64,000 bases of DNA from an uncultured delta proteobacterium (GTDB lineage Bacteria; Desulfobacterota; BSN033; UBA1163). Positions 1 to 64,000 of this stretch are shown in pieces; positions within the stretch are counted from its first letter, which is position 1, and each line of letters starts with the position of its first letter. Below the pieces are notes generated by a model, which was not told the DNA's origin, ran no database searches, and worked only from the letters and a program-made list of their open reading frames with translations. The position numbers were made by a program, and so were the translations under genes. The stretch is taken from contig CAVPSJ010000004.1 of the NCBI GenBank assembly GCA_963708295.1, forward strand, positions 128,001 to 192,000, in the 5' to 3' direction.

Positions 1-762
1 GGTATGAACGCCCAGGTGTTTTTTACCGCCTAGATTGGACAGGATGGCGTTTGGAAGGCTTCCATACCCGACTTGAATGGTGTCCCCGTCTTCGATCAGC
101 TGCGAAACATACTTGCCGATGTTTTGAGCCACCTCATCCGGCACCTGTGATTCATACTCCAGTAGAGGCTCGTCGTGGGGGATGATAAAATCGACCTCAT
201 CCAGGTGAATGAACGTATCCCCGTGCACCCTCGGCATGTAGGCGTTCACCTGAGCGATGACCAGGGTCGCATTCTCTGTAGCCGCCTTCGTGATGTCGAC
301 GCTGACACCCAGACTCATATAGCCGTGCTGATCCGGGGGAGAGGTTTGGATCAGAGCGACATCAATGGGAACCAGTTTGCGATAAAACAATCGAGGAACC
401 TGGGACAGAAAGATCGGGGTGAAATCCGCAATGCCTTTATTGATCGCCTCCCTGACCGTATCGTTCCCGATGAAGAAGGAGTTTTGGCGAAAATTGCTTT
501 TGTACGTTTCGTTGGCGTAAGGCGCAATGCCCATCGTCCAGACATGGAGGACCTCTGCATCAAAGAAAGCCTTCGGGTGCTTTTCGACGTAGTTGACCAG
601 GGCATGGACGAGATACTGAGGCTCCCCGCACCCCGTGCCGATGAAGATTCGGTCCCCACGGTTGATCTGTCCAAAAACCTTCTCCTCCGGCGCAAACTTC
701 TCGGGATATTTCTCCTTCATCTCTTCCAGTATCTTGCGCCTCTCCTCAAACCCCCTCTTCAT
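1..762 (-). CDS. Acetyl-CoA hydrolase/CoA-transferase family protein (runs off left edge)
   Basis: Manual translation MKRGFEERRKILEEMKEKYPEKF...RIFIGTGCGEPQYLV...DVALIQTSPPDQHGYMSLGVSVD...AQVNAYMPRVHGDTFIH...DGDTIQVGYGSLPNA; GAGGAGG RBS upstream. Confidence 0.9.
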   Translation of the reverse strand, partial: MKRGFEERRKILEEMKEKYPEKFAPEEKVFGQINRGDRIFIGTGCGEPQYLVHALVNYVEKHPKAFFDAEVLHVWTMGIAPYANETYKSNFRQNSFFIGNDTVREAINKGIADFTPIFLSQVPRLFYRKLVPIDVALIQTSPPDQHGYMSLGVSVDITKAATENATLVIAQVNAYMPRVHGDTFIHLDEVDFIIPHDEPLLEYESQVPDEVAQNIGKYVSQLIEDGDTIQVGYGSLPNAILSNLGGKKHLGVHT

Positions 763-839
763 GTGCCCCCCTCCTCACCCGCGATCATTTCAAAAACAAA
801 TCGCTCAGCGTTGACCCCGCACCTCCCGAGAGCCCCCAT

Positions 840-920
840 TTAAGCCCGGGAAAACTTCCGACGATAGACAAACCAGTAAACCAGGCCTACCATGACGGTA
901 CCGCCGATGATGTTTCCCGT
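840..920 (-). pseudogene. C-terminal remnant of a formate/nitrite transporter (FNT/FocA family)
   Basis: Translates TGNIIGGTVMVGLVYWFVYRRKFSRA*, matching the conserved FNT C-terminal GNIIGG...YW helix; no upstream gene body. Confidence 0.65.
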
Positions 921-1024
921 CCGGCCAAAGCGGGATAGGCGGGCTTAAGGGGCACAATAGGAACGAAACTTCCTTTGCTCGCATCCCGCTCGCCACTGCG
1001 TGCCCGGGAAGCTCTTCGACAAGC

Positions 1025-2038
1025 TCAGAGCCGCGAGCCTTGTCGAACGGCCCCGCTCTGTGCGGCGGGGAGCTTCACATTTCTCATGAATTCAGCCAGA
1101 CGATTCTCACCGTCCCCTTCCGTTTCAAACCCCACCACGCCCAGAAGATAAAACCCTTTCTGAACCACCATGACCTTTCCCCGATAAGGGTCTTCCCCTT
1201 TCAAGGCCCGGGCCCCCAATCCAATGGAGCCTCCGGATAGGGCTTTTCCTTTTTTAGAAAGCTCTTCTCTATAAACCTTTAAGGCGCTCGACGCTTCCTG
1301 AGGATTTTTGAAAATGGCCAGGAAAAGTTTGAATTCTTTCTGCCCGGTTTTTGTTACCGCTTTATCCTCAACCTCAGTCTTGACCTCAACCTCGCCTTTT
1401 TTCTCATCCTCAGCCCTTTCCACATAGGTCGCCTGGAAGCCTCTCTTCAGGAATCGATATCCCAAGAGACCCTCTGGGAAATATTGGATAAGGCCCGGGT
1501 TGAGTCCCTCTCTTGGAAAGTAGCGAATTTCCCTGGGAGGAGGCGAAGGGTCGGATATTTTTGACGAAATAAGCTCAGAGAATTGTCTTAAGGTTTCTCG
1601 ATTGGGTTCTGGAGCATGGAGCATCACAAAATACCTGCCCTGATAGAAAAAAGCGGAATGCTCGTCAAGAAAGGAATCCAATCCGAATCCCCCGGGACGA
1701 TCTTCATTTCTGAATCTCGAGAAGATCCCGAAGGCTTGAAGGACATTCCCCAGATCATAAATGTCGAGTTCGATTTGGTTCTGACGGTCCTCCCTGTTCT
1801 GATAGACGGCAAAAACCGAATTTTGAAATCCGTATTTAAGAAAAAGTTCGGCTTCCCCGTCGATGTGCTCGAAGAGAGTCTTCTTCGTAAAGATTTGAGG
1901 GCCTTCGACCCTTGCCCATTCTTTGGGAAGGCCTTTCATTGGGAGAAGAGACTCCAAGGTCGCCGCTCCTAAAGGTCCCTCGACCCCTAGAAAGATCCCT
2001 GTCAAAACCAGAAGGATGATCCACTTTCGATAAACCAT
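1025..2038 (-). CDS. Exported DUF6599-like protein
   Basis: Signal peptide, LFEHIDGEAELFLKYGF and IYDLG..QAFGIFS motifs; directly downstream of Tat-type aldo/keto reductase. Confidence 0.65.
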   Translation of the reverse strand: MVYRKWIILLVLTGIFLGVEGPLGAATLESLLPMKGLPKEWARVEGPQIFTKKTLFEHIDGEAELFLKYGFQNSVFAVYQNREDRQNQIELDIYDLGNVLQAFGIFSRFRNEDRPGGFGLDSFLDEHSAFFYQGRYFVMLHAPEPNRETLRQFSELISSKISDPSPPPREIRYFPREGLNPGLIQYFPEGLLGYRFLKRGFQATYVERAEDEKKGEVEVKTEVEDKAVTKTGQKEFKLFLAIFKNPQEASSALKVYREELSKKGKALSGGSIGLGARALKGEDPYRGKVMVVQKGFYLLGVVGFETEGDGENRLAEFMRNVKLPAAQSGAVRQGSRL

Positions 2039-2059
2039 AACTTCACTCTCTCGCCTCTT

Positions 2060-3244
2060 CTAACCCTCAACGACCCACCCCGGGCTCCGAACCACTAACT
2101 CTTGCGCCACCTTGACCTGTGCTTTCATATCAATTCCATTCCTGCAGATGACGGAACAGGATGAGCACCCTGAGCAACGTTCCATGTCGTTCCCGGTAAT
2201 CATTTGCAGCGAATCTCTGACAAGAGAATCATTCTCATACCCTTCGTGATACATCACAGCCCTCAACAAATCACCGCGAAGCACCCCGTAAGGACATTCC
2301 CCCCGACACCCCCCGCACAAGGTGCAGATTCTTCCTTGGAGGAAGGATTGATATTGTTTCAGCTCGTCCAAATCACTTTTTGAAAGCGAAGCCCCCATGA
2401 CCGCCGCACACTCCTCGATCTGTTCAACCGTGGTCACCCCCGGGACCGCTGCGGAAACATTCGGATCCCTCAGAATGTATTTGAGTGCGGCCTGATGAGG
2501 GTTGAGGCCTCCCATCTTCTCTTTCTTGTATCCCCCTGACTGAGTCTTCATGGCTATAATCCCCATCCCGGATTGGGCTGCCAGGGCTACGGCCTCCTTC
2601 AAATTCTTTGCATGAGTGAAATTATAGGAGACCAAAGCGACATCGTGAAGATTCGATTTCGCCGCCTCCCTTAAAAGGGAAGCCATGCGGCTGTGGGCGG
2701 AAAATCCACTAAAACGAATCTTCCCTTCCTTCTTCATCTTTGACATGAATTCAAAGAGTGTGGGATCGGAAACTTCATCCGGTTTGGAGTGGCCGTGCCA
2801 CACCAAAACATCAATGTAATCCGTTCTCAGTCGCTGAAGGCTCCTCTCCACGGAGGCTCGCATCTTCTTCTCATCATGAGCATGAACCTTCGTCTGAATG
2901 ACAACCTTTTGCCGTTTTCCTTCGAAGGCTTTGCCCACCATTTCTTCGTTCCGGCCGTGCATATAGCAGTCGGCGGTATCGTAGAAATTGATCCCGAGAT
3001 CAAAGGCCCGAAGCAGCACCGCCGGATCGCTGCAATTCATCACGCCCATACTCACCGCGGTGACTTTCAACCCTGTCTTGCCCAGGGTTCGATATTCAAC
3101 GGCCGGTGTCTTCTCGGTCTTTTCCGAAGCAGGACTGGCCTTCCATACGGGAACGGTCGCAATTCCCAAAAGAGCTGACGAGACTCGCTTCAAGAATTTT
3201 CTTCTTCCTATCTTTTCTGAAAACATAGGATCCTCCCGATTCAT
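2060..3244 (-). CDS. Aldo/keto reductase with Tat-like signal and C-terminal 4Fe-4S dicluster
   Basis: GRRKFLK, YRTLGKTGLKV, GINFYDTADCY, SLQRLRTDYID, CTLCGGCRGECP and CSGCSSCSVIC. Confidence 0.9.
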   Translation of the reverse strand: MNREDPMFSEKIGRRKFLKRVSSALLGIATVPVWKASPASEKTEKTPAVEYRTLGKTGLKVTAVSMGVMNCSDPAVLLRAFDLGINFYDTADCYMHGRNEEMVGKAFEGKRQKVVIQTKVHAHDEKKMRASVERSLQRLRTDYIDVLVWHGHSKPDEVSDPTLFEFMSKMKKEGKIRFSGFSAHSRMASLLREAAKSNLHDVALVSYNFTHAKNLKEAVALAAQSGMGIIAMKTQSGGYKKEKMGGLNPHQAALKYILRDPNVSAAVPGVTTVEQIEECAAVMGASLSKSDLDELKQYQSFLQGRICTLCGGCRGECPYGVLRGDLLRAVMYHEGYENDSLVRDSLQMITGNDMERCSGCSSCSVICRNGIDMKAQVKVAQELVVRSPGWVVEG

Positions 3245-3382
3245 TCAAATATCTTGAATTATAGCCTACCGAAGTGATTTATCAATCCTTTTCATGTTAA
3301 TAAATAGCGCGGAGTTGCAAGCCAAGCCGCTGCTATGGTAATAATGATTTAAGGAATCCCACATCCCGAAGGGAGGTCACTT

Positions 3383-4075
3383 ATGAAGAAACATTTTCCA
3401 TTACTCAATCTCATGCTGATTTTTGGGCTGGCGATTCTCACGCTGCTTTCGATTTGCGTGATGGACCGTTCGGCTCTTGCCCAAGGGAAGAGTGGTGGGG
3501 AGACCTTAAAATTGCCTCCTCCAAGATTCGAGAGTGAGGTATCTATTGAAAAAGCCCTGCTGGAGAGAAGGTCCATCCGGAGTTATAAGGAAGAGCCGTT
3601 AACCCTCAACGAGCTTTCTCAGATCCTCTGGGCAGCCCAGGGCATTACAGAGCCCAAGAAAGGCTTGAGGACGGCCCCTTCGCCAAGGGCGATCTATCTT
3701 TTGGAGGTTTATGTCCTTCCTGGAAATGTGATGAATCTTCCGATGGGAATCTATAAATACCAGCCCCAGGGCCATGAGCTGATCAAAATAGCGGACGGGG
3801 ACAAGAAGGCTGAATTGTTTAAAGCCGCGGGCCAAGCCCCGATCAAAAATGCGCCCGTTGCCCTGGTGATCACCGGTTTATCCGAAAAAACCCAAAACCC
3901 GGCATGGATGTATCTTGAGGCTGGCCATGCGGCAGAGAATATTTATCTGCAAGCGGTCTCGCTGAAACTGGGCACGGTTGCCATGGGAGGGTTTAAAGAG
4001 GATGAGGTGCGCAAAGTCCTGAGCCTTCCGGAAAAAGAGCGCGTGATCTATATCATGCCCATTGGAAAAAAATAG
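3383..4075 (+). CDS. SagB/ThcOx-family nitroreductase
   Basis: RRSIRSY, LWAAQGIT, RTAPS, EAGHAAENIYLQA motifs; N-terminal signal. Confidence 0.9.
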   Translation: MKKHFPLLNLMLIFGLAILTLLSICVMDRSALAQGKSGGETLKLPPPRFESEVSIEKALLERRSIRSYKEEPLTLNELSQILWAAQGITEPKKGLRTAPSPRAIYLLEVYVLPGNVMNLPMGIYKYQPQGHELIKIADGDKKAELFKAAGQAPIKNAPVALVITGLSEKTQNPAWMYLEAGHAAENIYLQAVSLKLGTVAMGGFKEDEVRKVLSLPEKERVIYIMPIGKK

Positions 4076-4124
4076 GACAATAACACAGAAATATATCCTA
4101 ATTTATTGCATAGGAGGAAAGAAC

Positions 4125-4266
4125 ACGGCAAATCTGAAGTTTGACAAAGAGATCACTGCACTTCTCGTCATCGATCCGTACAACGATTTCATTTCCGAGG
4201 GAGGCAAAGTATGGGATCGCTTGAAGACTGTTGCAGAAGCAAATGATTGTATTCCTCATATGTTGC
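4125..4266 (+). pseudogene. Truncated isochorismatase/cysteine hydrolase N-terminus
   Basis: GGAGG RBS followed by ACG (mutated ATG), then ANLKFDKEITALLVIDPYNDFISEGGKVW; similarity ends abruptly where GC-rich DNA begins. Confidence 0.65.
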
Positions 4267-4365
4267 ACAAAGGAACAGGCACTAGAGGACCGCACGCACC
4301 TCAACTACCTTTAGGAGAGGCGGCTCGGCCGGATATTAGTATATTAGCACGGATGGGAGCAACCG

Positions 4366-5115
4366 ATGGTCAAAAGCACGTACTGCAGCCGTTGCCACAT
4401 GCACGTATCGCTTTGCCTTTGCGCAGACATACCGCCGATCAACACGCGCACACAAGTCGCGATTATCATGCACGAAACCGAGCAGTGGCGCACGTCGAAC
4501 ACGGGCTATCTGGCCACGCTCATGCTGCCCAACAGCGTCCTGCGCATCCACGGCGAGCGGGGTAGGATGCTCGATGTGCACGATTGGTTCGAGCCCACGC
4601 ACAGGGCCTTCGTCCTGTTCCCTGACGCCCATGCCCGCGTACTCGATCCACAGTTGGCCGAAGAAGACGATCGCCCGATCCGGTTGATCGTGCCAGATGG
4701 CACCTGGCGACAAGCGCGCCGCATGGTGCGCCGGGTGGCCGGCCTGGCAAAAGTACCGAGGGTCACTTTGCCGGAAGGGCTGGTCTCAAAGTACCGTCTG
4801 CGCAAGAGGCAGTCGACAGGTGGCCTGTGCACCTTTGAAGCGATCGGTGAAGCCCTGTGCCTGCTGGAGGGAGCGCACCTCCACGTGCCCCTTGTTCACG
4901 TGCTCAGCCGTTTCGTCGAGCGCTTACTCTGGTACCGGGGGTTGCTCCCCGCCGAAAAAGTTACGGGCGGCATCTCGGAGAGCGCTTTTCAGCTTCGCAG
5001 CGACATCAGTCGTGGCATTCCGGCCGAAAGCTTCAGTCCTGTGAGAAAAGGCCCCGGACCTAAGCCCCGGCCCCCGGGGGATAGACCTGAACCTCCTCGC
5101 CAACCTTACGATTAA
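4366..5115 (+). CDS. DTW-domain tRNA-uridine aminocarboxypropyltransferase (TapT-like)
   Basis: CxxC..CLC N-terminus, HETE..RTSNTG, DGTWRQARRM, YRLRK, LCTFEA motifs. Confidence 0.9.
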   Translation: MVKSTYCSRCHMHVSLCLCADIPPINTRTQVAIIMHETEQWRTSNTGYLATLMLPNSVLRIHGERGRMLDVHDWFEPTHRAFVLFPDAHARVLDPQLAEEDDRPIRLIVPDGTWRQARRMVRRVAGLAKVPRVTLPEGLVSKYRLRKRQSTGGLCTFEAIGEALCLLEGAHLHVPLVHVLSRFVERLLWYRGLLPAEKVTGGISESAFQLRSDISRGIPAESFSPVRKGPGPKPRPPGDRPEPPRQPYD

Positions 5116-5329
5116 ATGAAAGTTGCAATCGAGGCGGCTACAAGAACTGTTATCGGTGTACCCTCAGTGTGTTCTTCAGAGTTAACGATACCTGCTATAG
5201 ACCTTCAGTTTTTCAGCCATCGAAAATGTTTGGATTTGATTTTTTTCTCTCGGCGGGGACTCTTCAGGAAGGGTATTGAGAACCAGTTTCGCGGTGTTGT
5301 GGATCAATTGAGACGGCCTTGAACAAGAA

Positions 5330-5400
5330 TCACTCCTCGCCCAGAGCTTCCAAGTCGGCGAGATCTTTCCTTCTCCCCAATGCCCCTTATTAGGTATCAC
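5330..5400 (-). pseudogene. C-terminal remnant of a nucleotidyltransferase-like gene
   Basis: With one indel reads NK.ALGRRKDLADLEALGEE*, resembling the NKxAxGRxKDxADLE C-terminal motif. Confidence 0.45.
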
Positions 5401-5403
5401 TAA

Positions 5404-5727
5404 TCAAGATTGGGCGAGGGCGTAGCCTGCTTTTCTCCATGCCTCTACGCCGCCGGCGAGGCATGCCACATTCTTGTAACCCATTGCCATATACTTCTCT
5501 GCCTGACCGGCAGATGTCTTCTCATCGTGTCAGCCTCAGTAAAAAACGATCTCCTGATCCCTTGACAGCGAAGAAAGTTTGGACTTGAACTCGCTCAGGG
5601 AAATCGCTCCTTCCAATTGCATTGCTTTGAACCTCATCTCATCCTCGTATGCGCAGACGAGCAAAGCTTTCCCGGATTTCAATTTGTCATAAACTTCCTC
5701 TGCGGTAACGCGTTCAGGTTCCGACAT
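5404..5727 (-). CDS. Rhodanese-like selenoprotein with U-G-U (two in-frame TGA) active-site motif
   Basis: AGGAGG RBS and ATG at 5727; ...QEIVFY TGA GGC TGA HDEKTSAGQAEKYMAMGYKNVACLAGGVEAWRKAGYALAQS*; the rhodanese C-terminal signature LxGGxxAW lies in frame beyond both TGAs. Confidence 0.85.
5498..5514 (-). promoter_or_regulatory. Putative bacterial SECIS hairpin
   Basis: TCTGCC-GGTCA-GGCAGA stem-loop with a G-initiated apical loop 21 nt after the second UGA and 27 nt after the first. Confidence 0.7.
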
Positions 5728-5861
5728 GATTTGCCTCCTTTTCCCCAATCCAATTTTCTCCACCATTGTAAATCTCAGTTGGTCAAATAATCAACACTTT
5801 TCCGGAACAACGATGATTCCAAGGTTTAACTTAGCAGTTAACATGGAAAAAACATTTTTCG

Positions 5862-6127
5862 CAGGCTGCTCAAAAATGCCCAGATGCAAGGCGCCCAAAA
5901 TCCTGAGAGTGGCGCCGCGACGAATAAGGAGCGACATCTTGCCACGCCGACGAGTTGGTGAGTCGGCCGGAGGCGTACTTGAATGTACGCTGCAACGACG
6001 AAGGATGAGGGGTGGCGTCGCGACGAATAAGGAGCGACTTATTGCCACGCCCCCGAGCCGGTGAGGGGGCCGGATACCGCCGCAGATGCCTGCCTGCCGG
6101 TAGGCAGGGGCGTTTTTCAGCAGCCTG
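5862..6127. mobile_element. Non-autonomous MITE (copy A) with nested modules
   Basis: Terminal IR CAGGCTGCTCAAAAA...TTTTTCAGCAGCCTG; core shared with 8929-9079; two 37-nt inserted modules and a CCTGCCTGCCGGTAGGCAGG palindrome. Confidence 0.75.
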
Positions 6128-6514
6128 TCAGATTGATCTGATAGGTATCCTCCTTGTCGTAGACCTGGGGACTGTATTCGATCACAAGCGTATCTTCCAA
6201 CCCGTAGAAGCGATGGCCGCAGCGGGTTTCACTCTTATCTTATCTCCTTTTTCAAGAATCCTTTCTTCCTTTTGAAGCGTGTCTATATCGATCAACGATA
6301 CTTTGACCTTTCCCTGAAAGATGTAGAAGATTTCTTCCTTTTTTTCATGGTAATGATCACCCCTGGAGTGCCCTTTTTTAATCTCAAACGCAGCTAAATG
6401 GCGCATCGATTCCTGATACGCAATCTGAACGAATTCCCCCCTTTCCTCCTCCCACCTTTTGGGTCCGGGGATTTCTTTTGTGTTGGGCAGTTTTTCAACG
6501 GTCACTTTATTCAT
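6117..6514 (-). CDS. Cupin-domain protein (one apparent frameshift near 6223)
   Basis: RGDHYHEKKEEIFYIFQG motif 1; second cupin motif P.CGHRFYGLEDTLVIEYS continues in another frame after a C run. Confidence 0.75.
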
Positions 6515-6572
6515 AATATCCTCATCTCTAATATAGTGTGGTGAATCTAACACTTCTTTACATCCCGAGGTC

Positions 6573-6660
6573 GTCACTCCCACCCCGTACAGAGTACGGG
6601 GTAAACTCCGGCGGGAATCCAGCTTGGAAACACTGGATTCCGGGTCAAGCCCGGAATGAC
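6573..6660. repeat. RPE4/dRS3-like palindromic repeat with inserted CCCCGTACAGAGTACGGGG hairpin
   Basis: GGGAATCCAG...CTGGATTCCGGGTCAAGCCCGGAATGAC architecture. Confidence 0.6.
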
Positions 6661-6741
6661 AAATAAAAGAAAGAGGTTTCTGACTTACCACACCTAATAT
6701 GTTGGGTTGTCTTCATTGCTTTGGTGATTTTCAATGTTCCC

Positions 6742-7797
6742 CTAATCTTCTCTGGGCTTTGACTCTTCAGGAATGATACTGAGATTCAACTTCTCGGTTT
6801 GGCGTATGATCGTCAGCGTCGTTTTCACTCCCACTTTCTCTTCCGTCAACATCCGATGCAAATCATCAATACCTGCAACGGGTTGACTATCCAAACCGAC
6901 AATGATATCCCCCTCGGAAAGGCCAGCCCTCTTTGCCGGGCTATTTTCCTCGAGAGACACCACCAGGACACCGCTTTCAACGGGCAAATGATAGAATCGT
7001 ACGATGCGGCGAAGAAGTGGGACATTCTGGCCTCCGAGCCCAATATAGCTCCGCCTTATTTTCCCTTCTTTGATCAGCCGTCCCGCGACAAATTTCGCGG
7101 TATTAATTCCAATAGCAAAGCAGATCCCCTGGGCGGCCAGAATCATAGCGGTATTGACCCCGATCACGTCTCCCCGCGAAGTAACCAGGGGTCCTCCCGA
7201 ATTTCCCGGATTCAGGGCTGCGTCTGTCTGGATGATGTTATCTATTAAACGGCCCGAAATAGACCTGAGGGAGCGTCCTAGTGCGCTGACCACTCCTGAC
7301 GTAACCGTACACTGAAAACCGTAAGGGTTGCCAATAGCGATGACCAATTGCCCTACTCGAATTCTCTGCGAGTCACCCAGGGGGGTGGCCAAGAAATTTG
7401 CTCCGTTGATCCTGACCACCGCCAGATCCGTATCAGGGTCCTCTCCTACCAAATCTCCTTCAAAACGGCGACCATCCGGCAGTGTGACCGAAATCTTGTC
7501 GGCGTGATGAACGACGTGACTGTTCGTCAGAATGAAACCGTCCGGTGTGAAGATGAAACCTGAACCCGTGCCCCGCAACTCTTCGGGCGGACCGTAACGC
7601 GTGCTCCGGTTTGCTCGTGGATTCGCCCGAACGTCCAGATTGACTACGGATGGACTCACTCGCTCGGCTGCACTGACGACTGCCCGTGAATACGCATCAA
7701 GGAGATCGTCATCTGAAGGGTGGGTGGCCTCAAGAATCCGCGCTTCCCCTCCTTCGACTCCTTCATCCGATACAAGTCGCAAGATTTTCTTAGACAT
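6742..7797 (-). CDS. S1C/HtrA-like trypsin serine protease with one PDZ domain
   Basis: GSGFIF, TNSHVV, DLAV, GNPYG, QTDAALNPGNSGGPL; C-terminal PDZ. Confidence 0.95.
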   Translation of the reverse strand: MSKKILRLVSDEGVEGGEARILEATHPSDDDLLDAYSRAVVSAAERVSPSVVNLDVRANPRANRSTRYGPPEELRGTGSGFIFTPDGFILTNSHVVHHADKISVTLPDGRRFEGDLVGEDPDTDLAVVRINGANFLATPLGDSQRIRVGQLVIAIGNPYGFQCTVTSGVVSALGRSLRSISGRLIDNIIQTDAALNPGNSGGPLVTSRGDVIGVNTAMILAAQGICFAIGINTAKFVAGRLIKEGKIRRSYIGLGGQNVPLLRRIVRFYHLPVESGVLVVSLEENSPAKRAGLSEGDIIVGLDSQPVAGIDDLHRMLTEEKVGVKTTLTIIRQTEKLNLSIIPEESKPRED

Positions 7798-7965
7798 CTT
7801 TACCTCTCCTCTCTCATATTTTCCCTGGGTCAACCGACCTTAAGCTTTCTGTTCAATTTAATCATTCAACGTCGATTTTTCAAATAGATCTCCTACTTCG
7901 GAAATAGGTTAATGATTGATTATCCGGCTATTTTCAATTATGATGTTTTTGTAAACAGGAAAAAT

Positions 7966-8394
7966 ATGAAAGAATACACAGACAAACATGCCCGTTCGGG
8001 AATCGATGCTCCCCTCCCAATACTCGAATGTTTCGAAAATCAGTTCAAGAATTATGAGATCGCCATCTCCATCCCGGAGTACACCTCCATCTGCCCTCGA
8101 TCAGGACTGCCTGATTTCGGAACGATCACGATCCGATACACTCCTGATCAATGGTGCGTGGAATTGAAATCTCTTAAGACGTACATCCTTGCCTACCGGA
8201 ACCTGGGGATTTTCTATGAAAACGCAGTGAACCGGATTCTCAGAGATTTCGTCAAGGCATCCAAACCGATTCAAGCGGTGGTCACGGGTGAATTTAATGT
8301 CCGGGGAGGGATGAAAAGTATCATCGAAGCCCGTTATCCCGCAAAAGGAATACGGAAAAAGGTTCACCCCATTAAAAAGTCTTCTGCTTTCTGA
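7966..8394 (+). CDS. queF: NADPH-dependent 7-cyano-7-deazaguanine reductase (preQ1 synthase)
   Basis: PEYTSICPRSGLPDFG, ELKSLKTY, RGGM motifs. Confidence 0.93.
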   Translation: MKEYTDKHARSGIDAPLPILECFENQFKNYEIAISIPEYTSICPRSGLPDFGTITIRYTPDQWCVELKSLKTYILAYRNLGIFYENAVNRILRDFVKASKPIQAVVTGEFNVRGGMKSIIEARYPAKGIRKKVHPIKKSSAF

Positions 8395-8466
8395 CGGGAA
8401 CGCTCGCAGCGGACTATTAACCCCCTGGTCCGCCCCGTTTAGAGACAAATTCTAACAGGGTAAACG

Positions 8467-8928
8467 ATGACAGAGATTAAAAAAAAGGTCCTTTTCGTCT
8501 GCACGGGAAATTCTGTCAGGAGCCAGATGGCCGAGGGGCTATTGAAGGCTCTCGGTTCCGGGCAGTGGGACGTCCAGAGTGCCGGGATCATTCAGTCCTA
8601 TATTCATCCCTTGGCCATTCTGGTAATGAAAGAGATCAGCATTGACATTTCTAAACAAACCTCAAAATCCTTGGATCAATTCCTCAACGAGAAATTTAAT
8701 TACATCATCACCCTTTGTGATCATGCGGCTCAATTCTGTCCTGCCTTCGGCGGCCTCGGAAAACGGCTTCACTGGCCCTTTGAAGACCCTGCGGGGGCCA
8801 CTGGAACCACGGAGGAGAGATTGGCCGTATTCCGAAGGATAAGAGACGGGATTAAGAAGAAGATTGAAGAGTTCTTAAAGTCTGAATCCTCCGAAATTCC
8901 CGATGCGATTGCTTCATTCAAGTTTTAA
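8467..8928 (+). CDS. arsC: Thioredoxin-type arsenate reductase (LMW-PTP fold)
   Basis: CTGNSVRSQMAEG, ITLCD...CP, HWPFEDPA. Confidence 0.85.
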   Translation: MTEIKKKVLFVCTGNSVRSQMAEGLLKALGSGQWDVQSAGIIQSYIHPLAILVMKEISIDISKQTSKSLDQFLNEKFNYIITLCDHAAQFCPAFGGLGKRLHWPFEDPAGATGTTEERLAVFRRIRDGIKKKIEEFLKSESSEIPDAIASFKF

Positions 8929-9079
8929 CAGCTTGCTGAAAAAGTAATTTTTTGCGGGCTGGTCAAAAATGCCCGGATGCAAGGCACCCGAAATACTGAG
9001 GAGTGAGGCGTACTGGGATGTACGCTGCAACGACGAAGGGTGAGGGCAACGCCGCAGACGGGGATTTTTCAGCAGCCTG
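8929..9079. mobile_element. MITE copy B (simplest form) between convergent arsC and porB stop codons
   Basis: TTAA|CAGCTTGCTGAAAAA...TTTTTCAGCAGCCTG|CTAG. Confidence 0.75.
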
Positions 9080-9958
9080 CTAGGCCTCAGCCCTTCTCAA
9101 CAGCCTCGCCCAAGTTCTCTCTACGTTTTCTTGAATCACTTCCACTTCCGCGTCAGTCACGTGGCCGAAGCGGCCTTGAAGCTTCAGATAATCTTTCACG
9201 GGAACGACACGGGATTCTTCTTGAAGGGTATAGGATACCCCATTCTCAATTTCATAGAGAGGAAAGATCCTCGACCGAACGGCAAGCCTTGAAATTTTGA
9301 CCGTGAGTTCTGAAGGAATCTTCCAACCCGGAGGACAGGGAGAAAGAAGATGAATAAATCGGGTTCCCCGGATTCGCTTTGCCTTCTCCAATTTTCTTAA
9401 CAAGTCTTCCGGATAAGCAATCGTTGCCGTCGCGGCATAAGGAATCTGATGATCGGCCATGATCGCCATGATATCTTTTTTCGGGTTCTCTTTGGGCTTC
9501 GTCACCGGGGTGGTCGTCGTCCAGGCAAACCTGGGTGTCGCGGAGCTCCGCTGGGTACCCGTATTCATGTACCCTTCGTTGTCGTTGCAAATATAAATGA
9601 AATCCTCATTCCGCTCTGCAGCACCCGAGAGGGCCTGGAGGCCAATGTCGAAGGTTCCGCCGTCTCCGGCCCATACGGCGACGACAGCCTCATGGTCTCC
9701 CCGGATATCCAAGGCGGCCCTCACCCCCGAGGCGGTGGCTCCTCCCGTGACAAACCCCGCATGAACCACCGGAATCCGGAAACTGGAATAGGGCCAAAAT
9801 CCCGGAATGATCGACCAGCAGGAGGCAGGAAAGACCATCACCGTCTTCTCACCGAGGGCCTTCAGGGTGAGCCGCATGCTGACGGCTGCTCCGCATCCGG
9901 CACAGGCAAGATGGCCGTGGCCAAGATTCTCACTTGAAGGTATCTCTATTTTTCTCAT
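9080..9958 (-). CDS. porB: 2-oxoacid:acceptor oxidoreductase beta (TPP-binding) subunit
   Basis: ACAGCG, GDGGTFDIG, NEGYMNTGTQRS, SPCPPGW. Confidence 0.92.
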   Translation of the reverse strand: MRKIEIPSSENLGHGHLACAGCGAAVSMRLTLKALGEKTVMVFPASCWSIIPGFWPYSSFRIPVVHAGFVTGGATASGVRAALDIRGDHEAVVAVWAGDGGTFDIGLQALSGAAERNEDFIYICNDNEGYMNTGTQRSSATPRFAWTTTTPVTKPKENPKKDIMAIMADHQIPYAATATIAYPEDLLRKLEKAKRIRGTRFIHLLSPCPPGWKIPSELTVKISRLAVRSRIFPLYEIENGVSYTLQEESRVVPVKDYLKLQGRFGHVTDAEVEVIQENVERTWARLLRRAEA

Positions 9959-10000
9959 CGACCCTCCTAAAACCTTTTGCTACTTTTTGATTCTCCTCTT

Positions 10001-10130
10001 GAAAATTCGAAATCCTAATATCGAAGCTCGAAACAAATTCTAATCTCAAATTTTCAAAACAAGATGTTTCGAATTTTGTATTTTGATCATTTGAGATTGT
10101 TTCGAATTTCGCATTTCGTGCTTCGAGCTT
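10001..10130. repeat. Degenerate heptamer array forming an imperfect inverted repeat (AAATTCG/AAATCC ... TTTCGAATTT)
   Basis: Seen directly between porA and porB. Confidence 0.6.
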
Positions 10131-11283
10131 ATTTCTTCAGACCCAGCCAGAGAATCTCTTCTTCAGGTTGCGGGTGGTCCACTGTGTATTGGATCGCTTC
10201 TTCGATGAGCTCCGGAGTGATGTCCCTTCCCCCCAACCCTGAGATGAATCCAAAGACCTGGGGTCTCTTCTCTCTGGAGTATAAGGAGGCTCTCAATTCG
10301 TGGGCAAAGATGCCTCCCACTCCGGCCGAGAGATTTCTATCGATCACCGCCACCTTCTTTGCCGCTTTGATTTCCTCACAAATCTCTTGCGAGGGGAAGG
10401 GTCGAAACCTCTTGATCTTTAATCCGGCGACGCTGACTCCTCTCTCATTCATTTTCTGGATAACGATCCTTGAGGTGCTCGTCACGGTGCCAGAGGTCAT
10501 CAGAAGAACCTCGGCTTCTTCCTTTCCATACCTCTCGATGGCGCCGTAACCGCGTTGAAATCGGGATCTGAACTCATCGTTCACCTTTTTGGCGATCTCC
10601 GGAACCTGTTCCATTGCCTTCTGCAATTTGTACCGAAACTCCAAAAAAAAGTCCGGCGTGGCGATCATTGAGAAGGTCACGGGTTCCTGAGTATCGATTG
10701 CATATTCGGGACAATAGGGCAGCAGGAAGGAGTCCACCTCCTCCATGGTGGGAATCTCCACGGGCTCGGAGGTATGGGAGAGGACGTAAGCATCGAGGAC
10801 AACCATCACCGGAAGCTTGACCGATTCTGCAATTCGATAAGCCTGGAGGACGGTATCGAGGACTTCTTGATTATTTTCGCAATAGAGCTGAATCCATCCG
10901 GTATCGCGTTGAGAAAGGGAGTCACTCTGATCACTCCAGATATTCCACGGTGGGGCAATGGCTCGATTGACGTTCACGAGCACAATCGGAAGGCGAGCTC
11001 CGGAGGCCCAATGGAGCATCTCGTGCATATAGGCCAATCCATGAGAGGAAGTGGCCGTAAAGCATCTCACCCCTCCCGTGGAGGCTCCGATCAAAGCAGC
11101 CATGGCAGAATGCTCCGATTCTACTTTCAGGAATCGCGTGTTCAACCGGCCGTCCGCGATGAGTTCGGATAGCTCTTCAACGATCGTCGTCTGCGGGGTG
11201 ATGGGATAGGCGGAGATGACATCGACACGGCTCAAGATCACCCCGTAGGCCACCGCTTGATTCCCTGTGATGACCTTTCTCAT
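10129..11283 (-). CDS. porA: 2-oxoacid:acceptor oxidoreductase alpha subunit
   Basis: AYPITPQT, VESEHSA, ATSSHGL, GLGGRDI; ATGA overlap with upstream gene. Confidence 0.93.
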   Translation of the reverse strand: MRKVITGNQAVAYGVILSRVDVISAYPITPQTTIVEELSELIADGRLNTRFLKVESEHSAMAALIGASTGGVRCFTATSSHGLAYMHEMLHWASGARLPIVLVNVNRAIAPPWNIWSDQSDSLSQRDTGWIQLYCENNQEVLDTVLQAYRIAESVKLPVMVVLDAYVLSHTSEPVEIPTMEEVDSFLLPYCPEYAIDTQEPVTFSMIATPDFFLEFRYKLQKAMEQVPEIAKKVNDEFRSRFQRGYGAIERYGKEEAEVLLMTSGTVTSTSRIVIQKMNERGVSVAGLKIKRFRPFPSQEICEEIKAAKKVAVIDRNLSAGVGGIFAHELRASLYSREKRPQVFGFISGLGGRDITPELIEEAIQYTVDHPQPEEEILWLGLKK

Positions 11284-13025
11284 CTCGCCTCCTCTTTCAG
11301 AGAAATGGCCCCCCGGGGACATTCGGAAAAGCAAATCCCGCAGCCTTTACAAAAATCATAATCCACCTGATGGGAGAAAATTTCTTCTGTTTTCATGACG
11401 GACGCATCGGGGCAGAAGACATAACAGTTCTCACATCCGTTACAGGTCCCGCAGCTGAAACATCTCTCCGCCTCTCTCAATGCTTTGTCTTCTTCGAAGG
11501 CGGACGTTACCTCTTCAAACCCTTTGATTCTTTTCTTCGCCAGCTCCCTGTGTTCTTCATTTCTTTTTGAGGTTTGAAAGTAGTCTGTATTCAATTCTTC
11601 AAAAGTGACCACATGGGAATTCATCGGTCTCTCTTCAGGATGGAGATGTCTGAAGATCGAGAGTGATGGGCCTTCTCCTATCAGGATTTGGCGGATTGCT
11701 TCCTCCGAATCCTTTCCTTGCAGATAACAATTAATAGCCAAGGCCGCCTTTTTGCCCGAGCCGATGGCATGGGCTACTGTTCGCTGGGTTGAAGTAAGAT
11801 CTCCTCCTGCGAAGATTCCTTTTAAACCTGTGCTTCCATCTCTCTGTGTGAGAATGATCCCGTCCCTATTCTCTATTCCTTTTGGAAGAAAGGAGACCTC
11901 AATCTCCTCTCCGGCTGCAATGATCACGGTATCTACTTCGATCACAAAACTGGAATTGGGGATGGCAACCGGTCTTCTCCGACCACTCTCATCCTTCTCG
12001 CCCAGCTCCATCCGCAGACACTCCAATCGTTTCATGTCGTCCTTTTCTCGGATGCGAATGGGGTTGACCAGATATCTTATCTTGACTCCCTCTTCCATCG
12101 CCTCCACGATCTCATCCTCAAAAGCAGGCATCTCTTCCTTTGAGCGGCGGTAAAGAATGGTCGCCTTCTTTCCCATACGGAGCACCGATCGCGCCGCGTC
12201 AATGGCTGTATTTCCTCCACCGATGATTGCCACCTTATCGCCTAATTTTACTCTATTCCCGAAGTTGATTCTTTTCAGGAAATCAAGGCCACCCAAGGCA
12301 CTCTTTCCCTTCTCGCCTGGAATGTTCAGGCCTCTGCCCCGATAAGCTCCGGTGGCGATAAAGATGGCCTGATAATCCCTCAAGTCATTTCGCCCCAAAT
12401 TTTCTCCGAATGGAATGCCTGTTCGAATCTCGACACCTAATGCCTGAATCTCTGAAATTTCCCTATCCAAGACATCCTTCGGCAACCGGTAGGAGGGAAT
12501 TCCGATTCTCAACATGCCTCCTGCCGAGGGCGAAGATTCAAACACGGTGACTTCATAGTGAAGCTTTGCCAGGTGATAAGCGCAGCTCATCCCGGCAGGT
12601 CCGGATCCGATAATGGCGATCTTTCCCTTCCTCGCTCCCGGTGCCCCTACCGTTTTTTTATTCAGAGTTGAAGCATAATCCGAAACAAACCTCTCCAGCG
12701 CGTGGATGGCAATCGGCTCATCATAGACCCCGCGATTACATTTCGATTCGCAGGGGTGAAAGCAGACCCTGCCGCAAACTCCCGGGAAAGGATTTTCCTC
12801 CTTGATCAAACTCCAGGCCCTTTCAAAATCTCCCTCTGCTGTTCTCTGTATAAATGCGACGATATCATTCCCCACCGGGCAGGCTGCACTGCAGGGCGGT
12901 GTCTTGTCTTCATAAAAAGGACGTTGCGCCCTCCACGCTCCTGTCTTATTCCACTCCATGTTCCCGAACGAAACGGAGATCATCGGCATTTCAGAAGCGC
13001 CTTTGAAATTGAGCAGTTTGGACAT
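11280..13025 (-). CDS. PorD-like delta subunit fused with GltD-like FAD/NAD(P)H oxidoreductase
   Basis: N-terminal TGAWRAQRP, PCSAACP, CGRVCFHPCE, GSGPAG, GGGNTAID..YRRS, C-terminal 2x[4Fe-4S] CNGCENCYVFCP and CKGCGICFSECP. Confidence 0.88.
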   Translation of the reverse strand: MSKLLNFKGASEMPMISVSFGNMEWNKTGAWRAQRPFYEDKTPPCSAACPVGNDIVAFIQRTAEGDFERAWSLIKEENPFPGVCGRVCFHPCESKCNRGVYDEPIAIHALERFVSDYASTLNKKTVGAPGARKGKIAIIGSGPAGMSCAYHLAKLHYEVTVFESSPSAGGMLRIGIPSYRLPKDVLDREISEIQALGVEIRTGIPFGENLGRNDLRDYQAIFIATGAYRGRGLNIPGEKGKSALGGLDFLKRINFGNRVKLGDKVAIIGGGNTAIDAARSVLRMGKKATILYRRSKEEMPAFEDEIVEAMEEGVKIRYLVNPIRIREKDDMKRLECLRMELGEKDESGRRRPVAIPNSSFVIEVDTVIIAAGEEIEVSFLPKGIENRDGIILTQRDGSTGLKGIFAGGDLTSTQRTVAHAIGSGKKAALAINCYLQGKDSEEAIRQILIGEGPSLSIFRHLHPEERPMNSHVVTFEELNTDYFQTSKRNEEHRELAKKRIKGFEEVTSAFEEDKALREAERCFSCGTCNGCENCYVFCPDASVMKTEEIFSHQVDYDFCKGCGICFSECPRGAISLKEEAR

Positions 13026-13073
13026 CTTCTTCCTTTAACTATGAATGGAGTGCTATAGTATCTGTTATAAAAC

Positions 13074-13272
13074 TTGAAATCCGAATACCGAGATCGGATG
13101 TTGCTCAATCTGGGTATCTCAACAATTGAACCAAATATTTTCTAACTCATACGATTTTGAGTTTTGTCCTTTGCACATTTGAGTTTGTTTAGAGTTTAGG
13201 GTTTTGGCTTTAGGATTTAACATCTTTGTTTCGGGTCGATCCCTACGGGATGCTTCGCCCGTGCTTCGAATT
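13074..13272. repeat. Degenerate heptamer array (AAATCCG... / TTTAGAG TTTAGGG...)
   Basis: Seen directly between the gamma and delta-fusion genes. Confidence 0.5.
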
Positions 13273-13820
13273 TAGAGTTTGACTTCATTATAGGCTTCTC
13301 TCGCAGCCTTTACGTTCTCGTCCCTCTTTCCCGGAACCTCTTCACGAATGGCCAATGCGATGGAATCGATTCCCACGAGGCCCGTCGCCTTTGAAAAGGC
13401 TCCTAAAATTGCCGTACTGACGATTGGATTCGTTCGTGAACCTAAGCCATTCTGGATGGCAATCGAGGTGGCGTCGACGGTAGCCGTTCGAAAGCTTTTC
13501 AGATCGCTAAACACCCCAGGAGGTTGGTGGGAATTGATGAGGATCCATCCCTCCTGCTTCAGCCCCGCCGTCACATCGATTGCTCCAATCAGGGTTGGAT
13601 CAAGAACAACAATATGATCGGGTTGATAAATATTGACCCTTAAATTGATGGGCTGCCGATCCACTCTCAGGAAGGCCATGACAGGTGCCCCTCGCCTTTC
13701 AACTCCAAACGCGGGGAAGGACTGGACATAGAGGCTTTCATGGAAAAAGGCGACGGCAAGCACTTTGGATGCCACCACAGCTCCCTGACCACCTCTTCCA
13801 TGAAATCGAATCTCAATCAT
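13272..13820 (-). CDS. porC: 2-oxoacid:acceptor oxidoreductase gamma subunit
   Basis: [24 protein letters not shown]. Confidence 0.93.
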
Positions 13821-13832
13821 CGGTCGCAGCCA

Positions 13833-13930
13833 AATGGAGGATTGGATTATTGGAGTAATGGAATGTTAGATTTGCTAATTCAAATCATGATCTTTCTTAC
13901 TCAATACTCCAGTACTCCATTACTCCATTG
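13833..13930. repeat. Octamer inverted array TGGAGTAA.../...TACTCCA
   Basis: tggattat tggagtaa tggaatgt versus caatactc cagtactc cattactc ca. Confidence 0.6.
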
Positions 13931-13959
13931 ATTACTATTTTAACCTGGATTTTGATTCA

Positions 13960-14598
13960 TCAAAAGTCAACTCTCTGCCTCTGCTCTCTCAACGGTTTTA
14001 GATGGCAGGTTTCATTCAATAGCGATAGAATATATTTTCCATCTCTGTGTTGAATAAGGTTGATGGCCGTCGTATCTTGAGTGATCTGCCAGAAATGGGA
14101 GTTGTCTAAGCCCAAAATGCCGCAGATCAGTACTTTGTTGACCACACGGTGCGTAACGAGGACAAGGGTCTTCCCGGGATGGTTTCGGATCACCTGTTCC
14201 ACTGCAGCCATCGCCCTCATTCTGACATCATCCAAACTTTCGCCGCCCGGAAGCCTTACCAGATGGGGCGTTTCCACCCATTGGCGATAGGTCTTATTGT
14301 CACTCTCCCGAATCTCTTGATGCGGACGTCCCTCCCAATTTCCAAAACTCATATCGAGTATTCCTTGGAGTGGCTGAACCTTTAGATTGTGAAGTTCCGC
14401 AACCTTCTCGGCGGTCTGCCACGCCCTGGATAAGGAGCTTGAGAAAACCCCGTGGACCTCCATCCCCTTGAAAAATTGCCCTACCAGCTCTGCTTGCTTC
14501 AGGCCGGTTTCATCAAGGGGAATATCCGTTCTCCCCCGAAAGATCTCTTCTTTGTTCCACGCGGTTTGTCCATGACGGACAAGGTAGATAGAAGTCAT
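13960..14598 (-). CDS. Histidine phosphatase (PGAM/CobC family)
   Basis: LVRHGQTAWN, SSLSRA, FGNWEG, PGGES, LVTH. Confidence 0.93.
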   Translation of the reverse strand: MTSIYLVRHGQTAWNKEEIFRGRTDIPLDETGLKQAELVGQFFKGMEVHGVFSSSLSRAWQTAEKVAELHNLKVQPLQGILDMSFGNWEGRPHQEIRESDNKTYRQWVETPHLVRLPGGESLDDVRMRAMAAVEQVIRNHPGKTLVLVTHRVVNKVLICGILGLDNSHFWQITQDTTAINLIQHRDGKYILSLLNETCHLKPLREQRQRVDF

Positions 14599-14774
14599 AC
14601 GGCCACATTATCACCCATATGGAACAAATTCTCAAAGAAAAGTTTTTAGTAAAATTTTTCAAAATTCTTCATGACACTACTGGAAGGCAAAGATAGATAA
14701 TGAGTATTTCCTGTAATAGAGTCCTAGCGTGTTTCGTTTTTAATACGATATTTCACATCGAAAGTAACACGCTT

Positions 14775-15629
14775 TCAAATTGGAAGTACCCTCTCTTCTC
14801 CCACCTCCATCGCGTTTAAAATATTTTCTGTTGAACGTATGATTTCTTTCTTGAGATCCTTTTGCGATTGAATAGGAAAAAGCAAGCATTTCATTTTTAG
14901 AAATTCACTGCTGTCCGAGAGGCGTCTCAGTACCCTCTGGACTTCTGAAGGAGATATTTCCCTTAAGTGGGTTAAAGCCCCACGGAACTCTTCTTTCGTA
15001 TATCGCTCGACGATATCGTACTCTCGCAATCGCATGCGGGATTGGAGGTCATCCATCAATGTGACCTCTCCTGACAAGGCAAAGAGGGAAATGCTTCGCA
15101 TTCCACTCTGAATTAAGTCTCGTCTCCGCTCAAATCCCAATCCAAATGTGGTTTTATAGTCCAGCTCGCTTAGCGTCTCTAGATTTCTTAAAAGGACAAT
15201 CTGATTTCCCGCAGATTGAAACCAAGGGAAAGGGATACGTGGATGGGACACTTCGAAATGTTCTCCCCCATCTTTTAGCTTGTGTTTTGCTTCTATCTCC
15301 TGCAATGTATATTCGAATGTCAGGTAGAGATTCTTAGACAAGAATCCAATTTCCATGATTTCTCTATCGCGCTGATAGTCTCGGCGATAATACTGCCTGT
15401 ATTTTCCTTCGAGGAGTTGCTTGGCTCCGCTGATCTTTGTGAGCAGATCCTGAATTTTTTTATAGGTTTGGCGGGTCTCGGTAATGATATCTACTGGAAC
15501 ATTCCTCTCTGCGGTAATCATCAAGCATAGCCCCTGAAATTGGTCCATCGTCTCTCTAAGGTCGAAATGGGTATTCTCCATGATTCGTTCTAAGCCTGCC
15601 GCAATTCCTTGAAAACTTCCTCGCTCCAT
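14775..15629 (-). CDS. Hypothetical protein
   Basis: 284-aa ORF with GGAGG RBS and upstream sigma54-like promoter; no motif recognised. Confidence 0.65.
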   Translation of the reverse strand: MERGSFQGIAAGLERIMENTHFDLRETMDQFQGLCLMITAERNVPVDIITETRQTYKKIQDLLTKISGAKQLLEGKYRQYYRRDYQRDREIMEIGFLSKNLYLTFEYTLQEIEAKHKLKDGGEHFEVSHPRIPFPWFQSAGNQIVLLRNLETLSELDYKTTFGLGFERRRDLIQSGMRSISLFALSGEVTLMDDLQSRMRLREYDIVERYTKEEFRGALTHLREISPSEVQRVLRRLSDSSEFLKMKCLLFPIQSQKDLKKEIIRSTENILNAMEVGEERVLPI

Positions 15630-15728
15630 AATCTACCTCCAACTTGGTCTGCTCAGATACACCCGCCACAGCGGGCCCCACCGATTACTCGCCGTTTGGT
15701 TTTGTTCGGACCCTTTTCTTCTATATTG

Positions 15729-15745
15729 AGCAAGAATGATGCCAG
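15729..15745 (-). promoter_or_regulatory. Sigma54 (-24/-12) promoter
   Basis: CTGGCATCATTCTTGCT: GG-N10-GC, fits TGGCAC-N5-TTGCW. Confidence 0.7.
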
Positions 15746-16030
15746 GTAGTCAAGAACATCTATAACCAGTTGAAAGTTAATATATCTTTAAGAATCATTT
15801 CTGAATCGGGAGACTTGTTTGCATAACAAAATTGGTAATTCCTTTCCTTAAGGATTGTTAGAGAACTGGGTACGGTTGATACAAACGGCCAGATACTTGG
15901 GGGAATTTGCCATTGCTTAATTCTATTTTCCATTTGATAGTCAAAAAAGGTCATCATTCATCAGTCGCTTTAAGATTCCATGTTTTCTAAAAACCAATAA
16001 ACATTAATGTGTTGCATGAATTCATTGCTC

Positions 16031-16047
16031 TTGGCATTGAAATTGCT
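16031..16047 (+). promoter_or_regulatory. Sigma54 (-24/-12) promoter
   Basis: TTGGCATTGAAATTGCT: GG-N10-GC, about 40 nt upstream of the riboswitch. Confidence 0.75.
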
Positions 16048-16082
16048 CTATCTCAGATTAAAGAAAAAACTTTAAACCATAG

Positions 16083-16160
16083 TTAACGATAAAGCCAAAC
16101 CACGAGCAATCGTGGGACGGAAAGCCACGGGTCCCCTGGGGATAGCCGGGTTGCCTAGAT
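16083..16160 (+). ncRNA. c-di-GMP-I (GEMM) riboswitch aptamer
   Basis: AAAGCCAAACCACGA-GCAA-TCGTGGGACGGAAAGCCACGGGTCCC...GATAGCCGGGTTGCC matches the GEMM-I P2 GNRA loop, J2/3 GAAAGCC and P3 consensus. Confidence 0.9.
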
Positions 16161-16172
16161 AAGGTCAAAGCG

Positions 16173-16219
16173 ACCGGATTACCGTGGCTTCATCAAAGCG
16201 GTAATCCGGTTTTTATTTT
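16173..16219 (+). terminator. Intrinsic terminator (riboswitch expression platform)
   Basis: ACCGGATTACCG...CGGTAATCCGGT stem followed by TTTTATTTT. Confidence 0.85.
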
Positions 16220-16288
16220 AAGGGATATTCCTTATGAGTGATGATCTAAATGAAAAATTGGTTTCCATATTAGGAAAGGAGGCACAGC

Positions 16289-16585
16289 ATGTTGACTGAG
16301 ATCGATCTGATGCAGTGGATAGAACATTTTGGCCGGTGGAACGTACAAGAACTCGTAGCTCAAAGGCAAGACATGTGGGATGTGATCACTTATCTCAGGG
16401 CGGAGAGGAGCCTTGAATTGGCCAAGGGCATGGCATTTGTGACCTCAGACTCGGTTCGTTTCGAAAGGGAAGAAGCTTTCAAGCCTGTCGCTAAGAGGTC
16501 TGAATTATGTGCAGAAGACCGATTGAAACACAAATCTGGTGATAGAAAGCGGGAGGCCGGAAGAGATAGTGGAAGGATCACTTAA
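16289..16585 (+). CDS. Hypothetical protein (may be the frameshifted N-terminus of the PilZ gene)
   Basis: AGGAGG RBS; overlaps the PilZ ORF. Confidence 0.5.
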   Translation: MLTEIDLMQWIEHFGRWNVQELVAQRQDMWDVITYLRAERSLELAKGMAFVTSDSVRFEREEAFKPVAKRSELCAEDRLKHKSGDRKREAGRDSGRIT

Positions 16586-16984
16586 CAACAGAGAGAAAAG
16601 AAGATATCCCCGGATGCTTATTAATTTGCCCCTTGAATATCAGGATATGGGTGACTCCTGTTTACGCGGAGCAATGGTTGTCAATGCAGGCGACGGAGGT
16701 TTTCTTATCGAGTCCACCAGAAACATCCCTGTGGGTACGAGATTAAAAGTCACTCTCCTGTTCTCAAAGGGGTTTGAATTGGATGACTTCAAAGCGGTGG
16801 CCCAGGTTGTACGGAAGGAGCGTTATCGTAAGGAAGACTCGGAAGGAAACCGGTCTGGGAGGGATATCAGTATGGGTTGGAATTTATTCAGGTTTTAGAG
16901 GAGGATCGTTGGAAACTGAACTACCTTCTTGGTGGACGATTTGAATCCGAGGAGCTTCTCACAAATCTATTTTCTCAACTTTAG
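16539..16984 (+). CDS. PilZ-domain protein (apparent frameshift near 16855)
   Basis: EKRRYPR (RxxxR) and NAGDGG motif; C-terminal YQYGLEFIQVLEEDRWKL continues in a shifted frame. Confidence 0.8.
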
Positions 16985-17023
16985 ATGAAGAGGCTTAGAT
17001 GAATCAACTCCTTCAAACAAAGA

Positions 17024-17976
17024 TTGAAAGGTCTCCTGAAGAAAGTCCCGGCGCAAATTGGGTGCTCCATAAACAAGCAGGAACCCACAACCGATTCGTT
17101 CCTTGAATTAATCGTGGATTATCTGTCGAAGCTACCTCCATCCGTTTTGATATCCGTTGGATCTGTAATGGTACTCTTGGTGGGAATCCTTAACCACATG
17201 GCAGGTCCTGAGATTTCTACTACCATATTCTATCTGATCCCCATCGTACTGGTTACCTGGTTTACGAGGAGATCGATTGGATTCATCTTCTCAATCCTCA
17301 GTGCTCTCACGTGGCTGATCGCTGATCTCACATCGGGGACTACTCACCTCAATTCAGACATCCCTTATTGGAACGGCGTTGCACGGTTGGGTTCTTTTTT
17401 TATCCTCACTTTCATTCTCTCGACGTTGAAAAACACCTTAAGCAAGAAAAGGAATATTCCAGAACCGATTTTTTGACCGGCACTCGAAACCGAAGGTACT
17501 TTATCGAACTTCTCAATATGGAGATCAACAGAGCCCGCAGGTATGATCGCCCTTTCACGGTGGTTTGCATTGACCTGGACAATTTCAAGACGGTGAATGA
17601 TTGCTTTGGGCACAGCACCGGAGATATGATCCTGCGTTCAGTCGCACGTACCCTGCAGGAAAACATCCGGGTCACAGATACGTTGGCACGGCTGGGGGGT
17701 GATGAATTTGCCATCCTGTTGCCGGAGACCGGACGGAGCGTGGCGGAAACGATCTTGCGCAAAGTTCGGAAGATCAATCTGGACATCATGCGGAGGCATG
17801 GGTGGCCTGTCACATTGAGCATCGGCGTCGTGACCTTCGCCCGTCCACCTTCCACGGTTGACGAGACGCTACGGAAAGCTGATCAACTCATGTACGCTGC
17901 CAAAAACAGTGGCAAGAACAGCATTCGCTATGAAATTTGTGGAGTGAAGGATTGGCCGGCAATGCCAGCAGCTTAA
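17024..17976 (+). CDS. Membrane-anchored diguanylate cyclase (frameshift near 17440)
   Basis: N-terminal TM helices; TDFLTG..NRR, DLDNFKTVNDCFGHSTGD, RVTD I-site, RLGGDEF, ADQLMYAAK. Confidence 0.88.
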
Positions 17977-18039
17977 CGGTCTTTTCATTGCGTGCTTAGC
18001 CTTAAGGCATTAGAAAAAATCGAAAGGAGTATTCGGTAT

Positions 18040-18262
18040 ATGATCGTTTATAAATTCTATTTGCGTGATCGCAATAAAGGGCGACATATTTCTTGGCGCA
18101 TTACCGGAGAGGAGAAAAAATCCACAAAGGATTACTGATGAATTCATTATTAACTGGGGAAGAACATACTTTGGTAAGTATGCCGAGGGTAAGGATATCT
18201 ATTTCATCAAAACTGTTTTGGAGGAAAGCGAGAAACGACACCCAAACCTCTCTTCACCATAA
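18040..18262 (+). CDS. Small hypothetical protein (one indel near 18080)
   Basis: AAGGAG RBS; MIVYKFYLRD.../FLGALPERRKNPQRIT..IINWG. Confidence 0.55.
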
Positions 18263-18314
18263 GATGGCTCAGGGAGAAGATACCAGTAAAAGTAAGCTAA
18301 AAGCAGTGACAATT

Positions 18315-18515
18315 ATGCCAGAAAAGTGTGAATTTCTTGATACGTGTGGATTCTTTCTAAATTTCAGAGGAAATTCGGAGATCGTCGAGCGAGGTTGGAT
18401 CAGGTTGTTCTGCACAAGCCAAGAGAGGTCAGAAAACTGCGAGAGAAAGAAAATAAGAAAACAAACGGGCGAACCACCTCCAGATAATATGACACCAACG
18501 GGCATAATCTTGTGA
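18315..18515 (+). CDS. Small Cys-rich hypothetical protein
   Basis: MPEKCEFLDTCGFF...FC.......NCERK...PPDNMTPTG. Confidence 0.6.
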   Translation: MPEKCEFLDTCGFFLNFRGNSEIVERGWIRLFCTSQERSENCERKKIRKQTGEPPPDNMTPTGIIL

Positions 18516-18594
18516 TGCGTGGACGATTTTCTGGGAGAGTGTAAACAGGTGAAATACTAGTGATAGCAAAGTAATTTTTGGAAGCGCAAAAACA

Positions 18595-18942
18595 ATGAAC
18601 ATGATTGAAGAAATAAAGAGAGCTCTGTGGATAGAAATCAGACTCAACTCGAGAGGATTGGAGTATCTTGAAGGAGTCATTAACAAAAAGGATCTTGAAT
18701 TGCTTCATTCTTTATTAAAAAAATATTTAGGCCCAGCAGTTAAGGAATCCGGAAAAGAAGCCTATCTGCCGAAAGAAATTCAGAAAATAGTTGATGCCTT
18801 CGGTGGTTTGCGAAATGACCAATCCTTTTTCTATAGGCAAGAGGATAACATAGTTATATACGCTTCTACTTGGCCCTGGACGTCCAACCCTGACAAGATA
18901 ACGTTAAAGTGTGGTGTAAGAAAATTTGTCTTATCGGGCTAA
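18595..18942 (+). CDS. Hypothetical protein
   Basis: 115-aa ORF co-oriented with neighbours. Confidence 0.6.
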   Translation: MNMIEEIKRALWIEIRLNSRGLEYLEGVINKKDLELLHSLLKKYLGPAVKESGKEAYLPKEIQKIVDAFGGLRNDQSFFYRQEDNIVIYASTWPWTSNPDKITLKCGVRKFVLSG

Positions 18943-19038
18943 CGATCTCTTTGGGGATGGTTCTATCTTAAGTGGACGAGTTGAATTTGAGAAGATTCTC
19001 CCAAGCCTATTTTGGCAACTTCAGGGATTTAGGCGGAG

Positions 19039-19440
19039 ATGGAAAAGGTTAAAGTTGTTGTACGATATAGCTGTGGTAGGATAATCAAGGGTTTCACTCA
19101 GGACTTTTTCCCGACCAAGAAACTTTTTCATCTTACTCCGGCTGATAACCTCTCTGGCAAGCCAATCGAAGTATCTATAGCAGACCTAAAAGCTATTTTC
19201 ATGGTTGGGGATTTCGCTGGGCATCCCCTGTATAAGGAGCGAAAGAAGTATGATCCAGGAGAAAAGCCATCGGGCAAAAAAGTGGAAGTGACTTTTGTAG
19301 ATGGTGAAGTGTTAGTTGGGTCAACCTTGGGCTATGATCCTAAACGACAAGGTTTTTTTATCTCTCCGGCAGATCCCAAGAGCAACAACATAAGGGTATA
19401 TGTAGTCTCCTCTTTTGTAGAAAAGGTCCGCTGTCTATAA
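19039..19440 (+). CDS. DUF6982-like protein
   Basis: KVVVRY..G.IIKGFTQDFFP, LKAIF.V.DF.G, VEVTF.DGEVLVG.TLGY...RQGFF..PADPKSNNIRVYV. Confidence 0.7.
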   Translation: MEKVKVVVRYSCGRIIKGFTQDFFPTKKLFHLTPADNLSGKPIEVSIADLKAIFMVGDFAGHPLYKERKKYDPGEKPSGKKVEVTFVDGEVLVGSTLGYDPKRQGFFISPADPKSNNIRVYVVSSFVEKVRCL

Positions 19441-19828
19441 TTTCACTTCACATGTTTCTGTAATCGATTCCTTAGCAGGTCTTGATTTTAGCTCCTCGCT
19501 CTCTTACTGGAGTCAACAACCCGACTTTTTCATAAGCGTGCTCGATTCCAATCGGTAATCATCGGGCTCGATTTTCCTTGACCTACTATTCCCTTCCTTG
19601 TATATTCAACTCATCCCAAACCAAGTTCTTATCATTTTAACAAAATTTGAATGGGGAGGGCCGTTTTGATCTTCGGCCAGATGGGGAATATCTGTATCTC
19701 GGTGCAAGTACACTACCAAATTTAGGAGCAATGTTGTCCGACTTTGCCACTCCAGCCTAAACGGGCCAAACCCTGGTACAATTAGGAACGAGTTATCTGC
19801 TCATTGCGGGAAGTAGAAGGAAGAGGAA

Positions 19829-20713
19829 ATGGGAAATAAACTTTTTGCTCTATTGACGATTTTAGTTATGGCCGTTTCTTTAATCGTTGGCTGTCAGACT
19901 GTCCCTAAAGAAGCAGAACCAACGACCCTTGAGATCAGCCCGAGGATCGCTGAGGCCCACAACAATCGGGGCGTTGCCTATTACAGCAAAGGCCAATTTG
20001 ACCAGGCCATCGCTGATTACAATAATGCCCTGGAAATCAACCCAAGATTTACTGTGGCCTACTACAATCGGGGCAATGCCTATAGCAGCAAAGGCCAATA
20101 TGACCAGGCCATTGCTGATTACAATAATGCCCTGGAAATCAACCCGAGGTATGCTGAGGCCTACAACAATCGGGGCGTTGCCTATTACAGCAAAGGCCAA
20201 TTTGATCTGTCCATCGCTGATTACAATAATGCCCTGGAGATCAACCCAAGATTTGCTATGGCCTACTACAATCGGGGCATTACCTATTACAGCAAAGGTC
20301 AATTTGACCAGGCCGTCGCTGATTACAACAATGCCCTGGAGATCAACCCGAGGTATGCTGAGGCCTACAACAATCGGGGGAATGCCTATCGCAGCAAAGG
20401 CCAATATGACCAGGCCATCGCTGATTACAATAATGCCCTGGAGATCAACCCGAGGTATGCTGAGGCCTATAACAATCGGGGCATTGCCTATCGCAGCAAA
20501 GGCCAATATGACGAAGCCATCGCTGATTACAACAATGCCCTGGAGATCAACCCGAGGTATGCTATGGCCTACTACAATCGGGGCATTGCCTACTACTTCA
20601 AGAAAGAATATGACAAATCTTTGGAAAATGTTAAAAAGGCACAGGAGTTAGGTTACAAAATTCATCCTAAATTTCTTGAAGACCTTAGTAAGGCTTCGGG
20701 AAGAGAGAGGTGA
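19829..20713 (+). CDS. TPR-repeat lipoprotein (7 TPRs)
   Basis: Lipobox IVGC; 34-aa repeats LEINPRxAxAYxNRGxAYxSKGQxDQAIADYNNA. Confidence 0.92.
   Translation: MGNKLFALLTILVMAVSLIVGCQTVPKEAEPTTLEISPRIAEAHNNRGVAYYSKGQFDQAIADYNNALEINPRFTVAYYNRGNAYSSKGQYDQAIADYNNALEINPRYAEAYNNRGVAYYSKGQFDLSIADYNNALEINPRFAMAYYNRGITYYSKGQFDQAVADYNNALEINPRYAEAYNNRGNAYRSKGQYDQAIADYNNALEINPRYAEAYNNRGIAYRSKGQYDEAIADYNNALEINPRYAMAYYNRGIAYYFKKEYDKSLENVKKAQELGYKIHPKFLEDLSKASGRER
19928..20595 (+). repeat. Tandem 102-bp near-identical DNA repeats (6 full plus a partial 7th)
   Basis: Units start at 19928, 20030, 20132, 20234, 20336, 20438, 20540. Confidence 0.9.
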
Positions 20714-20790
20714 AGATTTCGAATAATCATCAATCCAATCAATTCCTCAGAATGAAGATTAGTCGGTGAAGTGCCCAAAACAATGCTTCA

Positions 20791-22467
20791 TCAGACGATG
20801 GAAGGACGACTTTTCAGGATGGCCCTGCCCCAAGCCTTTTCAAGAAAATAATCCAGGACCTTTTTTGAACTCTTTTCTTTCTCAGCCAATATCCTTCCCC
20901 CAGAATCCTTTCTCAGACTGAAGAAAGACCTTTCGCTATCAAGCAGCAAAACCAAATCGACCCAAGTCATCGTATCGCCATCAACCTTAGGATCAGACCT
21001 CCTTTTCTCTTTCAAGATCTTGAAGAGTTCCTTCCATGTCATTCCCTCTTCTAATTCTTTTTCATCCATCTCCCCCTTGATAAAATTAATGACCCTTGCC
21101 AGGCGAAAGAGGGTTAATAAATCCAGCCGATTAAATCCCTTTGTCTCGATGGGAAAGGCGCTGGAACGCCACTGGACGGGGTGAGGGGGAAGGATACCCT
21201 CCTTGCTACATCTCTCAAAGAGAGGAGTCCCCGGCGTAGGGTAATAGATACTCGGGCCGATGAGGACTTTTTCCCCCATCAAATAAATCAACGTATCCGC
21301 CATCTCCTCGACGGCTTGGCCAGGCATACCCAGGATGGCATAGGCAATCACGTGAAGACCAATCTGTGCTGCCCTTTCCACGATTCTATCGAATTCAGTC
21401 GATGGCTTAGGTCTTCCCATCCTTTCTTTGGTTGAAGGATCTGTGCTGACATAGGAAAGATTAATCGTATGGAAACCTGCGGTTTTCATCAGCCTGAGGA
21501 GTTCTCCATCGAGAGAAGCAAAAGAGATTCCGTTCATCGCAGAAAACTCCATTTTCCGTTCTCCAAAGGTTTCGATCATGAGGCTCATCAACCGCTTTGC
21601 CCGTTCCTGATCAAAGGTGAAATTGTCGTCTTCAATGTCAAAATTCTCGATTCCATACTGCTCCTGGCAGGTCATCATCTCTTCGAGAATGGCTTCTGGA
21701 GATCGAGTTCTGAAAGAAGTGCCCATCACAAGATGGGCTGAACAGTAGGCGCATCGATGAGGGCAACCCCTGCTCGTGATGATCATGGTGGATCGTTTCT
21801 TTCTCATCCGATATCGATCCAGATCGAGCAATGCCCGGGCAGGATGAGGAAGGGAATCGAGATCCCGGATGAAATTCTGAAGAGTGTTGATCCGTATTTC
21901 TCCATCCTTCCGATACCCGATCCCGTCGATCTTTTTGATGCTTCCCGGTTTTCCCCTTTCAATCTGTTCCAGAAGAAGAGCAAAGCGAACCTCTCCTTCC
22001 CCTAAGACGACATAATCAACAGAAGGGCTCCGCAGGACGCCTTCCGGATCGCAACTGGCATGGGCCCCTCCCATGACAACAATGTTCCTTTTGTCCCTTT
22101 CTTTTATGATCCGGGCAATCTCCAGGGCTTCACCATGATAGGGGGTAAAAGAAGAAGAGATTCCAAAGACATCGGCATTCGAGGCTCCAACCTTCTTCCG
22201 TATGTCGTGCCAATCCATTCCGAAATGGTAAAAACCGGAATAGAGCTTGAAAGGACTTCGATCATTGAAAGGATAGAAATCTTTAAGATAGGAAAGTTCC
22301 GAAGGCAGGGGAATCGACTTTTTCTTCTCTGTCTGGCAGTCGAGAATCTCCAGCTCGTGGCCGTTTCTCTTCAGTGAGGCAGCAAGATAAGCCAAACCAA
22401 TGGGCTGGGTCCGAATGGAGGTTTGATAAAAATCCCGGACGGGCGGTTGAATGAGAAGGATTTTCAT
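20791..22467 (-). CDS. B12-binding domain radical SAM protein
   Basis: PIGLAYLAA, VMGGAHAS, GEGE, SRGCPHRCAYC. Confidence 0.92.
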   Translation of the reverse strand: MKILLIQPPVRDFYQTSIRTQPIGLAYLAASLKRNGHELEILDCQTEKKKSIPLPSELSYLKDFYPFNDRSPFKLYSGFYHFGMDWHDIRKKVGASNADVFGISSSFTPYHGEALEIARIIKERDKRNIVVMGGAHASCDPEGVLRSPSVDYVVLGEGEVRFALLLEQIERGKPGSIKKIDGIGYRKDGEIRINTLQNFIRDLDSLPHPARALLDLDRYRMRKKRSTMIITSRGCPHRCAYCSAHLVMGTSFRTRSPEAILEEMMTCQEQYGIENFDIEDDNFTFDQERAKRLMSLMIETFGERKMEFSAMNGISFASLDGELLRLMKTAGFHTINLSYVSTDPSTKERMGRPKPSTEFDRIVERAAQIGLHVIAYAILGMPGQAVEEMADTLIYLMGEKVLIGPSIYYPTPGTPLFERCSKEGILPPHPVQWRSSAFPIETKGFNRLDLLTLFRLARVINFIKGEMDEKELEEGMTWKELFKILKEKRRSDPKVDGDTMTWVDLVLLLDSERSFFSLRKDSGGRILAEKEKSSKKVLDYFLEKAWGRAILKSRPSIV

Positions 22468-22548
22468 ATTCCTTAGGTAACTAAGAATGAGTATAGTTGC
22501 TTGGATCGGAACTGTCCATTCTATGAATAGACAGGCAGGGGGGGAGAA

Positions 22549-23469
22549 TTAATCTTTGGGGTCTGTTTCCTCTGCGATCATGCCGTAGACATTATACGAA
22601 GGAGGGGTCCCTCTTTTCTCCGCGGAGATGGTTATTTCCTTGTAGTGAGGATTGGACTTGCGATTACGGGCAATCATTGCCTTCACCACATCCCACCCTA
22701 TCTTATTTTGTTTTCCCATTTCGGTAATTTCTTCCAGGGCTGTTCGATTATCGTAGGCTCCCGATCGATAGGGTCTGGGCATGATCAGCGCGTCGTAAAC
22801 ATCACAAGCCGCGATGATTTCTACCATTGGATCTTCGAGCAGGATGCCTCGAGGATATCCCGACTGATCTCTCCTTTCATGATGTTCAAGAGCCACCTTG
22901 CAGCCAAGGTGCTGGTGATCCTTGTAGTAATAACTGAGAAGAACATAGCCCGCTGCGCTGTGATGTTCGAGAAATCCCCGTTCCCTCTTGGTGAGGGGGG
23001 TCGTCTTTTTCAGGATCTGCAGGGGCACACAGAGCTTTCCGGCATCGTGGGTCGGACCGGTGGCGGACAACCGGATGCGCTCCTGGTAGTCGGGTAGCAG
23101 ATCCTTGGTTAAAATCGTAGACAAAAAAAACACCATGAGCACATGGGAATAGGTGTAAAAGTCATGCTCCCTGAAATAATCCAGCGATTGCAAGATGGGA
23201 ACGGGATACTGGACGGTCTCTAAAAGGCTCAGGATATGGTTGATTTCCTTCTGGTCCGAAAAAATGGTCACAAAGGGAGGGGCGCCAAGAAAATCTAAGA
23301 GATCCTGTTTGACTGACCCATAAAAAAGGAGGGAAGATGTCTGATAGGAAGAAGGCCCGTGAGAATGGATAAGTGCATCCAGGGTCTCTCCCGTCAGAAG
23401 GACCCGCTGAGGAAACAATAACTGGTGATCCAGTGTACGTACCGGATATTGAAGTATTAATCCAGGCAT
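22549..23469 (-). CDS. HD-GYP domain protein (c-di-GMP phosphodiesterase family)
   Basis: TYSH, HDAGK, HHERRDQSGYP, DVYDAL..PRPYR. Confidence 0.88.
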   Translation of the reverse strand: MPGLILQYPVRTLDHQLLFPQRVLLTGETLDALIHSHGPSSYQTSSLLFYGSVKQDLLDFLGAPPFVTIFSDQKEINHILSLLETVQYPVPILQSLDYFREHDFYTYSHVLMVFFLSTILTKDLLPDYQERIRLSATGPTHDAGKLCVPLQILKKTTPLTKRERGFLEHHSAAGYVLLSYYYKDHQHLGCKVALEHHERRDQSGYPRGILLEDPMVEIIAACDVYDALIMPRPYRSGAYDNRTALEEITEMGKQNKIGWDVVKAMIARNRKSNPHYKEITISAEKRGTPPSYNVYGMIAEETDPKD

Positions 23470-23652
23470 ATTGGAACACTTTTGCCGGTTAAGTTATCAT
23501 TTTGAATGAATGAATGTCAACACATTTTAGAAATTTTTGAAATTGTGCCCCAAGCCAACTCAGGGGTGTCCCATGTTTTGGGAATTGCAGAAGCGATGAT
23601 TGCAGGGGAATGATCCTATTACGAAAAAAAGATGGTTTTTCTTACGGGCTCG

Positions 23653-24048
23653 CTAGGCAGTGTACACTGTTTTTTGTCCAATGTCGATTAAGAAATTCTT
23701 CAGAACGGTCATATCTTCTGTGCAGATATTCACGAATCTCACTCCAGTCTGATAATCCCATGACCAATCCTTCCTCATATGAAGATCCATCCAGACCACC
23801 TCGACGGACGCCATGATGGTATTGAGTTCGGACGGAGAGGAAAGGAATAGTTTCAGGGCGATATGTTGACCAACCTGCATCTCCTCTGGAAGGCGAAGCA
23901 GTAATCCCCCCTCGCTGGCGTTCACCGCCCGAGCGTATTTGAGGAACAATTGGCTTCTACCATACTTAATCGGCAAATCACAACTAAATCTCGGATACTT
24001 TCTTTTTTCTGAAGTCGCTGAGGCAACACTTTTTTCCGTTGACTCCAT
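23653..24048 (-). CDS. PilZ-domain protein
   Basis: EKRKYPR, NASEGG, VEVVW, TGVRF. Confidence 0.88.
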   Translation of the reverse strand: MESTEKSVASATSEKRKYPRFSCDLPIKYGRSQLFLKYARAVNASEGGLLLRLPEEMQVGQHIALKLFLSSPSELNTIMASVEVVWMDLHMRKDWSWDYQTGVRFVNICTEDMTVLKNFLIDIGQKTVYTA

Positions 24049-24084
24049 CGGATTGCTCCTGTTTGAATTTCTTAACGAACTGTG

Positions 24085-24101
24085 AGCAAGAACTATACCA
24101 G
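24085..24101 (-). promoter_or_regulatory. Sigma54 (-24/-12) promoter of the PilZ gene
   Basis: CTGGTATAGTTCTTGCT: GG-N10-GC. Confidence 0.65.
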
Positions 24102-24358
24102 AATGAGATTAACCGATTTAGCCTCATAACTATCTAAAACTTAAGGCTTTATTTAAGAATTGTGCAAAGATTTCCCCTGCCGGGGAGTGACATATTGTCG
24201 GAAATAGAACGATTTTGGGCAAATATTTGTTTTGACTTGCGAATGCGATAGGATAAGATGTATAAGAGAATCCCAAGGTGGGATTGCTATCAAAAGGGGC
24301 GCCTTGAATTCTTGAGTTTAGTTGCTAGATTTAAAATGGGAAGGAAAGGAGAAAAAAG

Positions 24359-24862
24359 ATGATTCCAAAGATCAGGAAGATCCTGTACGCCACCGACCTC
24401 AGTAAGAATTCTGCTTATGCGTTTTTGTTTGCGACGGATGTTGCAAGAAGGCACGACGCAAAGATTGTCATGTTGCATGCGATTGAACCCGTCCCCGCTT
24501 ACGCAGCAGCTTATACAGGGATTACAGATGAATTGAAACGGAAGCAGCAGGAGGAGACCGTCGCTGAAATTAGAAATCGCCTGGGAGAATTCTGCCAAAA
24601 AGCAGAGGCCCAAATTGGCCCCCCCTGCACGGACCTTGTATCCAAAATCCTTGTTCCCCGGGGCCATCCCCCCGAGGAGATCTTGAATGCTGCGGATGAA
24701 GAAGGATGCGACTTGATTGTCCTTGGAACCCATGGAAAGGGATTCTTGGCGCATACGTTCCTTGGAAGTGTCTCGAGTGCCATATTGAATCGAACCAAAA
24801 AACCGGTTTTTATCATTCCTTTGCCGCCTGAAACAACAACTCTGGAGTGGGATGGAGCGTGA
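24359..24862 (+). CDS. Universal stress protein
   Basis: KILYATDLS, DLIVLGTHGKG...FLGSVS. Confidence 0.93.
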   Translation: MIPKIRKILYATDLSKNSAYAFLFATDVARRHDAKIVMLHAIEPVPAYAAAYTGITDELKRKQQEETVAEIRNRLGEFCQKAEAQIGPPCTDLVSKILVPRGHPPEEILNAADEEGCDLIVLGTHGKGFLAHTFLGSVSSAILNRTKKPVFIIPLPPETTTLEWDGA

Positions 24863-25037
24863 TGGAATTTCATTCAATTTCAAAACACCAAGGCAGTGTC
24901 AGAGATGGCTCTGCCTTGCCCTGGCAAACAGAACCACTTTTTTTCCTAAAGGTCTCCAAATTCTTCAACGGATTTCGTTTCCGGTTTCGGTACCTCCCCA
25001 CCCCCCCCATCTCCCTATCTCCGCAAATCCTTAGAAG

Positions 25038-25769
25038 TCAACTCAGGTCACCCAGTTCATACTGGAGAATTCCTACCAACGTGATGGCTGCGGTCTCCGT
25101 CCTCAAAATACGCTGCCCCAATTTGATGGGGATAAATCTCTTCTCTTTTGCCCACGCGACTTCGCCCTCGGTGAACCCCCCCTCCGGCCCAACCATCACA
25201 TAAATCCTTTGAGTGGGATGTTGCCTCACAACACTCTTCAGATTCTCGCCCTCCCTTTCCCAAAGAAGTATCCTCAACCCATCTTGATTCCAATCCTCCA
25301 ACACCTGTTGAAAGGATCGGCATTCTCCCACATAAGGAACCTTTGCTCTTCTCGATTGCTGGACCGCCTTAACAGCGACGAATTGCCACCGGTGGGCTTT
25401 CTTCTGTTTTCCCTCCCTCTCCTTCAGGGAGGCGGATCTTTCCGATTCAAAGGGAAGGATGGCCGAGACCCCTAGTTCCGTGGCCTTCTGGATGATCATC
25501 TCCATTCTCTCTTTTTCCGGGAGGGCCTGAAGAAGAATGATCTCCAGAGAGGATTCGGTCGGTGAAGGAAATGCCTCAAAGATAAAGATGGAAGCCTCTG
25601 TCTCGGAGAGACGAAGGACCCTTCCTCTGAAGTCATTTCCTCCGGCATCTGTCAGGGTGATGAGACTTCCCTCCCGGCCCCCCTGAAAGCGAAGGGCCTC
25701 CCAAGGAGGCCCTTTCACCACAATTTCTTTTCCGGTATCAACCTTCCGGTCGACAACAATTCTATCCAT
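25038..25769 (-). CDS. rsmE: 16S rRNA m3U1498 methyltransferase
   Basis: QKATELGV, VGPEGGFT, LGQRILRTETA; start overlaps the Lon-like stop. Confidence 0.9.
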   Translation of the reverse strand: MDRIVVDRKVDTGKEIVVKGPPWEALRFQGGREGSLITLTDAGGNDFRGRVLRLSETEASIFIFEAFPSPTESSLEIILLQALPEKERMEMIIQKATELGVSAILPFESERSASLKEREGKQKKAHRWQFVAVKAVQQSRRAKVPYVGECRSFQQVLEDWNQDGLRILLWEREGENLKSVVRQHPTQRIYVMVGPEGGFTEGEVAWAKEKRFIPIKLGQRILRTETAAITLVGILQYELGDLS

Positions 25770-28242
25770 CGCAAGAAGGCTTCCCTTTTTTCTTCTTTTT
25801 CCCCCCGTTGCCTTCTTCCCCTCCTTCAAATTCCTTGATCTTGGCCCCCAATTCTCTCAGCTTATTATCGACCCGGTCATTCACTGTTCCTTCTTTGAAG
25901 CGTCCGTTTTCCAAACTCTCCCCTGCCTCCATCCCTGTAAGAATCTCAATTCCCTGGTCAATGGTCTTCACCGGATAGACACGGAATTTGCCCTCCTTCA
26001 CCGCCTGCACAACATCCTTTCGCAACATCAAATCATCGACATTGAGATGAGGAATCATCACCCCTTGCTTGCCGGTCAATCCCTTTGCCTTGCACACATC
26101 AAAGAATCCCTCGACCTTTTCGTTGACCCCGCCAATAGGCTGAATCTCTCCTTTTTGATTGACCGAACCGGTCACGGCGATGTCTTGCCGTAGGGGGAGG
26201 CCGGAGATGCTTGAGAGCAACGCATAGATCTCTGTGGACGAAGCGCTGTCTCCTTCCACCCCGCTATAAGACTGCTCAAAACAGAGGCTGGCACTCATGG
26301 TAATCGGTTTGTCCTGGGCGTATTTCCCCCGGAGGTATCCGTTGAGAATATAGACTCCCTTGTTATGAATGGGGCCGCTCATCTCCGCTTCTCTCTCGAT
26401 ATTGATAATCCCCGCCTTCCCCAACGAAGTTTTTGCCGTGATCCGGGATGGCTTTCCGAACATGTAATCTCCAAGATTATAAACGGAGAGGCCATTGACC
26501 TGCCCCACGACCATCCCATCGGAGTCAATCAGGATGGTTCCGTTATCGATCATTTCCTGAATCTTTTCCTCAATCAGGTTCACCCGGTAATTCCTCCGTT
26601 CAATTGCCTGATCCACCTGTTTTTCTGTAATCACCTCACTTCCGTCCTTCTCTGCCCAGTAGTTCGCCTCCCTCAAGAGGTCGGCAATGAGGTGAAACCG
26701 AGTTGAAAGCTTTTTCTGCCTTCCCGTGATCCTCACCCCGTGCTCCACCACCGCTGCAATCCCCGTCTTATCGAGGGGTCTCAATTTATCCTCATCGCAG
26801 ATTTTCCGAATAAAGGAGGCGTACTGCCCGATCTTGTCATTGTCGTTGTTCATCACGGAATCGAAGTCTGCCTTGATTTTGAAAATTTTCTTGAAATCAT
26901 CGTCCAGGCTGTAAAGAAGATAATAGATTTGAGTATCTCCGATCAGGATGACTTTTGTATTACACTCCGTAGGCTCCGGTTTGAGGGCGGATGTGGAAAA
27001 GAAGTAAAAGGGGTCATAGGTCTGGATCTCGATGACCTGGTTCTTCAATGTCCTTTTCAACGCAGGCCAAACCCCCGGCTCCATGAGGGCATCCAGGGCA
27101 TTGAAGATCAGATAACCTCCGTTGGCCCTTAAGAAGGAGCCCGCTTTGATATGGAGAAAGTCGGTCTTCCAAATCCCTGAACGCTCAACGACCCTTTCGA
27201 TGGTGCCGAAAAGATTCCGGTAGTTGGGAGTCGTCTCGACAATGGTGGGAGCTCCTTTTGTCTCCGAATTGTCCACCAACACGTTCACCTGGTATTCACT
27301 GAAAGAATCCACTGTTTGAGGCAAGACCAACCCCGGGATAGGAGGAGGCGTTTCTTCTTTTTCTCTGAAACGGCCAAGATTCGTCAAGATATCTTCCTGA
27401 ACTTCGTCCAGATATTGATGAACCCTTTCGTGGTCAAACTTTTCCTTAATATCGGAAATGGAGTCCTTGACCGCTGGAGAGATGACCTCGTTGTCCAAGG
27501 AAGTCAGCACCTCTTTGATCTCCTTCTCCGATTTCCGGGTCTCTTTGAAGATATCCTCCAATTCATTGACCAGATGGGTTTGCTTCTCTTTAAGCTTCTC
27601 GAGTTCCTCTCTAGAGAATTTATTCTCCTCCACCATGGACTCCAATTGTTCCATGTTGACAGGGTTTCCCTCGACGAGGGGGAAGATGCCAGGACGGGAG
27701 TAAGGGCCCATTTGAATCTGAACTAGGGCAAAACCCTCTTTATTCACCTTCTTTTCAAACTCCCGGAACATCTCCGCCTGCTTGTTCCGAAATTTTTCAA
27801 CCACCTCTTTCTTCTTATTGAGGTAGGTCTCGTTCTCAAACAACAGGGGGATCTTCTTTTTCAGAGTTTCGATCAAGTTCTCCATCTCTTTTTTGAAGGC
27901 ATTCCCCTGCCCTGGAGGAAGGCTGAGCATATGGGGCATATCCTGGTTCTTGAAGTTATTGACGTAACAAAAATCGTTAGGGATCTTGCTCTCTATGTTT
28001 AGTTCTTCCAAAATGCATTTGATCGTGGTAAAGCGTCCCGTTCCGGTCAAGCCCGTGACAAAGATATTGTACCCAACATTATGGATGTTCAATCCTAATC
28101 GGATCGCCTCCTGGGCCCTCTCCTGACCGATAACCTCCTCGCAGGCTTTGACTGTCTGAGTGGTCTCAAATGGCAATGCCTCTGGATCACAACGCCACCT
28201 TAATTTTTCAACGGGAACTTCTTCGTAAGGTCGATTTGACAT
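25762..28242 (-). CDS. LonC-type Lon-like protease (AAA-like domain plus S16 peptidase)
   Basis: IGQERA, GTGRFT (degenerate Walker A), RANGGYL, GQVNGL, EQSY.GVEGDSASS, GGVNEKVEGFF Ser-Lys dyad. Confidence 0.92.
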   Translation of the reverse strand: MSNRPYEEVPVEKLRWRCDPEALPFETTQTVKACEEVIGQERAQEAIRLGLNIHNVGYNIFVTGLTGTGRFTTIKCILEELNIESKIPNDFCYVNNFKNQDMPHMLSLPPGQGNAFKKEMENLIETLKKKIPLLFENETYLNKKKEVVEKFRNKQAEMFREFEKKVNKEGFALVQIQMGPYSRPGIFPLVEGNPVNMEQLESMVEENKFSREELEKLKEKQTHLVNELEDIFKETRKSEKEIKEVLTSLDNEVISPAVKDSISDIKEKFDHERVHQYLDEVQEDILTNLGRFREKEETPPPIPGLVLPQTVDSFSEYQVNVLVDNSETKGAPTIVETTPNYRNLFGTIERVVERSGIWKTDFLHIKAGSFLRANGGYLIFNALDALMEPGVWPALKRTLKNQVIEIQTYDPFYFFSTSALKPEPTECNTKVILIGDTQIYYLLYSLDDDFKKIFKIKADFDSVMNNDNDKIGQYASFIRKICDEDKLRPLDKTGIAAVVEHGVRITGRQKKLSTRFHLIADLLREANYWAEKDGSEVITEKQVDQAIERRNYRVNLIEEKIQEMIDNGTILIDSDGMVVGQVNGLSVYNLGDYMFGKPSRITAKTSLGKAGIINIEREAEMSGPIHNKGVYILNGYLRGKYAQDKPITMSASLCFEQSYSGVEGDSASSTEIYALLSSISGLPLRQDIAVTGSVNQKGEIQPIGGVNEKVEGFFDVCKAKGLTGKQGVMIPHLNVDDLMLRKDVVQAVKEGKFRVYPVKTIDQGIEILTGMEAGESLENGRFKEGTVNDRVDNKLRELGAKIKEFEGGEEGNGGKKKKKGKPSCDG

Positions 28243-28349
28243 AGACTCCCCCCTCTTGATTTGAGTTGCGCCTTGTATCATTTCTAATTTACTACCAGAA
28301 CGAGCGAAAAGTCAACGTGGTTTTCGTGGTTTTCAAATGTGACACGGGA

Positions 28350-28460
28350 AGCTCAAATGACAAAATATCAAAATCCAAATGCTCAGCTAGCCTCGGATTT
28401 GATTTGATCGTTGAGCTTCGGACATTGAATATTTCTTTGAGGTTTGAAAATTGGATCTCA
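28350..28460. repeat. Degenerate heptamer inverted array (CAAATGA CAAAATA CAAAATC / TTTGA...)
   Basis: Seen directly in the dnaJ-lonC intergenic region. Confidence 0.45.
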
Positions 28461-28466
28461 GACTTT

Positions 28467-29384
28467 TTAGATACCCTCTTTGGCGAGCTCCTGGATTAAC
28501 TCTCTGTTCTTTTCCGATACCTTCTTGGGGATCCTGACAATCACCTTCACATATTCGTCCCCTCTCCCTTCCCCCTGGAAATGAGGTATCCCAAGACCCT
28601 TCAACCGCATCTTCGTATGGCTCTGGGTCCCCGAGGGAATCTTCACTTTCTTCACTCCCTCCAGAGTGGGAACTTCGACAGTCGTCCCCAGGACAGCATC
28701 TGAGAAATTGATTTCTTTCTCCACGATGAGGTCATCTCCCTCCCGGCTGAAGACGGGATGCTCTCGGATGGAGACTTGAAGATAGAGATCACCCGGAGGA
28801 CCTCCGTTTCTCCCTCCCATCCCCTTTCCAGAGAGCCTGAGCTTCTTTCCCGAAGGGATACCCTGTGGAATTTTCACGGAAACTTCCTCAATCTTGCCGT
28901 TTTTCCGGTATGAAATTCTCTTTTCTCCTCCAAACGCGGCTTCTTCCAAAGAAATGGACATCTCGTAAACGATATCTTCTCCCCGCTGGGGCATTCGACC
29001 CGCGTCCTGATAGCCCCCTTGTTTGCCGAAGAGATCTCCAAAATCAAAGCCACCCCGGCCCCCATATCGGAACTCCCGTCTTCCCCTTGACCCAAAAAGG
29101 CCGGACAAGATCTCATCAAAGTCAAATCCCCTGAAAATGTCTTCTTGAGTGAACCGCTGCTGGAACCCTTCGGCGCCGAAGGTGTCGTACTGCTTCCGCT
29201 TCTCCTTATCGCTCAGGACGGCATAAGCCTCATTGATCTCTTTAAACCGTTCTTCGGCCTCTTTCTTGTTCGGGTTTCGGTCGGGATGATATTTCATCGC
29301 CAGCTTCCGATAGGCCTTTTTTATTTCTTCGTCGCTCGCGTTCTTGGCCACGCCCAAAATGCTGTAGTAATCTTTCGCTGCCAT
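28467..29384 (-). CDS. Class II DnaJ (CbpA-like) co-chaperone
   Basis: J-domain with HPD, G/F region, C-terminal domain, no zinc finger. Confidence 0.93.
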
Positions 29385-31180
29385 TATTCCTTATCCTCAA
29401 CCCTTTGGTCTGACTGTCGTCTGTAGATCTCGCGAATCGCCCGGTTGAGGTATCCCTCCGGATCATCGACTGTTTCCTTGGTTACAATGAACTCTCTTTG
29501 ACCCGTCTTATCCCGGATCAGCTCGAACCCGTACTCAAAATCTTTTGAAAGCTTGGAGAAGAGGGCTGTCCCCTTGCCTTCCTCCTTCAGGATGATCTCC
29601 GTGACCCGATGAATGGCCTCCTCGCTAAATTGGAGGTCAATTCCGGTCCGGCGCTGAAAATCCCTCTCAAACTCTTCCACCTTTCGTTGAATCTCCACCA
29701 CTTCTTCGGAAACGGTGTTGACATCAAACCCTCTTTCAATCATCCGATTGACGATGAGGTCGATCCGGCCCTCCCGGAAAACAATCCCGTAACGTTTCTT
29801 AAATTCTGCCTCTCTGCCCACGATCGATTCTTTTAAGACCGCCTTCTCCCTTGAAAGAAGGGTTTCAAATTTCTCCAGCACCTCCGGATCGGTAGGATTC
29901 TCCAGCAATCGTCCTAATGCCCGTTCCGGATCTTCCACTACCGCTCGTGTAACGACAAACTTCGGGATATCGGTGGAGGGCAGCCGCTTTTCGAATTTGA
30001 TGAGAATTTTCTCAACCGCACTGACCAAGCCTCTGGCACCCGTCTTTTCTTCGTAAGCCTTGACAGCCAGTTCATAGAGGGCTTCCTCTTCAAACTGAAT
30101 GTCGATGCCATAGGATTTGAAATCTTTCTTTTTTCCGAGGATGATGGGGTTATTGGGATTCTTCAGAATCGCGTAGAGGTCATCCACCTCCAGTTTTTCA
30201 AAAACCGTCGTCACCGGTAGCCGCCCGATGAATTCCGATTCGAACCCATAAGCGATCAAATCCTCTGCCTTTACCTGTCTCAGATAATCCGCGCGTTCGT
30301 CCTTCGAACGGATCTCGGCCCCGAAACCAATCTCTTCTCGATTCAAGCGCTTCTTGGCGATCTCCTCCAGGCCATTGAAGGCCCCGCTCATAATAAACAG
30401 GATATTCTTGGTATTGATGGCCCGTTTTTCCCTTTTTCCCGTCTTCCGGTAATGTTCGATCGCCTCCAGCTGGGAGATCGGGTCATGGGGAACTTTTAGA
30501 TCCACCTCGGTCTCTTCCATGGGCTTGAGCAGAGCCCGTTGAACTCCCGTCCTAGACACATCCGGACCGATCAGATTGTTCGAGGAGGCAATCTTATCGA
30601 TTTCATCTACATAAATGATTCCATACTGTGCCAGATCCATGTCTCCGTTGGCTTCATAAACGAGATCCCTGACGAGATCTTCCACGTCGCCACCGACATA
30701 ACCGGTCTCGCTGAACTTGGTTGCATCCCCTTTCACAAAAGGGACTCCAATCTTGTTGGCAATCAACTTGATCAGGTAGGTTTTCCCCACTCCGGTGGGG
30801 CCAATCATCAAGATGTTATTCTTGATATGGCCTACCCCTTCGTATCGATTTCGCCCTCGGGTCATTTCAGTGAACTTGATCCGATTGAAGTGGGTACAGA
30901 TTTTGGTGGACAGGATCTCTTTGGCTCCATCCTGTCGAATGATGTAATCATTCAGAAAGGCTTCCAGCTCCTCCGGTTTCAGGTCGAAATGAATCTTCTT
31001 TTTCCCCTCGCCCTGTTCCTTTTCCTCTTTCGAAACCTCTTCGGTCTCGGGTTTCGGGAAAAGCATCGGCACGACCAGTCGAATCCGGTCTCCGTACTTC
31101 TTCCCCAGGTATTCGTTCAGTTCCTTTTCCAGGTCTTTCTGATCCGGAACTTTCGAGTCAGAATCTTTCATCGATATCAA
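29384..31180 (-). CDS. ClpX-like AAA+ ATPase lacking the zinc-binding domain, with C-terminal extension
   Basis: [33 protein letters not shown] loop, TGARGL. Confidence 0.88.
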
Positions 31181-31291
31181 ACTCCTTTTTCCGCGCCATT
31201 TACTCCAGTTAATATAACCATTACTTCCTTATTTTTCAACTCACCGATGGGAGGTGGGGGGTGAACCGAGAATGGGATGAAGAAGATAGGG

Positions 31292-32340
31292 TTAAATGAA
31301 CTGGATGGACTTCAGTCTATCTTCCTCCCAAAGGAAACGGCGTCTCCTTCTTTTCCGATAGCCTTTCCGGTACTGTATGATAGCCCCGACCACGAGGGGA
31401 AGGGCCACCGTCGCGTCCATATAGACGACCGCATAGCTTGACCTTTTCTCAATTTTCCCCCAAGACTTCGCTTCTTCGAAGGTACAGCCGGAGAGCCCCC
31501 CCCATTTGGGATCATCCGTGGTGACCTGGAAGGCATACCGATGGCCACTTCCCTTTTGGAACAGGAGGTCACTGACGGGTCCCAATTGTTGAATATAATT
31601 CTTGGGAACCCCTCCTCCAATATAGATCGCCCCGGTGACGGAAGCCATTTTCTTCAATTGGGCGATCTCGAAGCTGTCTCGAATCTGGTCGATGATGAAT
31701 CCTTCCGAGGAGATCTTCTCTTGGAGATGGAGAAAGGTAAGACCGATTCCAATGGAACTGTCGCTCAGGGCAGGAATAAAGATGGGAACCCCGTATCGGG
31801 ATGCGGTGCGGAGGATCGATCCCTCATCTTTGAGGGCGCTCCCTAGAACCTCTAGAATATCGCCTGGAGGAAATCACCCTCTCCTCCAACTTCTCCGGGA
31901 CGTTTGAGAGAAGGCGTATCACCCGGTTGATTTCATGGTCATCCATCAGAGCATCATAAACTCGCACGATACGATGTTTGCGCAGGACATCGTCACTGAC
32001 TTCCTCCGACCCCACATAATGCCTATATCCAGAGCTCTCGAAGAGATCGTGAAAGATGTTGGCACCGGTAGAGACCATCACATCGACTAATCTCATCTCG
32101 ATCATGTCCCGGATGACCTTGCGCATTCCGCCCGGGATCATTGCCCCGGATAACCCGAGAAAGATAATGCAGGCTGGATCATCGAGCATCTTTCGATAAA
32201 CTTCGAAACATTTAAAGAGGTTTCGGCTTTGAAAGGAAGTGTGTTGGAAGGCTTGGACAAGATCGAGAAGGCTGTTTCGTCTCATGGAGGTTTAGATGCT
32301 GAACGGGCTTTTGAAGAAACTTGGATTTCCTTTTTTTCAT
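31292..32340 (-). CDS. Deoxyhypusine synthase family protein (several apparent frameshifts)
   Basis: GLSGAMIPGG, STGAN, DSSIG, IGGGVPKNY, WGGLSGCTFEEAKSWGK, DATVALP spread over several frames. Confidence 0.85.
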
Positions 32341-32528
32341 CTTTGTCGCCAGGGGGTGAATTCTTGCGGAAATTATCAAATTAAAACAGGGAAGTCAAGG
32401 AAAATGATGGAAAATGATTCATTCATGATTCATTCTTTATCCCAAATGGCTTGACATTTGGAATGAAATGAGATATTTCAATCCCTTGAGAAAGGATAGG
32501 ATATCTTTTAGAAAGGTCGAACCCTCCT

Positions 32529-33644
32529 ATGGAGAAAACGCCAATCCGAATTGCCATTGTGGGCGTAGGAAATTGTGCCAGCGCCCTCATCCAGGGAATT
32601 GAGTTCTATCGAGAAAATAGCCGGAAGAACCCGAAATTTGAATCCCTTGGCTTGATGCACCTTGATCTCGGGGGCTACAAACCCTGGGATATTGAGGTGG
32701 GAGCAGCCTTCGATATCGACCGGAGAAAGGTGGGAAAACCCCTCAAAGATGCCATCTTCGCCAAACCCAATTGCACCAAGGTGATCTTCTCCGAACCTCA
32801 ATGATTCTGCCGTGATCGGTATCCATGGGAGAAGTGTTGGATGGGGTTTCAGAACATATGAAGGATTACCCTGAAGACCGGATCTTCCTCGTCGCCGATG
32901 AAAAACCTTCCAACGTGGAAAAAGTTCTCAAGGATTCTGGAGTGGAGATTCTCCTCAACTACCTTCCGGTGGGCTCGGATCGGGCAACTCAGTTCTATGC
33001 AGAGGCCTGTTTGAGCGCAGGGGTGAGCTTAATCAACTGCATGCCCAGTTTCATCGTTTCCGATCCTCGGTGGGCAAGACGGTTTGAAGAGAAAGGCATC
33101 CCGGTCGTTGGAGACGATGTCAAATCCCAGATGGGAGCGACCATCATCCATCGGGTGTTGGCAAAACTCTTTGAAGACCGCGGGGTGCGGTTGGACCGAA
33201 CCTACCAGATTAATACGGGCGGCAATACCGATTTCCTCAATATGCTCAATCGAAATCGCCTGAAGAATAAACGGATCTCCAAAACAGAAGCGATTCAATC
33301 CCAACTGGGTGTTCCGCTGGACGCCGGAGAATATTCATATCGGTCCTTCCGATTATGTCCCCTGGCAGAATGACAACAAGGTCTGTTTTCTCCGGATGGA
33401 AGGAAGGGGGTTCGGAGAAGTCACACTCAACCTCGAGCTGAGACTTTCTGTCGAGGATTCTCCCAATAGCGGCGGGATGACCATTGATGCCATCCGATGC
33501 TGCAAAATTGCCCGCGAACGGGGCGTGGGAGGTCCTCTTCTTTCGATCTCCGCTTATGCGATGAAGCATCCCCTCACCCAATTCCCCGACAACGAGGCCA
33601 AGGCCATGGTCGAGGAATTCATCGAGGGGAAGCGGGAACGCTAA
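32529..33644 (+). CDS. ino1: Inositol-3-phosphate synthase (at least 2 frameshifts)
   Basis: GVGNCASALIQG, NYLPVGS, GDDVKSQMGAT, GGNTDFLNM, GPSDYVPW, EDSPNSGG. Confidence 0.9.
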
Positions 33645-34712
33645 TTCCTCTCTCCTTCATCCATCGCTCCAACATAAGAGGAAGGCTTCTCTGCCCTTGA
33701 TCCTCTGGATCCTCCTTAAGAAATCTCAATCATCCTTTCTTAAATCTCGCTCCGAAGTACGTGATAGAGGGCTTGAAAATCTTCGAGGCGATGAATATAT
33801 CGATGATAGGCCAGGAGCACGGCATTATTGATGTCCACTTTCCAAAATTCCTGTAGCCTTCTGTTTTAAAGGAGGCCATCGTCTCCTTGAAATCCTCTTT
33901 CAAACGATGAAATAACTGCTTCTCTCCCTCTCAGTTTCTCATCCCTTGAAATCTCTTTGGCGTAGAAATCGGATAGCTGTTGACAGGCCTGATTGATCCA
34001 ACGAGAAAAGACGAGGTCATCCTCTCGGCAGTGGATGGCTTCGACCGCTTCCCGGGATCCGTTTCCATACTTCTCCGTCAAAAAATCGATCGCCCCCTGA
34101 TTCCCGACAAAAGTGGCGATCTGCTCATTGAAGTCGGTCTGGCCTTTAAAGTAGACCGTGGCGTGAGTCATCTCATGGAGGATGACATTGGCCAGTGTCG
34201 TCTCATCCCATTGGAGCATGGATGAAAAGATAGGGTCTTTCAGCCATCCGAGTGTGCTGTAGGCACCGCTCGCTGGACAAAGGTGTCGTACCCTTTCGTC
34301 TCGAGAAGGCGTTTCTCCTTTAAGACATCCCCCTGCGTAAAAAAACCTTTATAGGTCACCTTGCCGACAATGGGGAAGTTCCAGCGATAAGGCTGGAGAC
34401 GATCTTTCTCCGAGGCGGTAATGATCTGCAGAACCGGGCCTTTGACTTCGAAATATTTTGAGTAACTCTTGGTCCTCGTGAGACCCAGCCTTCTCCTCTC
34501 CGTAGTGTTTCACTTCCTGGATGAAGCGAATCTTCTCCTTGGCTTCACGGTCCACCCCTTCGTTCTGCAGAACCTCTTCAACCGGGACACTATGAAACGA
34601 TAATCGAGGATTGATGCCATCCCAGCTTGGAGAGGTAGAGAAGGTTTCCGCAGCCCGTTAAGGAAAGTGCAAACCATGTGAGGAATAAGAGAAACGTCAG
34701 GGATTCCATCAT
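33619..34712 (-). CDS. Putative zinc aminopeptidase lipoprotein (several frameshifts; end approximate)
   Basis: LTGC lipobox, W.FPIVGKVTYKGFF, AYSTLGWLKDP, HEMTH..VY.K...DFNE. Confidence 0.78.
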
Positions 34713-34743
34713 GAATTTTTCTTACAATATTCCTCGACGAGAA

Positions 34744-36790
34744 TCAAACCGTTTGACCTTTGGGAAGGGTAAAGCTCCTTGGTTGACCCAGGGTGCTGAG
34801 TTCAGCGTGTACCGGTGAGCAGAGAAGGGTTCGTCTTTCCTGAACTTCTGCAAAATGACCGACACCGCAATCAATCCGAATCCAACGATATCGTACAACG
34901 GTTGGGATAGACCAGCGCAAGGCCTCCCAAGATGAGCATGATTCTCTCATAGAGGGTTGTCTTCTTAAGAAGCCAATTCTCCACTCCTCCCGCCAGAGCG
35001 GCAATCCCGACAAATGCGGTGAAGGTGGTCCAGATCACATCGACCACCGGCCCTTTGAGCAGGATACCGATACCTTTGGGATCCAACGGTGAACATAAAG
35101 GGCACGATGAAGGCGGGCAGCGTATATTTCCAGGCATACATCGTGGTTTTATAAGGATTCCCTTTTGTCAGGGCGGCTGCAGCAAAGCATGATAGGGCTG
35201 TGGGCGGAGAGACCTCTGAAAGAATAGCATAGTAAAAGACGAACATGTGAGCAGCAAAATCGGGAATCCCCAGTTGAATCAATGCCGGTGCAGCAAATGA
35301 CGACGGCGATGATGTAGGAAGCGGTAACGGGTACAGCCAGTCCGATGATCCAGACGATGATCGCTGTGTAGATCGGTCGTCAGGAGGACACTTCCTCCGG
35401 CGTAGGCAATAATAATCGAACTGAACTTTAATCCCAAGACCTGTCAGGGTCACGACTCCCACAATGATTCCGGCGGCGGCACAGGTGGCCGCCACGCTCA
35501 AAACTCCGATGGAACCTCCTCGCAAGCGCCTTCACCAACTTCCGTGGGGTCAGGGCCGTATCTTTCCTGATGAAACTGACTGCAAAGGTGATGACCGTTG
35601 ACCAGAAGACGGCCATGATGGGCGTAAAGCCGATCACCATAATGACCACGATGGCCACAAGAGAGATGAAGTGAAATCCATAGAGGTACGTGAGCTGCCA
35701 CAGACTATACGTTTTATCGAAGGCAACCTCCTTGACCCCGAATCTTTTTGGCATCCAGTTCCACCATTAAAAAGATAGACCAATAGTAGAGGCAGGTCGG
35801 AATCAAGCCATGACGATCACGTCCAGGTAGGAGATCTTTAAGAATTCGGCGATAAGAAAGGCGGCTGCTCCCAGGACCGGAGGGGAAAGGATGGCACCAA
35901 TTCCTCCGGCCGAGAGGAGTCCCCCTGCCGCATCCTTGCTGTAGCCCGCCTTGGCCAACATGGGGTAGGCGACGGCTCCCAGGGTGACCGTGGTGGCCAC
36001 TCCGCTTCCCGAAGGCCCTCCGAGGAGAAAGGAGGCCAGTGTGACCGTTCGGCCCGCACTGGTGGCCTTTCCGCCCATCGCCGCGAAAGAAAAATCGATA
36101 AAGAACTTTCCTGCCCCGGAGAGTTCCAAAAAGGCCCCCCAGATCGTGAAGAGGATGATGAAGGTCGAAGAAACATCGATCGGAACACCAAAAATTCCCT
36201 CCAGCGTCATATACATATGTCCTACGATCCGGTCAAGATCGTATCCCCGATGGGTCCAGGGCGGAGGCAGCATCGGCCCGATGAATGCATAAATGAGGAA
36301 AGCAACCACGACTCCCGGCATGATCCACCCGCTCGTTCTGCGGGTCGCTTCCAGGACCAACAGAATCAACAGGATCCCAAAAAATATATCCCAAGAAATT
36401 CGGCACGACGGAGCGGTAAATAAATTGGTCAAAATCAATCAGCATATAAACAATGGTCGCAATGCCGAGAAGGGCAAGGAGATAATCATACCAGATAATT
36501 CTGTTTTTAAATCGCTTGAAAGAGGGGAAAACCAGGAAAGAGAGAAACAGGACGAACATGACATGGATTCCTCTTAAAACCTGGGTCATGATGATCCCGA
36601 TGGCTGCATAGAGGTGAAGGAGCGACATCACCACAGCAACCACGGTAATAAAAATGTCCATCCTTCCCGTGAGTCGGCGCGAAGGCCCTTCTTCCTCTTC
36701 GACGTACTTTTCAGCCTCCTTAAGGGCTTCCTCCGAAATCACCACTCCCTGATCGTTTCTCTTCTTCTCTTCTTCCAAGTTTTCCCTCAC
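34744..36790 (-). CDS. TRAP transporter fused 4TM/12TM permease (many frameshifts)
   Basis: LEATRR, EGIFGVP, SGAGKFFID, SGSGVAT, PPVLGAAAF, SEVSPPTAL, LPAFIVPF fragments over several frames. Confidence 0.88.
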
Positions 36791-36801
36791 GCGTGCCCTA
36801 G

Positions 36802-37015
36802 AAGGCTGCTGAAAAGGTCCTTTTTCCCAGGCTGCCCAAAAAAGGCCCGGTGCAAGGCCTCCCTCCCTCCGTCCCTCATGGCGGGGCTACGCGCAGGCAG
36901 GCGAATTCCTGAGACTGGCGTCGCGACGAATAAGGAGCGACTTCTTGCCACGTCCCCGAAGGGGACCGGACAATCCCGCGAAGCGCGGGACGGATGGTCA
37001 TTTTTCAGCAACCTG
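36802..37015. mobile_element. MITE copy C inside the TRAP operon
   Basis: CTAG|AAGGCTGCTGAAAA...TTTTTCAGCAACCTG|TTAG; contains the 37-nt module at 36915-36951. Confidence 0.72.
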
Positions 37016-37504
37016 TTAGTGATATTTCCAGACCACCGAGAAAAGATATTTCCCAAGAGTGAGAGATTCCGCTCTTAACTGAATCCGATCTCCTCCTTCT
37101 CCCATTTCGCTTAAATAGATTTTCCGGTCTCCCACGACCAGCCCTTGCCCTTCTCCCATGCTCTTCTTGATCAGAAAGACCGCACCCAATTTCAAATCCA
37201 CGGGATGAAATTCTTTCGACTCTTGAAATCCATAATACTCCATGACGGCCGGGCTTTTGGTTCTCACCCCTCTCAGGATAATGGCCTCGTGATCCACTTG
37301 GAATTCTTCCACAACGGGCTCGCGGTAGATCGAATGAATATAGAACTGAGAAAAAAGACCAGAGGACTCGATCCGGATATGGATCGCCTTTTGGCGTTCC
37401 ATGTTCTCAATATGAAGGAGGGTCACTTTCTTAAAAACAAGAACCCCTCCTGCCAGGATCGCGATTCCGATCCAGATCAGGAGGGGTATCCTCTTCCGTT
37501 TCAA
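37016..37504 (-). CDS. DUF1850-like TAXI-TRAP-associated protein
   Basis: F...YIHS....PV.EEF motif; lies between the TAXI binding protein and the permease. Confidence 0.75.
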   Translation of the reverse strand: MKRKRIPLLIWIGIAILAGGVLVFKKVTLLHIENMERQKAIHIRIESSGLFSQFYIHSIYREPVVEEFQVDHEAIILRGVRTKSPAVMEYYGFQESKEFHPVDLKLGAVFLIKKSMGEGQGLVVGDRKIYLSEMGEGGDRIQLRAESLTLGKYLFSVVWKYH

Positions 37505-38467
37505 TTACTTCACCTTAATCCCCTTCTCTGCAAAATACCGAATTGCCCCCGGATGGAAAGGGATGGGAGAGCCTCCGCCGGCCTGGGAGTCTAAAGAGAG
37601 GTACCTCGCATCTCTGTGGGATGCGACCAACTCGGGTTTATGGTCAAAGAGAGTTTTTAGAATGTCATAGGCCACATCGTCTTTCATCTTTTCATTACAA
37701 ATCAAGACATTCCAAACCACAGCAATGGGAACATCCGCATCCTGCCCGGGATAGGTCTTGGCAGCGATGACTCCTGTGACGTAGAGAGGCCCATACTTCT
37801 CCCTCATCTTCGGAACCGCATCCGCACTATTCAGAAGCCTTATCTTAATTCCCGGGGTCGCCCCCAAATCGGTGATCGCCGCGGTAGGAAGACCTCCAAC
37901 CCAGAAGAAGGCGTCAATCTTGCCGTCCTTTAATGCGCCGACTGACTCGGAGACGCCTAATTTATCTCTCGTCATGTCTTTATTTGGATCCAATCCGTTG
38001 GCTTCGATGACTCTCAGCCCCATGACTTCTGTACCGCTCCCCGGAGCACCGGTTGACACTCTTTTCCCTTTCAAATCCGACACCTTATCAATCCCTTTAC
38101 CCTCTGCCGTCACCACATGCATGTTGTTTGGATAGAGCACCGCCAGTGTCCTCAGAGGTACCTTCTCCTTGAATTGCGCCTTCCCCATGTAAGCATCCCA
38201 TCCCGTGTCTGCCATGATGAATGCCAATTCCGCTTTTTGTTTACCTACCAGAAGGCAATTATCAACCGAAGCGGTGGTCACCTCTGCCGTGGCTTCCAGA
38301 TAAGGGATGTATTTGGAGAGAATATTGGCCATCCCGCCGCCCATCGGATAGTAGACTCCTCCTGTTCCGCCGGTGGCAATGGATAGTCGAACCGTTTTCT
38401 GCGCCCATGCTGAAGAAAAAGAAAAAACGAAAAGCGAAAAGACTGCGAAAAGGAATAACCGACGCAT
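37505..38467 (-). CDS. TAXI family TRAP solute-binding protein
   Basis: IATGGTGGVYYP.G, GKRVSTGAPGSGTE, PIPFHPGA.RYF. Confidence 0.93.
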   Translation of the reverse strand: MRRLFLFAVFSLFVFSFSSAWAQKTVRLSIATGGTGGVYYPMGGGMANILSKYIPYLEATAEVTTASVDNCLLVGKQKAELAFIMADTGWDAYMGKAQFKEKVPLRTLAVLYPNNMHVVTAEGKGIDKVSDLKGKRVSTGAPGSGTEVMGLRVIEANGLDPNKDMTRDKLGVSESVGALKDGKIDAFFWVGGLPTAAITDLGATPGIKIRLLNSADAVPKMREKYGPLYVTGVIAAKTYPGQDADVPIAVVWNVLICNEKMKDDVAYDILKTLFDHKPELVASHRDARYLSLDSQAGGGSPIPFHPGAIRYFAEKGIKVK

Positions 38468-38617
38468 AAAAACCTCCTTTCAGGAAAGTTAAATGATTTA
38501 CTCTTATAGTAAATCCGTCCCCGATTGTCAACAAGAACTATGAAAAATCGCCCGACGGGCTGGGCGGTGTCGGACGAGGAGGAAGAGGACATCGGAAGGC
38601 CGAAATTGGAGGTCCTG

Positions 38618-40243
38618 TCATTGAGGTTCTGGCATCCGGACTTGCTCGACATGGGTGACCTGAAGTTCTCCTTTCACCAGACGGCAGCAAGTATGCTTCA
38701 GCCAGTTTCTGTCGTCTTGATCCGGAAAATCCTTCCGGAAGAAGGAACCCCTGCTTTCCGTCCGAAGCAGGCTTCCCTTCAAGATCGCCTTGAGAAGGAG
38801 CGCCACATTTTCCAGGTCTCTCTTTTTGAAGAGGTCTTTCAGGATGGCGGGATATACTTTCTCGATTTGTCTCTCAACGGCAGCCAACCGATCCAATCCC
38901 TCCTTCAAGGATTCCTCCGCCCGTTCAGGACCGGCATATCTCCAGGCCAGGTCCTTCAACTCCTTCAGCAGGTTTCCCGGTGGGTCGAAGGTTCCTCTTC
39001 TCTTTCTGAGATAATGCTGGACCTTTCGGTCCCATTTTTTCATGAAGTCCTCGGAGAAAGAAGGGGGTGGCCCGGGATCGGGTCCTTTCTGAAGGGCATA
39101 TTCCGCTGCCGATCGGCCGGCGATGATTCCAAACACAGCACCTTCGGTTAATGCGTTCCCCCCGAGTCGATTGGCACCATGAGCCCCCCACACGACCTCC
39201 CCTGCCGCAAAGAGGCCCGGGAGAGAGGTTTTTCCATTTTCGTCGATCTCCACTCCCCCCATGAAGAAATGAACTGCCGGGGAGACCAGAAAGGCGCGTT
39301 CCTGGAAAGGAAACCTTGATTTCCTTAGAAAATTGAGGGGATAACGCTCCCATTCTTCTCGCCGGACCTGGGTCAGATCAAAAAAGACATCCCCGACCTG
39401 AGAAGCGCGGTATAGGGCAATGGAGAAACGATCCCGTTCTTTAATGACCGCCTGGTTCAAATCCCGTCCCATGTTAAACTTCTCCAGAAGATCCTCCCCT
39501 TTCTCGCCGAGCAACCTCGCTTCCTTTGGATAGGGAGGATAAAGAAGAAAACACGAGAGCCTGGGCTCTCCCAAAACCAGAGGATAAAATTGAACGAATT
39601 CCAGGTCCAGGACGGGAAGTCCTGCCCGGAGGGCTAAGGTGTATCCGTCTCCGAGGATGCTCCGCTGGTTGTCATTCCGACGATAAATGGCCCCCGCTCC
39701 GCCGGTCGAAAGGAGGACCACTTTTGAATGAATCAAACAGGGTTTCCCGTCGTTCAAAAAACCGAATGCCCCCTGGACCTCCCCTTCTTCAACTACCAGA
39801 TCAAAAACGATTAACCCGGGGAGGAGTTTAATGGAACCGTCTTTCAGTCTTGCTACCAGAGGTTTGATGAGGAGACATCCGGGAAGCTGGGAGGAACCCT
39901 CCGGTCGAGCCACGATATACCCCATCTTCTTCTCAAGGACGGGGATTCCGTAGTCTTCCAACTTTCTGATGGCATCTGGACCTTTCTCAACGAGGGTCTT
40001 AACCCGCGTGGCCTCGTTCAGCCCCTTTCCGGATTCCAAGGTCGCCCGGAGATGATCTTCTTTGGAAAAGTGCGAATTCGAAACGGTGAAGGCGCCGTTG
40101 GCCAGCGACGTATTGGTCCCCATTCCAATGGCGAATTTCCCGACAACGAGGACCCGAAGCCCGGCTTTCTCCGCCTCCAGGGCCGAAAGAAGGCCAGCCA
40201 GTCCGCTGCCGATCACAAGGACGTCGGTGGTGAGTGTTTCCAT
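38618..40243 (-). CDS. SdhA/FrdA/NadB-superfamily FAD-dependent oxidoreductase (stand-alone)
   Basis: GSGLAG, STGG.G, EFVQFYP, HFFMGG, HGANRLGGNAL, RTESRG. Confidence 0.88.
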   Translation of the reverse strand: METLTTDVLVIGSGLAGLLSALEAEKAGLRVLVVGKFAIGMGTNTSLANGAFTVSNSHFSKEDHLRATLESGKGLNEATRVKTLVEKGPDAIRKLEDYGIPVLEKKMGYIVARPEGSSQLPGCLLIKPLVARLKDGSIKLLPGLIVFDLVVEEGEVQGAFGFLNDGKPCLIHSKVVLLSTGGAGAIYRRNDNQRSILGDGYTLALRAGLPVLDLEFVQFYPLVLGEPRLSCFLLYPPYPKEARLLGEKGEDLLEKFNMGRDLNQAVIKERDRFSIALYRASQVGDVFFDLTQVRREEWERYPLNFLRKSRFPFQERAFLVSPAVHFFMGGVEIDENGKTSLPGLFAAGEVVWGAHGANRLGGNALTEGAVFGIIAGRSAAEYALQKGPDPGPPPSFSEDFMKKWDRKVQHYLRKRRGTFDPPGNLLKELKDLAWRYAGPERAEESLKEGLDRLAAVERQIEKVYPAILKDLFKKRDLENVALLLKAILKGSLLRTESRGSFFRKDFPDQDDRNWLKHTCCRLVKGELQVTHVEQVRMPEPQ

Positions 40244-40284
40244 AGGTAGACCCGCTGAATGCAGGTCGGACGGAGTGATAGGAT

Positions 40285-40470
40285 TTAAGCCCGTTTTTTA
40301 GGCTTCATGGGTTTTTCACAGCAGATGATGTCGCAAGCATCAACACACCCGCACACTTCATCCACCGTCACGGCCAAACCGCATACGCCGCATTTATAAA
40401 CATCACCTTCCTTCACTCTCTTCTTCACAACTTTTCTTGCCACTTTTTTTGCGGGCTTCTTCGCTGCCAT
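40285..40470 (-). CDS. Small desulforedoxin-like Cys-rich protein with Lys-rich N-terminus
   Basis: YKCGVCGLAVTVDEVCGCVDACDIICCEKPM; GAGGAG RBS. Confidence 0.7.
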   Translation of the reverse strand: MAAKKPAKKVARKVVKKRVKEGDVYKCGVCGLAVTVDEVCGCVDACDIICCEKPMKPKKRA

Positions 40471-40557
40471 GGCCTTCTCCTCTCGCCTCAGGTTTTGACG
40501 TTCAACATCGGATGGCCGCTTCAAAAAGTTTTTGCATTCCATCCCTTTTGAGTATTC

Positions 40558-41379
40558 TTAGTTTCTCTCCATGGATTCCAATTCAAACTTAATATGCCCG
40601 ATGGGCAGTTCCAACTCCATCAGAATTGGAATCCTTCTCCCATCGGCCGTGTACCAGATCCGGATTCTTCCCTCCTTGTCTCCAAAGGTTGAAAAGGGGG
40701 TGCTGGATTCAAGGCATACCGCGTCAACTTCTCCATACATCGTTGACTGCACCCTCTCCTTTTTCGAATAAAAAACCATCTCCCGCAACTTCACCCCATC
40801 AAAGATGGACATCGAAATACTCTGCCCCGGACGAATCTCTTCTCTCAAATAACATTTGGCGAACATCGAAAGAGGGTCATATGTCTCGGATAAAAGGGGG
40901 ATCTCCTGCCTCTCCTTCTTCTCTCCCCTTTCGGCCAGCAACTTCCTATTAGGAAAATCAAACGTGAATGTTTGAAAATAATTTTTCTTCTCGACCAGAA
41001 GCCCCTCCTGGTCAATTTCTTTGACATATCGGACCGGAGAACAGGTCTCTGCTCGGACGGTTGAGAGGAATCGGTTGTTCATTCTGAATAAGAACCCAAG
41101 TGGAAGGGAACTCACGGAGGCATAAATCCGGTAAAGGGGCGTTCCCTGTTCAGAAGATCCATTTTCAATCTTAATGGAAGCCTTGAGAATGGGAACACCG
41201 AACTTCTTTGCCGTGTACAAGAAAACCTTTCCCGGCCCGGGTAGGTGTTCGGAGATTTGCTTCCGCTCATCACTCTGGACGAATCCCCCTCCTGAAACGG
41301 CTCCAAGGAAAAGAAAAATTCCGATCCCCAGCTTCCATCCGCCCTGTCTCATATCCTTCAACCCATTGGTGACTATCAT
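40558..41379 (-). CDS. DUF3108-like exported protein
   Basis: N-terminal TM helix, YDPLS, IW.TADGRRIP..ME..L.IG motifs. Confidence 0.75.
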   Translation of the reverse strand: MIVTNGLKDMRQGGWKLGIGIFLFLGAVSGGGFVQSDERKQISEHLPGPGKVFLYTAKKFGVPILKASIKIENGSSEQGTPLYRIYASVSSLPLGFLFRMNNRFLSTVRAETCSPVRYVKEIDQEGLLVEKKNYFQTFTFDFPNRKLLAERGEKKERQEIPLLSETYDPLSMFAKCYLREEIRPGQSISMSIFDGVKLREMVFYSKKERVQSTMYGEVDAVCLESSTPFSTFGDKEGRIRIWYTADGRRIPILMELELPIGHIKFELESMERN

Positions 41380-41670
41380 TATATTAAACTATCTCTTCGT
41401 CTGGATTCAAATGTTTTTTCACTTTTTTCCCCCGGTTTTGCCTGCCCTCCCCCTCCCCCCGTTTCTCCTCGCACGGATTCCTTGAAAAAGACTCTGCCAT
41501 CGATCAGGGCACAGCGGGGGCGGGTTGGAGAAGCTTTCCGGCCTGCCTGCGCCAAGGCTGAGCGGCAACCGTTTAAGCGATCTCGGAAGTGAGTCTCCGT
41601 GTTCCTTACTCAGCCTTGATTCCTGATACCGAAGACGGTCACCACGACATCCGGTGATAGCCGCATTCTT

Positions 41671-41921
41671 CTATGTTGAAAGTCAAGCCTCATTCACAAT
41701 AACAGAGCCACGCCGGTATGTTTGTTGAGACAGCACCTCCCTTTAAAATCAACCTTCTATTAGCAGACATACCTTGGGGTAGCTGCAGTATCTTCTCATA
41801 TTTTAAAGATGTGGGCTCGGAGTCTAAAGGATACAGACATCATCCTTGTGATGAGCTGTAAGAATGCGGCATCCGATGCCCACATGAGCGATTTATCGGG
41901 TCGGTTCTTGTCCCCCTATCG
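41671..41921 (-). ncRNA. Candidate bridge RNA/seekRNA region of the IS110
   Basis: Contains GCCGCATTCTTA, the reverse complement of the reconstituted target TAAGAATGCGGC, and ATAGAAG matching the element end. Confidence 0.65.
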
Positions 41922-42992
41922 TCATTCAATAACACTCGTCACGTATTCCGCCTCATTCTTCAGGACATAACGGATCCGGTTCAGCAGCTTCCTGGCGATC
42001 TTAATGATGGCCTTGGTCTTGCGCATCCTTTTACAATATTCGTTAAATGCCTCCATCATCGCCGGGTCCTTACGGACAGCAATCCAGGAGGCTTCGATCA
42101 ACAACCATCTCAGGGACGAATGTTGTCGCCGGGTCATGCCTCCTACGTGTTCTTTCTCGCCACTGCTCCGAGTATCTGGAATCAATCCCACGTAACTACA
42201 CAATTGATCAATCGAACGAAAACGGGTGACCTCATACAACTCCGTCAGCACGATCATGGCCGTCAGGGTGCTAATCCCCGGGATGGTCTTCAGCAACGAA
42301 ATCCACGAACGGTACTCTTCCGTCCGGGCCAACGCCACCACCGAGCGATTCAGCTTGGCCAGGATCTGGCGCAGGTGGCCAAGTTCTTCCAAGTGAAGCT
42401 TAAGCGCCACGTCCCCGCTGGTTCGCTCCATCCGAACCTTCTCAATCCACTGGATGAATCGTCGCGACCAATGGCCCATCTCCCTTTGCTCTGGAATGGC
42501 CACCCCATAGAAAAGAAGCATCGATTTAATCTGGTTTTTGCACCGCGCCTGTTTCCGCCCCATGCTCAGCCGAGTCCGGATCAGGCTGCGGTCCTCCAAT
42601 TTCCACCTCGGAGGGGTATAGATCCCTTCGATCTCACCCCCTCGAAGTCCCCTGGCCAATTTGCGACAATCGATCCGATCCCGTTTGCTCCTTCGCTCCT
42701 TATCTCGGGTCGGTATGTCAGCCGGGTTCGCAACGATATTGTCAATCCCCTTCTCTCTCAGTTGGTCATGGATCCAGAAACCACAATAACCCGCTTCATA
42801 GACCGAATGGTATTGACCCCCTGGAAAATGACGCTGCAGGTACTGGATCAGCACTTCTGCTTCAGGCGGTTGGCTAAACGTCTTGTACTCACCGTGTTGC
42901 GTAAAAATGCTCACACTCCAGCTCTTTTTGTGTACGTCCAGACCGAGATAAATCGCTTGACCCGAAAAATTAAGTTTGCTACGCTTGTTCAT
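41922..42992 (-). CDS. IS110 family DEDD transposase/recombinase
   Basis: GLDVHK, YEAG, KRDRIDC, TIPGIS, YVGLIP..RSSG. Confidence 0.95.
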   Translation of the reverse strand: MNKRSKLNFSGQAIYLGLDVHKKSWSVSIFTQHGEYKTFSQPPEAEVLIQYLQRHFPGGQYHSVYEAGYCGFWIHDQLREKGIDNIVANPADIPTRDKERRSKRDRIDCRKLARGLRGGEIEGIYTPPRWKLEDRSLIRTRLSMGRKQARCKNQIKSMLLFYGVAIPEQREMGHWSRRFIQWIEKVRMERTSGDVALKLHLEELGHLRQILAKLNRSVVALARTEEYRSWISLLKTIPGISTLTAMIVLTELYEVTRFRSIDQLCSYVGLIPDTRSSGEKEHVGGMTRRQHSSLRWLLIEASWIAVRKDPAMMEAFNEYCKRMRKTKAIIKIARKLLNRIRYVLKNEAEYVTSVIE

Positions 42993-43406
42993 GGCAAGTC
43001 TCTCCTTTCGGTTGGATTTTGTGGCAACGAAATTATAGCCGAAACTTTGAGACTTGCCTTTCTTTTCTTATGCCTTACCAAAAGGACAGTGCCCGTTCGG
43101 GAGTCATCCACAGCCGGATACAGGGCGGAGAGATTTTAGCCCAGCGCCCCCACGTCGCGCAGGGCGGCCCGAAGGGCAAAATCTCGAAGCTCCCCCAATA
43201 TGTCGTTAACGTCCGGCAACGGTTCATCCTCATATCCTTTCAATCATAAGGTCTAAAGGTTCGGAGACTCGCCTCTTTGTGCCGGCAGCTATTCTGTCTA
43301 GGGGGAGGCAAAACCGGCGTGGGCAAGGTTTCCTGTTGTCTTGACAGGGCAAATTCATATGTGCTACCCATGAAGACAAATTTGAAACCATCAAGGGGCC
43401 CATGCA

Positions 43407-44180
43407 ATGCGGATTGCATCTATTCAGTTGAAAGTCATCGAAGAATCAAAAGATAAATCCTTGGAACATGCTTCCCAGATGGTCCGTCAATGCCGGGGTG
43501 CAAATCTCATTCTCTTGCCAGAACTCTGGAATATCGGATTTATGAGTTTTGACCGTTACAGGGAGGAGGCCGAAACCCAAGAGGGTCAGACCTTAACCCT
43601 CCTTCGCACTTTGGCCAAAGAACTCTCCTGCCATCTTTTTACCGGAAGTCTTGTCGAAAAAAGAGGGGATCAATTTTACAATTCCAGCTTTCTCTTAAAC
43701 CCTAAAGGAGAGATCCTCGGAAGTTATCAGAAGATTCATCTGTTCACCTATCAGTCCGCGGAAGCGGAGACGTTGACTCCTGGCGCATCCGTCACGGTGA
43801 TCCCCACCGAATTCGGAAGCGTTGGATTGGCCACCTGCTATGACTTAAGATTTCCAGAATTGTTCAGGAAAATGATCAATCGAGAGGCCGAATTCTTTCT
43901 GATCGCCTCTGCCTGGCCCTTTTCTCGCCTGGAACACTGGCTTCTCCTCAATCGAACGAGAGCCCTGGAGAATCTCTCCTATCTCATCTCATCGAATTGC
44001 GTTGGAATCAACCGGGGAACCCGGTTTGCCGGCCATAGCTTGATCGTCGATCCGATGGGTGAAGTTGTAACCGGAAGCAATGAGGAGGAATGCATCGTCT
44101 GGGGAGAGGTAAATCGAGAAGTCGTTTTAAGGGCTCGGGCAGAATTTCCCGCCTTGAAGGATCGAGCCTTCAAAACCTAA
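43407..44180 (+). CDS. Carbon-nitrogen hydrolase (nitrilase/omega-amidase family)
   Basis: LPELW, YQKIHLF, CYDLRFPE, RALEN. Confidence 0.93.
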   Translation: MRIASIQLKVIEESKDKSLEHASQMVRQCRGANLILLPELWNIGFMSFDRYREEAETQEGQTLTLLRTLAKELSCHLFTGSLVEKRGDQFYNSSFLLNPKGEILGSYQKIHLFTYQSAEAETLTPGASVTVIPTEFGSVGLATCYDLRFPELFRKMINREAEFFLIASAWPFSRLEHWLLLNRTRALENLSYLISSNCVGINRGTRFAGHSLIVDPMGEVVTGSNEEECIVWGEVNREVVLRARAEFPALKDRAFKT

Positions 44181-44185
44181 ATTGA

Positions 44186-44410
44186 CAGGCTGCTGAAAAA
44201 TGTTCATCTACGGCGTTATCCGGCCCCCTTCGGGGATGTGGCAACATGTCGCTCCTTATTCGTCGCGACGCCACTCTCAGGATTGCGTGCCTGAACGGTA
44301 GGTGAAAGGATTGCAGGCTCCTTGCATCTGCCTGCCTGCGCGAAGCCCCTTCGGCGACGGCAGGAGCATTTTTGAGCGGTCTCAGAAAACTACTTCTTTA
44401 GGAGGCGGTC
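44186..44410. mobile_element. MITE copy D (inverted relative to A-C; right boundary approximate)
   Basis: TGA|CAGGCTGCTGAAAAA end, reversed 37-nt module at 44238-44274, reversed core CTTGCATCTG. Confidence 0.65.
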
Positions 44411-44494
44411 AATAGGTCAGTAAATGGTGAAGTGATTAATCCATTGAGTTCTGCGCTATGCGCCATGCACGATGCTCTTTGCGCTATGCTCTTG

Positions 44495-46777
44495 TCAGCC
44501 GCAGTCTGAATAACCGCAGAAACACTTGGCACACCCCTCTTCAAAGGCAAGAGGTCCTCCACATTCAGGACATGCCCCTCTTTGAAAGACCAGGCCCGAA
44601 CTCCGTTGAGAGGACTTCCGTTCCTCTTTTTGAGATTTCGGAAGAGAGGCGCTCAATTCGGAATTGGTCTGCGGTCTTTTCTCCTTCTCTTGAAGGTGCC
44701 ATTCGATGGCCTTGCCTACAGCATCAGAGCAGGAAAGTACCTTCCCTTCCCGGTACCAGACCGGAGTATGGCAACTGATGCCTTTCAGCTGACGAATAAT
44801 GTCTTCGGGCTCAATCCCGGACCGAAAGGCCAGAGAGACGAGACGGCCGATAGCCTCGGATTGAGAGGCCACACATCCTCCTGCCTTTCCGATCTGATTA
44901 AAAATCTCAAAAAGCCTTCCTTCCTCATCTTCGTTCACCGTCACGTAAAGGTTCCCGCATCCGGTTCGGATTTTTCGGGTGGACCCATGAATCACATCCT
45001 GCCGGGCCTTCGGCTTCCTTTCCGTCTCACGAGCCTCCTCGTCACCTTCCAGTCGATCCGTGATCGGGGACACCACTCCTTTATAAAGAACTTGTTTGGT
45101 TCGACTCCTATCTCGGTAGATGGTCACTCCCTTACAGCCGAGCTCGTAGGCCAATTTATAGACTTTTCCCACATCATCCACCGTGGCATCATGGGCAAAA
45201 TTGACCGTTTTGGAAACGGCATTGTCCGTGTATCTCTGGAAAGCCGCCTGCATCCGGATATGGTCCTCAGGAGTAATATCATGGGCGGTCACAAAGAGTT
45301 TTCGGATGTTCTCCGGGACTTCCTTCACCTCCTGGATATTACCGCTGTGAGCGATCTTCCTCATCAGTTCTTCCGAATAGAATCCTTCCTGTTTCGCCAA
45401 GGCCTCAAAGTAGGGGTTGACTTCCAAAAGCTCTTTTCCTTCCAGGACATGACGGATAAAGGCCAGGGCAAAGATCGGCTCGATCCCCGACGAGGTTCCC
45501 GCAATAATCGAGATGGTCCCCGCAGGGGCAATGGTGGTGACGGTCGCATTCCTCATCGCATCCCAGCGGCCTTTCAGTACACTCCCTTCGAAATTAGGAA
45601 AGGAACCTCTTTTCAAAGCCAGCTCGCGCGAGGCCTCTCTCGCCTTTTTCTGGATAAAGGACATGACCTTTCCCCCGATCTCCAGGGCCTTCGGACTATT
45701 GTAGGGAATTCCCAACAGAACGAGAAGGTCAGCAAATCCCATCACTCCCAGACCGATCTTTCGGTTTGCCTTGGTCATCGCCTCAATCTGGGGAAGCGTA
45801 TAGCAATTCATATCGATCACATTATCCAGGAAATGAACGGCTCTTTCGGTCACGGAGCCTAGTCTTTCCCAGTCGATGGCTCCGTTCCTGACCATATGGG
45901 AAAGATTGATAGAACCCAGATTGCAAGACTCAAAAGGGAGGAGAGGTTGCTCCCCGCAGGGGTTGGTGCTCTCGATCCGTCCCACTTGAGGAGTCGGGTT
46001 GTCTTGATTCATCCTGTCGATGAAGATGATTCCCGGATCCCCATTTTTCCACGCAAAATAGATCATTTTTTCAAACACTTCACGGGCACTCTGAGGACGA
46101 ATCACTTCATTCGTTCTTGGATTTCGAAGAAAGTACTCCTGGTCATTTTCCACCGCCTCCATGAACTCATTGGTGGCAGCCACCGAGATATTGAAATTGT
46201 TGAAGTGGTGGTCGCCTTCTTTGCATTGGGTGAAATCGAGAATGTCAGGATGGTCGACACGAAGGATGCCCATATTGGCCCCTCTTCTCGTTCCTCCTTG
46301 CTTAATCGTTTCGGTGGCTGTATCAAAAACGCTCATGAACGACACGGGCCCGCTCGAAACCCCGTGCGTCGAACCTACCACGTCATTTTTTGGCCTGATC
46401 CGAGAAAAAGAAAAACCTGTTCCGCCGCCGCTTTTTTGAATGAGGGCCATCTGTTTCACCGCATCGAAAATTTCATCCATGGAATCCCCCACAGGAAGAA
46501 CAAAGCAGGCGGAGAGCTGCTGAAGCTCTCTCCCCGCGTTCATCAGCGTGGGAGAGTTGGGAAGGAAGTCCAGAGAAGCCATCAAAGAATAGAACTCCTC
46601 CTCAACCGGAGGAAGGTCGATTTCGGGATGATAGGATCGGTCCGCTTGAGCAACATTCTTTGCCACGCGCCGAAAAAGCTCCTCGGGCGTTTCTACAGCG
46701 TTTCCCTGCGGGTCCTTCTGAAGGTAACGCTTTTTCAGTACGGTCATCGCATTTTGTGTCAGTTGAACCATTTCCAT
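44495..46777 (-). CDS. nrdJ: Class II adenosylcobalamin-dependent ribonucleotide reductase with TSCPD-type C-terminus
   Basis: PNSPTLMNAG, SACFV, RRGANM, TNPCGEQ, CNLGSINL, TIAPAGT, KGVTIYRD, SCSDA, terminal Zn ribbon; GAGGAGG RBS before 46777. Confidence 0.95.
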   Translation of the reverse strand: MEMVQLTQNAMTVLKKRYLQKDPQGNAVETPEELFRRVAKNVAQADRSYHPEIDLPPVEEEFYSLMASLDFLPNSPTLMNAGRELQQLSACFVLPVGDSMDEIFDAVKQMALIQKSGGGTGFSFSRIRPKNDVVGSTHGVSSGPVSFMSVFDTATETIKQGGTRRGANMGILRVDHPDILDFTQCKEGDHHFNNFNISVAATNEFMEAVENDQEYFLRNPRTNEVIRPQSAREVFEKMIYFAWKNGDPGIIFIDRMNQDNPTPQVGRIESTNPCGEQPLLPFESCNLGSINLSHMVRNGAIDWERLGSVTERAVHFLDNVIDMNCYTLPQIEAMTKANRKIGLGVMGFADLLVLLGIPYNSPKALEIGGKVMSFIQKKAREASRELALKRGSFPNFEGSVLKGRWDAMRNATVTTIAPAGTISIIAGTSSGIEPIFALAFIRHVLEGKELLEVNPYFEALAKQEGFYSEELMRKIAHSGNIQEVKEVPENIRKLFVTAHDITPEDHIRMQAAFQRYTDNAVSKTVNFAHDATVDDVGKVYKLAYELGCKGVTIYRDRSRTKQVLYKGVVSPITDRLEGDEEARETERKPKARQDVIHGSTRKIRTGCGNLYVTVNEDEEGRLFEIFNQIGKAGGCVASQSEAIGRLVSLAFRSGIEPEDIIRQLKGISCHTPVWYREGKVLSCSDAVGKAIEWHLQEKEKRPQTNSELSASLPKSQKEERKSSQRSSGLVFQRGACPECGGPLAFEEGCAKCFCGYSDCG

Positions 46778-46790
46778 CCTCTTGCCTCCT

Positions 46791-46837
46791 CTACTAAATA
46801 TATGCGGCATTAAGAAACTTACCACAATATTTTGTGT
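46791..46837. promoter_or_regulatory. Tandem NrdR boxes
   Basis: CCACAATATTTTGTGT (46822-46837) and a weaker CTACTAAATATATGCG 31 bp away, directly upstream of nrdJ. Confidence 0.7.
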
Positions 46838-47067
46838 TGTCAAGGGAAATTTTTCAGGAAGAGATCCATGAGGCAAACGCTCTGATCCGGCAGGACTCCA
46901 ATCAGTAGGAAAGAACCAATGGGCGACTCCTTTTGATGGGTTTGCTTCCCGAAGCGCTCTTCTCGAGGCTTTTTCAGGAACCTCTGAGCCATCGGACATC
47001 ATCCCAATACATTCTTTTTCCTCATGAACTACGGGGGGTTGGGAAGGCATTTGACGTGACAACAGGG

Positions 47068-48675
47068 TCAACGTTTCTTCTCGGTCAAACCCTTTACCTT
47101 CCAGAAAAGATTTGAAAGATCGCAGAGTTTTCTTCCCCAAAAAGGGGTGGACGATTTTCTGGCGTCTGGATGGATAAAACAGAAATGGCGGCATTTGATC
47201 TTCTGAAGCACCCCCTCAAACCCCTTTTCGTCTCTTTCCTCATCAAAATAATCCGGAATCCAATATCCTAGGGAAGAGAAAGCACTCTTGTCTCCCGAAT
47301 GGTAGTGGTAAAAATCCATGAAATGATTCAGCGAGGTCTTGACGCCGAATTCCTCGGGATCAAGATGCCAGGGGGATCCCGGTTCCATCTCGATCGTAAA
47401 AGTGCGAATTCCTCTCACGTTGGGATACCGTTTTCGGATCAGCTCTTGGAGTTGAATCGTCTGCTCGACATCGGTCTCCTTTTCAAAAGGGACCCCGAGG
47501 GTGAAGAAAAGGTCACAGAAGACCCCGTTGGCTTTCAATCGATCGAGCGTCTCCAGCAGAGCTTGATTCGAGTAGGAATGCCCCTTATGAATCTTCCTCA
47601 TCTCGTCCGATCCAACGTCGGGAGAGAGGGCGATCAGTGATTTAGGTCCCGGAAACGTCTCTTTAAAGGACTTGATGAAATCGCCCGTCGGAAGCCCAAA
47701 GGATTCGAAGAAACATTCCATCTTAATTCTCTCTTCCCGGATGCGGGAAAAGAGATCGAGGAAGTACTGAGGCTTCCGGGGATAGGGATCGAAGCAAACA
47801 TGGAAGGTTTCATACCCGTAAGAAACCGCCTCTCGAATGGACTGGAGAACGCGCTCTACCCCCCGGAAGGTCACCCGCTCTCTGCCTGTAAGGGTCTCCA
47901 ACGACGAACGACCTCCGCCGCACCAGGTGCATTGAACGGGACATCCTCTTCCCACCGTAAGATGGTGGATGGGCGACTTGAGAGAATACATCCAGAAATT
48001 CTTTTTCTTGGAAACTCCCTTGACGTAGAAAGGTTGGCCGACATACCGGATGTAGGTGGGATGATTTTTCAATAGCGGGAAGTTGGTGAACGTAAGGTCA
48101 TCCAGGTCTTTCTCGGAAGCGACGTAGGAGAGGGAATTGACAAGAATTCTCCCCTTCCTTCTCCAGGTCAGGTTGGGAACGGAGAAGAGATCACTCTTCC
48201 CCTGGAGGAGCGCCTGGGTCAGCTCCAATACGGGAACCTCCGCTTCCCCGCGAATGATCCCATCGACCTCGTCGAAATTTCTCATGATCTCTTCATGAAA
48301 AAAGCTCGCGGTAAACCCTCCCAAAAGAATATAGGTATCAGGAAGGGCGGCTTTGATCTTCTTGACATATTCCATCACATCGAAGCTCTGATGGTGCCAG
48401 TGGAGGTCCATCGCAACGATCCGGGGGGCCTTCTCCCGGAGATACTCGACGATAGAGAAACGGTGATCTTCGATCCACTCCACTCCCAAGTGTACGACTT
48501 GGGTGGAAATGCCGTGGCGCTGGAGAAGGTCGGCCAGTGCGAGGAGCCCCATGGGCAGGAAGTTGATCCAGATGAAATGACTGATCGGCCGGTAGTAATT
48601 GGTCAGTTTGGGAACATGGAGAAAAATAAAATCGGGGCCACCCATGGGGGGAATTGTAAGATGCTCTCCCCTCAT
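47068..48675 (-). CDS. B12-binding domain radical SAM protein
   Basis: LPMGLLALA, LGGFTAS, RGEAE, GRGCPVQCTWC. Confidence 0.9.
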   Translation of the reverse strand: MRGEHLTIPPMGGPDFIFLHVPKLTNYYRPISHFIWINFLPMGLLALADLLQRHGISTQVVHLGVEWIEDHRFSIVEYLREKAPRIVAMDLHWHHQSFDVMEYVKKIKAALPDTYILLGGFTASFFHEEIMRNFDEVDGIIRGEAEVPVLELTQALLQGKSDLFSVPNLTWRRKGRILVNSLSYVASEKDLDDLTFTNFPLLKNHPTYIRYVGQPFYVKGVSKKKNFWMYSLKSPIHHLTVGRGCPVQCTWCGGGRSSLETLTGRERVTFRGVERVLQSIREAVSYGYETFHVCFDPYPRKPQYFLDLFSRIREERIKMECFFESFGLPTGDFIKSFKETFPGPKSLIALSPDVGSDEMRKIHKGHSYSNQALLETLDRLKANGVFCDLFFTLGVPFEKETDVEQTIQLQELIRKRYPNVRGIRTFTIEMEPGSPWHLDPEEFGVKTSLNHFMDFYHYHSGDKSAFSSLGYWIPDYFDEERDEKGFEGVLQKIKCRHFCFIHPDARKSSTPFWGRKLCDLSNLFWKVKGLTEKKR

Positions 48676-48871
48676 ATTTCAACCTCATCCCAAAAATTTG
48701 CATCAAGTGGTGGGAACGGTTTTAGGCCGTTCTTACAAAAACATGAAGCCGGGGGGAATCCCCGACTGCCGGCCCGGTCTCGAGCGAGGCGCGGCAGGCA
48801 GGAAGGGGCACAAAATAAAATGACTTTCCCGGGAAGCCCCGGCCTGTGGGCGGGAGTTTCATTTCAAATTT

Positions 48872-50384
48872 CTAACACGACGATCTGTGAATCTTCTTGA
48901 GGATGATCCTGGCGGCAATGAAACCTGAGAGACTTGCGCCCACAATGCCGTGAGAGGGTCGCGTATAGTGGCCGACTTGAAAAAGACCCGGGACGGGTGT
49001 CTGATGGGGGGGCCTTAAATTCCCAACCTGCTTCGGTGTGGAAGCGAGGCCATACATGGCACCCAATTCATTTCCGGTATATCGCTCCAGGGTCATGGGC
49101 GTGGCGGCTTCATAGAAAAGCAGATGGTTTCTCAGACCGGGGATAAGCTTTGATTCCAGCTGGTGAAGAAGTTTCTGGGAAAAATCCTCTTTGATCTGGC
49201 GATAGTTTTCCATATTCCCTCCTCCCCATTTCCCCCGGTAATGATACGGAACATTAACCAGAACACTCAAGAGGTGCTGCCCGGGAGGAGCCAGCGAAGG
49301 GTCCAGCATCGTGGGGATAGACACCATCAGAGTTGGGTTCTGGGGAATCTCACCCCTTCTCAAAATCCGATCCTCTTCCTCTAAATCGGATAAAAAACGG
49401 AGATAGGTAAAATAGGGAAGGCCCATTGCCCTGAGGTCCAAATCGGTGGCGAGGTAGAGGACGAAACAGGAAAGCGAGTATTCGAGGCGGCTCCATTTTT
49501 TCGCAAACCGTCTTCTTAATTCAACGGGAAGCATTTTGACCGAAAGATTCGGATTGATATTGGAGATGACCAGGGGGGCCAGATACCTTTCTCCCCCTTT
49601 CGTCCGCACCCCTTCCACCCTGCCGTTTCTCGTCAGAATTTGATCCGCCTCTGTTTGAAGATGAATCTCTCCGCCGGAATCGGAGAAAAGCCTTGGCCAT
49701 GGCTTCCGAAATTTTTCCCATTCCACCCTTTGGGTAAAAGACGCCTTCGATCAAGGCCTTATTAATCATGACCGCAAGGAAGAGAAAGGAAAGCCTCGAG
49801 GGAGGCTCGGTGACCGGAAGGGAATGGAGCGCCATCTTGATCTCCTCTCCCTTGAAAAGATTGTCGAGAATCGTCTTGTGACTGAAGCGATGAAACCGAA
49901 CCAGATTTCGAAAATAGAAAGGGAAGAAAATCTTCTGGAGCGTCGTTATCTTCGAATAGGATTCTATTTCCTCCCCAATTCGTTTGACCATGGAGAGGTA
50001 GGTCTTTAACCCCTCCTCCTCTTTGGGAAACAGGTCAAAGAGGGCATCGGTATAGGAATGAAACCCTCCCGGACGGAGATGGACATCAAATCCGGGATAG
50101 ATGTTTCGGACGTGGTGGACGGGAATAAATTCAATCTCCGGATGGACACCGATCTCATCCAGGATTTGATGAAACTCTCCCCCCGGGTGACATCCTCCGA
50201 CAAAGGCGCCGGTTGCGTCAAAGATGAACCCGTGCCTTTTGAAGGAGACGACATAGCCTCCCACCTGGTCCTCTTTTTCGAGGAGAAGGGTCTTTAATCC
50301 CTTCTTTGCCAGGAGAGCGGCTGCAGTCAATCCTCCCATTCCGGCTCCAATGACGATGACATCGTACGTCTTACTGTTCTCCAT
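48872..50384 (-). CDS. Phytoene desaturase-family FAD oxidoreductase (one frameshift near 49680)
   Basis: GAGMGGL, GGYVVSF.R.GF.FD.TG, YPKGGMG, DPSLAPPG, ATP.TLERYTGN..GAMYG. Confidence 0.88.
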
Positions 50385-50684
50385 CGATCTCCCTTGAAAG
50401 AGTCGAACGGGTTGGGGCGACCCAACGCAAACGGATTATAACAGAATCATCGAAGAAATGTAAAAATGAGAACAAAAGAAGGGAGAAGCCGCCTCCCGTC
50501 GAATGGGTCTGCAAATACAGTTCTTTTCTTCATAAAATACTCAGATCGCCCTATTTACTTTTTAACTGCTCGGAGCAAATAATGGGTTTAGGGCAAAAAT
50601 TATTTTTGAGACTTGTGGAGGATAGAGACAAACCAACCTCAACAATCATCCCATCCGGGCAGTAGGGTTGTGGAGGGACAGAAA

Positions 50685-51216
50685 ATGATTCAGGTTTGTT
50701 ACTACAAGGGTTGTGGGGTTATTTATGGTGAAAAAGAACCTTTCTCGGATAAGCGAGAAACACACGGCCTGTGCCCAAAACACCTCAAGGTCTCCCTCAA
50801 GGAGCTCAAGGCTGAAATGGAGAAACTGATGGTTATGCCCGGAGGGTTGAAGGTATTACTGGTCGAAGACAGCACTCTTTTTCGGCAATTCTTCAAGGAG
50901 ACGTTGCACGATCGATTTCCATCCGTCGAGATTCATGAAGCAGTTAACGGGGAAGAGGCGCTGCGAAAAATCGAGACCTTACGGCCCAACCTTGTCTTCA
51001 TGGATATTCGATTGCCGGGAGAGAATGGTCTTGAGCTGACCCGGAAAGTTAAAACTCGATATCCGGGCATCGTCGTCATCATCCTTACGGGCTTATGATT
51101 TGCCCGAATATCGACACGCATCGTCTCAATACGCTGATTACTTCTTTTCAAAAGACTCATCGACCGCGGAAAATATTTTCACATTGGTTGAATCTATTTT
51201 CCCGGCTTGTGTATAG
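50685..51216 (+). CDS. Response regulator receiver with N-terminal Cys/His motif (frameshift near 51093)
   Basis: CYYKGC...THGLCPKH, then VLLVED, MDIRLPGENGLE, IILTG/YDLPEY. Confidence 0.8.
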
Positions 51217-51454
51217 GTTGTCATCCTCTCTCTCCGCCTGAAAATAGCATACGAACCTGCCGTGCGAACTGCCAAGGACCTAACGGAAAAACCAAGAGAT
51301 TTCTAATTTCGTTGACAACAAGTCTTTAAATGGGTAGGATTTCATAATTGGGTGATGCTCCCGGAACCATCCCATCCCTCGCAAAGACAATTTGTTTAAT
51401 GCCTTCGTATTATTAGTATAAAGGCTCACACCGCTCTTGAAAGGAGGAGGATCC

Positions 51455-52429
51455 ATGAAACGCTTCATTTTTATTTTGGGTTTCTTACTTCTTGTTGATG
51501 TCGTGTTCGTCGGGACAGCCAACCTTCAGGCTCAACCCTACCCCGCCCATCCGATTCAACTTGTCATCCCGGGGGCCCCCGGAGACGCTGTGGATATTGC
51601 TGCTCGATCCGTAGCGGATGAATTGGCGAAAATCCTAAATATTCCAATTATCCCTCTTAATAAACCGGGCGGAGGGTCCATCCTGGGAACCGAATTTGCA
51701 GTGAAGAGCAAGAAAGACGGATACACCCTTCTCTATGCCCTCAGCTCCGGTCTCATCTACAATCCTGCAATGAACCCTGAATCGGTCCCTTATGATCCCA
51801 TTCGAGACCTCGAACCGCTGGGGATGCACGTCAACTTTCCTACGGTGATCTCTGTCGGAGCCGACTCTCCCTGGAAGCATTTTTCGGAAATCGTCGAATA
51901 CGCTCAAAAGAATCCTGGAAAATTCCGCTGCGGCACATTGGGTGTGGGCTCTATTAACCATTTTCAATTGGAGATCATTAAGTCCATGACCAATACCGAT
52001 ATCACCATGATTCCTTTCAAGGGAGCCTCGCCGGCGATGACGGCCCTGTTGGGAGGTCACATCGAATCGGCATTTGTTGCAGTCGTTCTCTCCGTACCTC
52101 ATTACCAGTCAGGAAAACTGAGAGGAATCCTTCTGGACTATAAAGTGGCCGCTCTGCCGGACATCCCCACCCTGAGAGACCTGGGTTATTCACAGGATCT
52201 CCCGGTTTCATTTTTCGGATTCTTTGCACCCGCCGGGATTCCGGACGAAGCGAAAAAGGTTCTGGTCCCTGCAATCGAAAAAGCGATTAAAACCCCTGAG
52301 CTGACGGCGAAATTGCAGAAACTGTGGTATGTCACCAATTACAAATCACCCGCTGAACTAAAGCAAATGCTGAGCGAGAATTATGAAAAGGCTAAAAACA
52401 TCGCTAAAAAGATGCGCGTGAACAAATAG
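51455..52429 (+). CDS. Bug/TctC tripartite tricarboxylate transporter binding protein
   Basis: YP.HPI.LVIP..PG, NKPGGG, DGYTL, PFKG.SPA.TALLGGHI. Confidence 0.92.
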   Translation: MKRFIFILGFLLLVDVVFVGTANLQAQPYPAHPIQLVIPGAPGDAVDIAARSVADELAKILNIPIIPLNKPGGGSILGTEFAVKSKKDGYTLLYALSSGLIYNPAMNPESVPYDPIRDLEPLGMHVNFPTVISVGADSPWKHFSEIVEYAQKNPGKFRCGTLGVGSINHFQLEIIKSMTNTDITMIPFKGASPAMTALLGGHIESAFVAVVLSVPHYQSGKLRGILLDYKVAALPDIPTLRDLGYSQDLPVSFFGFFAPAGIPDEAKKVLVPAIEKAIKTPELTAKLQKLWYVTNYKSPAELKQMLSENYEKAKNIAKKMRVNK

Positions 52430-52479
52430 AAAGGGCTTGCTACCCCTCCGTCTTGAACAACCTCAAAGGAGGTTCATTC

Positions 52480-53472
52480 ATGAAGATCGACATTTTTACC
52501 CACGTCATGCTCCCTCGTTACAAGCAGGCGCTTTACAAGCACGCTGACAAATTTAGGACGGAGAAGGCGGTGCAGGACAGGCGTCCTGTTCTTACCGACG
52601 TTGAAGCACGGCTCCGTAAGATCGAGCCGTATCCGGACATGGTTCAGGTCCTATCCGCGACCATGCCACCGGTTGAGGAAGTGGTCGGCCCTCAAGAGGC
52701 CGCGGAGCTGGCTCGAATATGTAATGATGAGATCGCTGAGCTCATCACGAAGGTTCCGAAAAGATTCATTGCCGCCGTCGCCAATGTCCCTCTGAACAAC
52801 ATGGATATCGCCGTGAAGGAAGCGGAACGGGCGATCAAGGAGCTGGGCTTCAAGGGGATCCAGATCCATACCCGGGTTCTCGGAAAGCCACTGAGTTCAG
52901 ATGAATGGATGCCTCTCTACAAGCTCATGGCTGACTTCGATCTGCCCATTCTGATCCATCCGATGCGAAGTTCAAATCAACCCGATTACCCAACCGAGAC
53001 TGTCTCCTACCATCAGATCTTTTCCATTTTTGGATGGCCTTACGATACGACCGCAGCCATGGCACGCCTTGTCTTTGCCGGCATCTTTGAAAAATTTCCT
53101 TCCATAAAATTGATCACACACCACTGCGGGGGGATGGTTCCTTTTTGCGCCACCCGGCTGGTGATTCATTACGACAATGGTCTTGAGCGCCTGGGCGCAA
53201 GGCATTTTCCAGGACTCACGAAACATCCGGTCGATTACTTCCGGATGTTCTACGGGGATACCGCGCTCAACGGCAATCCTTCCGCCCTCCGGTGTGGTCT
53301 CGATTTCTTCGGAGAAGATCATATCCTCTTCGGCACCGATATGCCCTACGACGTCGAAAACGGGGGAGTCTCGATCAGAGAGACGATCAAGGCCATCGAG
53401 GCCATGGGGGTATCGGATTCTGTCCGGACGAAGATTTATGAAGGCAATGCACGGAAGTTGTTCCGTCTCTAA
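52480..53472 (+). CDS. Amidohydrolase_2 family (ACMSD/LigW-like decarboxylase or hydrolase)
   Basis: IDIFTH, ILIHP, FGWPYDT, THHCGG, LFGTDMPYD. Confidence 0.9.
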   Translation: MKIDIFTHVMLPRYKQALYKHADKFRTEKAVQDRRPVLTDVEARLRKIEPYPDMVQVLSATMPPVEEVVGPQEAAELARICNDEIAELITKVPKRFIAAVANVPLNNMDIAVKEAERAIKELGFKGIQIHTRVLGKPLSSDEWMPLYKLMADFDLPILIHPMRSSNQPDYPTETVSYHQIFSIFGWPYDTTAAMARLVFAGIFEKFPSIKLITHHCGGMVPFCATRLVIHYDNGLERLGARHFPGLTKHPVDYFRMFYGDTALNGNPSALRCGLDFFGEDHILFGTDMPYDVENGGVSIRETIKAIEAMGVSDSVRTKIYEGNARKLFRL

Positions 53473-53561
53473 CAGATTGCTGGAAAATGACTATTTCTCA
53501 GACTGGTCAAGAATGCCCCTGCTGCAAAGCTCCCTTGCCTTCGCGCAGGTAGGCGAAATCC
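53473..53561. mobile_element. Degenerate MITE copy E
   Basis: CTAA|CAGATTGCTGGAAAA...GACTGGTCAAGAATGCCC..TGCAAAG directly after the amidohydrolase stop. Confidence 0.5.
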
Positions 53562-53564
53562 TTT

Positions 53565-53593
53565 GTAGGGAACGGTTTCAAACCGTTCCCTAC
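53565..53593. repeat. GTAG-type REP palindrome
   Basis: GTAGGGAACGGTTT-C-AAACCGTTCCCTAC perfect IR; degenerate copy at 48710-48736. Confidence 0.7.
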
Positions 53594-53643
53594 GACGCAC
53601 ACCGCAACAAGCTGAATCCGTTGAGTCCAAAATTTCCGTGACC

Positions 53644-56600
53644 CTATGAACGTCCTCGTCTGGATCGCCGGCAGATAAACCAGGTTTCTTCCCGGTTCAA
53701 GGCGGTCGGTTCTTTGAGCTCGACCGTGAAACCCGCTTCAGAAAGCAACCCCGTCACTTCTTCGATAGATCGAAAATACGGGTTGAGATGCAGCGTCTTC
53801 AGTCGCCATTCTTCAACCCGGCGCAGCCAGGGGACGGGTTTCCGAGAGGGGACGGTTGCCCGAAGGATCAGTTTCCCTCCCGGCACAACCTTATCATAGA
53901 GCCGCCGAAGCGTGAGCCTCAACTCCTCGTCGGAAATCAGATGAATCATATCGAGCATCAAGGCCGTATCCACCTGATCCGGGGTAGCCGCAGGCAGGTC
54001 GGGCGCTTTTCCAACAGCCGCAGACCCTCGATCTCCGAAAGCCCGGGCTGCAATCGCAACACGCCTGCGGTCGGGGTCGAGACCATAAACCTTTGCCTGG
54101 GGAAACAAAGACAGCAGCCAGACTGCCGGGACTCCGTACCCGCATCCGATGTCGATCACTTGACGGGGCGAATCAAGAAAACTTGCAAGCCGGGGGAACA
54201 TAGGGTCCAGGTGCATCTTGAACCTGGCGAAAAGTCGTGGATGGGGCTCCATGTGTCGGTAACGGCTCAACGCCCGGATCTGATGCTGCCTTGATCCCGG
54301 GACAATCTCTTCATGGGACCATCGCGTCGGGGACCATCGGATCGGCACAAAAACGTGTTTCAAAAGCGGGGGCGTAATGGCAACCGCACCCATAAAGGAA
54401 TATCCGATGCCCAGTGCCAAAGCGATGCCTACGTTCTTCAACAATGCATGACCTGATACCGCCAGGGCACCGAAACCCATGAACGTTGTGGCAAAACAAA
54501 GAAAAACCGACAGGCGGATCAGACCCAACGAAGGGTGATTCTCATCCATGTAACGCTGATAGGAACGAACCAGGTAAAAGGCATAATCCGACCCCATGCC
54601 GATAACGACCACTGCGACCATGAGGGTGGGAATACCCAGTGGCTCCCCGAGCAGGTTCAGGGTTCCAATCGTGCATATCAGCGCGAACAGAGTCGGAAGA
54701 ATGCCAATCAATGTCAACTGCCAATCCAGCAGGTAAAGGAAGGCAACCAGAAGGGTCATGATACCGACGATCAGGGTCATTCTGATGAAGCTCGACAGCA
54801 GGACATCGCCGAGTCTCTGGCTGAACAGACCTGGGTCAAACATTCCAACCCACCCTGTAAGCTTGAGGTTTTTGTAAAAGGCCTCACTTTGGTAGGCTGG
54901 CCCTGGAGTGAGGGTGGATATCTGGACCCAGTCTGAGCGGTCACGGCTCTTGGATATCCCGAGCAGGCCAAAAAAAGATTGGGGAATGGCCAGGGTTCCC
55001 ATTTCTTTTATCTTCACCAGAGCCAAGAAGGGTGCGAAGGCATCGGGTGCAAAACCCAGTTTGATCGAATCATGGACCAGGGCTTTCTGGAGGGCCGCCG
55101 TCCTCTCCGGCCGCCAGAAGGCCCGCCAGGCAGAAAAATTTTGCTCTGCCCGCTCTTTCCCGGGGAAAACCCGGGATGGCACGAAGGCAGAAGCGAGCGT
55201 GCCGGTCCTGACATCCTGATCCAGCAGGGCCGCGAGGAGGTCGCCTTTGTGCTGCAACTCCTCCACGTCCCGGCCTTCCACCATCACGTAGATTCTGCTA
55301 AAAAGATTTCCCCAAACGCCAGCCAAGAGTTTTTCCGCCTCCAATGTCTCCTTGCTGACCGAATTCATCGCATTAAGATCCACATGAAACACCGGGTTTG
55401 CAAAAAAAAGCAGAACCACGGCCAAACCGATGGCCCCATAAGCCCTTTTTTTGCCTGCGGATGTACCAATCCGGTTGGCAAGACGCTGCAAGGGCAGCAG
55501 GCTTTCGCCTCCTGCTGGCGGCAGGGTGGGAAAGATCACGGGGTAGATCAAATGAACAAAGAGGTAGGTAAAAAGGACGCCCAGGGCGGTAAACTCCCCG
55601 ATCTGGGCGAGGGCGGTAAAACCTGTGACGGCAAGAAAGGCAAAGCTGATTGCGGTAGTCAGCATGGCCAGAAGCCCCAAAGGCCAGACTTCTTTGGTCG
55701 CTTCCAGTCCGTGGGTTTCATGGGGACGGTCCAGAAACAGGAGATAGGTAATGCCATAATCGACGGTAAAAGAGATGATGGCGCTTCCGAATCCAATAGC
55801 CATCATGGTAATGGACGGATGAAACAGGGAATAGACGAAGAGGGCCAGCATGGTACCCGCCGCGGATGGCAGCAACGCCAGTAGTCCGATCAGGGGCCGC
55901 GGAAAAGCGAGCAGCAAAAGCATCATAATAGCAATGGTTGAGAAAAGGACGGCCCGTTTCGTACCCTGTTTCGTACTGGTTTCGTTATCCAGCGCAGCCC
56001 TGTAGGTGCCAGCCGGGGTCAGCGTCACAGGCTCGCGTCCTTCGTGGTTTTGATTCAGTTCCCGGTTGATCGCGTCGACCAGGGCAGTCACCTTCCGGGA
56101 AAAGGTTGTATCCATCCCGGAAATCAGAGGCTCGGCGATGATGAGAAGGTGTTTTTTGTCGGCTGACAAGAGGTATCCCCTAAAGATCTGAGCGTTCTGG
56201 GTAGGTGCCAGGTGTGACAACTGGGAGAAGATCAGAGTTCTCAGGTCCAATGGATCCTGGGCGATGAGTGCCGTCTGGCCCACGCTTTCCAAGCGGCCCA
56301 AGTGCGCGAAATGATCGGAGAGGGCTGCGCGGATTTTCGTCGGCTCCAGCAGGGGCTTCACTTCTTCTTCCAGTTCCTCTGCCGAGAATAGAACGGGCAG
56401 GCGAGCGGCAATGGAAAAGATGAGTTCCGGAATCAGCTGCTGTTCCTGATCCAGGCCGACGCGGGCGAAGAGACCACTTTGGCGCAGCCGCTTCTCAATG
56501 ACCGTAGCGGCATCCGCCAGTCCATCTGCGTCCGGTTCTGAACGGCCTACATCAATAACCACCCGGTCTTTCATCGGGTGGTTGGTGATCATCCGGCGGG

Positions 56601-56763
56601 CATCTGCCAGGACGGGATCACCCTGTGGCAGGGAAGCCGCGAGATCGGTGTCGAAGATAAGACGTTGCAGACCGATCACGAAGGCCCCCGTCACCGCCAG
56701 GAGAACCAGACCAATGAATGACCATCGCAGCTTGTATCGCTGAAGAAACATGGAGATCCGCAC
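53644..56763 (-). CDS. MMPL/RND-family exporter fused to class I SAM methyltransferase
   Basis: Two TM clusters with VDYG and GSDYA motifs; C-terminal IDIGCGYG, LDMIH, PGGKL. Confidence 0.88.
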   Translation of the reverse strand: MRISMFLQRYKLRWSFIGLVLLAVTGAFVIGLQRLIFDTDLAASLPQGDPVLADARRMITNHPMKDRVVIDVGRSEPDADGLADAATVIEKRLRQSGLFARVGLDQEQQLIPELIFSIAARLPVLFSAEELEEEVKPLLEPTKIRAALSDHFAHLGRLESVGQTALIAQDPLDLRTLIFSQLSHLAPTQNAQIFRGYLLSADKKHLLIIAEPLISGMDTTFSRKVTALVDAINRELNQNHEGREPVTLTPAGTYRAALDNETSTKQGTKRAVLFSTIAIMMLLLLAFPRPLIGLLALLPSAAGTMLALFVYSLFHPSITMMAIGFGSAIISFTVDYGITYLLFLDRPHETHGLEATKEVWPLGLLAMLTTAISFAFLAVTGFTALAQIGEFTALGVLFTYLFVHLIYPVIFPTLPPAGGESLLPLQRLANRIGTSAGKKRAYGAIGLAVVLLFFANPVFHVDLNAMNSVSKETLEAEKLLAGVWGNLFSRIYVMVEGRDVEELQHKGDLLAALLDQDVRTGTLASAFVPSRVFPGKERAEQNFSAWRAFWRPERTAALQKALVHDSIKLGFAPDAFAPFLALVKIKEMGTLAIPQSFFGLLGISKSRDRSDWVQISTLTPGPAYQSEAFYKNLKLTGWVGMFDPGLFSQRLGDVLLSSFIRMTLIVGIMTLLVAFLYLLDWQLTLIGILPTLFALICTIGTLNLLGEPLGIPTLMVAVVVIGMGSDYAFYLVRSYQRYMDENHPSLGLIRLSVFLCFATTFMGFGALAVSGHALLKNVGIALALGIGYSFMGAVAITPPLLKHVFVPIRWSPTRWSHEEIVPGSRQHQIRALSRYRHMEPHPRLFARFKMHLDPMFPRLASFLDSPRQVIDIGCGYGVPAVWLLSLFPQAKVYGLDPDRRRVAIAARAFGDRGSAAVGKAPDLPAATPDQVDTALMLDMIHLISDEELRLTLRRLYDKVVPGGKLILRATVPSRKPVPWLRRVEEWRLKTLHLNPYFRSIEEVTGLLSEAGFTVELKEPTALNREETWFICRRSRRGRS

Positions 56764-57211
56764 CCATTAGGAGCAGTTGTCACTACGTTCCCCGCGACGG
56801 GTCTCGGTTCCCTTATGGGAGGAGTCTTGTCAGCGGGGCTGCGCCGGAAATTTTCGGCCTCAAAATAGCACATCTTGTGGAAGCCGGCAATAGTTCTTCT
56901 CATCTTGCCCTGCCCAGGCTTTTGTGCCGCCCCATCTTATCCCTGAAGAGGCTTCATCGGCCCAAACCGCTTCAGGGTTCGCTGCATGAGCTTGAAAAGA
57001 AGAGAGTAGGTCCCAATGTCATTACGGGCTTGATCCAGTTTGCCTTCAACCCGGGCCTTATGAAGCCTTGGAGGGGATCTACCCTGGGCGCAGGCAAGGA
57101 AAAGCCCGGGTGTGGGCAAGTTCCTGCCACCGGTTGACAGGCATAACGTGAAAAATTAGAATTGGCAAAGGCAGATAGCGCTTGGACCGTTCAAGTTGTC
57201 TGCAATATCCC

Positions 57212-58432
57212 ATGAGCCGTTTCCGTACCATAACCATCCTGTTCGTCCTGACCGCTTTGGGTGCGGGTTTAAGCCTCGCAGGCCCGATTCGCTGGCTTGT
57301 TCTCGGACTATGGGTCGCTGCATATCTTGTCGTTTTCATCCTTGGTGTATCTGTGCTGAGATTCGATTTTTTCGTCGCGACCGCCTGCCGCGGTGACTCA
57401 ACCGAAAAGCGCGTCGCTCTGACTTTTGATGACGGACCAGACCCGGAGGCAACCCCAAGTCTCCTGGAAGTCCTGAGACGCCATAAGATCAAGGCTGCCT
57501 TTTTCCCCGTGGGGACGAAAACCAGGGATTATCCGGAAATGATCAAACGGATCGACCAGGAAGGTCATATTCTCGGGAACCATTCATTTAGACATGTCTG
57601 GTGGACCAATTTCTTGATTTCAGGGGCACTCGACCGAGAAATTGGAATGGCCCAGGAAGCGATTGCCACTGCCATCGGTAAAGTTCCAGCTTATTTCCGC
57701 CCTCCCATGGGCCTGACCAATCCACATCTCAGGAGAGCGTTGAAGAAACATGGGCTGTCAGTGGTAGGCTGGGACGTCAGGCCTTTTGACACGACGGCCA
57801 GCGCCGAGAAGGTGACCGAAAGGGTGCTCAGGAGGATACGTAACGGAAGCATCATCGCCCTCCACGACACGGGACGGGGGCCCGCCGAATTGGCGCGTTT
57901 AGCCGAAGAACTTGTGACCAAGATCAAGGAACGAGAATACACATTCAGTGGACTTGAAGAACTGACCGGCGTCAGAGCTTATCAGACAACGGAAGGAGTG
58001 GACATGCCAAAACCCACTCCTTTCATCCCCTCCATGGATCAATCCGAAGGAGGCGGGAAACGGGGTGGTTTCTGGTGGTTTTTGGCCCAAAAACTGGCTT
58101 CCACCGCTTACGTAAAGAGAGCCATCGAGAAACAGGCAACGTTGGATTGTTTCAAGGCCACCCCCTCGCCCAGACTCCTGTTTGGCGTGGGTATGGTTCT
58201 ATTCAGTTTCGTCATAGGATGGCCCATGGTCGCGCTGTTTGGCGTTCTGTCGGCCTATTCCCATACCCCGGCCTTGCTCATATTGGGCGCGGCTTTTTAC
58301 GGGTTCTCCCATTTGGTATGGATGTTCGGAATGTATCTGGCCGGGCGAAATTGCATTCAATATGCCGATGCTGTGCTCAGCTGGATTCTTCGCAAGGCAG
58401 TAGAAAAGGCTCTATTTACTAAACGGACCTGA
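57212..58432 (+). CDS. Polysaccharide deacetylase (NodB) with membrane anchors
   Basis: LTFDDGP, GNHSFRH, FRPP.G, ALHD. Confidence 0.9.
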   Translation: MSRFRTITILFVLTALGAGLSLAGPIRWLVLGLWVAAYLVVFILGVSVLRFDFFVATACRGDSTEKRVALTFDDGPDPEATPSLLEVLRRHKIKAAFFPVGTKTRDYPEMIKRIDQEGHILGNHSFRHVWWTNFLISGALDREIGMAQEAIATAIGKVPAYFRPPMGLTNPHLRRALKKHGLSVVGWDVRPFDTTASAEKVTERVLRRIRNGSIIALHDTGRGPAELARLAEELVTKIKEREYTFSGLEELTGVRAYQTTEGVDMPKPTPFIPSMDQSEGGGKRGGFWWFLAQKLASTAYVKRAIEKQATLDCFKATPSPRLLFGVGMVLFSFVIGWPMVALFGVLSAYSHTPALLILGAAFYGFSHLVWMFGMYLAGRNCIQYADAVLSWILRKAVEKALFTKRT

Positions 58433-58701
58433 TGGATTATAATGCCAAGAAATTATCTAGCTTAGAAAACGAACCCTCCGCGCTCTAAGGCGGCCAGCCT
58501 TTATCTGATTGATCATCTCCGGTTTTTTCCGGTAGATAGCCAAGCGCGCTTCACCCCTGACGCGCGGATCTTTTAACGCGATGACCTATTTCAAAAGAGA
58601 AACTCGACGTGTGTCTCCCCCCTCCCTGTCCCGGAGGGGGAATGGTGAGGGGGTCAAAATCGTTAGAATGAAATTCTGAGAAGACATCTATGGTGTGATG
58701 A

Positions 58702-58965
58702 ATGAGTGAAGACGAAGTATTCAAAAAGGTCTCTGAGTATTTGGTGAATCAATTTGAGATTCCTCCGGAGAAGATAAGTCCTGGGGCCCACCTCTTTAAA
58801 GACCTCGGGATGGACAGCATTGACGCTCTGGATTGGTTCGCCGCGATGCAGTCCCAAATCGGTCTTCCGATTATCGAAAAAGAACTCAAGATGATAAGAA
58901 CCGTCCAGGACGTGGTGGACTATTGGGTCCGGAATTTGAGCCGAAATGGAGATACCTCAGGATAG
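58702..58965 (+). CDS. Acyl carrier protein
   Basis: DLGMDSID. Confidence 0.88.
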   Translation: MSEDEVFKKVSEYLVNQFEIPPEKISPGAHLFKDLGMDSIDALDWFAAMQSQIGLPIIEKELKMIRTVQDVVDYWVRNLSRNGDTSG

Positions 58966-59335
58966 ATGGCTGCCCCTGAACGAGCTCCGGATAACCCACG
59001 AAGGGCGTTGGGAATCGAAGGCGCGAATCGGGGCATCTTCAGAATGGTTCTCAGGTCACTTCGATGATTGCCCCCTGCTGCCCGGCGTAGCACTCCTGGC
59101 TATGGCGGCTGAAACGGTAAAAAGACAGGGGCGCCAACAGGGACGTTTGCTTGAGGTTTCAGGGTTCTCCGGCGTCAGGTTCAGGCGCCTGGTTTTCCCC
59201 GGGGAGGAACTCCTCGTTTCAGTCGGCGCCATGCCCCCAGGCACGGAGGCAAAGCTCGATTTTCAGGTGACCTGCCATGGCAATCCGGTTGTCCTCGGTG
59301 TACTGAAAGTCTCCGAAGAATCCGACGGCGGGTGA
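58946..59335 (+). CDS. FabA/FabZ-like hotdog dehydratase
   Basis: WFSGHF...PLLPGV, VRF.RLV.PGE. Confidence 0.82.
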   Translation: MEIPQDRWLPLNELRITHEGRWESKARIGASSEWFSGHFDDCPLLPGVALLAMAAETVKRQGRQQGRLLEVSGFSGVRFRRLVFPGEELLVSVGAMPPGTEAKLDFQVTCHGNPVVLGVLKVSEESDGG

Positions 59336-59342
59336 GGAAACG

Positions 59343-59603
59343 ATGGAAGCGCTCCTGCAGGAACTGAAAAGAAAGATCGTGGAAGAACTTGATCTCAAGG
59401 ATGTCACCCCGAACGATCTGGCGGATGATACCCTTTTTTTCGACGGGGGCCTGGGATTGGATTCGGTGGATCTGATGATCCTCGTCGCCCTCGTGGACAG
59501 AGACTACGGGGTGGAGATCTTCAACCGTGAGCTGGGAGAGAAGGTTTTCATTACTCTCTCTACCCTGGCGGAGTACATCATGACGCATCGGAAAAAGGGA
59601 TAA
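59343..59603 (+). CDS. Acyl carrier protein (aryl-polyene-type)
   Basis: GLGLDSVD. Confidence 0.88.
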   Translation: MEALLQELKRKIVEELDLKDVTPNDLADDTLFFDGGLGLDSVDLMILVALVDRDYGVEIFNRELGEKVFITLSTLAEYIMTHRKKG

Positions 59604-59719
59604 AAGGTGCGATCGGGGCTTACAGGACTTGAGACAGAACAGGCTGCTTCCGCTCCGGTCGGCTACGTTAAGGATGAGACGGAGCGGGTTTCACGCAGTT
59701 TCAATAAGGAGGCGCACCG

Positions 59720-61356
59720 ATGATGAATAGACCCTGGCTCAAACAGTATGAAAAACACGTTCCTCATTCCATCCCCTACCCTGAAATTTCTGTCCACCGT
59801 CTCCTGTTGGATACGGTTGCCAAACACCCGGGTGACATTGCAATCTCATTCAATGAGATGCAAATTCCCTACAAGGAGCTAAACGTCCGGGTAAACATGT
59901 TCGCCCACGCCCTCCAGAAGGCCGGAGTGGAGAAGGGGGACAGGGTCGCCCTGCTCTTGGTGAACTCTCCCGTCTATGTGATCGCCTTCTTCGCTATTCT
60001 GAAGATCGGGGGTGTTGTAGTCAACCTGAGCGTAGGGATTCAGGGCGAGGAGCTGATCCGCTGCTTGAGCGAATCGGGAGCCGGGGTGGTGGTCACCATG
60101 GACCTGTTTGCCCAAAATATCTATAAGGTGATTAAGAGCACGAAGGTGAAAACCGTTATTCTCCATTCTGTGATGGGACTGGAGAAGAAGATGCACTTCG
60201 AGGAAGGAGCCCCTCAACCCCAACCTTTTCAGGAAGTGCTCGCTGCGGCTCGAAACACGGAGGAACCGGCGGTTCAGGTCTCTCCCGGAGATGTGGCGGT
60301 GCTTCAATATACCAGCGGCTCTACGGGAGCCCCCAAGGCAGCGACCTTGACCCACTCCAATCTCGTTGCCAGCGTCCTTCAGTCTGACCGCATGGATGGG
60401 GATGAGTGCAGGGAATGCCGCGGTCATGTGTGTCATCCCCTTCTTCCACGTTTTTGGAATGTCGGCCTGTCTCCTGCTCTCTGTGTTCAAAGGATACAGA
60501 ATGGTCCTTCTCCCCCGGATCGATCTGATGGATATTCTCTCCCTGATGAAGATCATAGAAACCCACCGGCCTATCTCTTTTCCGGCCGTGCCCAGCCTGT
60601 GGGCGGCCATCCTGTCTCTTCCTCCTGAGAAGGCCAGGGATCAGATTTCCTCCATTCAGGTAGCAACGAGCGGAGGGGCATCCCTGCCGCCCTGGGCCCA
60701 TGAAAAGTTTGAGACCCTCACCGGAAGAAAGATGATGGAGGCCTACGGTCTCTCTGAAGCCTCCTCAGCCACTCATTTTACCCCTTATCCCCGTGGGGGC
60801 CCCAAGGGCTCGATCGGGGTTCCCCTTCCGGACACAGAAGCCAGGATTATGGACATTGAAACCGGAGAGAAGGAGTGCCCGGCGGGCGAGATCGGTGAAC
60901 TCGTGGTCAAAGGACCCCAGATCATGCGGGGATACTGGAACAACCAGGATCTTACATCGGCAGCCTTGCGTAAGGGTTGGTTCTACACAGGGGACCTGGC
61001 CCGAATGGATCAGGACGGATTCTTTTACATTGTGGACAGGAAAGATGACCTCATCATCTCCAGCGGATTTAACGTCTATCCCAGTCAGATCGAGGAAGTC
61101 CTGGAGAAACATCCCAAGATCAAGGAAGCTGCGGTGATCGGGCGCTCCTGACCGGATCAAGGGGCAGGCCATTGTGGCAGTCATCGTCTTGAAGGAAGGC
61201 GTGCAAGGGGACAAAGAGGAGTTCCTCACCTACTGCAAGGAGAACATGCCAGACTACAGGGTGCCCAAAACCATCCTCTTTCGCGATGCGATCCCGCGGA
61301 ATCCGGCGGGAAAGATCCTGAAGAGGGTATTAAAGCGAGACTTTCAGCCGGGCTGA
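59720..61356 (+). CDS. Long-chain fatty acid-CoA/AMP ligase (2 frameshifts)
   Basis: YTSGSTGAPK, YGLSE, GPQIM.GYW, TGD, DRKDDLI, GKIL across three frames. Confidence 0.9.
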
Positions 61357-61362
61357 GAAAGA

Positions 61363-62232
61363 TTGATGAAAGCTTCCATTCATCATGCGGTCATCAGGGT
61401 TTCGCTTCTCCTGGGATCTTGGCCCATCCGATTTTTCGCCTGGTGGATCGCCACAGGATACTTCCTGTTTCGTTCTTCGCGAAGGAGATCCAATATCCGC
61501 CTTTATCAGGTTATTTTCCCCGAAAGATCGGGGTTGTACTATCTTTATTGCACCTGGCGCCAGTTTCATTCCTATGCAGCCACGTTTGGGGAGCGGATTG
61601 ACCTCGATAGAAGAACAGAGCTAACCACTTCCATCCAGGGACAGAAGAATTTGGTAGAGGTGGCGAGAAGGGGGAGCGGAGGAATTATCCTGATGTCCCA
61701 TCTGGGCAGTTTCGAGATTGCAGCCCACGCGTTTGGAGAACTCGGGCTCAGGCTCCTCCTGATCATGGGCGAAAAGGAAGCCAAACAGGTCGCCCGCGAT
61801 CAGCGCGAGGCCATGAAGGCGCGAGGCATCCATATCCAGGTCGCCACGCCAGGAGAGGATTTTCTCTTCGGCGGGGTGGAAGCCATCAAGTTCGTGAGAG
61901 AAGGAGGGTTCGTCTCTGTTGCCGGGGATCTTGTTTGGACCGAACAGCGCTCACGTCTCCCTGTGAGTCTCTTTGGTCATGAGGTGGGCCTTTCTGCAGG
62001 TCCTCATCTCCTGGCCCTGGTTTCAAACGCACCCCTCTTCACTATGTTCACCTTTCGAGTTGAAAAAGGAAAACATCTGATCATCATGTCTCCTCCGAGG
62101 GAGGTGAAGGCAACATCCCGTTCCGAACGAAGCGCGGCCCTTCAGGCGAGCGCGCAGGCATACGCCAGTGCTCTGGAAGAGATGGTGCGCCAGCACCCTT
62201 TCCAGTGGTACATCTTTGAGCCATTTTTTTGA
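61363..62232 (+). CDS. LpxL-like lysophospholipid acyltransferase
   Basis: SHLGSFE (HxxxxE), C-terminal P.QWY.F. Confidence 0.85.
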   Translation: MMKASIHHAVIRVSLLLGSWPIRFFAWWIATGYFLFRSSRRRSNIRLYQVIFPERSGLYYLYCTWRQFHSYAATFGERIDLDRRTELTTSIQGQKNLVEVARRGSGGIILMSHLGSFEIAAHAFGELGLRLLLIMGEKEAKQVARDQREAMKARGIHIQVATPGEDFLFGGVEAIKFVREGGFVSVAGDLVWTEQRSRLPVSLFGHEVGLSAGPHLLALVSNAPLFTMFTFRVEKGKHLIIMSPPREVKATSRSERSAALQASAQAYASALEEMVRQHPFQWYIFEPFF

Positions 62233-62293
62233 TCCCCACGATATGATAAAAGAGAGTCCAACCATCAAGAAGAATGGAGTTGAGAGAGTTGAG

Positions 62294-64000
62294 ATGTACC
62301 CTACCTTGATAAATGCCCTTGCCCTAGGCTATGAGAGGATTGTGGCCTGGGCCGACATCCTTGATCGGATCAATGTCTACCCAGTGCCGGACGGCGACAC
62401 GGGTCGCAATCTCGTCATCACCCTGGGCACCTGCAGGAATATCAACCGAGACCCCGACTCCCTGAGCCGGGAGATCCTGCTTGCCGCTAGAGGCAACTCC
62501 GGGAACATCGTCGCCGGCTTCCTCGCCGGATTCCTCACCTGCAAGGACTTGCCGTCCCTGCCGGCATCAGCCGAGGCCGGCCGTGATCTCGCGTACAAGG
62601 CTGTTCCCAATCCTCAACAAGGAACGATGATTTCTCTGTTCGATACCCTGGTCACCTCCCTGAAGAAAAACCCCCCTGAAGAGACAGGGAGATGGGTGGA
62701 GGCAGTCATTCATGACCTGGAAGAGACGGTGAGAAATACCCGGGAGCAGTTGCCGGAACTCAAAAAGGCAGGCGTGGTAGACGCAGGGGCCCTCGGTATG
62801 CTCGTCTTCTTGGATCCCTTGTTGAACACGTTGGCTGGCCGGGCGGTCAGACCCTCCCTCTTCATGGATGATCTAAAAGACTCCTTCAACCTCTCCGAGT
62901 CCTGGGAGGAGCGGAACTTCCAGGGATACTGCTTTGATGTCTTGCTCAAGATCGATCATGAAGAACAGGAAGTTGTGAAACACGTCATAGATGTGGGAGA
63001 ATCGGTGGTCGCCATGCCCCATGGGGAGTGCCTCAAAGTACACCTCCATGCCACGGACAGAGAGAAGGTCAAACAAGACCTGACCTCCCTCGGAGCCATC
63101 CTGAGCTGGGCCGAAGACGACCTCGCGGAGCAGACCTTTCGGTTCAGTGAACCCAGAAAAAAACAGGCCATTCATATCTTGACGGACGCGGCTGGTTCCA
63201 TCACGAGGGATCAGGCTCACAGCCTTGGAATCACACTCCTCAACAGTTACATCGCTGTCGGGAATCGTTTTCTCCCTGAGACCTATGTGGACTCTTCCCA
63301 GTTCTTTACGGCTATGAAGGCCGGGGCCAAAGTCTCCACGGGCCAAGCCTCCGCCGTGGAACGACAGGAGTGCTATAACAACGTCATCAAAACTCATGAC
63401 CGGGTCCTCTATCTCTGCGTGGGCTCCTTCTACACCGGCAATTACGATGTGGCCATCCGATGGAAAGCTGAGAATGATCCCGAAGACCGGATGACCATCC
63501 TCGACACAGGGGTCGCCTCCGGAAAGCTCGGTCTCGTCGCCAGGGCTGCGGCTGAACTCTCTCTCACCGTCAGCGACCCGATGGAAGTCATCGCGTTTGC
63601 CAGGGGCGCGATTCAGAAAGTACAGGAATATATTTTCCTCGACACGCTGCAATTTCTAGCAGCCGGAGGCCGGATGTCAAAGACGGGCGCCTTCTTTGGC
63701 GACGTCCTTCGTATCAAACCGATCGTCAGCCCCTTCCCAGACGGGGCTCGGAAGATCGGGGTGGTGAGAAGCACCAGGGATCAAGTCAAATTCGCCTTCC
63801 GTCATCTTGAGCAAGATATCTCAAAAGATCAAAGGGCCACCCTGCTTCTCGAATACACCGACAACAAGCAGTGGCTCGAGGGGGAGATCAAACCGGAGAT
63901 CGAGCGCAGATTTCCTTTGGTGAAAGTTATCTTACAATCTCTCTCCCTGACCTCTGCTGCCCACATGGGACCGGGTTCCTGGGGCATCGCCTTCCTCACA
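62294..64000 (+). CDS. DAK2-DegV fusion (fatty acid kinase FakA/FakB-like), runs off right edge
   Basis: Manual translation: INVYPVPDGDTGRN, ARGNSG, VDAGALG, KVHLHA, then DegV ILTD, VSTGQ, L.AGGR, IKPI, AHMGPG. Confidence 0.9.
   Translation, partial: MYPTLINALALGYERIVAWADILDRINVYPVPDGDTGRNLVITLGTCRNINRDPDSLSREILLAARGNSGNIVAGFLAGFLTCKDLPSLPASAEAGRDLAYKAVPNPQQGTMISLFDTLVTSLKKNPPEETGRWVEAVIHDLEETVRNTREQLPELKKAGVVDAGALGMLVFLDPLLNTLAGRAVRPSLFMDDLKDSFNLSESWEERNFQGYCFDVLLKIDHEEQEVVKHVIDVGESVVAMPHGECLKVHLHATDREKVKQDLTSLGAILSWAEDDLAEQTFRFSEPRKKQAIHILTDAAGSITRDQAHSLGITLLNSYIAVGNRFLPETYVDSSQFFTAMKAGAKVSTGQASAVERQECYNNVIKTHDRVLYLCVGSFYTGNYDVAIRWKAENDPEDRMTILDTGVASGKLGLVARAAAELSLTVSDPMEVIAFARGAIQKVQEYIFLDTLQFLAAGGRMSKTGAFFGDVLRIKPIVSPFPDGARKIGVVRSTRDQVKFAFRHLEQDISKDQRATLLLEYTDNKQWLEGEIKPEIERRFPLVKVILQSLSLTSAAHMGPGSWGIAFLT

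Follow-up and report, generated by a model that had tools for sequence, protein, structure and literature searches.

A rhodanese-family selenoprotein with two selenocysteine (Sec) residues has been on record since 2007 through the statement that "a second Sec evolved ... resulting in a UxU motif" (Zhang & Gladyshev 2007, NAR 35:4952, PMC1976440), which in the accessible text of that paper fills one sentence, without SECIS sharing, recurrence or distribution. The UxU genes referred to there come from an Olavius symbiont. The accessible parts of reviews of 2022 and 2026 list this rhodanese form just as CxU, with a single Sec, and no further printed account of the UxU rhodanese was found in the literature searched. 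For the UXXU-type Group 4 [NiFeSe] hydrogenases, a proposal of 2026 has a single SECIS serving two UGAs close to each other (PMC13582414, available in part). For bacterial SECIS elements in general, the constraints quoted in the available sections of PMC13188914 are a loop of 3–9 nt with a G in its first two positions, a stem of 4–16 bp, a distance of 16–37 nt from the UGA and an MFE ≤ −7.5 kcal/mol.

The gene analyzed here lies in a window of 64,000 nucleotides, which is the whole stretch of DNA under study. It can be likened by motif and family name to the UxU form of 2007, as far as that form is described in the accessible text, both being rhodanese-family selenoproteins of a deltaproteobacterial lineage with Sec-x-Sec in place of Cys-x-Sec. 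The UxU rhodanese form is thus already described, and for the window it represents an ordinary kind of selenoprotein and no new system. According to the available text on the UXXU hydrogenases, these resemble the window gene in having two Sec codons a few codons apart, a SECIS conserved between single- and double-Sec forms and independent origins from Cys forms; however, they belong to another protein family in which the Sec residues are metal ligands, and their Sec codons are spaced by 9 nt, compared with 6 nt in the rhodanese gene. The features of the locus, all on the minus strand, are as follows.

5404–5727, minus strand: coding sequence of the rhodanese selenoprotein, with the ATG at 5727–5725, the true stop TGA at 5406–5404 and a length of 107 aa
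5536–5538, minus strand: first in-frame TGA (codon 64), in the column of the canonical rhodanese active-site Cys
5530–5532, minus strand: second in-frame TGA (codon 66), in the near-invariant Sec column of the family
5653–5655, minus strand: Cys25 codon in LLVCAY, a third conserved Cys present in at least 90% of the orthologues
5498–5514, minus strand: SECIS-type hairpin, with the stem 5514–5509/5503–5498 and the apical loop GGUCA at 5508–5504
5734–5740, minus strand: Shine-Dalgarno-like AAGGAGG, 6 nt upstream of the ATG, as read from the sequence
5765–5794, minus strand: promoter-like TTGATT-18-TACAAT, a consensus match only

Direct reading of the minus-strand frame gives ...EIVFY-TGA-GGC-TGA-HDEKTSAGQAEKYMAMGYKNVACLAGGVEAWRKAGYALAQS-TGA (5406–5404), with 41 sense codons downstream of the second in-frame TGA. 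This confirms the claim of the earlier note that the frame stays open past ...IVFY through two in-frame TGAs and 41 more codons, for a product of 107 aa, while the table-11 ORF list ends the ORF 5536–5766 at ...IVFY, i.e., at the first TGA. In the alignment of the orthologues, the starts share a common M-x-E-P-x-R and the ends agree to a few residues. The promoter-like site is not significant on its own because one such site was seen against 0.9 expected in shuffled sequences. The gene is small and monocistronic. Its neighbors in the window, on mixed strands, encode a nitroreductase, a DTW protein, a cupin and an HtrA protease, and no functional clue was obtained from this neighborhood, the synteny of the window recurring in close relatives only. 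A divergent QueF and LMW-phosphatase pair was seen in three loci, which is too weak for use.

The read-through product matched the Pfam family PF00581 (Rhodanese) over residues 8–99, covering profile positions 1–101 of 102, with an E-value of 1.7e-11 and 44.8 bits (gathering cut-off 22.2). In phmmer and profile alignments, position 64 aligns with the Cys of 6mxv, 3gk5, 3o3w and 3nhv, so that the alignments to solved rhodaneses agree with the earlier placement of the first TGA at the catalytic Cys; the residue is accordingly predicted to be the canonical rhodanese nucleophile, directly after the central beta-strand and at the start of the active-site loop. Canonical single-domain rhodaneses, such as GlpE (1gmx), 6mxv and BH2092 (3o3w/3nhv), share their fold family with the window protein, judging by sequence, but they use one Cys nucleophile and have no Sec and no second redox residue at +2. 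Most of them also have a loop two residues shorter, while BH2092 aligns with the window protein without gaps and therefore has an equally long loop. Cys25 stands where the usual "DVR" strand of rhodaneses has its Asp.

The best NCBIfam match was NF041203 (rhodanese_LYCAU), with 63.9 bits against the curated equivalog cut-off of 115; six other full-length relatives (L041, L025, L020, L014, L098 and one further orthologue-type row) scored between 49 and 80 bits, while the true members, the exported paralogues L038, L040 and L042, reached 183–189 bits. The window protein is thus related to this equivalog and not a member of it, and no model above cut-off for its subfamily was present in the NCBIfam library searched. 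NF041203, which corresponds to the "form 3, CxU" in the available part of PMC13188914, has the Y-C-A-U-P-x-E loop in common with the window subfamily, and the NF041203-type paralogues of the same genome likewise carry a hairpin 21 nt after the UGA. However, its members carry a hydrophobic leader at the N-terminus and keep the "DVR" strand that is usual in rhodaneses, whereas the window subfamily lacks the leader and has LLVCAY with the third Cys.

A total of 47 read-through orthologues were compared, with matches weaker than 1.5e-31 treated as paralogues and left out, and with G114:C379, G178:C327 and G241:C29 given no locus. Among the 47, 11 are UxU, 35 are CxU and one is CxS. Column 64 contains either Cys (36 of 47) or TGA (11 of 47) and nothing else, and column 66 is a TGA in 46 of the 47. 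The identical TGA pair was found in 10 other genomes, and the first-position TGA is spread over at least three families of the phylum. CxC homologues (FYCAC or FYCGC), with Cys in column 66 as well, were found in 25 of 25 confirmed loci of other phyla, in a scan of genome contigs that returned CxC forms only because its search pattern demanded Cys at both positions. These all-Cys homologues place both TGAs on conserved Cys columns, and the CxC, CxU and UxU forms that the earlier note had expected among homologues all occur at exactly those columns. The second position is therefore the invariant Sec of the family, and the first flips between Cys and Sec. The UxU form needs six changes on the ML tree (five to six in bootstraps), and well-supported branches alone force at least two. 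Of the best 120 clusters in the public protein data, 94 break off at the first or the second TGA, and in 15 TGA appears as Trp; 51 end exactly at ...FY, and in five more the gene caller's setting of TGA as Trp produced WxW.

The frame beyond both TGAs is under purifying selection, equal to that on the upstream part. Over the 36 codons that follow the second TGA, the dN/dS of pairs with the window gene ranged from 0.15 to 0.45 (8 of 10 pairs computable), and the median downstream of this TGA was 0.22 (800 pairs), compared with 0.23 upstream (332 pairs). In a comparison with independent contigs over 5250–5950, in which only the covered parts were interpreted, the contigs of three DNA runs (X1, X2 and X9) and of one metatranscriptome (X15, contig covering 5422–5643) keep both TGAs, and wherever these contigs cover 5530–5538, no other letter stands at the six TGA bases. 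A check for TGC or TGT at these codons, as had been proposed, thus came out in favor of TGA. The contigs covering the gene come from runs labelled wetland and soil, with sequencing-run shares all ≤0.28.

The hairpin UCUGCC-GGUCA-GGCAGA has a 6-bp stem and a 5-nt loop that starts 21 nt after the second TGA and 27 nt after the first. With GG opening the loop and a folding energy of −10.2 kcal/mol, it lies within the quoted bSECIS constraints for both UGAs, and the earlier proposal of a G-loop hairpin at a SECIS-compatible distance from both TGAs agrees with the four published constraints. In the alignment, 78% of the cells in the hairpin columns are paired, and the pair 36:48, which joins one wobble position with another, occurs as UA (27), CG (8), UG (3) and AU (1). 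The covariation was 0.175 compared with 0.094 in shuffled alignments, with 0 of 500 as high, a statistic that is inflated by the kinship of the sequences; slid controls reached at most 0.102. The hairpin also overlaps a conserved A-A-G-Q-A peptide, so its conservation is partly protein-level. The UxU genes (−10.55 kcal/mol, n = 11) and CxU genes (−10.42 kcal/mol, n = 35) have the same hairpin columns, loops and stability, and no stronger or shifted hairpin was found in the former relative to the latter. No second conserved helix was detected, RNAalifold on the 47 sequences giving this helix only, and the folding energy of the 71-nt stretch was no better than that of shuffles (z = 0.23). The hairpin is not recognized by Rfam, which on 5300–5800 at E up to 10 returned just two chance matches (a lncRNA fragment and a snoRNA).

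Eight other Sec genes of the genome, namely two rhodanese paralogues, two selD, two Fdh and two Prx, have clear SECIS hairpins with loops starting 17–21 nt after the UGA, so that in this small survey the 27-nt spacing of the first UGA falls outside the genome's own range. The Prx C19 and Mopt C17 TGAs, having no readable G-loop hairpin, were left out of the survey, and the FlpD gene shows a weak, uncertain candidate hairpin at 27 nt, for which RNAfold gave a different register. Like the E. coli fdhF SECIS, as described in the available part of PMC8659212, the window hairpin is intragenic, lies just 3′ of the UGA and has G and U in its apical loop. In fdhF, a distance of 11 nt separates the mini-helix from the UGA and the loop has G23/U24, while in the window the loop G-U stands at 26–27 from the second UGA and at 32–33 from the first (counting the U of UGA as 1, as read from the fdhF description), and no bulged U is evident.

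The genome encodes selA, selB, one canonical tRNA-Sec (selC) and two selD genes, both of which contain TGA, so the search for Sec machinery proposed earlier found all four components. Taken with the hairpin and the conserved columns, we consider it probable that the gene encodes a cytoplasmic single-domain rhodanese with two vicinal redox residues in the active-site loop Y-[C/U]-x-[U/C]-P-x-E, here Y-U-G-U, in which both UGAs are read as Sec through one hairpin.

A different reading is that one or both UGAs are decoded as Cys by a SelB-dependent, Cys-charged tRNA (tRNA-ReC/selC*), and that the protein is really CxU or CxC. In the available text on the UXXU hydrogenases, tRNA-ReC is enriched with these enzymes, occurring in about 56% of the genomes that have them, and either UGA may then be Cys (PMC13582414); in addition, a second UGA-reading tRNA could be missed here because the completeness of the assembly is 91.5% and its contamination 5.6%, ARAGORN finding just 41 tRNA genes. 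However, with the tRNA-ReC criteria of the same source (≥80 nt, UCA or GCA anticodon, U discriminator), none was found with the rhodanese genes, either in this genome, at 91.5% completeness, or in the 23 related genomes searched (10 UxU and 13 CxU). The tRNA-Sec is the sole UCA-anticodon tRNA found and has a G discriminator, and the tRNA-Cys is ordinary (75 nt). Exactly one strong tRNA-Sec was found in 20 of the 23 further genomes, and all 21 strong tRNA-Sec genes, including that of the window genome, have a G discriminator, while three second matches in the further genomes are tRNA-Ser. Where the other Rfam tRNA-Sec matches could be paired with ARAGORN genes, these encode Ser, Leu or Tyr tRNAs, and one match is a tRNA-Leu fragment; this identity check covered all but five weak matches. 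Decoding as Cys is thus quite improbable. It is very improbable that each UGA has a SECIS of its own, with a second, unrecognized RNA element serving the first UGA. Some bacterial SECIS elements do deviate from the consensus model (available text of PMC13188914), and 5 of the 11 UxU genes show in their folds a 3-bp mini-helix (CCY...GGG) right after the second TGA; but this mini-helix is missing from the window gene and is present in 3 of the 35 CxU genes, where it reflects Pro and Gly codons, and both the single helix given by RNAalifold and the likeness of hairpin place, loop and energy in UxU and CxU genes speak against a second element.

The first UGA might also be chiefly a leaky stop codon, or a checkpoint that senses selenium, at which most ribosomes end with a 63-aa fragment, the full UxU protein being made only if Sec-tRNA is abundant. 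This explanation is compatible with all observations; it is favored by the 27 nt to the loop, beyond the usual spacing of the genome, and, judging from the E. coli mechanism, by the low efficiency to be expected if SelB has to deliver twice within two codons. Nevertheless, the first-position TGA is kept in the 11 orthologues from at least three families and in 56 of the best 120 clusters, the downstream codons of UxU genes are constrained like the upstream ones, which indicates that selection sees the full-length product, and a 63-aa fragment would lack the active-site loop and half the fold. We regard a checkpoint as unlikely, while still giving it some small weight. That the gene is a pseudogene, or results from faulty assembly or sequencing, could be argued from its truncation by gene callers and from the draft state of the assembly, but this is effectively refuted by the TGA pair in the 10 other genomes, the purifying selection downstream, the independent contigs from four runs and the hairpin covariation.

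Returning to Sec insertion at both UGAs from one hairpin, SelB and Sec-tRNA on this single element would recode the second UGA at the usual 21 nt, and the same hairpin-bound SelB would recode the first UGA too, 6 nt further off, which would imply two SelB deliveries within two codons. The Cys-to-Sec switch at the first position would then be a single base change (TGY to TGA) with the RNA element unchanged, and this would explain the repeated origin of Sec at this position. In the protein, sulfane sulfur or selenium may be accepted at position 64, position 66 may resolve it via an intramolecular Se–Se bond (Se–S in the CxU forms), and Cys25 or a thiol reductant may regenerate the 64/66 pair, so that the protein would be a redox-coupled sulfur/selenium transferase or reductase and not a plain carrier. 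What residues 64, 66 and 25 do in catalysis is predicted from the alignments, and we infer the insertion of Sec at both codons, the use of one SECIS for the two and the diselenide chemistry. The joint claim that one SECIS programs two Sec insertions 6 nt apart, and that the vicinal U-G-U can form a diselenide, seems to us evenly balanced. To our knowledge, diselenide chemistry is undescribed for any characterized sulfurtransferase.

The family is usually recorded as truncated fragments and has no NCBIfam model above cut-off, which constitutes an annotation gap. The strictness of the UGA–SECIS distance and the service of one SECIS to two UGAs have so far been discussed from sequence only, and this 107-aa gene offers a compact test case for Sec decoding, with natural CxC, CxU and UxU versions and the same hairpin in UxU and CxU. 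If the proposal is true, SelB must load twice on one RNA in the space of two elongation steps and act over a range of 21–27 nt, and the repeated, SECIS-neutral changes from Cys to Sec at position 64 would provide a natural experiment on the contribution of the second Sec.

The double-TGA rhodanese gene is real and was correctly read in the earlier note, which proposed two selenocysteines (Sec, U) served by a single SECIS; when the window sequence was re-read, all of its coordinates and counts proved right. The features of the gene are as follows:

5740-5734, minus strand: AAGGAGG ahead of the ATG, read from the sequence
5727-5725, minus strand: start ATG, from which the frame reads MSEPERVTAEEVYDKLKSGKALLVCAYEDEMRFKAMQLEGAISLSEFKSKLSSLSRDQEIVFY
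5538-5536, minus strand: TGA1 (codon 64), in frame, followed by GGC and then TGA2
5532-5530, minus strand: TGA2 (codon 66), in frame, followed by 41 sense codons ending ...GYKNVACLAGGVEAWRKAGYALAQS
5514-5509 with 5503-5498, minus strand: hairpin stem (RNAalifold), with the loop GGUCA at 5508-5504
5406-5404, minus strand: stop TGA, the true end of the frame

A table-11 ORF finder breaks the ORF off at ...IVFY, and reading through the TGAs gives 107 aa that make up one complete rhodanese domain (Pfam PF00581, 44.8 bits with a cut-off of 22.2, over residues 8-99). The gene appears to be monocistronic; a promoter-like site at 5794-5765 does not by itself reach significance. Its neighbours (nitroreductase, DTW protein, cupin and HtrA protease) are unrelated, and the genomic context is of no help toward function. 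Just upstream lies an interspersed repeat of ~100 nt (5850-5950, with a partial second copy at ~6012-6051), for which blastn-short returned 63 matches on the genome's contigs (E <=1e-3), many of the copies being 88-96% identical over 75-98 nt. In metagenome runs the summed word depth of its core (5860-5893) climbs to as much as ~41,000, and both sides have loose ends. Probably a REP- or MITE-like element, the repeat has no Rfam match and folds no better than shuffles.

Codon evolution indicates that the stretch after the TGAs is translated. The dN/dS of the 36 codons past TGA2, compared with the window's gene, was 0.15-0.45 in the eight of ten UxU pairs with computable dS, and over all pairs with dS <3 the median was 0.22 past TGA2 (800 pairs) versus 0.23 in the 36 upstream codons (332 pairs). 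Independent contigs were obtained from DNA runs X1 and X2 (labelled wetland) and X9 (soil), and from the metatranscriptome X15 (record 9), whose contig spans 5422-5643 with 11 differences and is weak evidence of transcription. The contigs over 5530-5538 differ from the window at nearby positions such as 5515, 5526, 5527 and 5542, and none in any of the four runs differs at the six TGA bases, so that TGC or TGT was not seen in place of either TGA.

Six-frame searches reading through stops, in 61 related genomes and an evenly drawn 401-genome sample of the phylum, yielded 47 orthologues including the window's own (three further places from the 401-genome search, with no locus, are left out), 46-71% identical to the window's protein. 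At columns 64 and 66, 11 of them are UxU (L013, the window's own, with L014, L015, L016, L018, L019, L026, L034, L045, L053 and L055), all remaining loci but one are CxU (35), and L049 from genome G420 is CxS, placing Sec at the second position (codon 66) in 46 of the 47. The evenly drawn sample alone, with 30 loci read, holds six UxU, 23 CxU and one CxS. When named genomes were scanned with a pattern, CxC (FYCAC or FYCGC) was present in 25/25 confirmed loci, under record titles of Planctomycetota, Methylomirabilota, Pseudomonadota, Actinomycetota, Acidobacteriota and Nitrospiraceae. A complete CxC-CxU-UxU series therefore exists, with both TGAs on conserved Cys positions, and all three forms that the earlier note had wished to see compared occur among the homologues. 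The UxC form was found in none of the 16 sequences with both positions readable (11 genomic and five WxW database entries). At least 90% of orthologues share a third Cys, C25 in LLVCAY, as do the three closest CxC homologues; more distant CxC proteins and exported paralogues have the usual DVR at this place.

The protein tree calls for six changes of the UxU label (five to six over bootstraps), of which strongly supported branches alone force at least two; L034, for example, is nested within CxU genes, and L045 and L055 form a separate clade. The tree rests on 107 columns only, and 10 of its 43 inner branches are unresolved, therefore the safe reading is that the first-position Cys/Sec switch occurred at least two times, and probably more.

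A total of 379 entries of the public protein collection match with E <=1e-15. Among the best 120 clusters (P0002-P0121), 51 end at ...FY with the stop called at TGA1 (one being the window's own ORF), 43 end at ...FYCx with the stop called at TGA2, five are WxW and 10 CxW where the gene caller took TGA for Trp, 10 are genuine CxS forms and one has another motif, proportions biased by the ranking, which follows similarity to a UxU query. Thus 94 are fragments of 63 or 65 aa cut off at a TGA, another 15 have the full length but carry Trp for Sec, and they are named 'hypothetical protein' or, once, 'ArsR family transcriptional regulator'. This shows that the first-position TGA is common and that the family is systematically mis-annotated. 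The best NCBIfam model is NF041203 ('rhodanese_LYCAU'), on which the window's protein scores 63.9 bits versus a cut-off of 115, whereas the exported paralogue type of the same genome (G000) scores 183-189 bits; this puts the gene in a sister subfamily, cytoplasmic and with LLVCAY, for which no NCBIfam model scored above cut-off.

Several variants were observed around this subfamily. A Cys-x-Ser branch within it (FYCAS, FYCGSS or FYCSSAQEE), comprising L049 and clusters P0018, P0019, P0024, P0025, P0031, P0098, P0101, P0102, P0106 and P0118, has lost the second redox residue and kept the canonical Cys; L049 still carries a hairpin at the SECIS columns, with the loop GGCGA. In translations of the paralogues L036 and L037 and of L101-L121, more distant CxU/CxC rhodanese domains follow a long hydrophobic, multi-pass region fused at the N-terminus. 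In three genera (L015 2122-2909, L026 507-1392 and L043 431-1408) the rhodanese adjoins a divergent QueF-like gene and then an LMW phosphatase/ArsC-type gene, L026:507-1022 being named LMWPc from likeness to L043 alone, and in L020-L024 an open frame judged by eye to be Old-Yellow-Enzyme-like directly follows the rhodanese.

The 75 nt around the motif from the same 47 genes align without gaps (column k is window position 5548-k), and RNAalifold found a single helix in this alignment, pairing columns 34-39 with 45-50 around a 5-nt loop. Counted on an 8-pair version of the helix, 78.2% of cells are paired versus 73.4% in shuffled alignments, and the covariation score is 0.175 versus 0.094, with 0/500 shuffles as high for either; slid controls reached at most 0.102. 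The most informative pair, 36:48 (UA 27, CG 8, UG 3, AU 1, unpaired 8), couples the wobble bases of codons 72 and 76, so its covariation falls at synonymous sites and is therefore beyond the conserved A-A-G-Q-A peptide to explain. At pair 34:50 (GC 26, UA 4, GU 4, UG 3), an Ala/Ser change is tied to a residue five codons on. Measured against the bacterial SECIS model as quoted in a 2026 review (PMC13188914), the hairpin has an apical loop of 5 nt (3-9 nt required), an upper stem of 6 bp (4-16 bp), GG where a G is required in the first two loop positions, UGA-to-loop spacings of 21 nt for TGA2 and 27 nt for TGA1 (16-37 nt), and an MFE of -10.2 kcal/mol (<=-7.5), which bears out the SECIS-compatible distance from both TGAs claimed at the outset. 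The base at 5515 (column 33) differs in every covering X1, X2 and X15 contig, A to U on the RNA strand; the change is synonymous (Thr) and would give a seventh pair, U-G, at the hairpin foot.

Whether one element could serve both UGAs was judged by comparing the two forms. The hairpin columns are identical in UxU and CxU genes, the loop repertoire is the same (GGUCA in 8/11 and 20/35, respectively), the stabilities are -10.55 versus -10.42 kcal/mol (Mann-Whitney p = 0.98), and RNAalifold found no second conserved helix in the 75-nt alignment of the 47 genes. Such sameness of the hairpin and lack of a second helix are what is predicted by a single shared SECIS, an idea likewise proposed for UXXU hydrogenases in PMC13582414 (2026). 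A shared SECIS would also account for the ease of the first-position switch, since a single base change (TGY to TGA) suffices and the element downstream can stay as it is. The only sequence difference tracking first-position Sec is the middle residue, Gly in 6/11 UxU versus 2/35 CxU, counts that come from related sequences and carry no statistical test. Against easy sharing stands the 27-nt spacing of the first UGA. In the eight other Sec genes of G000 with a clear hairpin (two NF041203-type rhodaneses, two selD, two formate-dehydrogenase-type genes and two peroxiredoxins), a small local sample that leaves out two further TGAs without a readable hairpin, the loop begins 17-21 nt past the UGA, a range that includes TGA2 and excludes TGA1. 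The sole 27-nt match is the FlpD gene, with a weak candidate hairpin read by eye where RNAfold preferred another register. Under a shared SECIS, the first UGA may therefore be decoded less efficiently, or the SelB proteins here may accept a wider spacing than the range sampled.

The organism can decode Sec. Its 4.95-Mb draft (20 contigs, 91.5% complete, 5.6% contamination), of which the window is G000:C4:128001-192000, holds the machinery on which the double-Sec reading depends: selA (532 bits), selB (353 bits, above cut-off), one tRNA-Sec (UCA anticodon, 94 nt, Sec-type long acceptor arm, G discriminator, 81 bits with Rfam tRNA-Sec) and two selD genes (G000:C17:66608-67531 and G000:C4:371872-372792, both outside the window), which each carry a single in-frame TGA close to the N-terminus (GU-AAK) and a G-loop hairpin beginning 17-21 nt past it. 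A rival decoding as Cys is raised by tRNA-ReC, a Sec-like tRNA charged with Cys, which according to PMC13582414 (2026) could read the UGAs of UXXU hydrogenases and is enriched in UXXU genomes. By the criteria given there (>=80 nt, UCA or GCA anticodon, U discriminator), no tRNA-ReC was found in the 91.5% complete draft of G000. Those of its weaker Rfam tRNA-Sec matches that coincide in coordinates with ARAGORN genes prove to be tRNAs for Ser, Leu or Tyr, an accounting that leaves out five of 20-32 bits. Among 23 further genomes (10 UxU, 13 CxU), 20 have one strong tRNA-Sec and three second matches are tRNA-Ser; all 21 strong tRNA-Sec genes, that of G000 included, have a G discriminator. No tRNA-ReC was thus detected across G000 and these 23 genomes, within the bounds of draft assemblies and a Sec-trained model. 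A tRNA-Leu-like 3' fragment in a non-tRNA stretch at G000:C4:569519-569611 (outside the window; Rfam tRNA-Sec, 21 bits) is possibly an integration scar.

Canonical rhodaneses carry a persulfide on their Cys. Alignment (phmmer and the profile of the 47-orthologue protein alignment, against all PDB sequences) matched position 64 to the catalytic Cys of 3gk5 and of both 6mxv domains, leaving a gap of one or two residues behind it, and the gapless alignment with BH2092 (3o3w, 3nhv) also puts the Cys on position 64. These alignments support the assignment of the first TGA to the canonical rhodanese nucleophile, as the earlier note held, and the CxS forms (L049 and 10 clusters), which keep the first Cys only, agree with it. 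The second Sec lies two residues into a longer-than-usual loop. A chalcogen two residues off would be positioned to attack the persulfide at 64, freeing sulfide or selenide and closing an 11-membered ring, Se-S in CxU or Se-Se in UxU, which C25 or an external thiol system could re-open. By this analogy, we read the subfamily as a putative redox-coupled sulfur/selenium transferase or reductase, in which the UxU version would have the lower-potential, more nucleophilic pair.

The UxU rhodanese form is already known, from one sentence and a figure on an Olavius symbiont metagenome in a 2007 paper (PMC1976440); the CxU rhodanese already figures among listed selenoprotein families (as 'form 3' or 'COG0607 form 2'), and UxxU and UxxxxU motifs are on record in other bacterial families. 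In literature with subscription journals largely outside it, no further treatment of the UxU rhodanese and no experiment on two nearby UGAs read via one bacterial SECIS were found. A caveat that emerges is the position of the first UGA, beyond the spacing of the genome's other clear SECIS elements. The analysis adds that tRNA-ReC goes undetected in the genomes searched, that synonymous-site covariation supports one hairpin in the same position in both UxU and CxU forms, that the first-position switch recurred, and that the family spans the full CxC-CxU-UxU series.

What the first reader, a model, noticed from the sequence alone, without database searches (positions are those of the whole stretch)
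41660..43075. IS110 with a readable RNA guide matching its own insertion site
Seen, in transposase orientation: left junction GGCAT-AAGAA-aagaaagg and right junction caacatag-AAGAA-TGCGGC, so the empty target is GGCATAAGAATGCGGC. The 251-nt downstream non-coding end contains GCCGCATTCTTA (41870-41859), an exact 12-nt complement of TAAGAATGCGGC that includes a base present only in the empty site. It also contains ATAGAAG (41760-41754), matching the donor end. Knowledge: IS110/IS1111 recombinases use bridge/seekRNAs with target- and donor-binding loops. Inference: a downstream-encoded bridge RNA with a long contiguous target guide and no obvious sub-terminal IRs, a candidate new programmable recombinase. 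I could not confidently place the second target guide.
Basis: partly seen in the sequence, partly recalled or inferred. Interest (0 to 1): 0.75.

Follow-up and report, generated by a model that had tools for sequence, protein, structure and literature searches.

The report
IS1111-type insertion sequence with downstream seekRNA
This is an intact mobile element of the RNA-guided IS110/IS1111 kind whose own non-coding tail encodes the guide RNA that matches its insertion site; the mechanism has been known since 2024, so it is a new example, not a new kind.

Summary
The element is 1585 bp (window 43254..41670, minus strand), not 41660-43075. The claimed left junction at 43075 lies inside the element. 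A second copy in the genome and an empty paralogous site fix the true ends. The insertion site is CCTTT-AG-AATGCGGC with core AG.

The 252-nt tail after the transposase gene folds into two stem/internal-loop modules. The first carries GCCGCATTCTT (41870-41860), which complements the right target half. The second module carries ATAGAAG (41760-41754), which copies the right end.

Across 99 related loci the guides change together with the flanks. In 55 of 62 loci the right guide matches its flank for at least 5 nt beyond the core, over 25 guide classes. In 55 of 61 loci the left guide matches for at least 3 nt. Subterminal inverted repeats exist, with 7-bp and 3-bp extensions.

All this fits the published IS1111-type seekRNA/bridge RNA architecture, so this is a new member of a known kind. 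One feature is unexplained: a conserved, structured module of about 170 nt in the left end that has no Rfam match.

The parts
41670..43254 (-). Whole insertion sequence, 1585 bp, counting the left copy of the AG core
   Evidence: Two copies in G000 are identical over window 43258..41661 apart from 1 SNP. The empty paralogous site L003 fixes the junctions.
43253..43254 (-). Core dinucleotide AG, left copy
   Evidence: AG is shared by the left junction, the right junction and the empty site. AG is the only constant between LT and LE, and between RE and RT, in relatives.
41668..41669 (-). Core dinucleotide AG, right copy
43255..43259 (-). Left target flank CCTTT, copied in the left target guide
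41660..41667 (-). Right target flank AATGCGGC, complementary to the right target guide
43237..43247 (-). Left subterminal inverted repeat ATGATTGAAAG, preceded by the 7-bp extension AGACCTT
   Evidence: Read. Both arms change together in relatives (TTGAAAG / TTAAAAAG / TTTAAAAG clades).
41673..41682 (-). Right subterminal inverted repeat CTTTCAACAT, followed by the 3-bp extension AGA
41681..41686 (-). TTGACT, -35 half of the promoter that forms only on the circle junction
   Evidence: Sequence. It lies 17 nt from TATGAT once RE, core and LE are joined. This is an inference by analogy with ISEc11 (passage).
43243..43248 (-). TATGAT, -10 half of the junction promoter
   Evidence: Sequence; inference
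43066..43236 (-). Left-end module of about 170 nt (core 43097-43217). It is absent from relatives with a short LE, is a conserved multi-helix structure, and its function is unknown.
   Evidence: LE is long in 50 and short in 24 of 76 parsed. Structure. Model R1 matches 43097-43217 at 105 bits. No Rfam match.
42993..43058 (-). Hairpin GGCAAGTCTC (43058-43049) / GAGACTTGCC (43002-42993) that encloses the RBS and ends at the ATG. A TATAAT-like hexamer lies in its loop (43037-43032).
   Evidence: helix 7: 10 pairs, 99.8% of cells paired
41922..42992 (-). Transposase/recombinase ORF, 356 aa
   Evidence: PF01548 + PF02371. NCBIfam NF033542 'IS110 family RNA-guided transposase', 195.8 bits against a cut-off of 140.
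41809..41885 (-). Target-binding module: basal stem, internal loop with both target guides, capping hairpin
   Evidence: MFE fold. Covariation in helices 1-3.
41860..41870 (-). Right target guide GCCGCATTCTT, complement of A-AG-AATGCGGC, on the 5' side of the loop
41822..41830 (-). Left target guide CCTTT-AG-AC, same sense as left flank + core + first 2 nt of LE, on the 3' side of the loop
   Evidence: The post-core position covaries with LE in L018 (AGTC with TCC).
41741..41808 (-). Donor-binding module: basal stem CTTTAAAAT/ATTTTAAAG, 13-nt internal loops, capping hairpin
   Evidence: (helices 4, 5)
41754..41760 (-). Donor guide ATAGA-AG, same sense as the last 5 nt of RE + core
   Evidence: In L016, L017 and L020 both this guide and the RE end read ATAAA-AG.
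41790..41794 (-). Candidate second donor guide AAGAT. It would pair with LE ACCTT with one A-C mismatch; relatives have AAGGT or AAGAT.
   Evidence: Alignment A3. LE is nearly invariant, so there is no covariation test. Weak.
41772..41772 (-). The only difference between the two genomic copies (G here, C in the other). It falls in a pair of the capping hairpin of the donor module.

Best explanation
The feature is an intact, recently active insertion sequence of the RNA-guided IS110/IS1111 superfamily with IS1111-type architecture.

The DEDD recombinase (41922-42992) is followed by a 252-nt right end. That end encodes a seekRNA/bridge RNA of about 145 nt (41885-41741) made of two stem/internal-loop/hairpin modules.

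In the first module the 5' loop strand pairs with the top strand of the target to the right of the AG core. The 3' loop strand pairs with the bottom strand to the left of the core. The two guides overlap on AG. Each reads 1-2 nt further into the element's own end, like a handshake guide.

The second module reads the donor: the right end plus core, and probably the first bases of the left end.

The inferred cycle is as follows. The element excises as a circle. Joining its ends creates a TTGACT-17 nt-TATGAT promoter. The recombinase-RNA complex then recombines the circle's AG with the AG of a ...CTTT-AG-AATGCGG... site. That site sits in a family of repeated intergenic elements in this genome.

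Shown here: the ends, the target, the RNA-like structure, and guide/target and guide/donor covariation. Inferred from the published family: that the structure acts as RNA, that it binds the recombinase, the circle intermediate and the junction promoter.
For: Ends and target.
- The two copies are identical from 43258 to 41661 with 1 SNP.
- The empty paralogous site is L003.
- The 13-mer CTTTAGAATGCGG occurs 13 times unoccupied in G000, against 0.15 expected by chance.

Protein. PF01548 + PF02371; NF033542 at 195.8 bits.

RNA structure.
- The single-sequence MFE fold gives exactly the two modules with the guides unpaired: -46.9 kcal/mol, z -2.65, 0 of 200 shuffles as low.
- On 65 distinct relatives there are 40 pairs in 5 helices, with 95.9% of cells paired against 39-41% when partners are slid.
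- Twenty pairs have changes on both sides (shuffled mean 11.0; 0 of 500 shuffles reach it). The count is 119 such cells against a shuffled mean of 28.5.

Guides. 99 loci were examined.
- For the right guide, 66 loci had both guide and right junction parsed. Four were dropped (2 flanks too short, 2 cores not AG), leaving 62.
- In 55 of these 62 the guide matches its own flank for at least 5 contiguous nt after the core (median 7), over 25 guide classes. Only 10 of 600 cross-class pairs reach 5.
- For the left guide, 61 loci were used (2 dropped for short flank). In 55 of 61 the match is at least 3 nt and in 50 of 61 at least 4 nt. In cross-class pairs, 36 of 870 reach 4.
- The donor guide and the RE end change together, ATAGAAG to ATAAAAG, in L016, L017 and L020.

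Literature. The architecture matches the published IS1111 family (Siddiquee 2024, PMC11187229: abstract, sections 6, 9, 12 and passages). The shared features are:
- the non-coding region downstream of the gene;
- the top-strand match 5' of the bottom-strand match;
- subterminal repeats of 11-13 bp;
- extensions of 7 bp on the left and 3 bp on the right;
- a promoter formed at the circle junction.
Durrant 2024 (PMC11208160, passages) places the IS1111 bridge RNA in the RE.
Against: All evidence is comparative. The RNA, its ends and its binding to the protein were not observed.

- Seven of 62 loci show fewer than 5 matches to the right guide. Several are single mismatches; L012 and L014 do not match.
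- Six of 61 loci show 1 match or none to the left guide, including L016 and L020.
- The second donor guide is only 5 nt, carries a mismatch in the window copy and has no covariation support.
- No promoter-like site stands out upstream of the RNA (3 sites against 1.7 expected, none placed for it).
- The left end is 262 nt, which is atypical for IS1111-type elements ('short LE').
- The transposase is only about 30% identical to its nearest named relatives, the ISSso6 and ISEc45 families. It is 25% identical to a Klebsiella plasmid IS110-family transposase with a downstream non-coding region. Its place in the IS1111 versus IS110 tree is untested.
- Model R2 of this RNA finds nothing in those named elements.
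Confidence: 0.9

Rival explanations
1. The RE structure acts as folded single-stranded DNA of the element end, recognised by the recombinase, and not as a transcribed RNA.
For: Covariation cannot tell RNA from single-stranded DNA. No dedicated promoter was predicted.
Against: G-U (G-T) pairs are frequent on the transposase-sense strand only, for example 19 U-G at pair 150:174 and 13 at 69:78. In the experimentally studied relatives the equivalent region is an RNA that co-purifies with the transposase and works in trans (PMC11187229).
Confidence: 0.04
2. The bridge RNA is the structured module in the long left end, as in IS110-group elements such as IS621. On this reading the RE matches are secondary.
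For: The left end is 262 nt and holds a conserved structure: 63 pairs, 94% of cells paired against 35-53% when slid.
Against: The LE module shows no more complementarity to its own target than to other elements' targets: the longest shared words are 4-8 nt for own targets and 4-9 nt for others, in 32 loci. Of 76 parsed relatives, 24 lack the module yet keep site-specific insertion and the RE RNA. The module also occurs alone in two other genomes.
Confidence: 0.02
3. The complementarity between 41870-41860 and the right junction is chance, or only a long-range hairpin or terminator of the transposase mRNA.
For: About 0.3 perfect 11-nt inverted matches are expected somewhere in 1.6 kb (own estimate). 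Another 11-nt match of no known meaning exists (I12).
Against: The guide changes with the flank in 25 classes. No terminator-like site was found.
Confidence: 0.01

Closest known systems
IS1111-family elements with seekRNA (ISEc11, ISKpn4, ISPa11, ISPst6; Siddiquee et al. 2024, PMC11187229)
   Same: The element shares the following features (paper):
- a DEDD transposase;
- a long non-coding region downstream of the gene that encodes the guide RNA;
- the top-strand-complementary segment lying 5' of the bottom-strand-complementary one, the two overlapping at the insertion point;
- subterminal repeats of about 11 bp with 7-bp left and 3-bp right extensions;
- a promoter formed at the circle junction;
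- no target duplication beyond the shared core.
   Different: - Protein identity to any named element is about 30% or less.
- The left end is 262 nt because of an extra structured module.
- The subterminal repeat has a 1-nt bulge.
- My RNA model does not detect the non-coding regions of the named enterobacterial elements I fetched.
- ISEc11 itself was not fetched.
IS621 / ISCro4 bridge RNA (IS110 group; Durrant 2024 PMC11208160; Hiraizumi 2024/2026)
   Same: It has a two-loop RNA with a target-binding and a donor-binding internal loop. Each loop strand reads a different DNA strand. There is a dinucleotide core, and guide extensions of 1-2 nt that read the recombinant junction, like handshake guides (abstract). 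The C-terminal domain aligns to PDB 9t56 (E 1.7e-8) and 8wt6 (E 1.7e-6).
   Different: The RNA is in the right end, not the left. The order of the guides is reversed. The subterminal repeats are long. The core is AG; that IS621 uses CT is recalled, not tested. Only the C-terminal ~120 residues align to the solved structures.
ISPpu9 of Pseudomonas putida (PMC12288879; search listing and abstract only)
   Same: It is an IS110-family element inserted in repetitive extragenic palindromes, with a small RNA gene downstream of the transposase gene.
   Different: The host and the target differ. No separate extra copies of the RNA were found in G000: the own-genome DNA search found only the two full copies.
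ISEc45 and ISSso6 families (nearest named transposases)
   Same: They are 30% identical over nearly the full length, at 122-125 bits. For ISEc45, the copies' shared extent implies a short left end and a right end of at least 150 nt, the same polarity as here.
   Different: Their transposases are 375-377 aa. They have different targets; ISEc45 sits in an IS66-family transposase gene. There is no detectable RNA similarity. I could not establish their ISfinder group.

Membership tests
IS110/IS1111 superfamily (RNA-guided DEDD recombinases) | Transposase with an N-terminal DEDD/RuvC-like domain (PF01548) and a C-terminal PF02371 domain | tested here: met
   PF02371 E 5.7e-22 and PF01548 E 2.4e-9, both above gathering score. 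NF033542 at 195.8 bits against a cut-off of 140.
IS110/IS1111 superfamily (RNA-guided DEDD recombinases) | Sequence-specific insertion with a shared core and no further target duplication | tested here: met
   Two copies sit in sites sharing CTTT-AG-AATGCGG. The empty paralogue carries the site uninterrupted.
IS1111 group/family | Subterminal inverted repeats of about 11-13 bp (7-17 bp in Durrant), with terminal extensions of 7 bp (left) and 3 bp (right) | tested here: met
   AGACCTT + ATGATTGAAAG ... CTTTCAACAT + AGA gives 10 pairs with a 1-nt bulge. The arms covary between clades. The criterion comes and passages.
IS1111 group/family | Long non-coding region and guide RNA downstream of the transposase gene | tested here: met
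   The RE is 252 nt with a covarying two-module structure.
IS1111 group/family | In the seekRNA, the segment complementary to the target top strand lies 5' of the one complementary to the bottom strand | tested here: met
   41870-41860 (complement of the top strand) precedes 41830-41822 (same sense as the top strand). The same order holds in all parsed relatives.
IS1111 group/family | C-terminal motif GL-P----S(t)G | tested here: met
   GLIPDTRSSG is in the translation, read by eye. ISSso6-like ORFs have GITPSEYSSG, so the motif discriminates weakly.
IS1111 group/family | Short left end | tested here: not met
   The LE is 262 nt here. Relatives without the extra module have 87-93 nt. Siddiquee notes that a few members have long non-coding regions on both sides.
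IS1111 group/family | Transposase related over its full length to that of IS1111 and placed in the IS1111 clade of the tree | not tested
   No ISfinder reference set was on hand. The window protein is nearer to ISSso6/ISEc45 (122-125 bits) than to a Klebsiella plasmid element with a downstream non-coding region (67 bits). The groups of these references are not known to me.
IS1111 group/family | The RNA co-purifies with the transposase and is required for circle formation and transposition | not testable with these tools
   This needs experiments.
IS110 group (IS621-like) | Bridge RNA encoded in the left end, with the left-target guide 5' of the right-target guide | tested here: not met
   The LE module has no excess complementarity to its own target. 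The guides are in the RE in the reverse order.

The most novel reading that the evidence does not exclude
The ~170-nt module in the left end (43066-43236) may be an undescribed, self-contained structured RNA. It has no Rfam match. It is present in 50 of 76 relatives' left ends and also stands alone in two other genomes.

On this reading it has been captured by, or inserts itself into, one fixed point of these elements. It sits in the leader of the transcript driven by the circle-junction promoter. There it would control transposase and guide-RNA output.

Together with a transposase lineage only about 30% identical to any named element, this would make the clade a distinct branch of RNA-guided recombinases with an extra regulatory RNA.
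Probability: 0.3. Interest if true: 0.55.

Novelty: new member of a known kind. Interest (0 to 1): 0.33.

Why it matters
This finding does not change how IS110/IS1111 elements are understood. It is a textbook-clean natural example.

Its practical value lies in the clade around it. Transposases 64-94% identical to this one (the metagenome set) carry at least 25 different right-guide classes and 30 left-guide classes, each matched to its own flank. That is a natural reprogramming series for an IS1111-type recombinase, a group with no solved structure among my PDB matches.

It also shows a pitfall. Because the target is conserved, two copies alone over-extend the element, and a reader without a second copy under-extends it.

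The unexplained left-end module is the only part that could lead somewhere new.

Tried and rejected
Rfam. Scans of 41000-43800 at E up to 10 and of the empty site locus L003 gave nothing meaningful. Rfam has no matching family for the seekRNA, the LE module or the target repeat.

RNA evidence. The look-up of sequencing runs listed no RNA holder.

LE module as a guide. Rejected: its longest shared words with its own target are no longer than with other elements' targets.

LE module as a small ORF. A 52-aa ORF (43075-43233) exists. Frame-breaking indels between relatives at the GGG(-/C)CC position argue against coding.

LE module as a pair of inverted DnaA boxes. The consensus of A4 contains TTATCCACA and TGTGGATAA; the DnaA-box consensus is recalled. 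Only 22 of 45 distinct modules have the first 9-mer, 15 of 45 the second and 8 of 45 both, and the window copy has neither. Compensatory changes keep the pairing instead (pair 70:214). This is a weak lead only. A literature search for IS1111 + 'DnaA box' found 3 unrelated papers (listing only).

Other repeats in the element. The 10-nt match of the left flank inside the ORF (I23) and the 11-nt match between 41887-41897 and 42947-42957 (I12) are treated as chance-level.

RNA homology to named elements. Model R2 found nothing in L118-L121.

Placing the transposase in the IS1111 versus IS110 tree. I only reached pairwise scores and the extent of ISEc45 copies. A paper search for ISSso6/ISEc45 gave no group assignment (listing only). 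Supplementary figures of Siddiquee 2024 (trees, target logos) and Supplementary Table 5 of Durrant 2024 could bear on this and were not seen.

Second phylum sample. The search centred on L004's genome returned the same hit contigs as the one centred on G000, so it added nothing.
Full report
WHAT IS THERE. On the minus strand the window holds a 356-aa ORF (41922-42992). It carries both Pfam domains of IS110-family transposases: PF01548, E 2.4e-9, and PF02371, E 5.7e-22. It also matches NCBIfam NF033542, 'IS110 family RNA-guided transposase', at 195.8 bits against a cut-off of 140. Against solved structures, only the C-terminal ~120 residues align, to ISCro4 (9t56, E 1.7e-8) and IS621 (8wt6, E 1.7e-6).

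TRUE ENDS. The window's genome (G000, 4.95 Mb, 20 contigs) has a second copy on the same contig, outside the window. Laid side by side, the two copies are identical from window 43258 to 41661, apart from one base at 41772.

Both copies sit in similar sites, so part of the shared stretch is target. A third match in the genome (L003) is an uninterrupted paralogue of the window copy's flanks. It reads ...TTTCCGAACCTT-CAGA-ATGCGACTATC.... Comparison gives the occupied site as ...CCGAACCTTT-AG-[element]-AG-AATGCGGCTATC.... The element is therefore 43254..41670, 1585 bp counting one AG. Relatives with other flanks show that only AG is constant at both junctions. The core is a dinucleotide.

With the right left end, the features that define IS1111-type elements appear:
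- Subterminal inverted repeats: ATGATTGAAAG (43247-43237) against CTTTCAACAT (41682-41673), with one bulged base.
- A 7-bp extension on the left (AGACCTT) and a 3-bp extension on the right (AGA). These are the lengths given for the family in Siddiquee 2024 (passage).
- The two arms change together between clades of relatives.
- Joining RE, core and LE would place TTGACT (41686-41681) 17 nt from TATGAT (43248-43243). This would be a promoter that exists only on the circle, as shown for ISEc11 (passage). Here this is an inference.

THE RNA. The 252-nt right end folds, as a single sequence, into two adjacent modules of the same design: basal stem, large internal loop, GCAG/CUGC stem and a variable hairpin (-46.9 kcal/mol, z -2.65, 0 of 200 shuffles as low).

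In the first module the 5' loop strand is GCCGCATTCTT (41870-41860). It is the complement of A-AG-AATGCGGC, that is, the last base of the RE, the core and the right flank. The 3' loop strand is CCTTT-AG-AC (41830-41822). It has the same sense as the left flank, the core and the first two bases of the LE.

In the second module the 3' loop strand holds ATAGA-AG (41760-41754), the same sense as the RE end plus core. The 5' loop strand holds AAGAT (41794-41790). It would pair with LE ACCTT with one mismatch. This last assignment is weak.

TEST BY COVARIATION. One scan of genome contigs gave 17 related loci at 51-87% protein identity. One scan of metagenome contigs gave 200 relatives, of which the best 80 were kept, at 64-94% identity. 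With the two copies of G000, that makes 99 loci.

Of the 99 loci, 81 had the donor-module anchor. Sixty-six had both the right guide and the right junction parsed. Four were dropped (two flanks too short, two with a core not read as AG), leaving 62.
- In 55 of 62 the reverse complement of the guide matches its own flank for at least 5 contiguous bases after the core (median 7).
- There are 25 distinct guide classes. Among 600 cross-class comparisons, 460 match 0 bases and 10 match 5 or more, and those 10 come from near-identical classes.
- The seven misses include single mismatches (L025, L051, L066, L097), a shifted junction (L095) and two non-matching sites (L012, L014).

For the left guide, 61 loci were used (2 dropped for short flank).
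- In 55 the match is at least 3 bases and in 50 at least 4 bases immediately left of the core.
- Of 870 cross-class pairs, 722 match 1 base or none.
- L016 and L020 do not match on the left.

Other covariation:
- The donor guide and the RE end change together (G to A) in L016, L017 and L020.
- In L018 the base after the core changes in both the left guide and the LE (AGTC with TCC).

The secondary structure is supported on 65 distinct sequences:
- It has 40 pairs, with 95.9% of cells paired against about 40% with slid partners.
- Twenty pairs have compensatory changes (0 of 500 shuffles reach this).
- 119 cells have compensatory changes, against a shuffled mean of 28.5.
The 13-sequence alignment had already given 10 of 24 pairs with compensatory change.

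COMPARISON WITH WHAT IS KNOWN. Siddiquee et al. 2024 (abstract, sections 6, 9, 12 and passages read) describe exactly this for the IS1111 family. The non-coding region lies downstream of the gene. The seekRNA has the top-strand-complementary match 5' of the bottom-strand one, and the two overlap in the target. This order is the reverse of IS110-type elements.

Durrant et al. 2024 (passages read) predict a bridge RNA in the RE of 93% of IS1111 elements. They characterise the group by short LE, long RE and long subterminal repeats.

The 1-2 bases that each target guide reads beyond the core resemble the 'handshake guides' of IS621 (Hiraizumi et al. 2026, abstract only). The element therefore works like, and is built like, an IS1111-type element.

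Two membership points remain open or unmet.
- The LE is long.
- The place of the transposase in the family tree was not tested. Its nearest named relatives on plasmids are the ISSso6 and ISEc45 families, at about 30% identity and 122-125 bits. A Klebsiella plasmid element with a downstream non-coding region scores only 67 bits. For ISEc45 the extent shared by copies in E. coli genomes implies a short LE and an RE of at least 150 nt, the same polarity as here. A covariance model of the seekRNA (R2) finds the window copy at 154 bits but nothing in these named elements.

THE TARGET. The site lies in repeated intergenic sequence. A 20-mer motif built on the two occupied sites occurs 55 times with up to 3 mismatches. 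The exact 13-mer CTTTAGAATGCGG occurs 13 times unoccupied, against 0.15 expected. The repeats form several sub-families. One folds as a long imperfect palindrome with the site near its centre. Rfam finds nothing in the empty site locus. Targeting of repetitive extragenic palindromes by this kind of element is known (titles in the reference list; ISPpu9 abstract).

THE UNEXPLAINED PART. Of 76 left ends parsed, 24 are 87-93 nt, 50 are 260-308 nt and 2 are longer. The long forms carry an insert at one fixed point, window about 43236-43066. Elements with the same target class occur with and without it, for example L008 against L052-L056.

The insert has a conserved multi-helix structure. On 45 distinct sequences:
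- 63 pairs were tested (including the RBS hairpin), with 94% of cells paired against 35-53% when slid.
- Nine pairs have compensatory changes (5 of 500 shuffles reach this), in 22 such cells (0 of 500 reach this).
Variable hairpins are inserted at two points.

It has no Rfam match. It has no excess complementarity to the element's own target.

A model of its core (R1) finds only the two element copies in G000. In a sample of 150 other genomes of the phylum it finds three places in two genomes of one genus (one search adds only weak opposite-strand matches). None of the three places lies next to the LE start, the donor module or the RE end. One lies between a small ORF and a BrkB-family membrane protein gene. 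One lies at the end of an ORF without a Pfam match, upstream of a DctP-family gene. One is cut by a contig end.

So the module is a separate unit. I cannot say what it does.

VERDICT. This is a new, apparently active member of a known kind of RNA-guided insertion sequence, with one unexplained accessory module.

Noticed in passing
window 43066-43236 (core 43097-43217), minus strand; also L103:332-456, L104:1501-1607, L105:1501-1622: A conserved structured module of about 170 nt is inserted at a fixed point of the left end in 50 of 76 relatives. It is absent from Rfam, and solo copies occur in two genomes of another genus. Function unknown.
   Followed up: partly
window 43058-43049 with 43002-42993; TATAAT-like 43037-43032: A 10-bp hairpin encloses the ribosome-binding site and ends at the transposase start codon. 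It is invariant or U-G in 45 relatives. A -10-like hexamer lies in its loop, so transcripts starting inside the loop would escape sequestration while read-through transcripts would not.
   Followed up: partly
G000, e.g. C4:226452, C14:264651, C8:20477-20560 (L003): The insertion site belongs to several families of repeated intergenic elements: 55 motif sites and 13 exact unoccupied 13-mers. At least one family is a long imperfect palindrome flanked by GAGACTGTGTCGCAAT-like inverted ends. Their nature (REP-like, MITE or RNA gene) is unknown.
   Followed up: partly
window 41772: This is the only difference between the two copies in the genome (G here, C in the other copy). It breaks a base pair in the capping hairpin of the donor module of the other copy.
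   Followed up: no
L008 about 3817-3852: The right end plus target (CAACATAGAAGCATGACA) is present twice in tandem after the element. It could be a footprint of a second insertion/excision or a repeated target.
   Followed up: no
L013, the ~66 nt before the left junction: The 33 nt of left flank that end at the insertion point are duplicated in tandem.
   Followed up: no
L010 and L015, downstream of the transposase gene: These copies keep the start of the target module but lack the donor module and the right end. They are probably decayed or interrupted copies.
   Followed up: no
window 41887-41897 and 42947-42957: An 11-nt perfect complement links the bases just upstream of the seekRNA with codons about 12-15 of the transposase gene (I12). 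This is about chance level for 1.6 kb.
   Followed up: no
L121:704-920: ISEc45, a nearest named relative, sits in a fragment of an IS66-family transposase gene in many E. coli genomes. This is another case of an IS110-superfamily element targeting another mobile element.
   Followed up: partly
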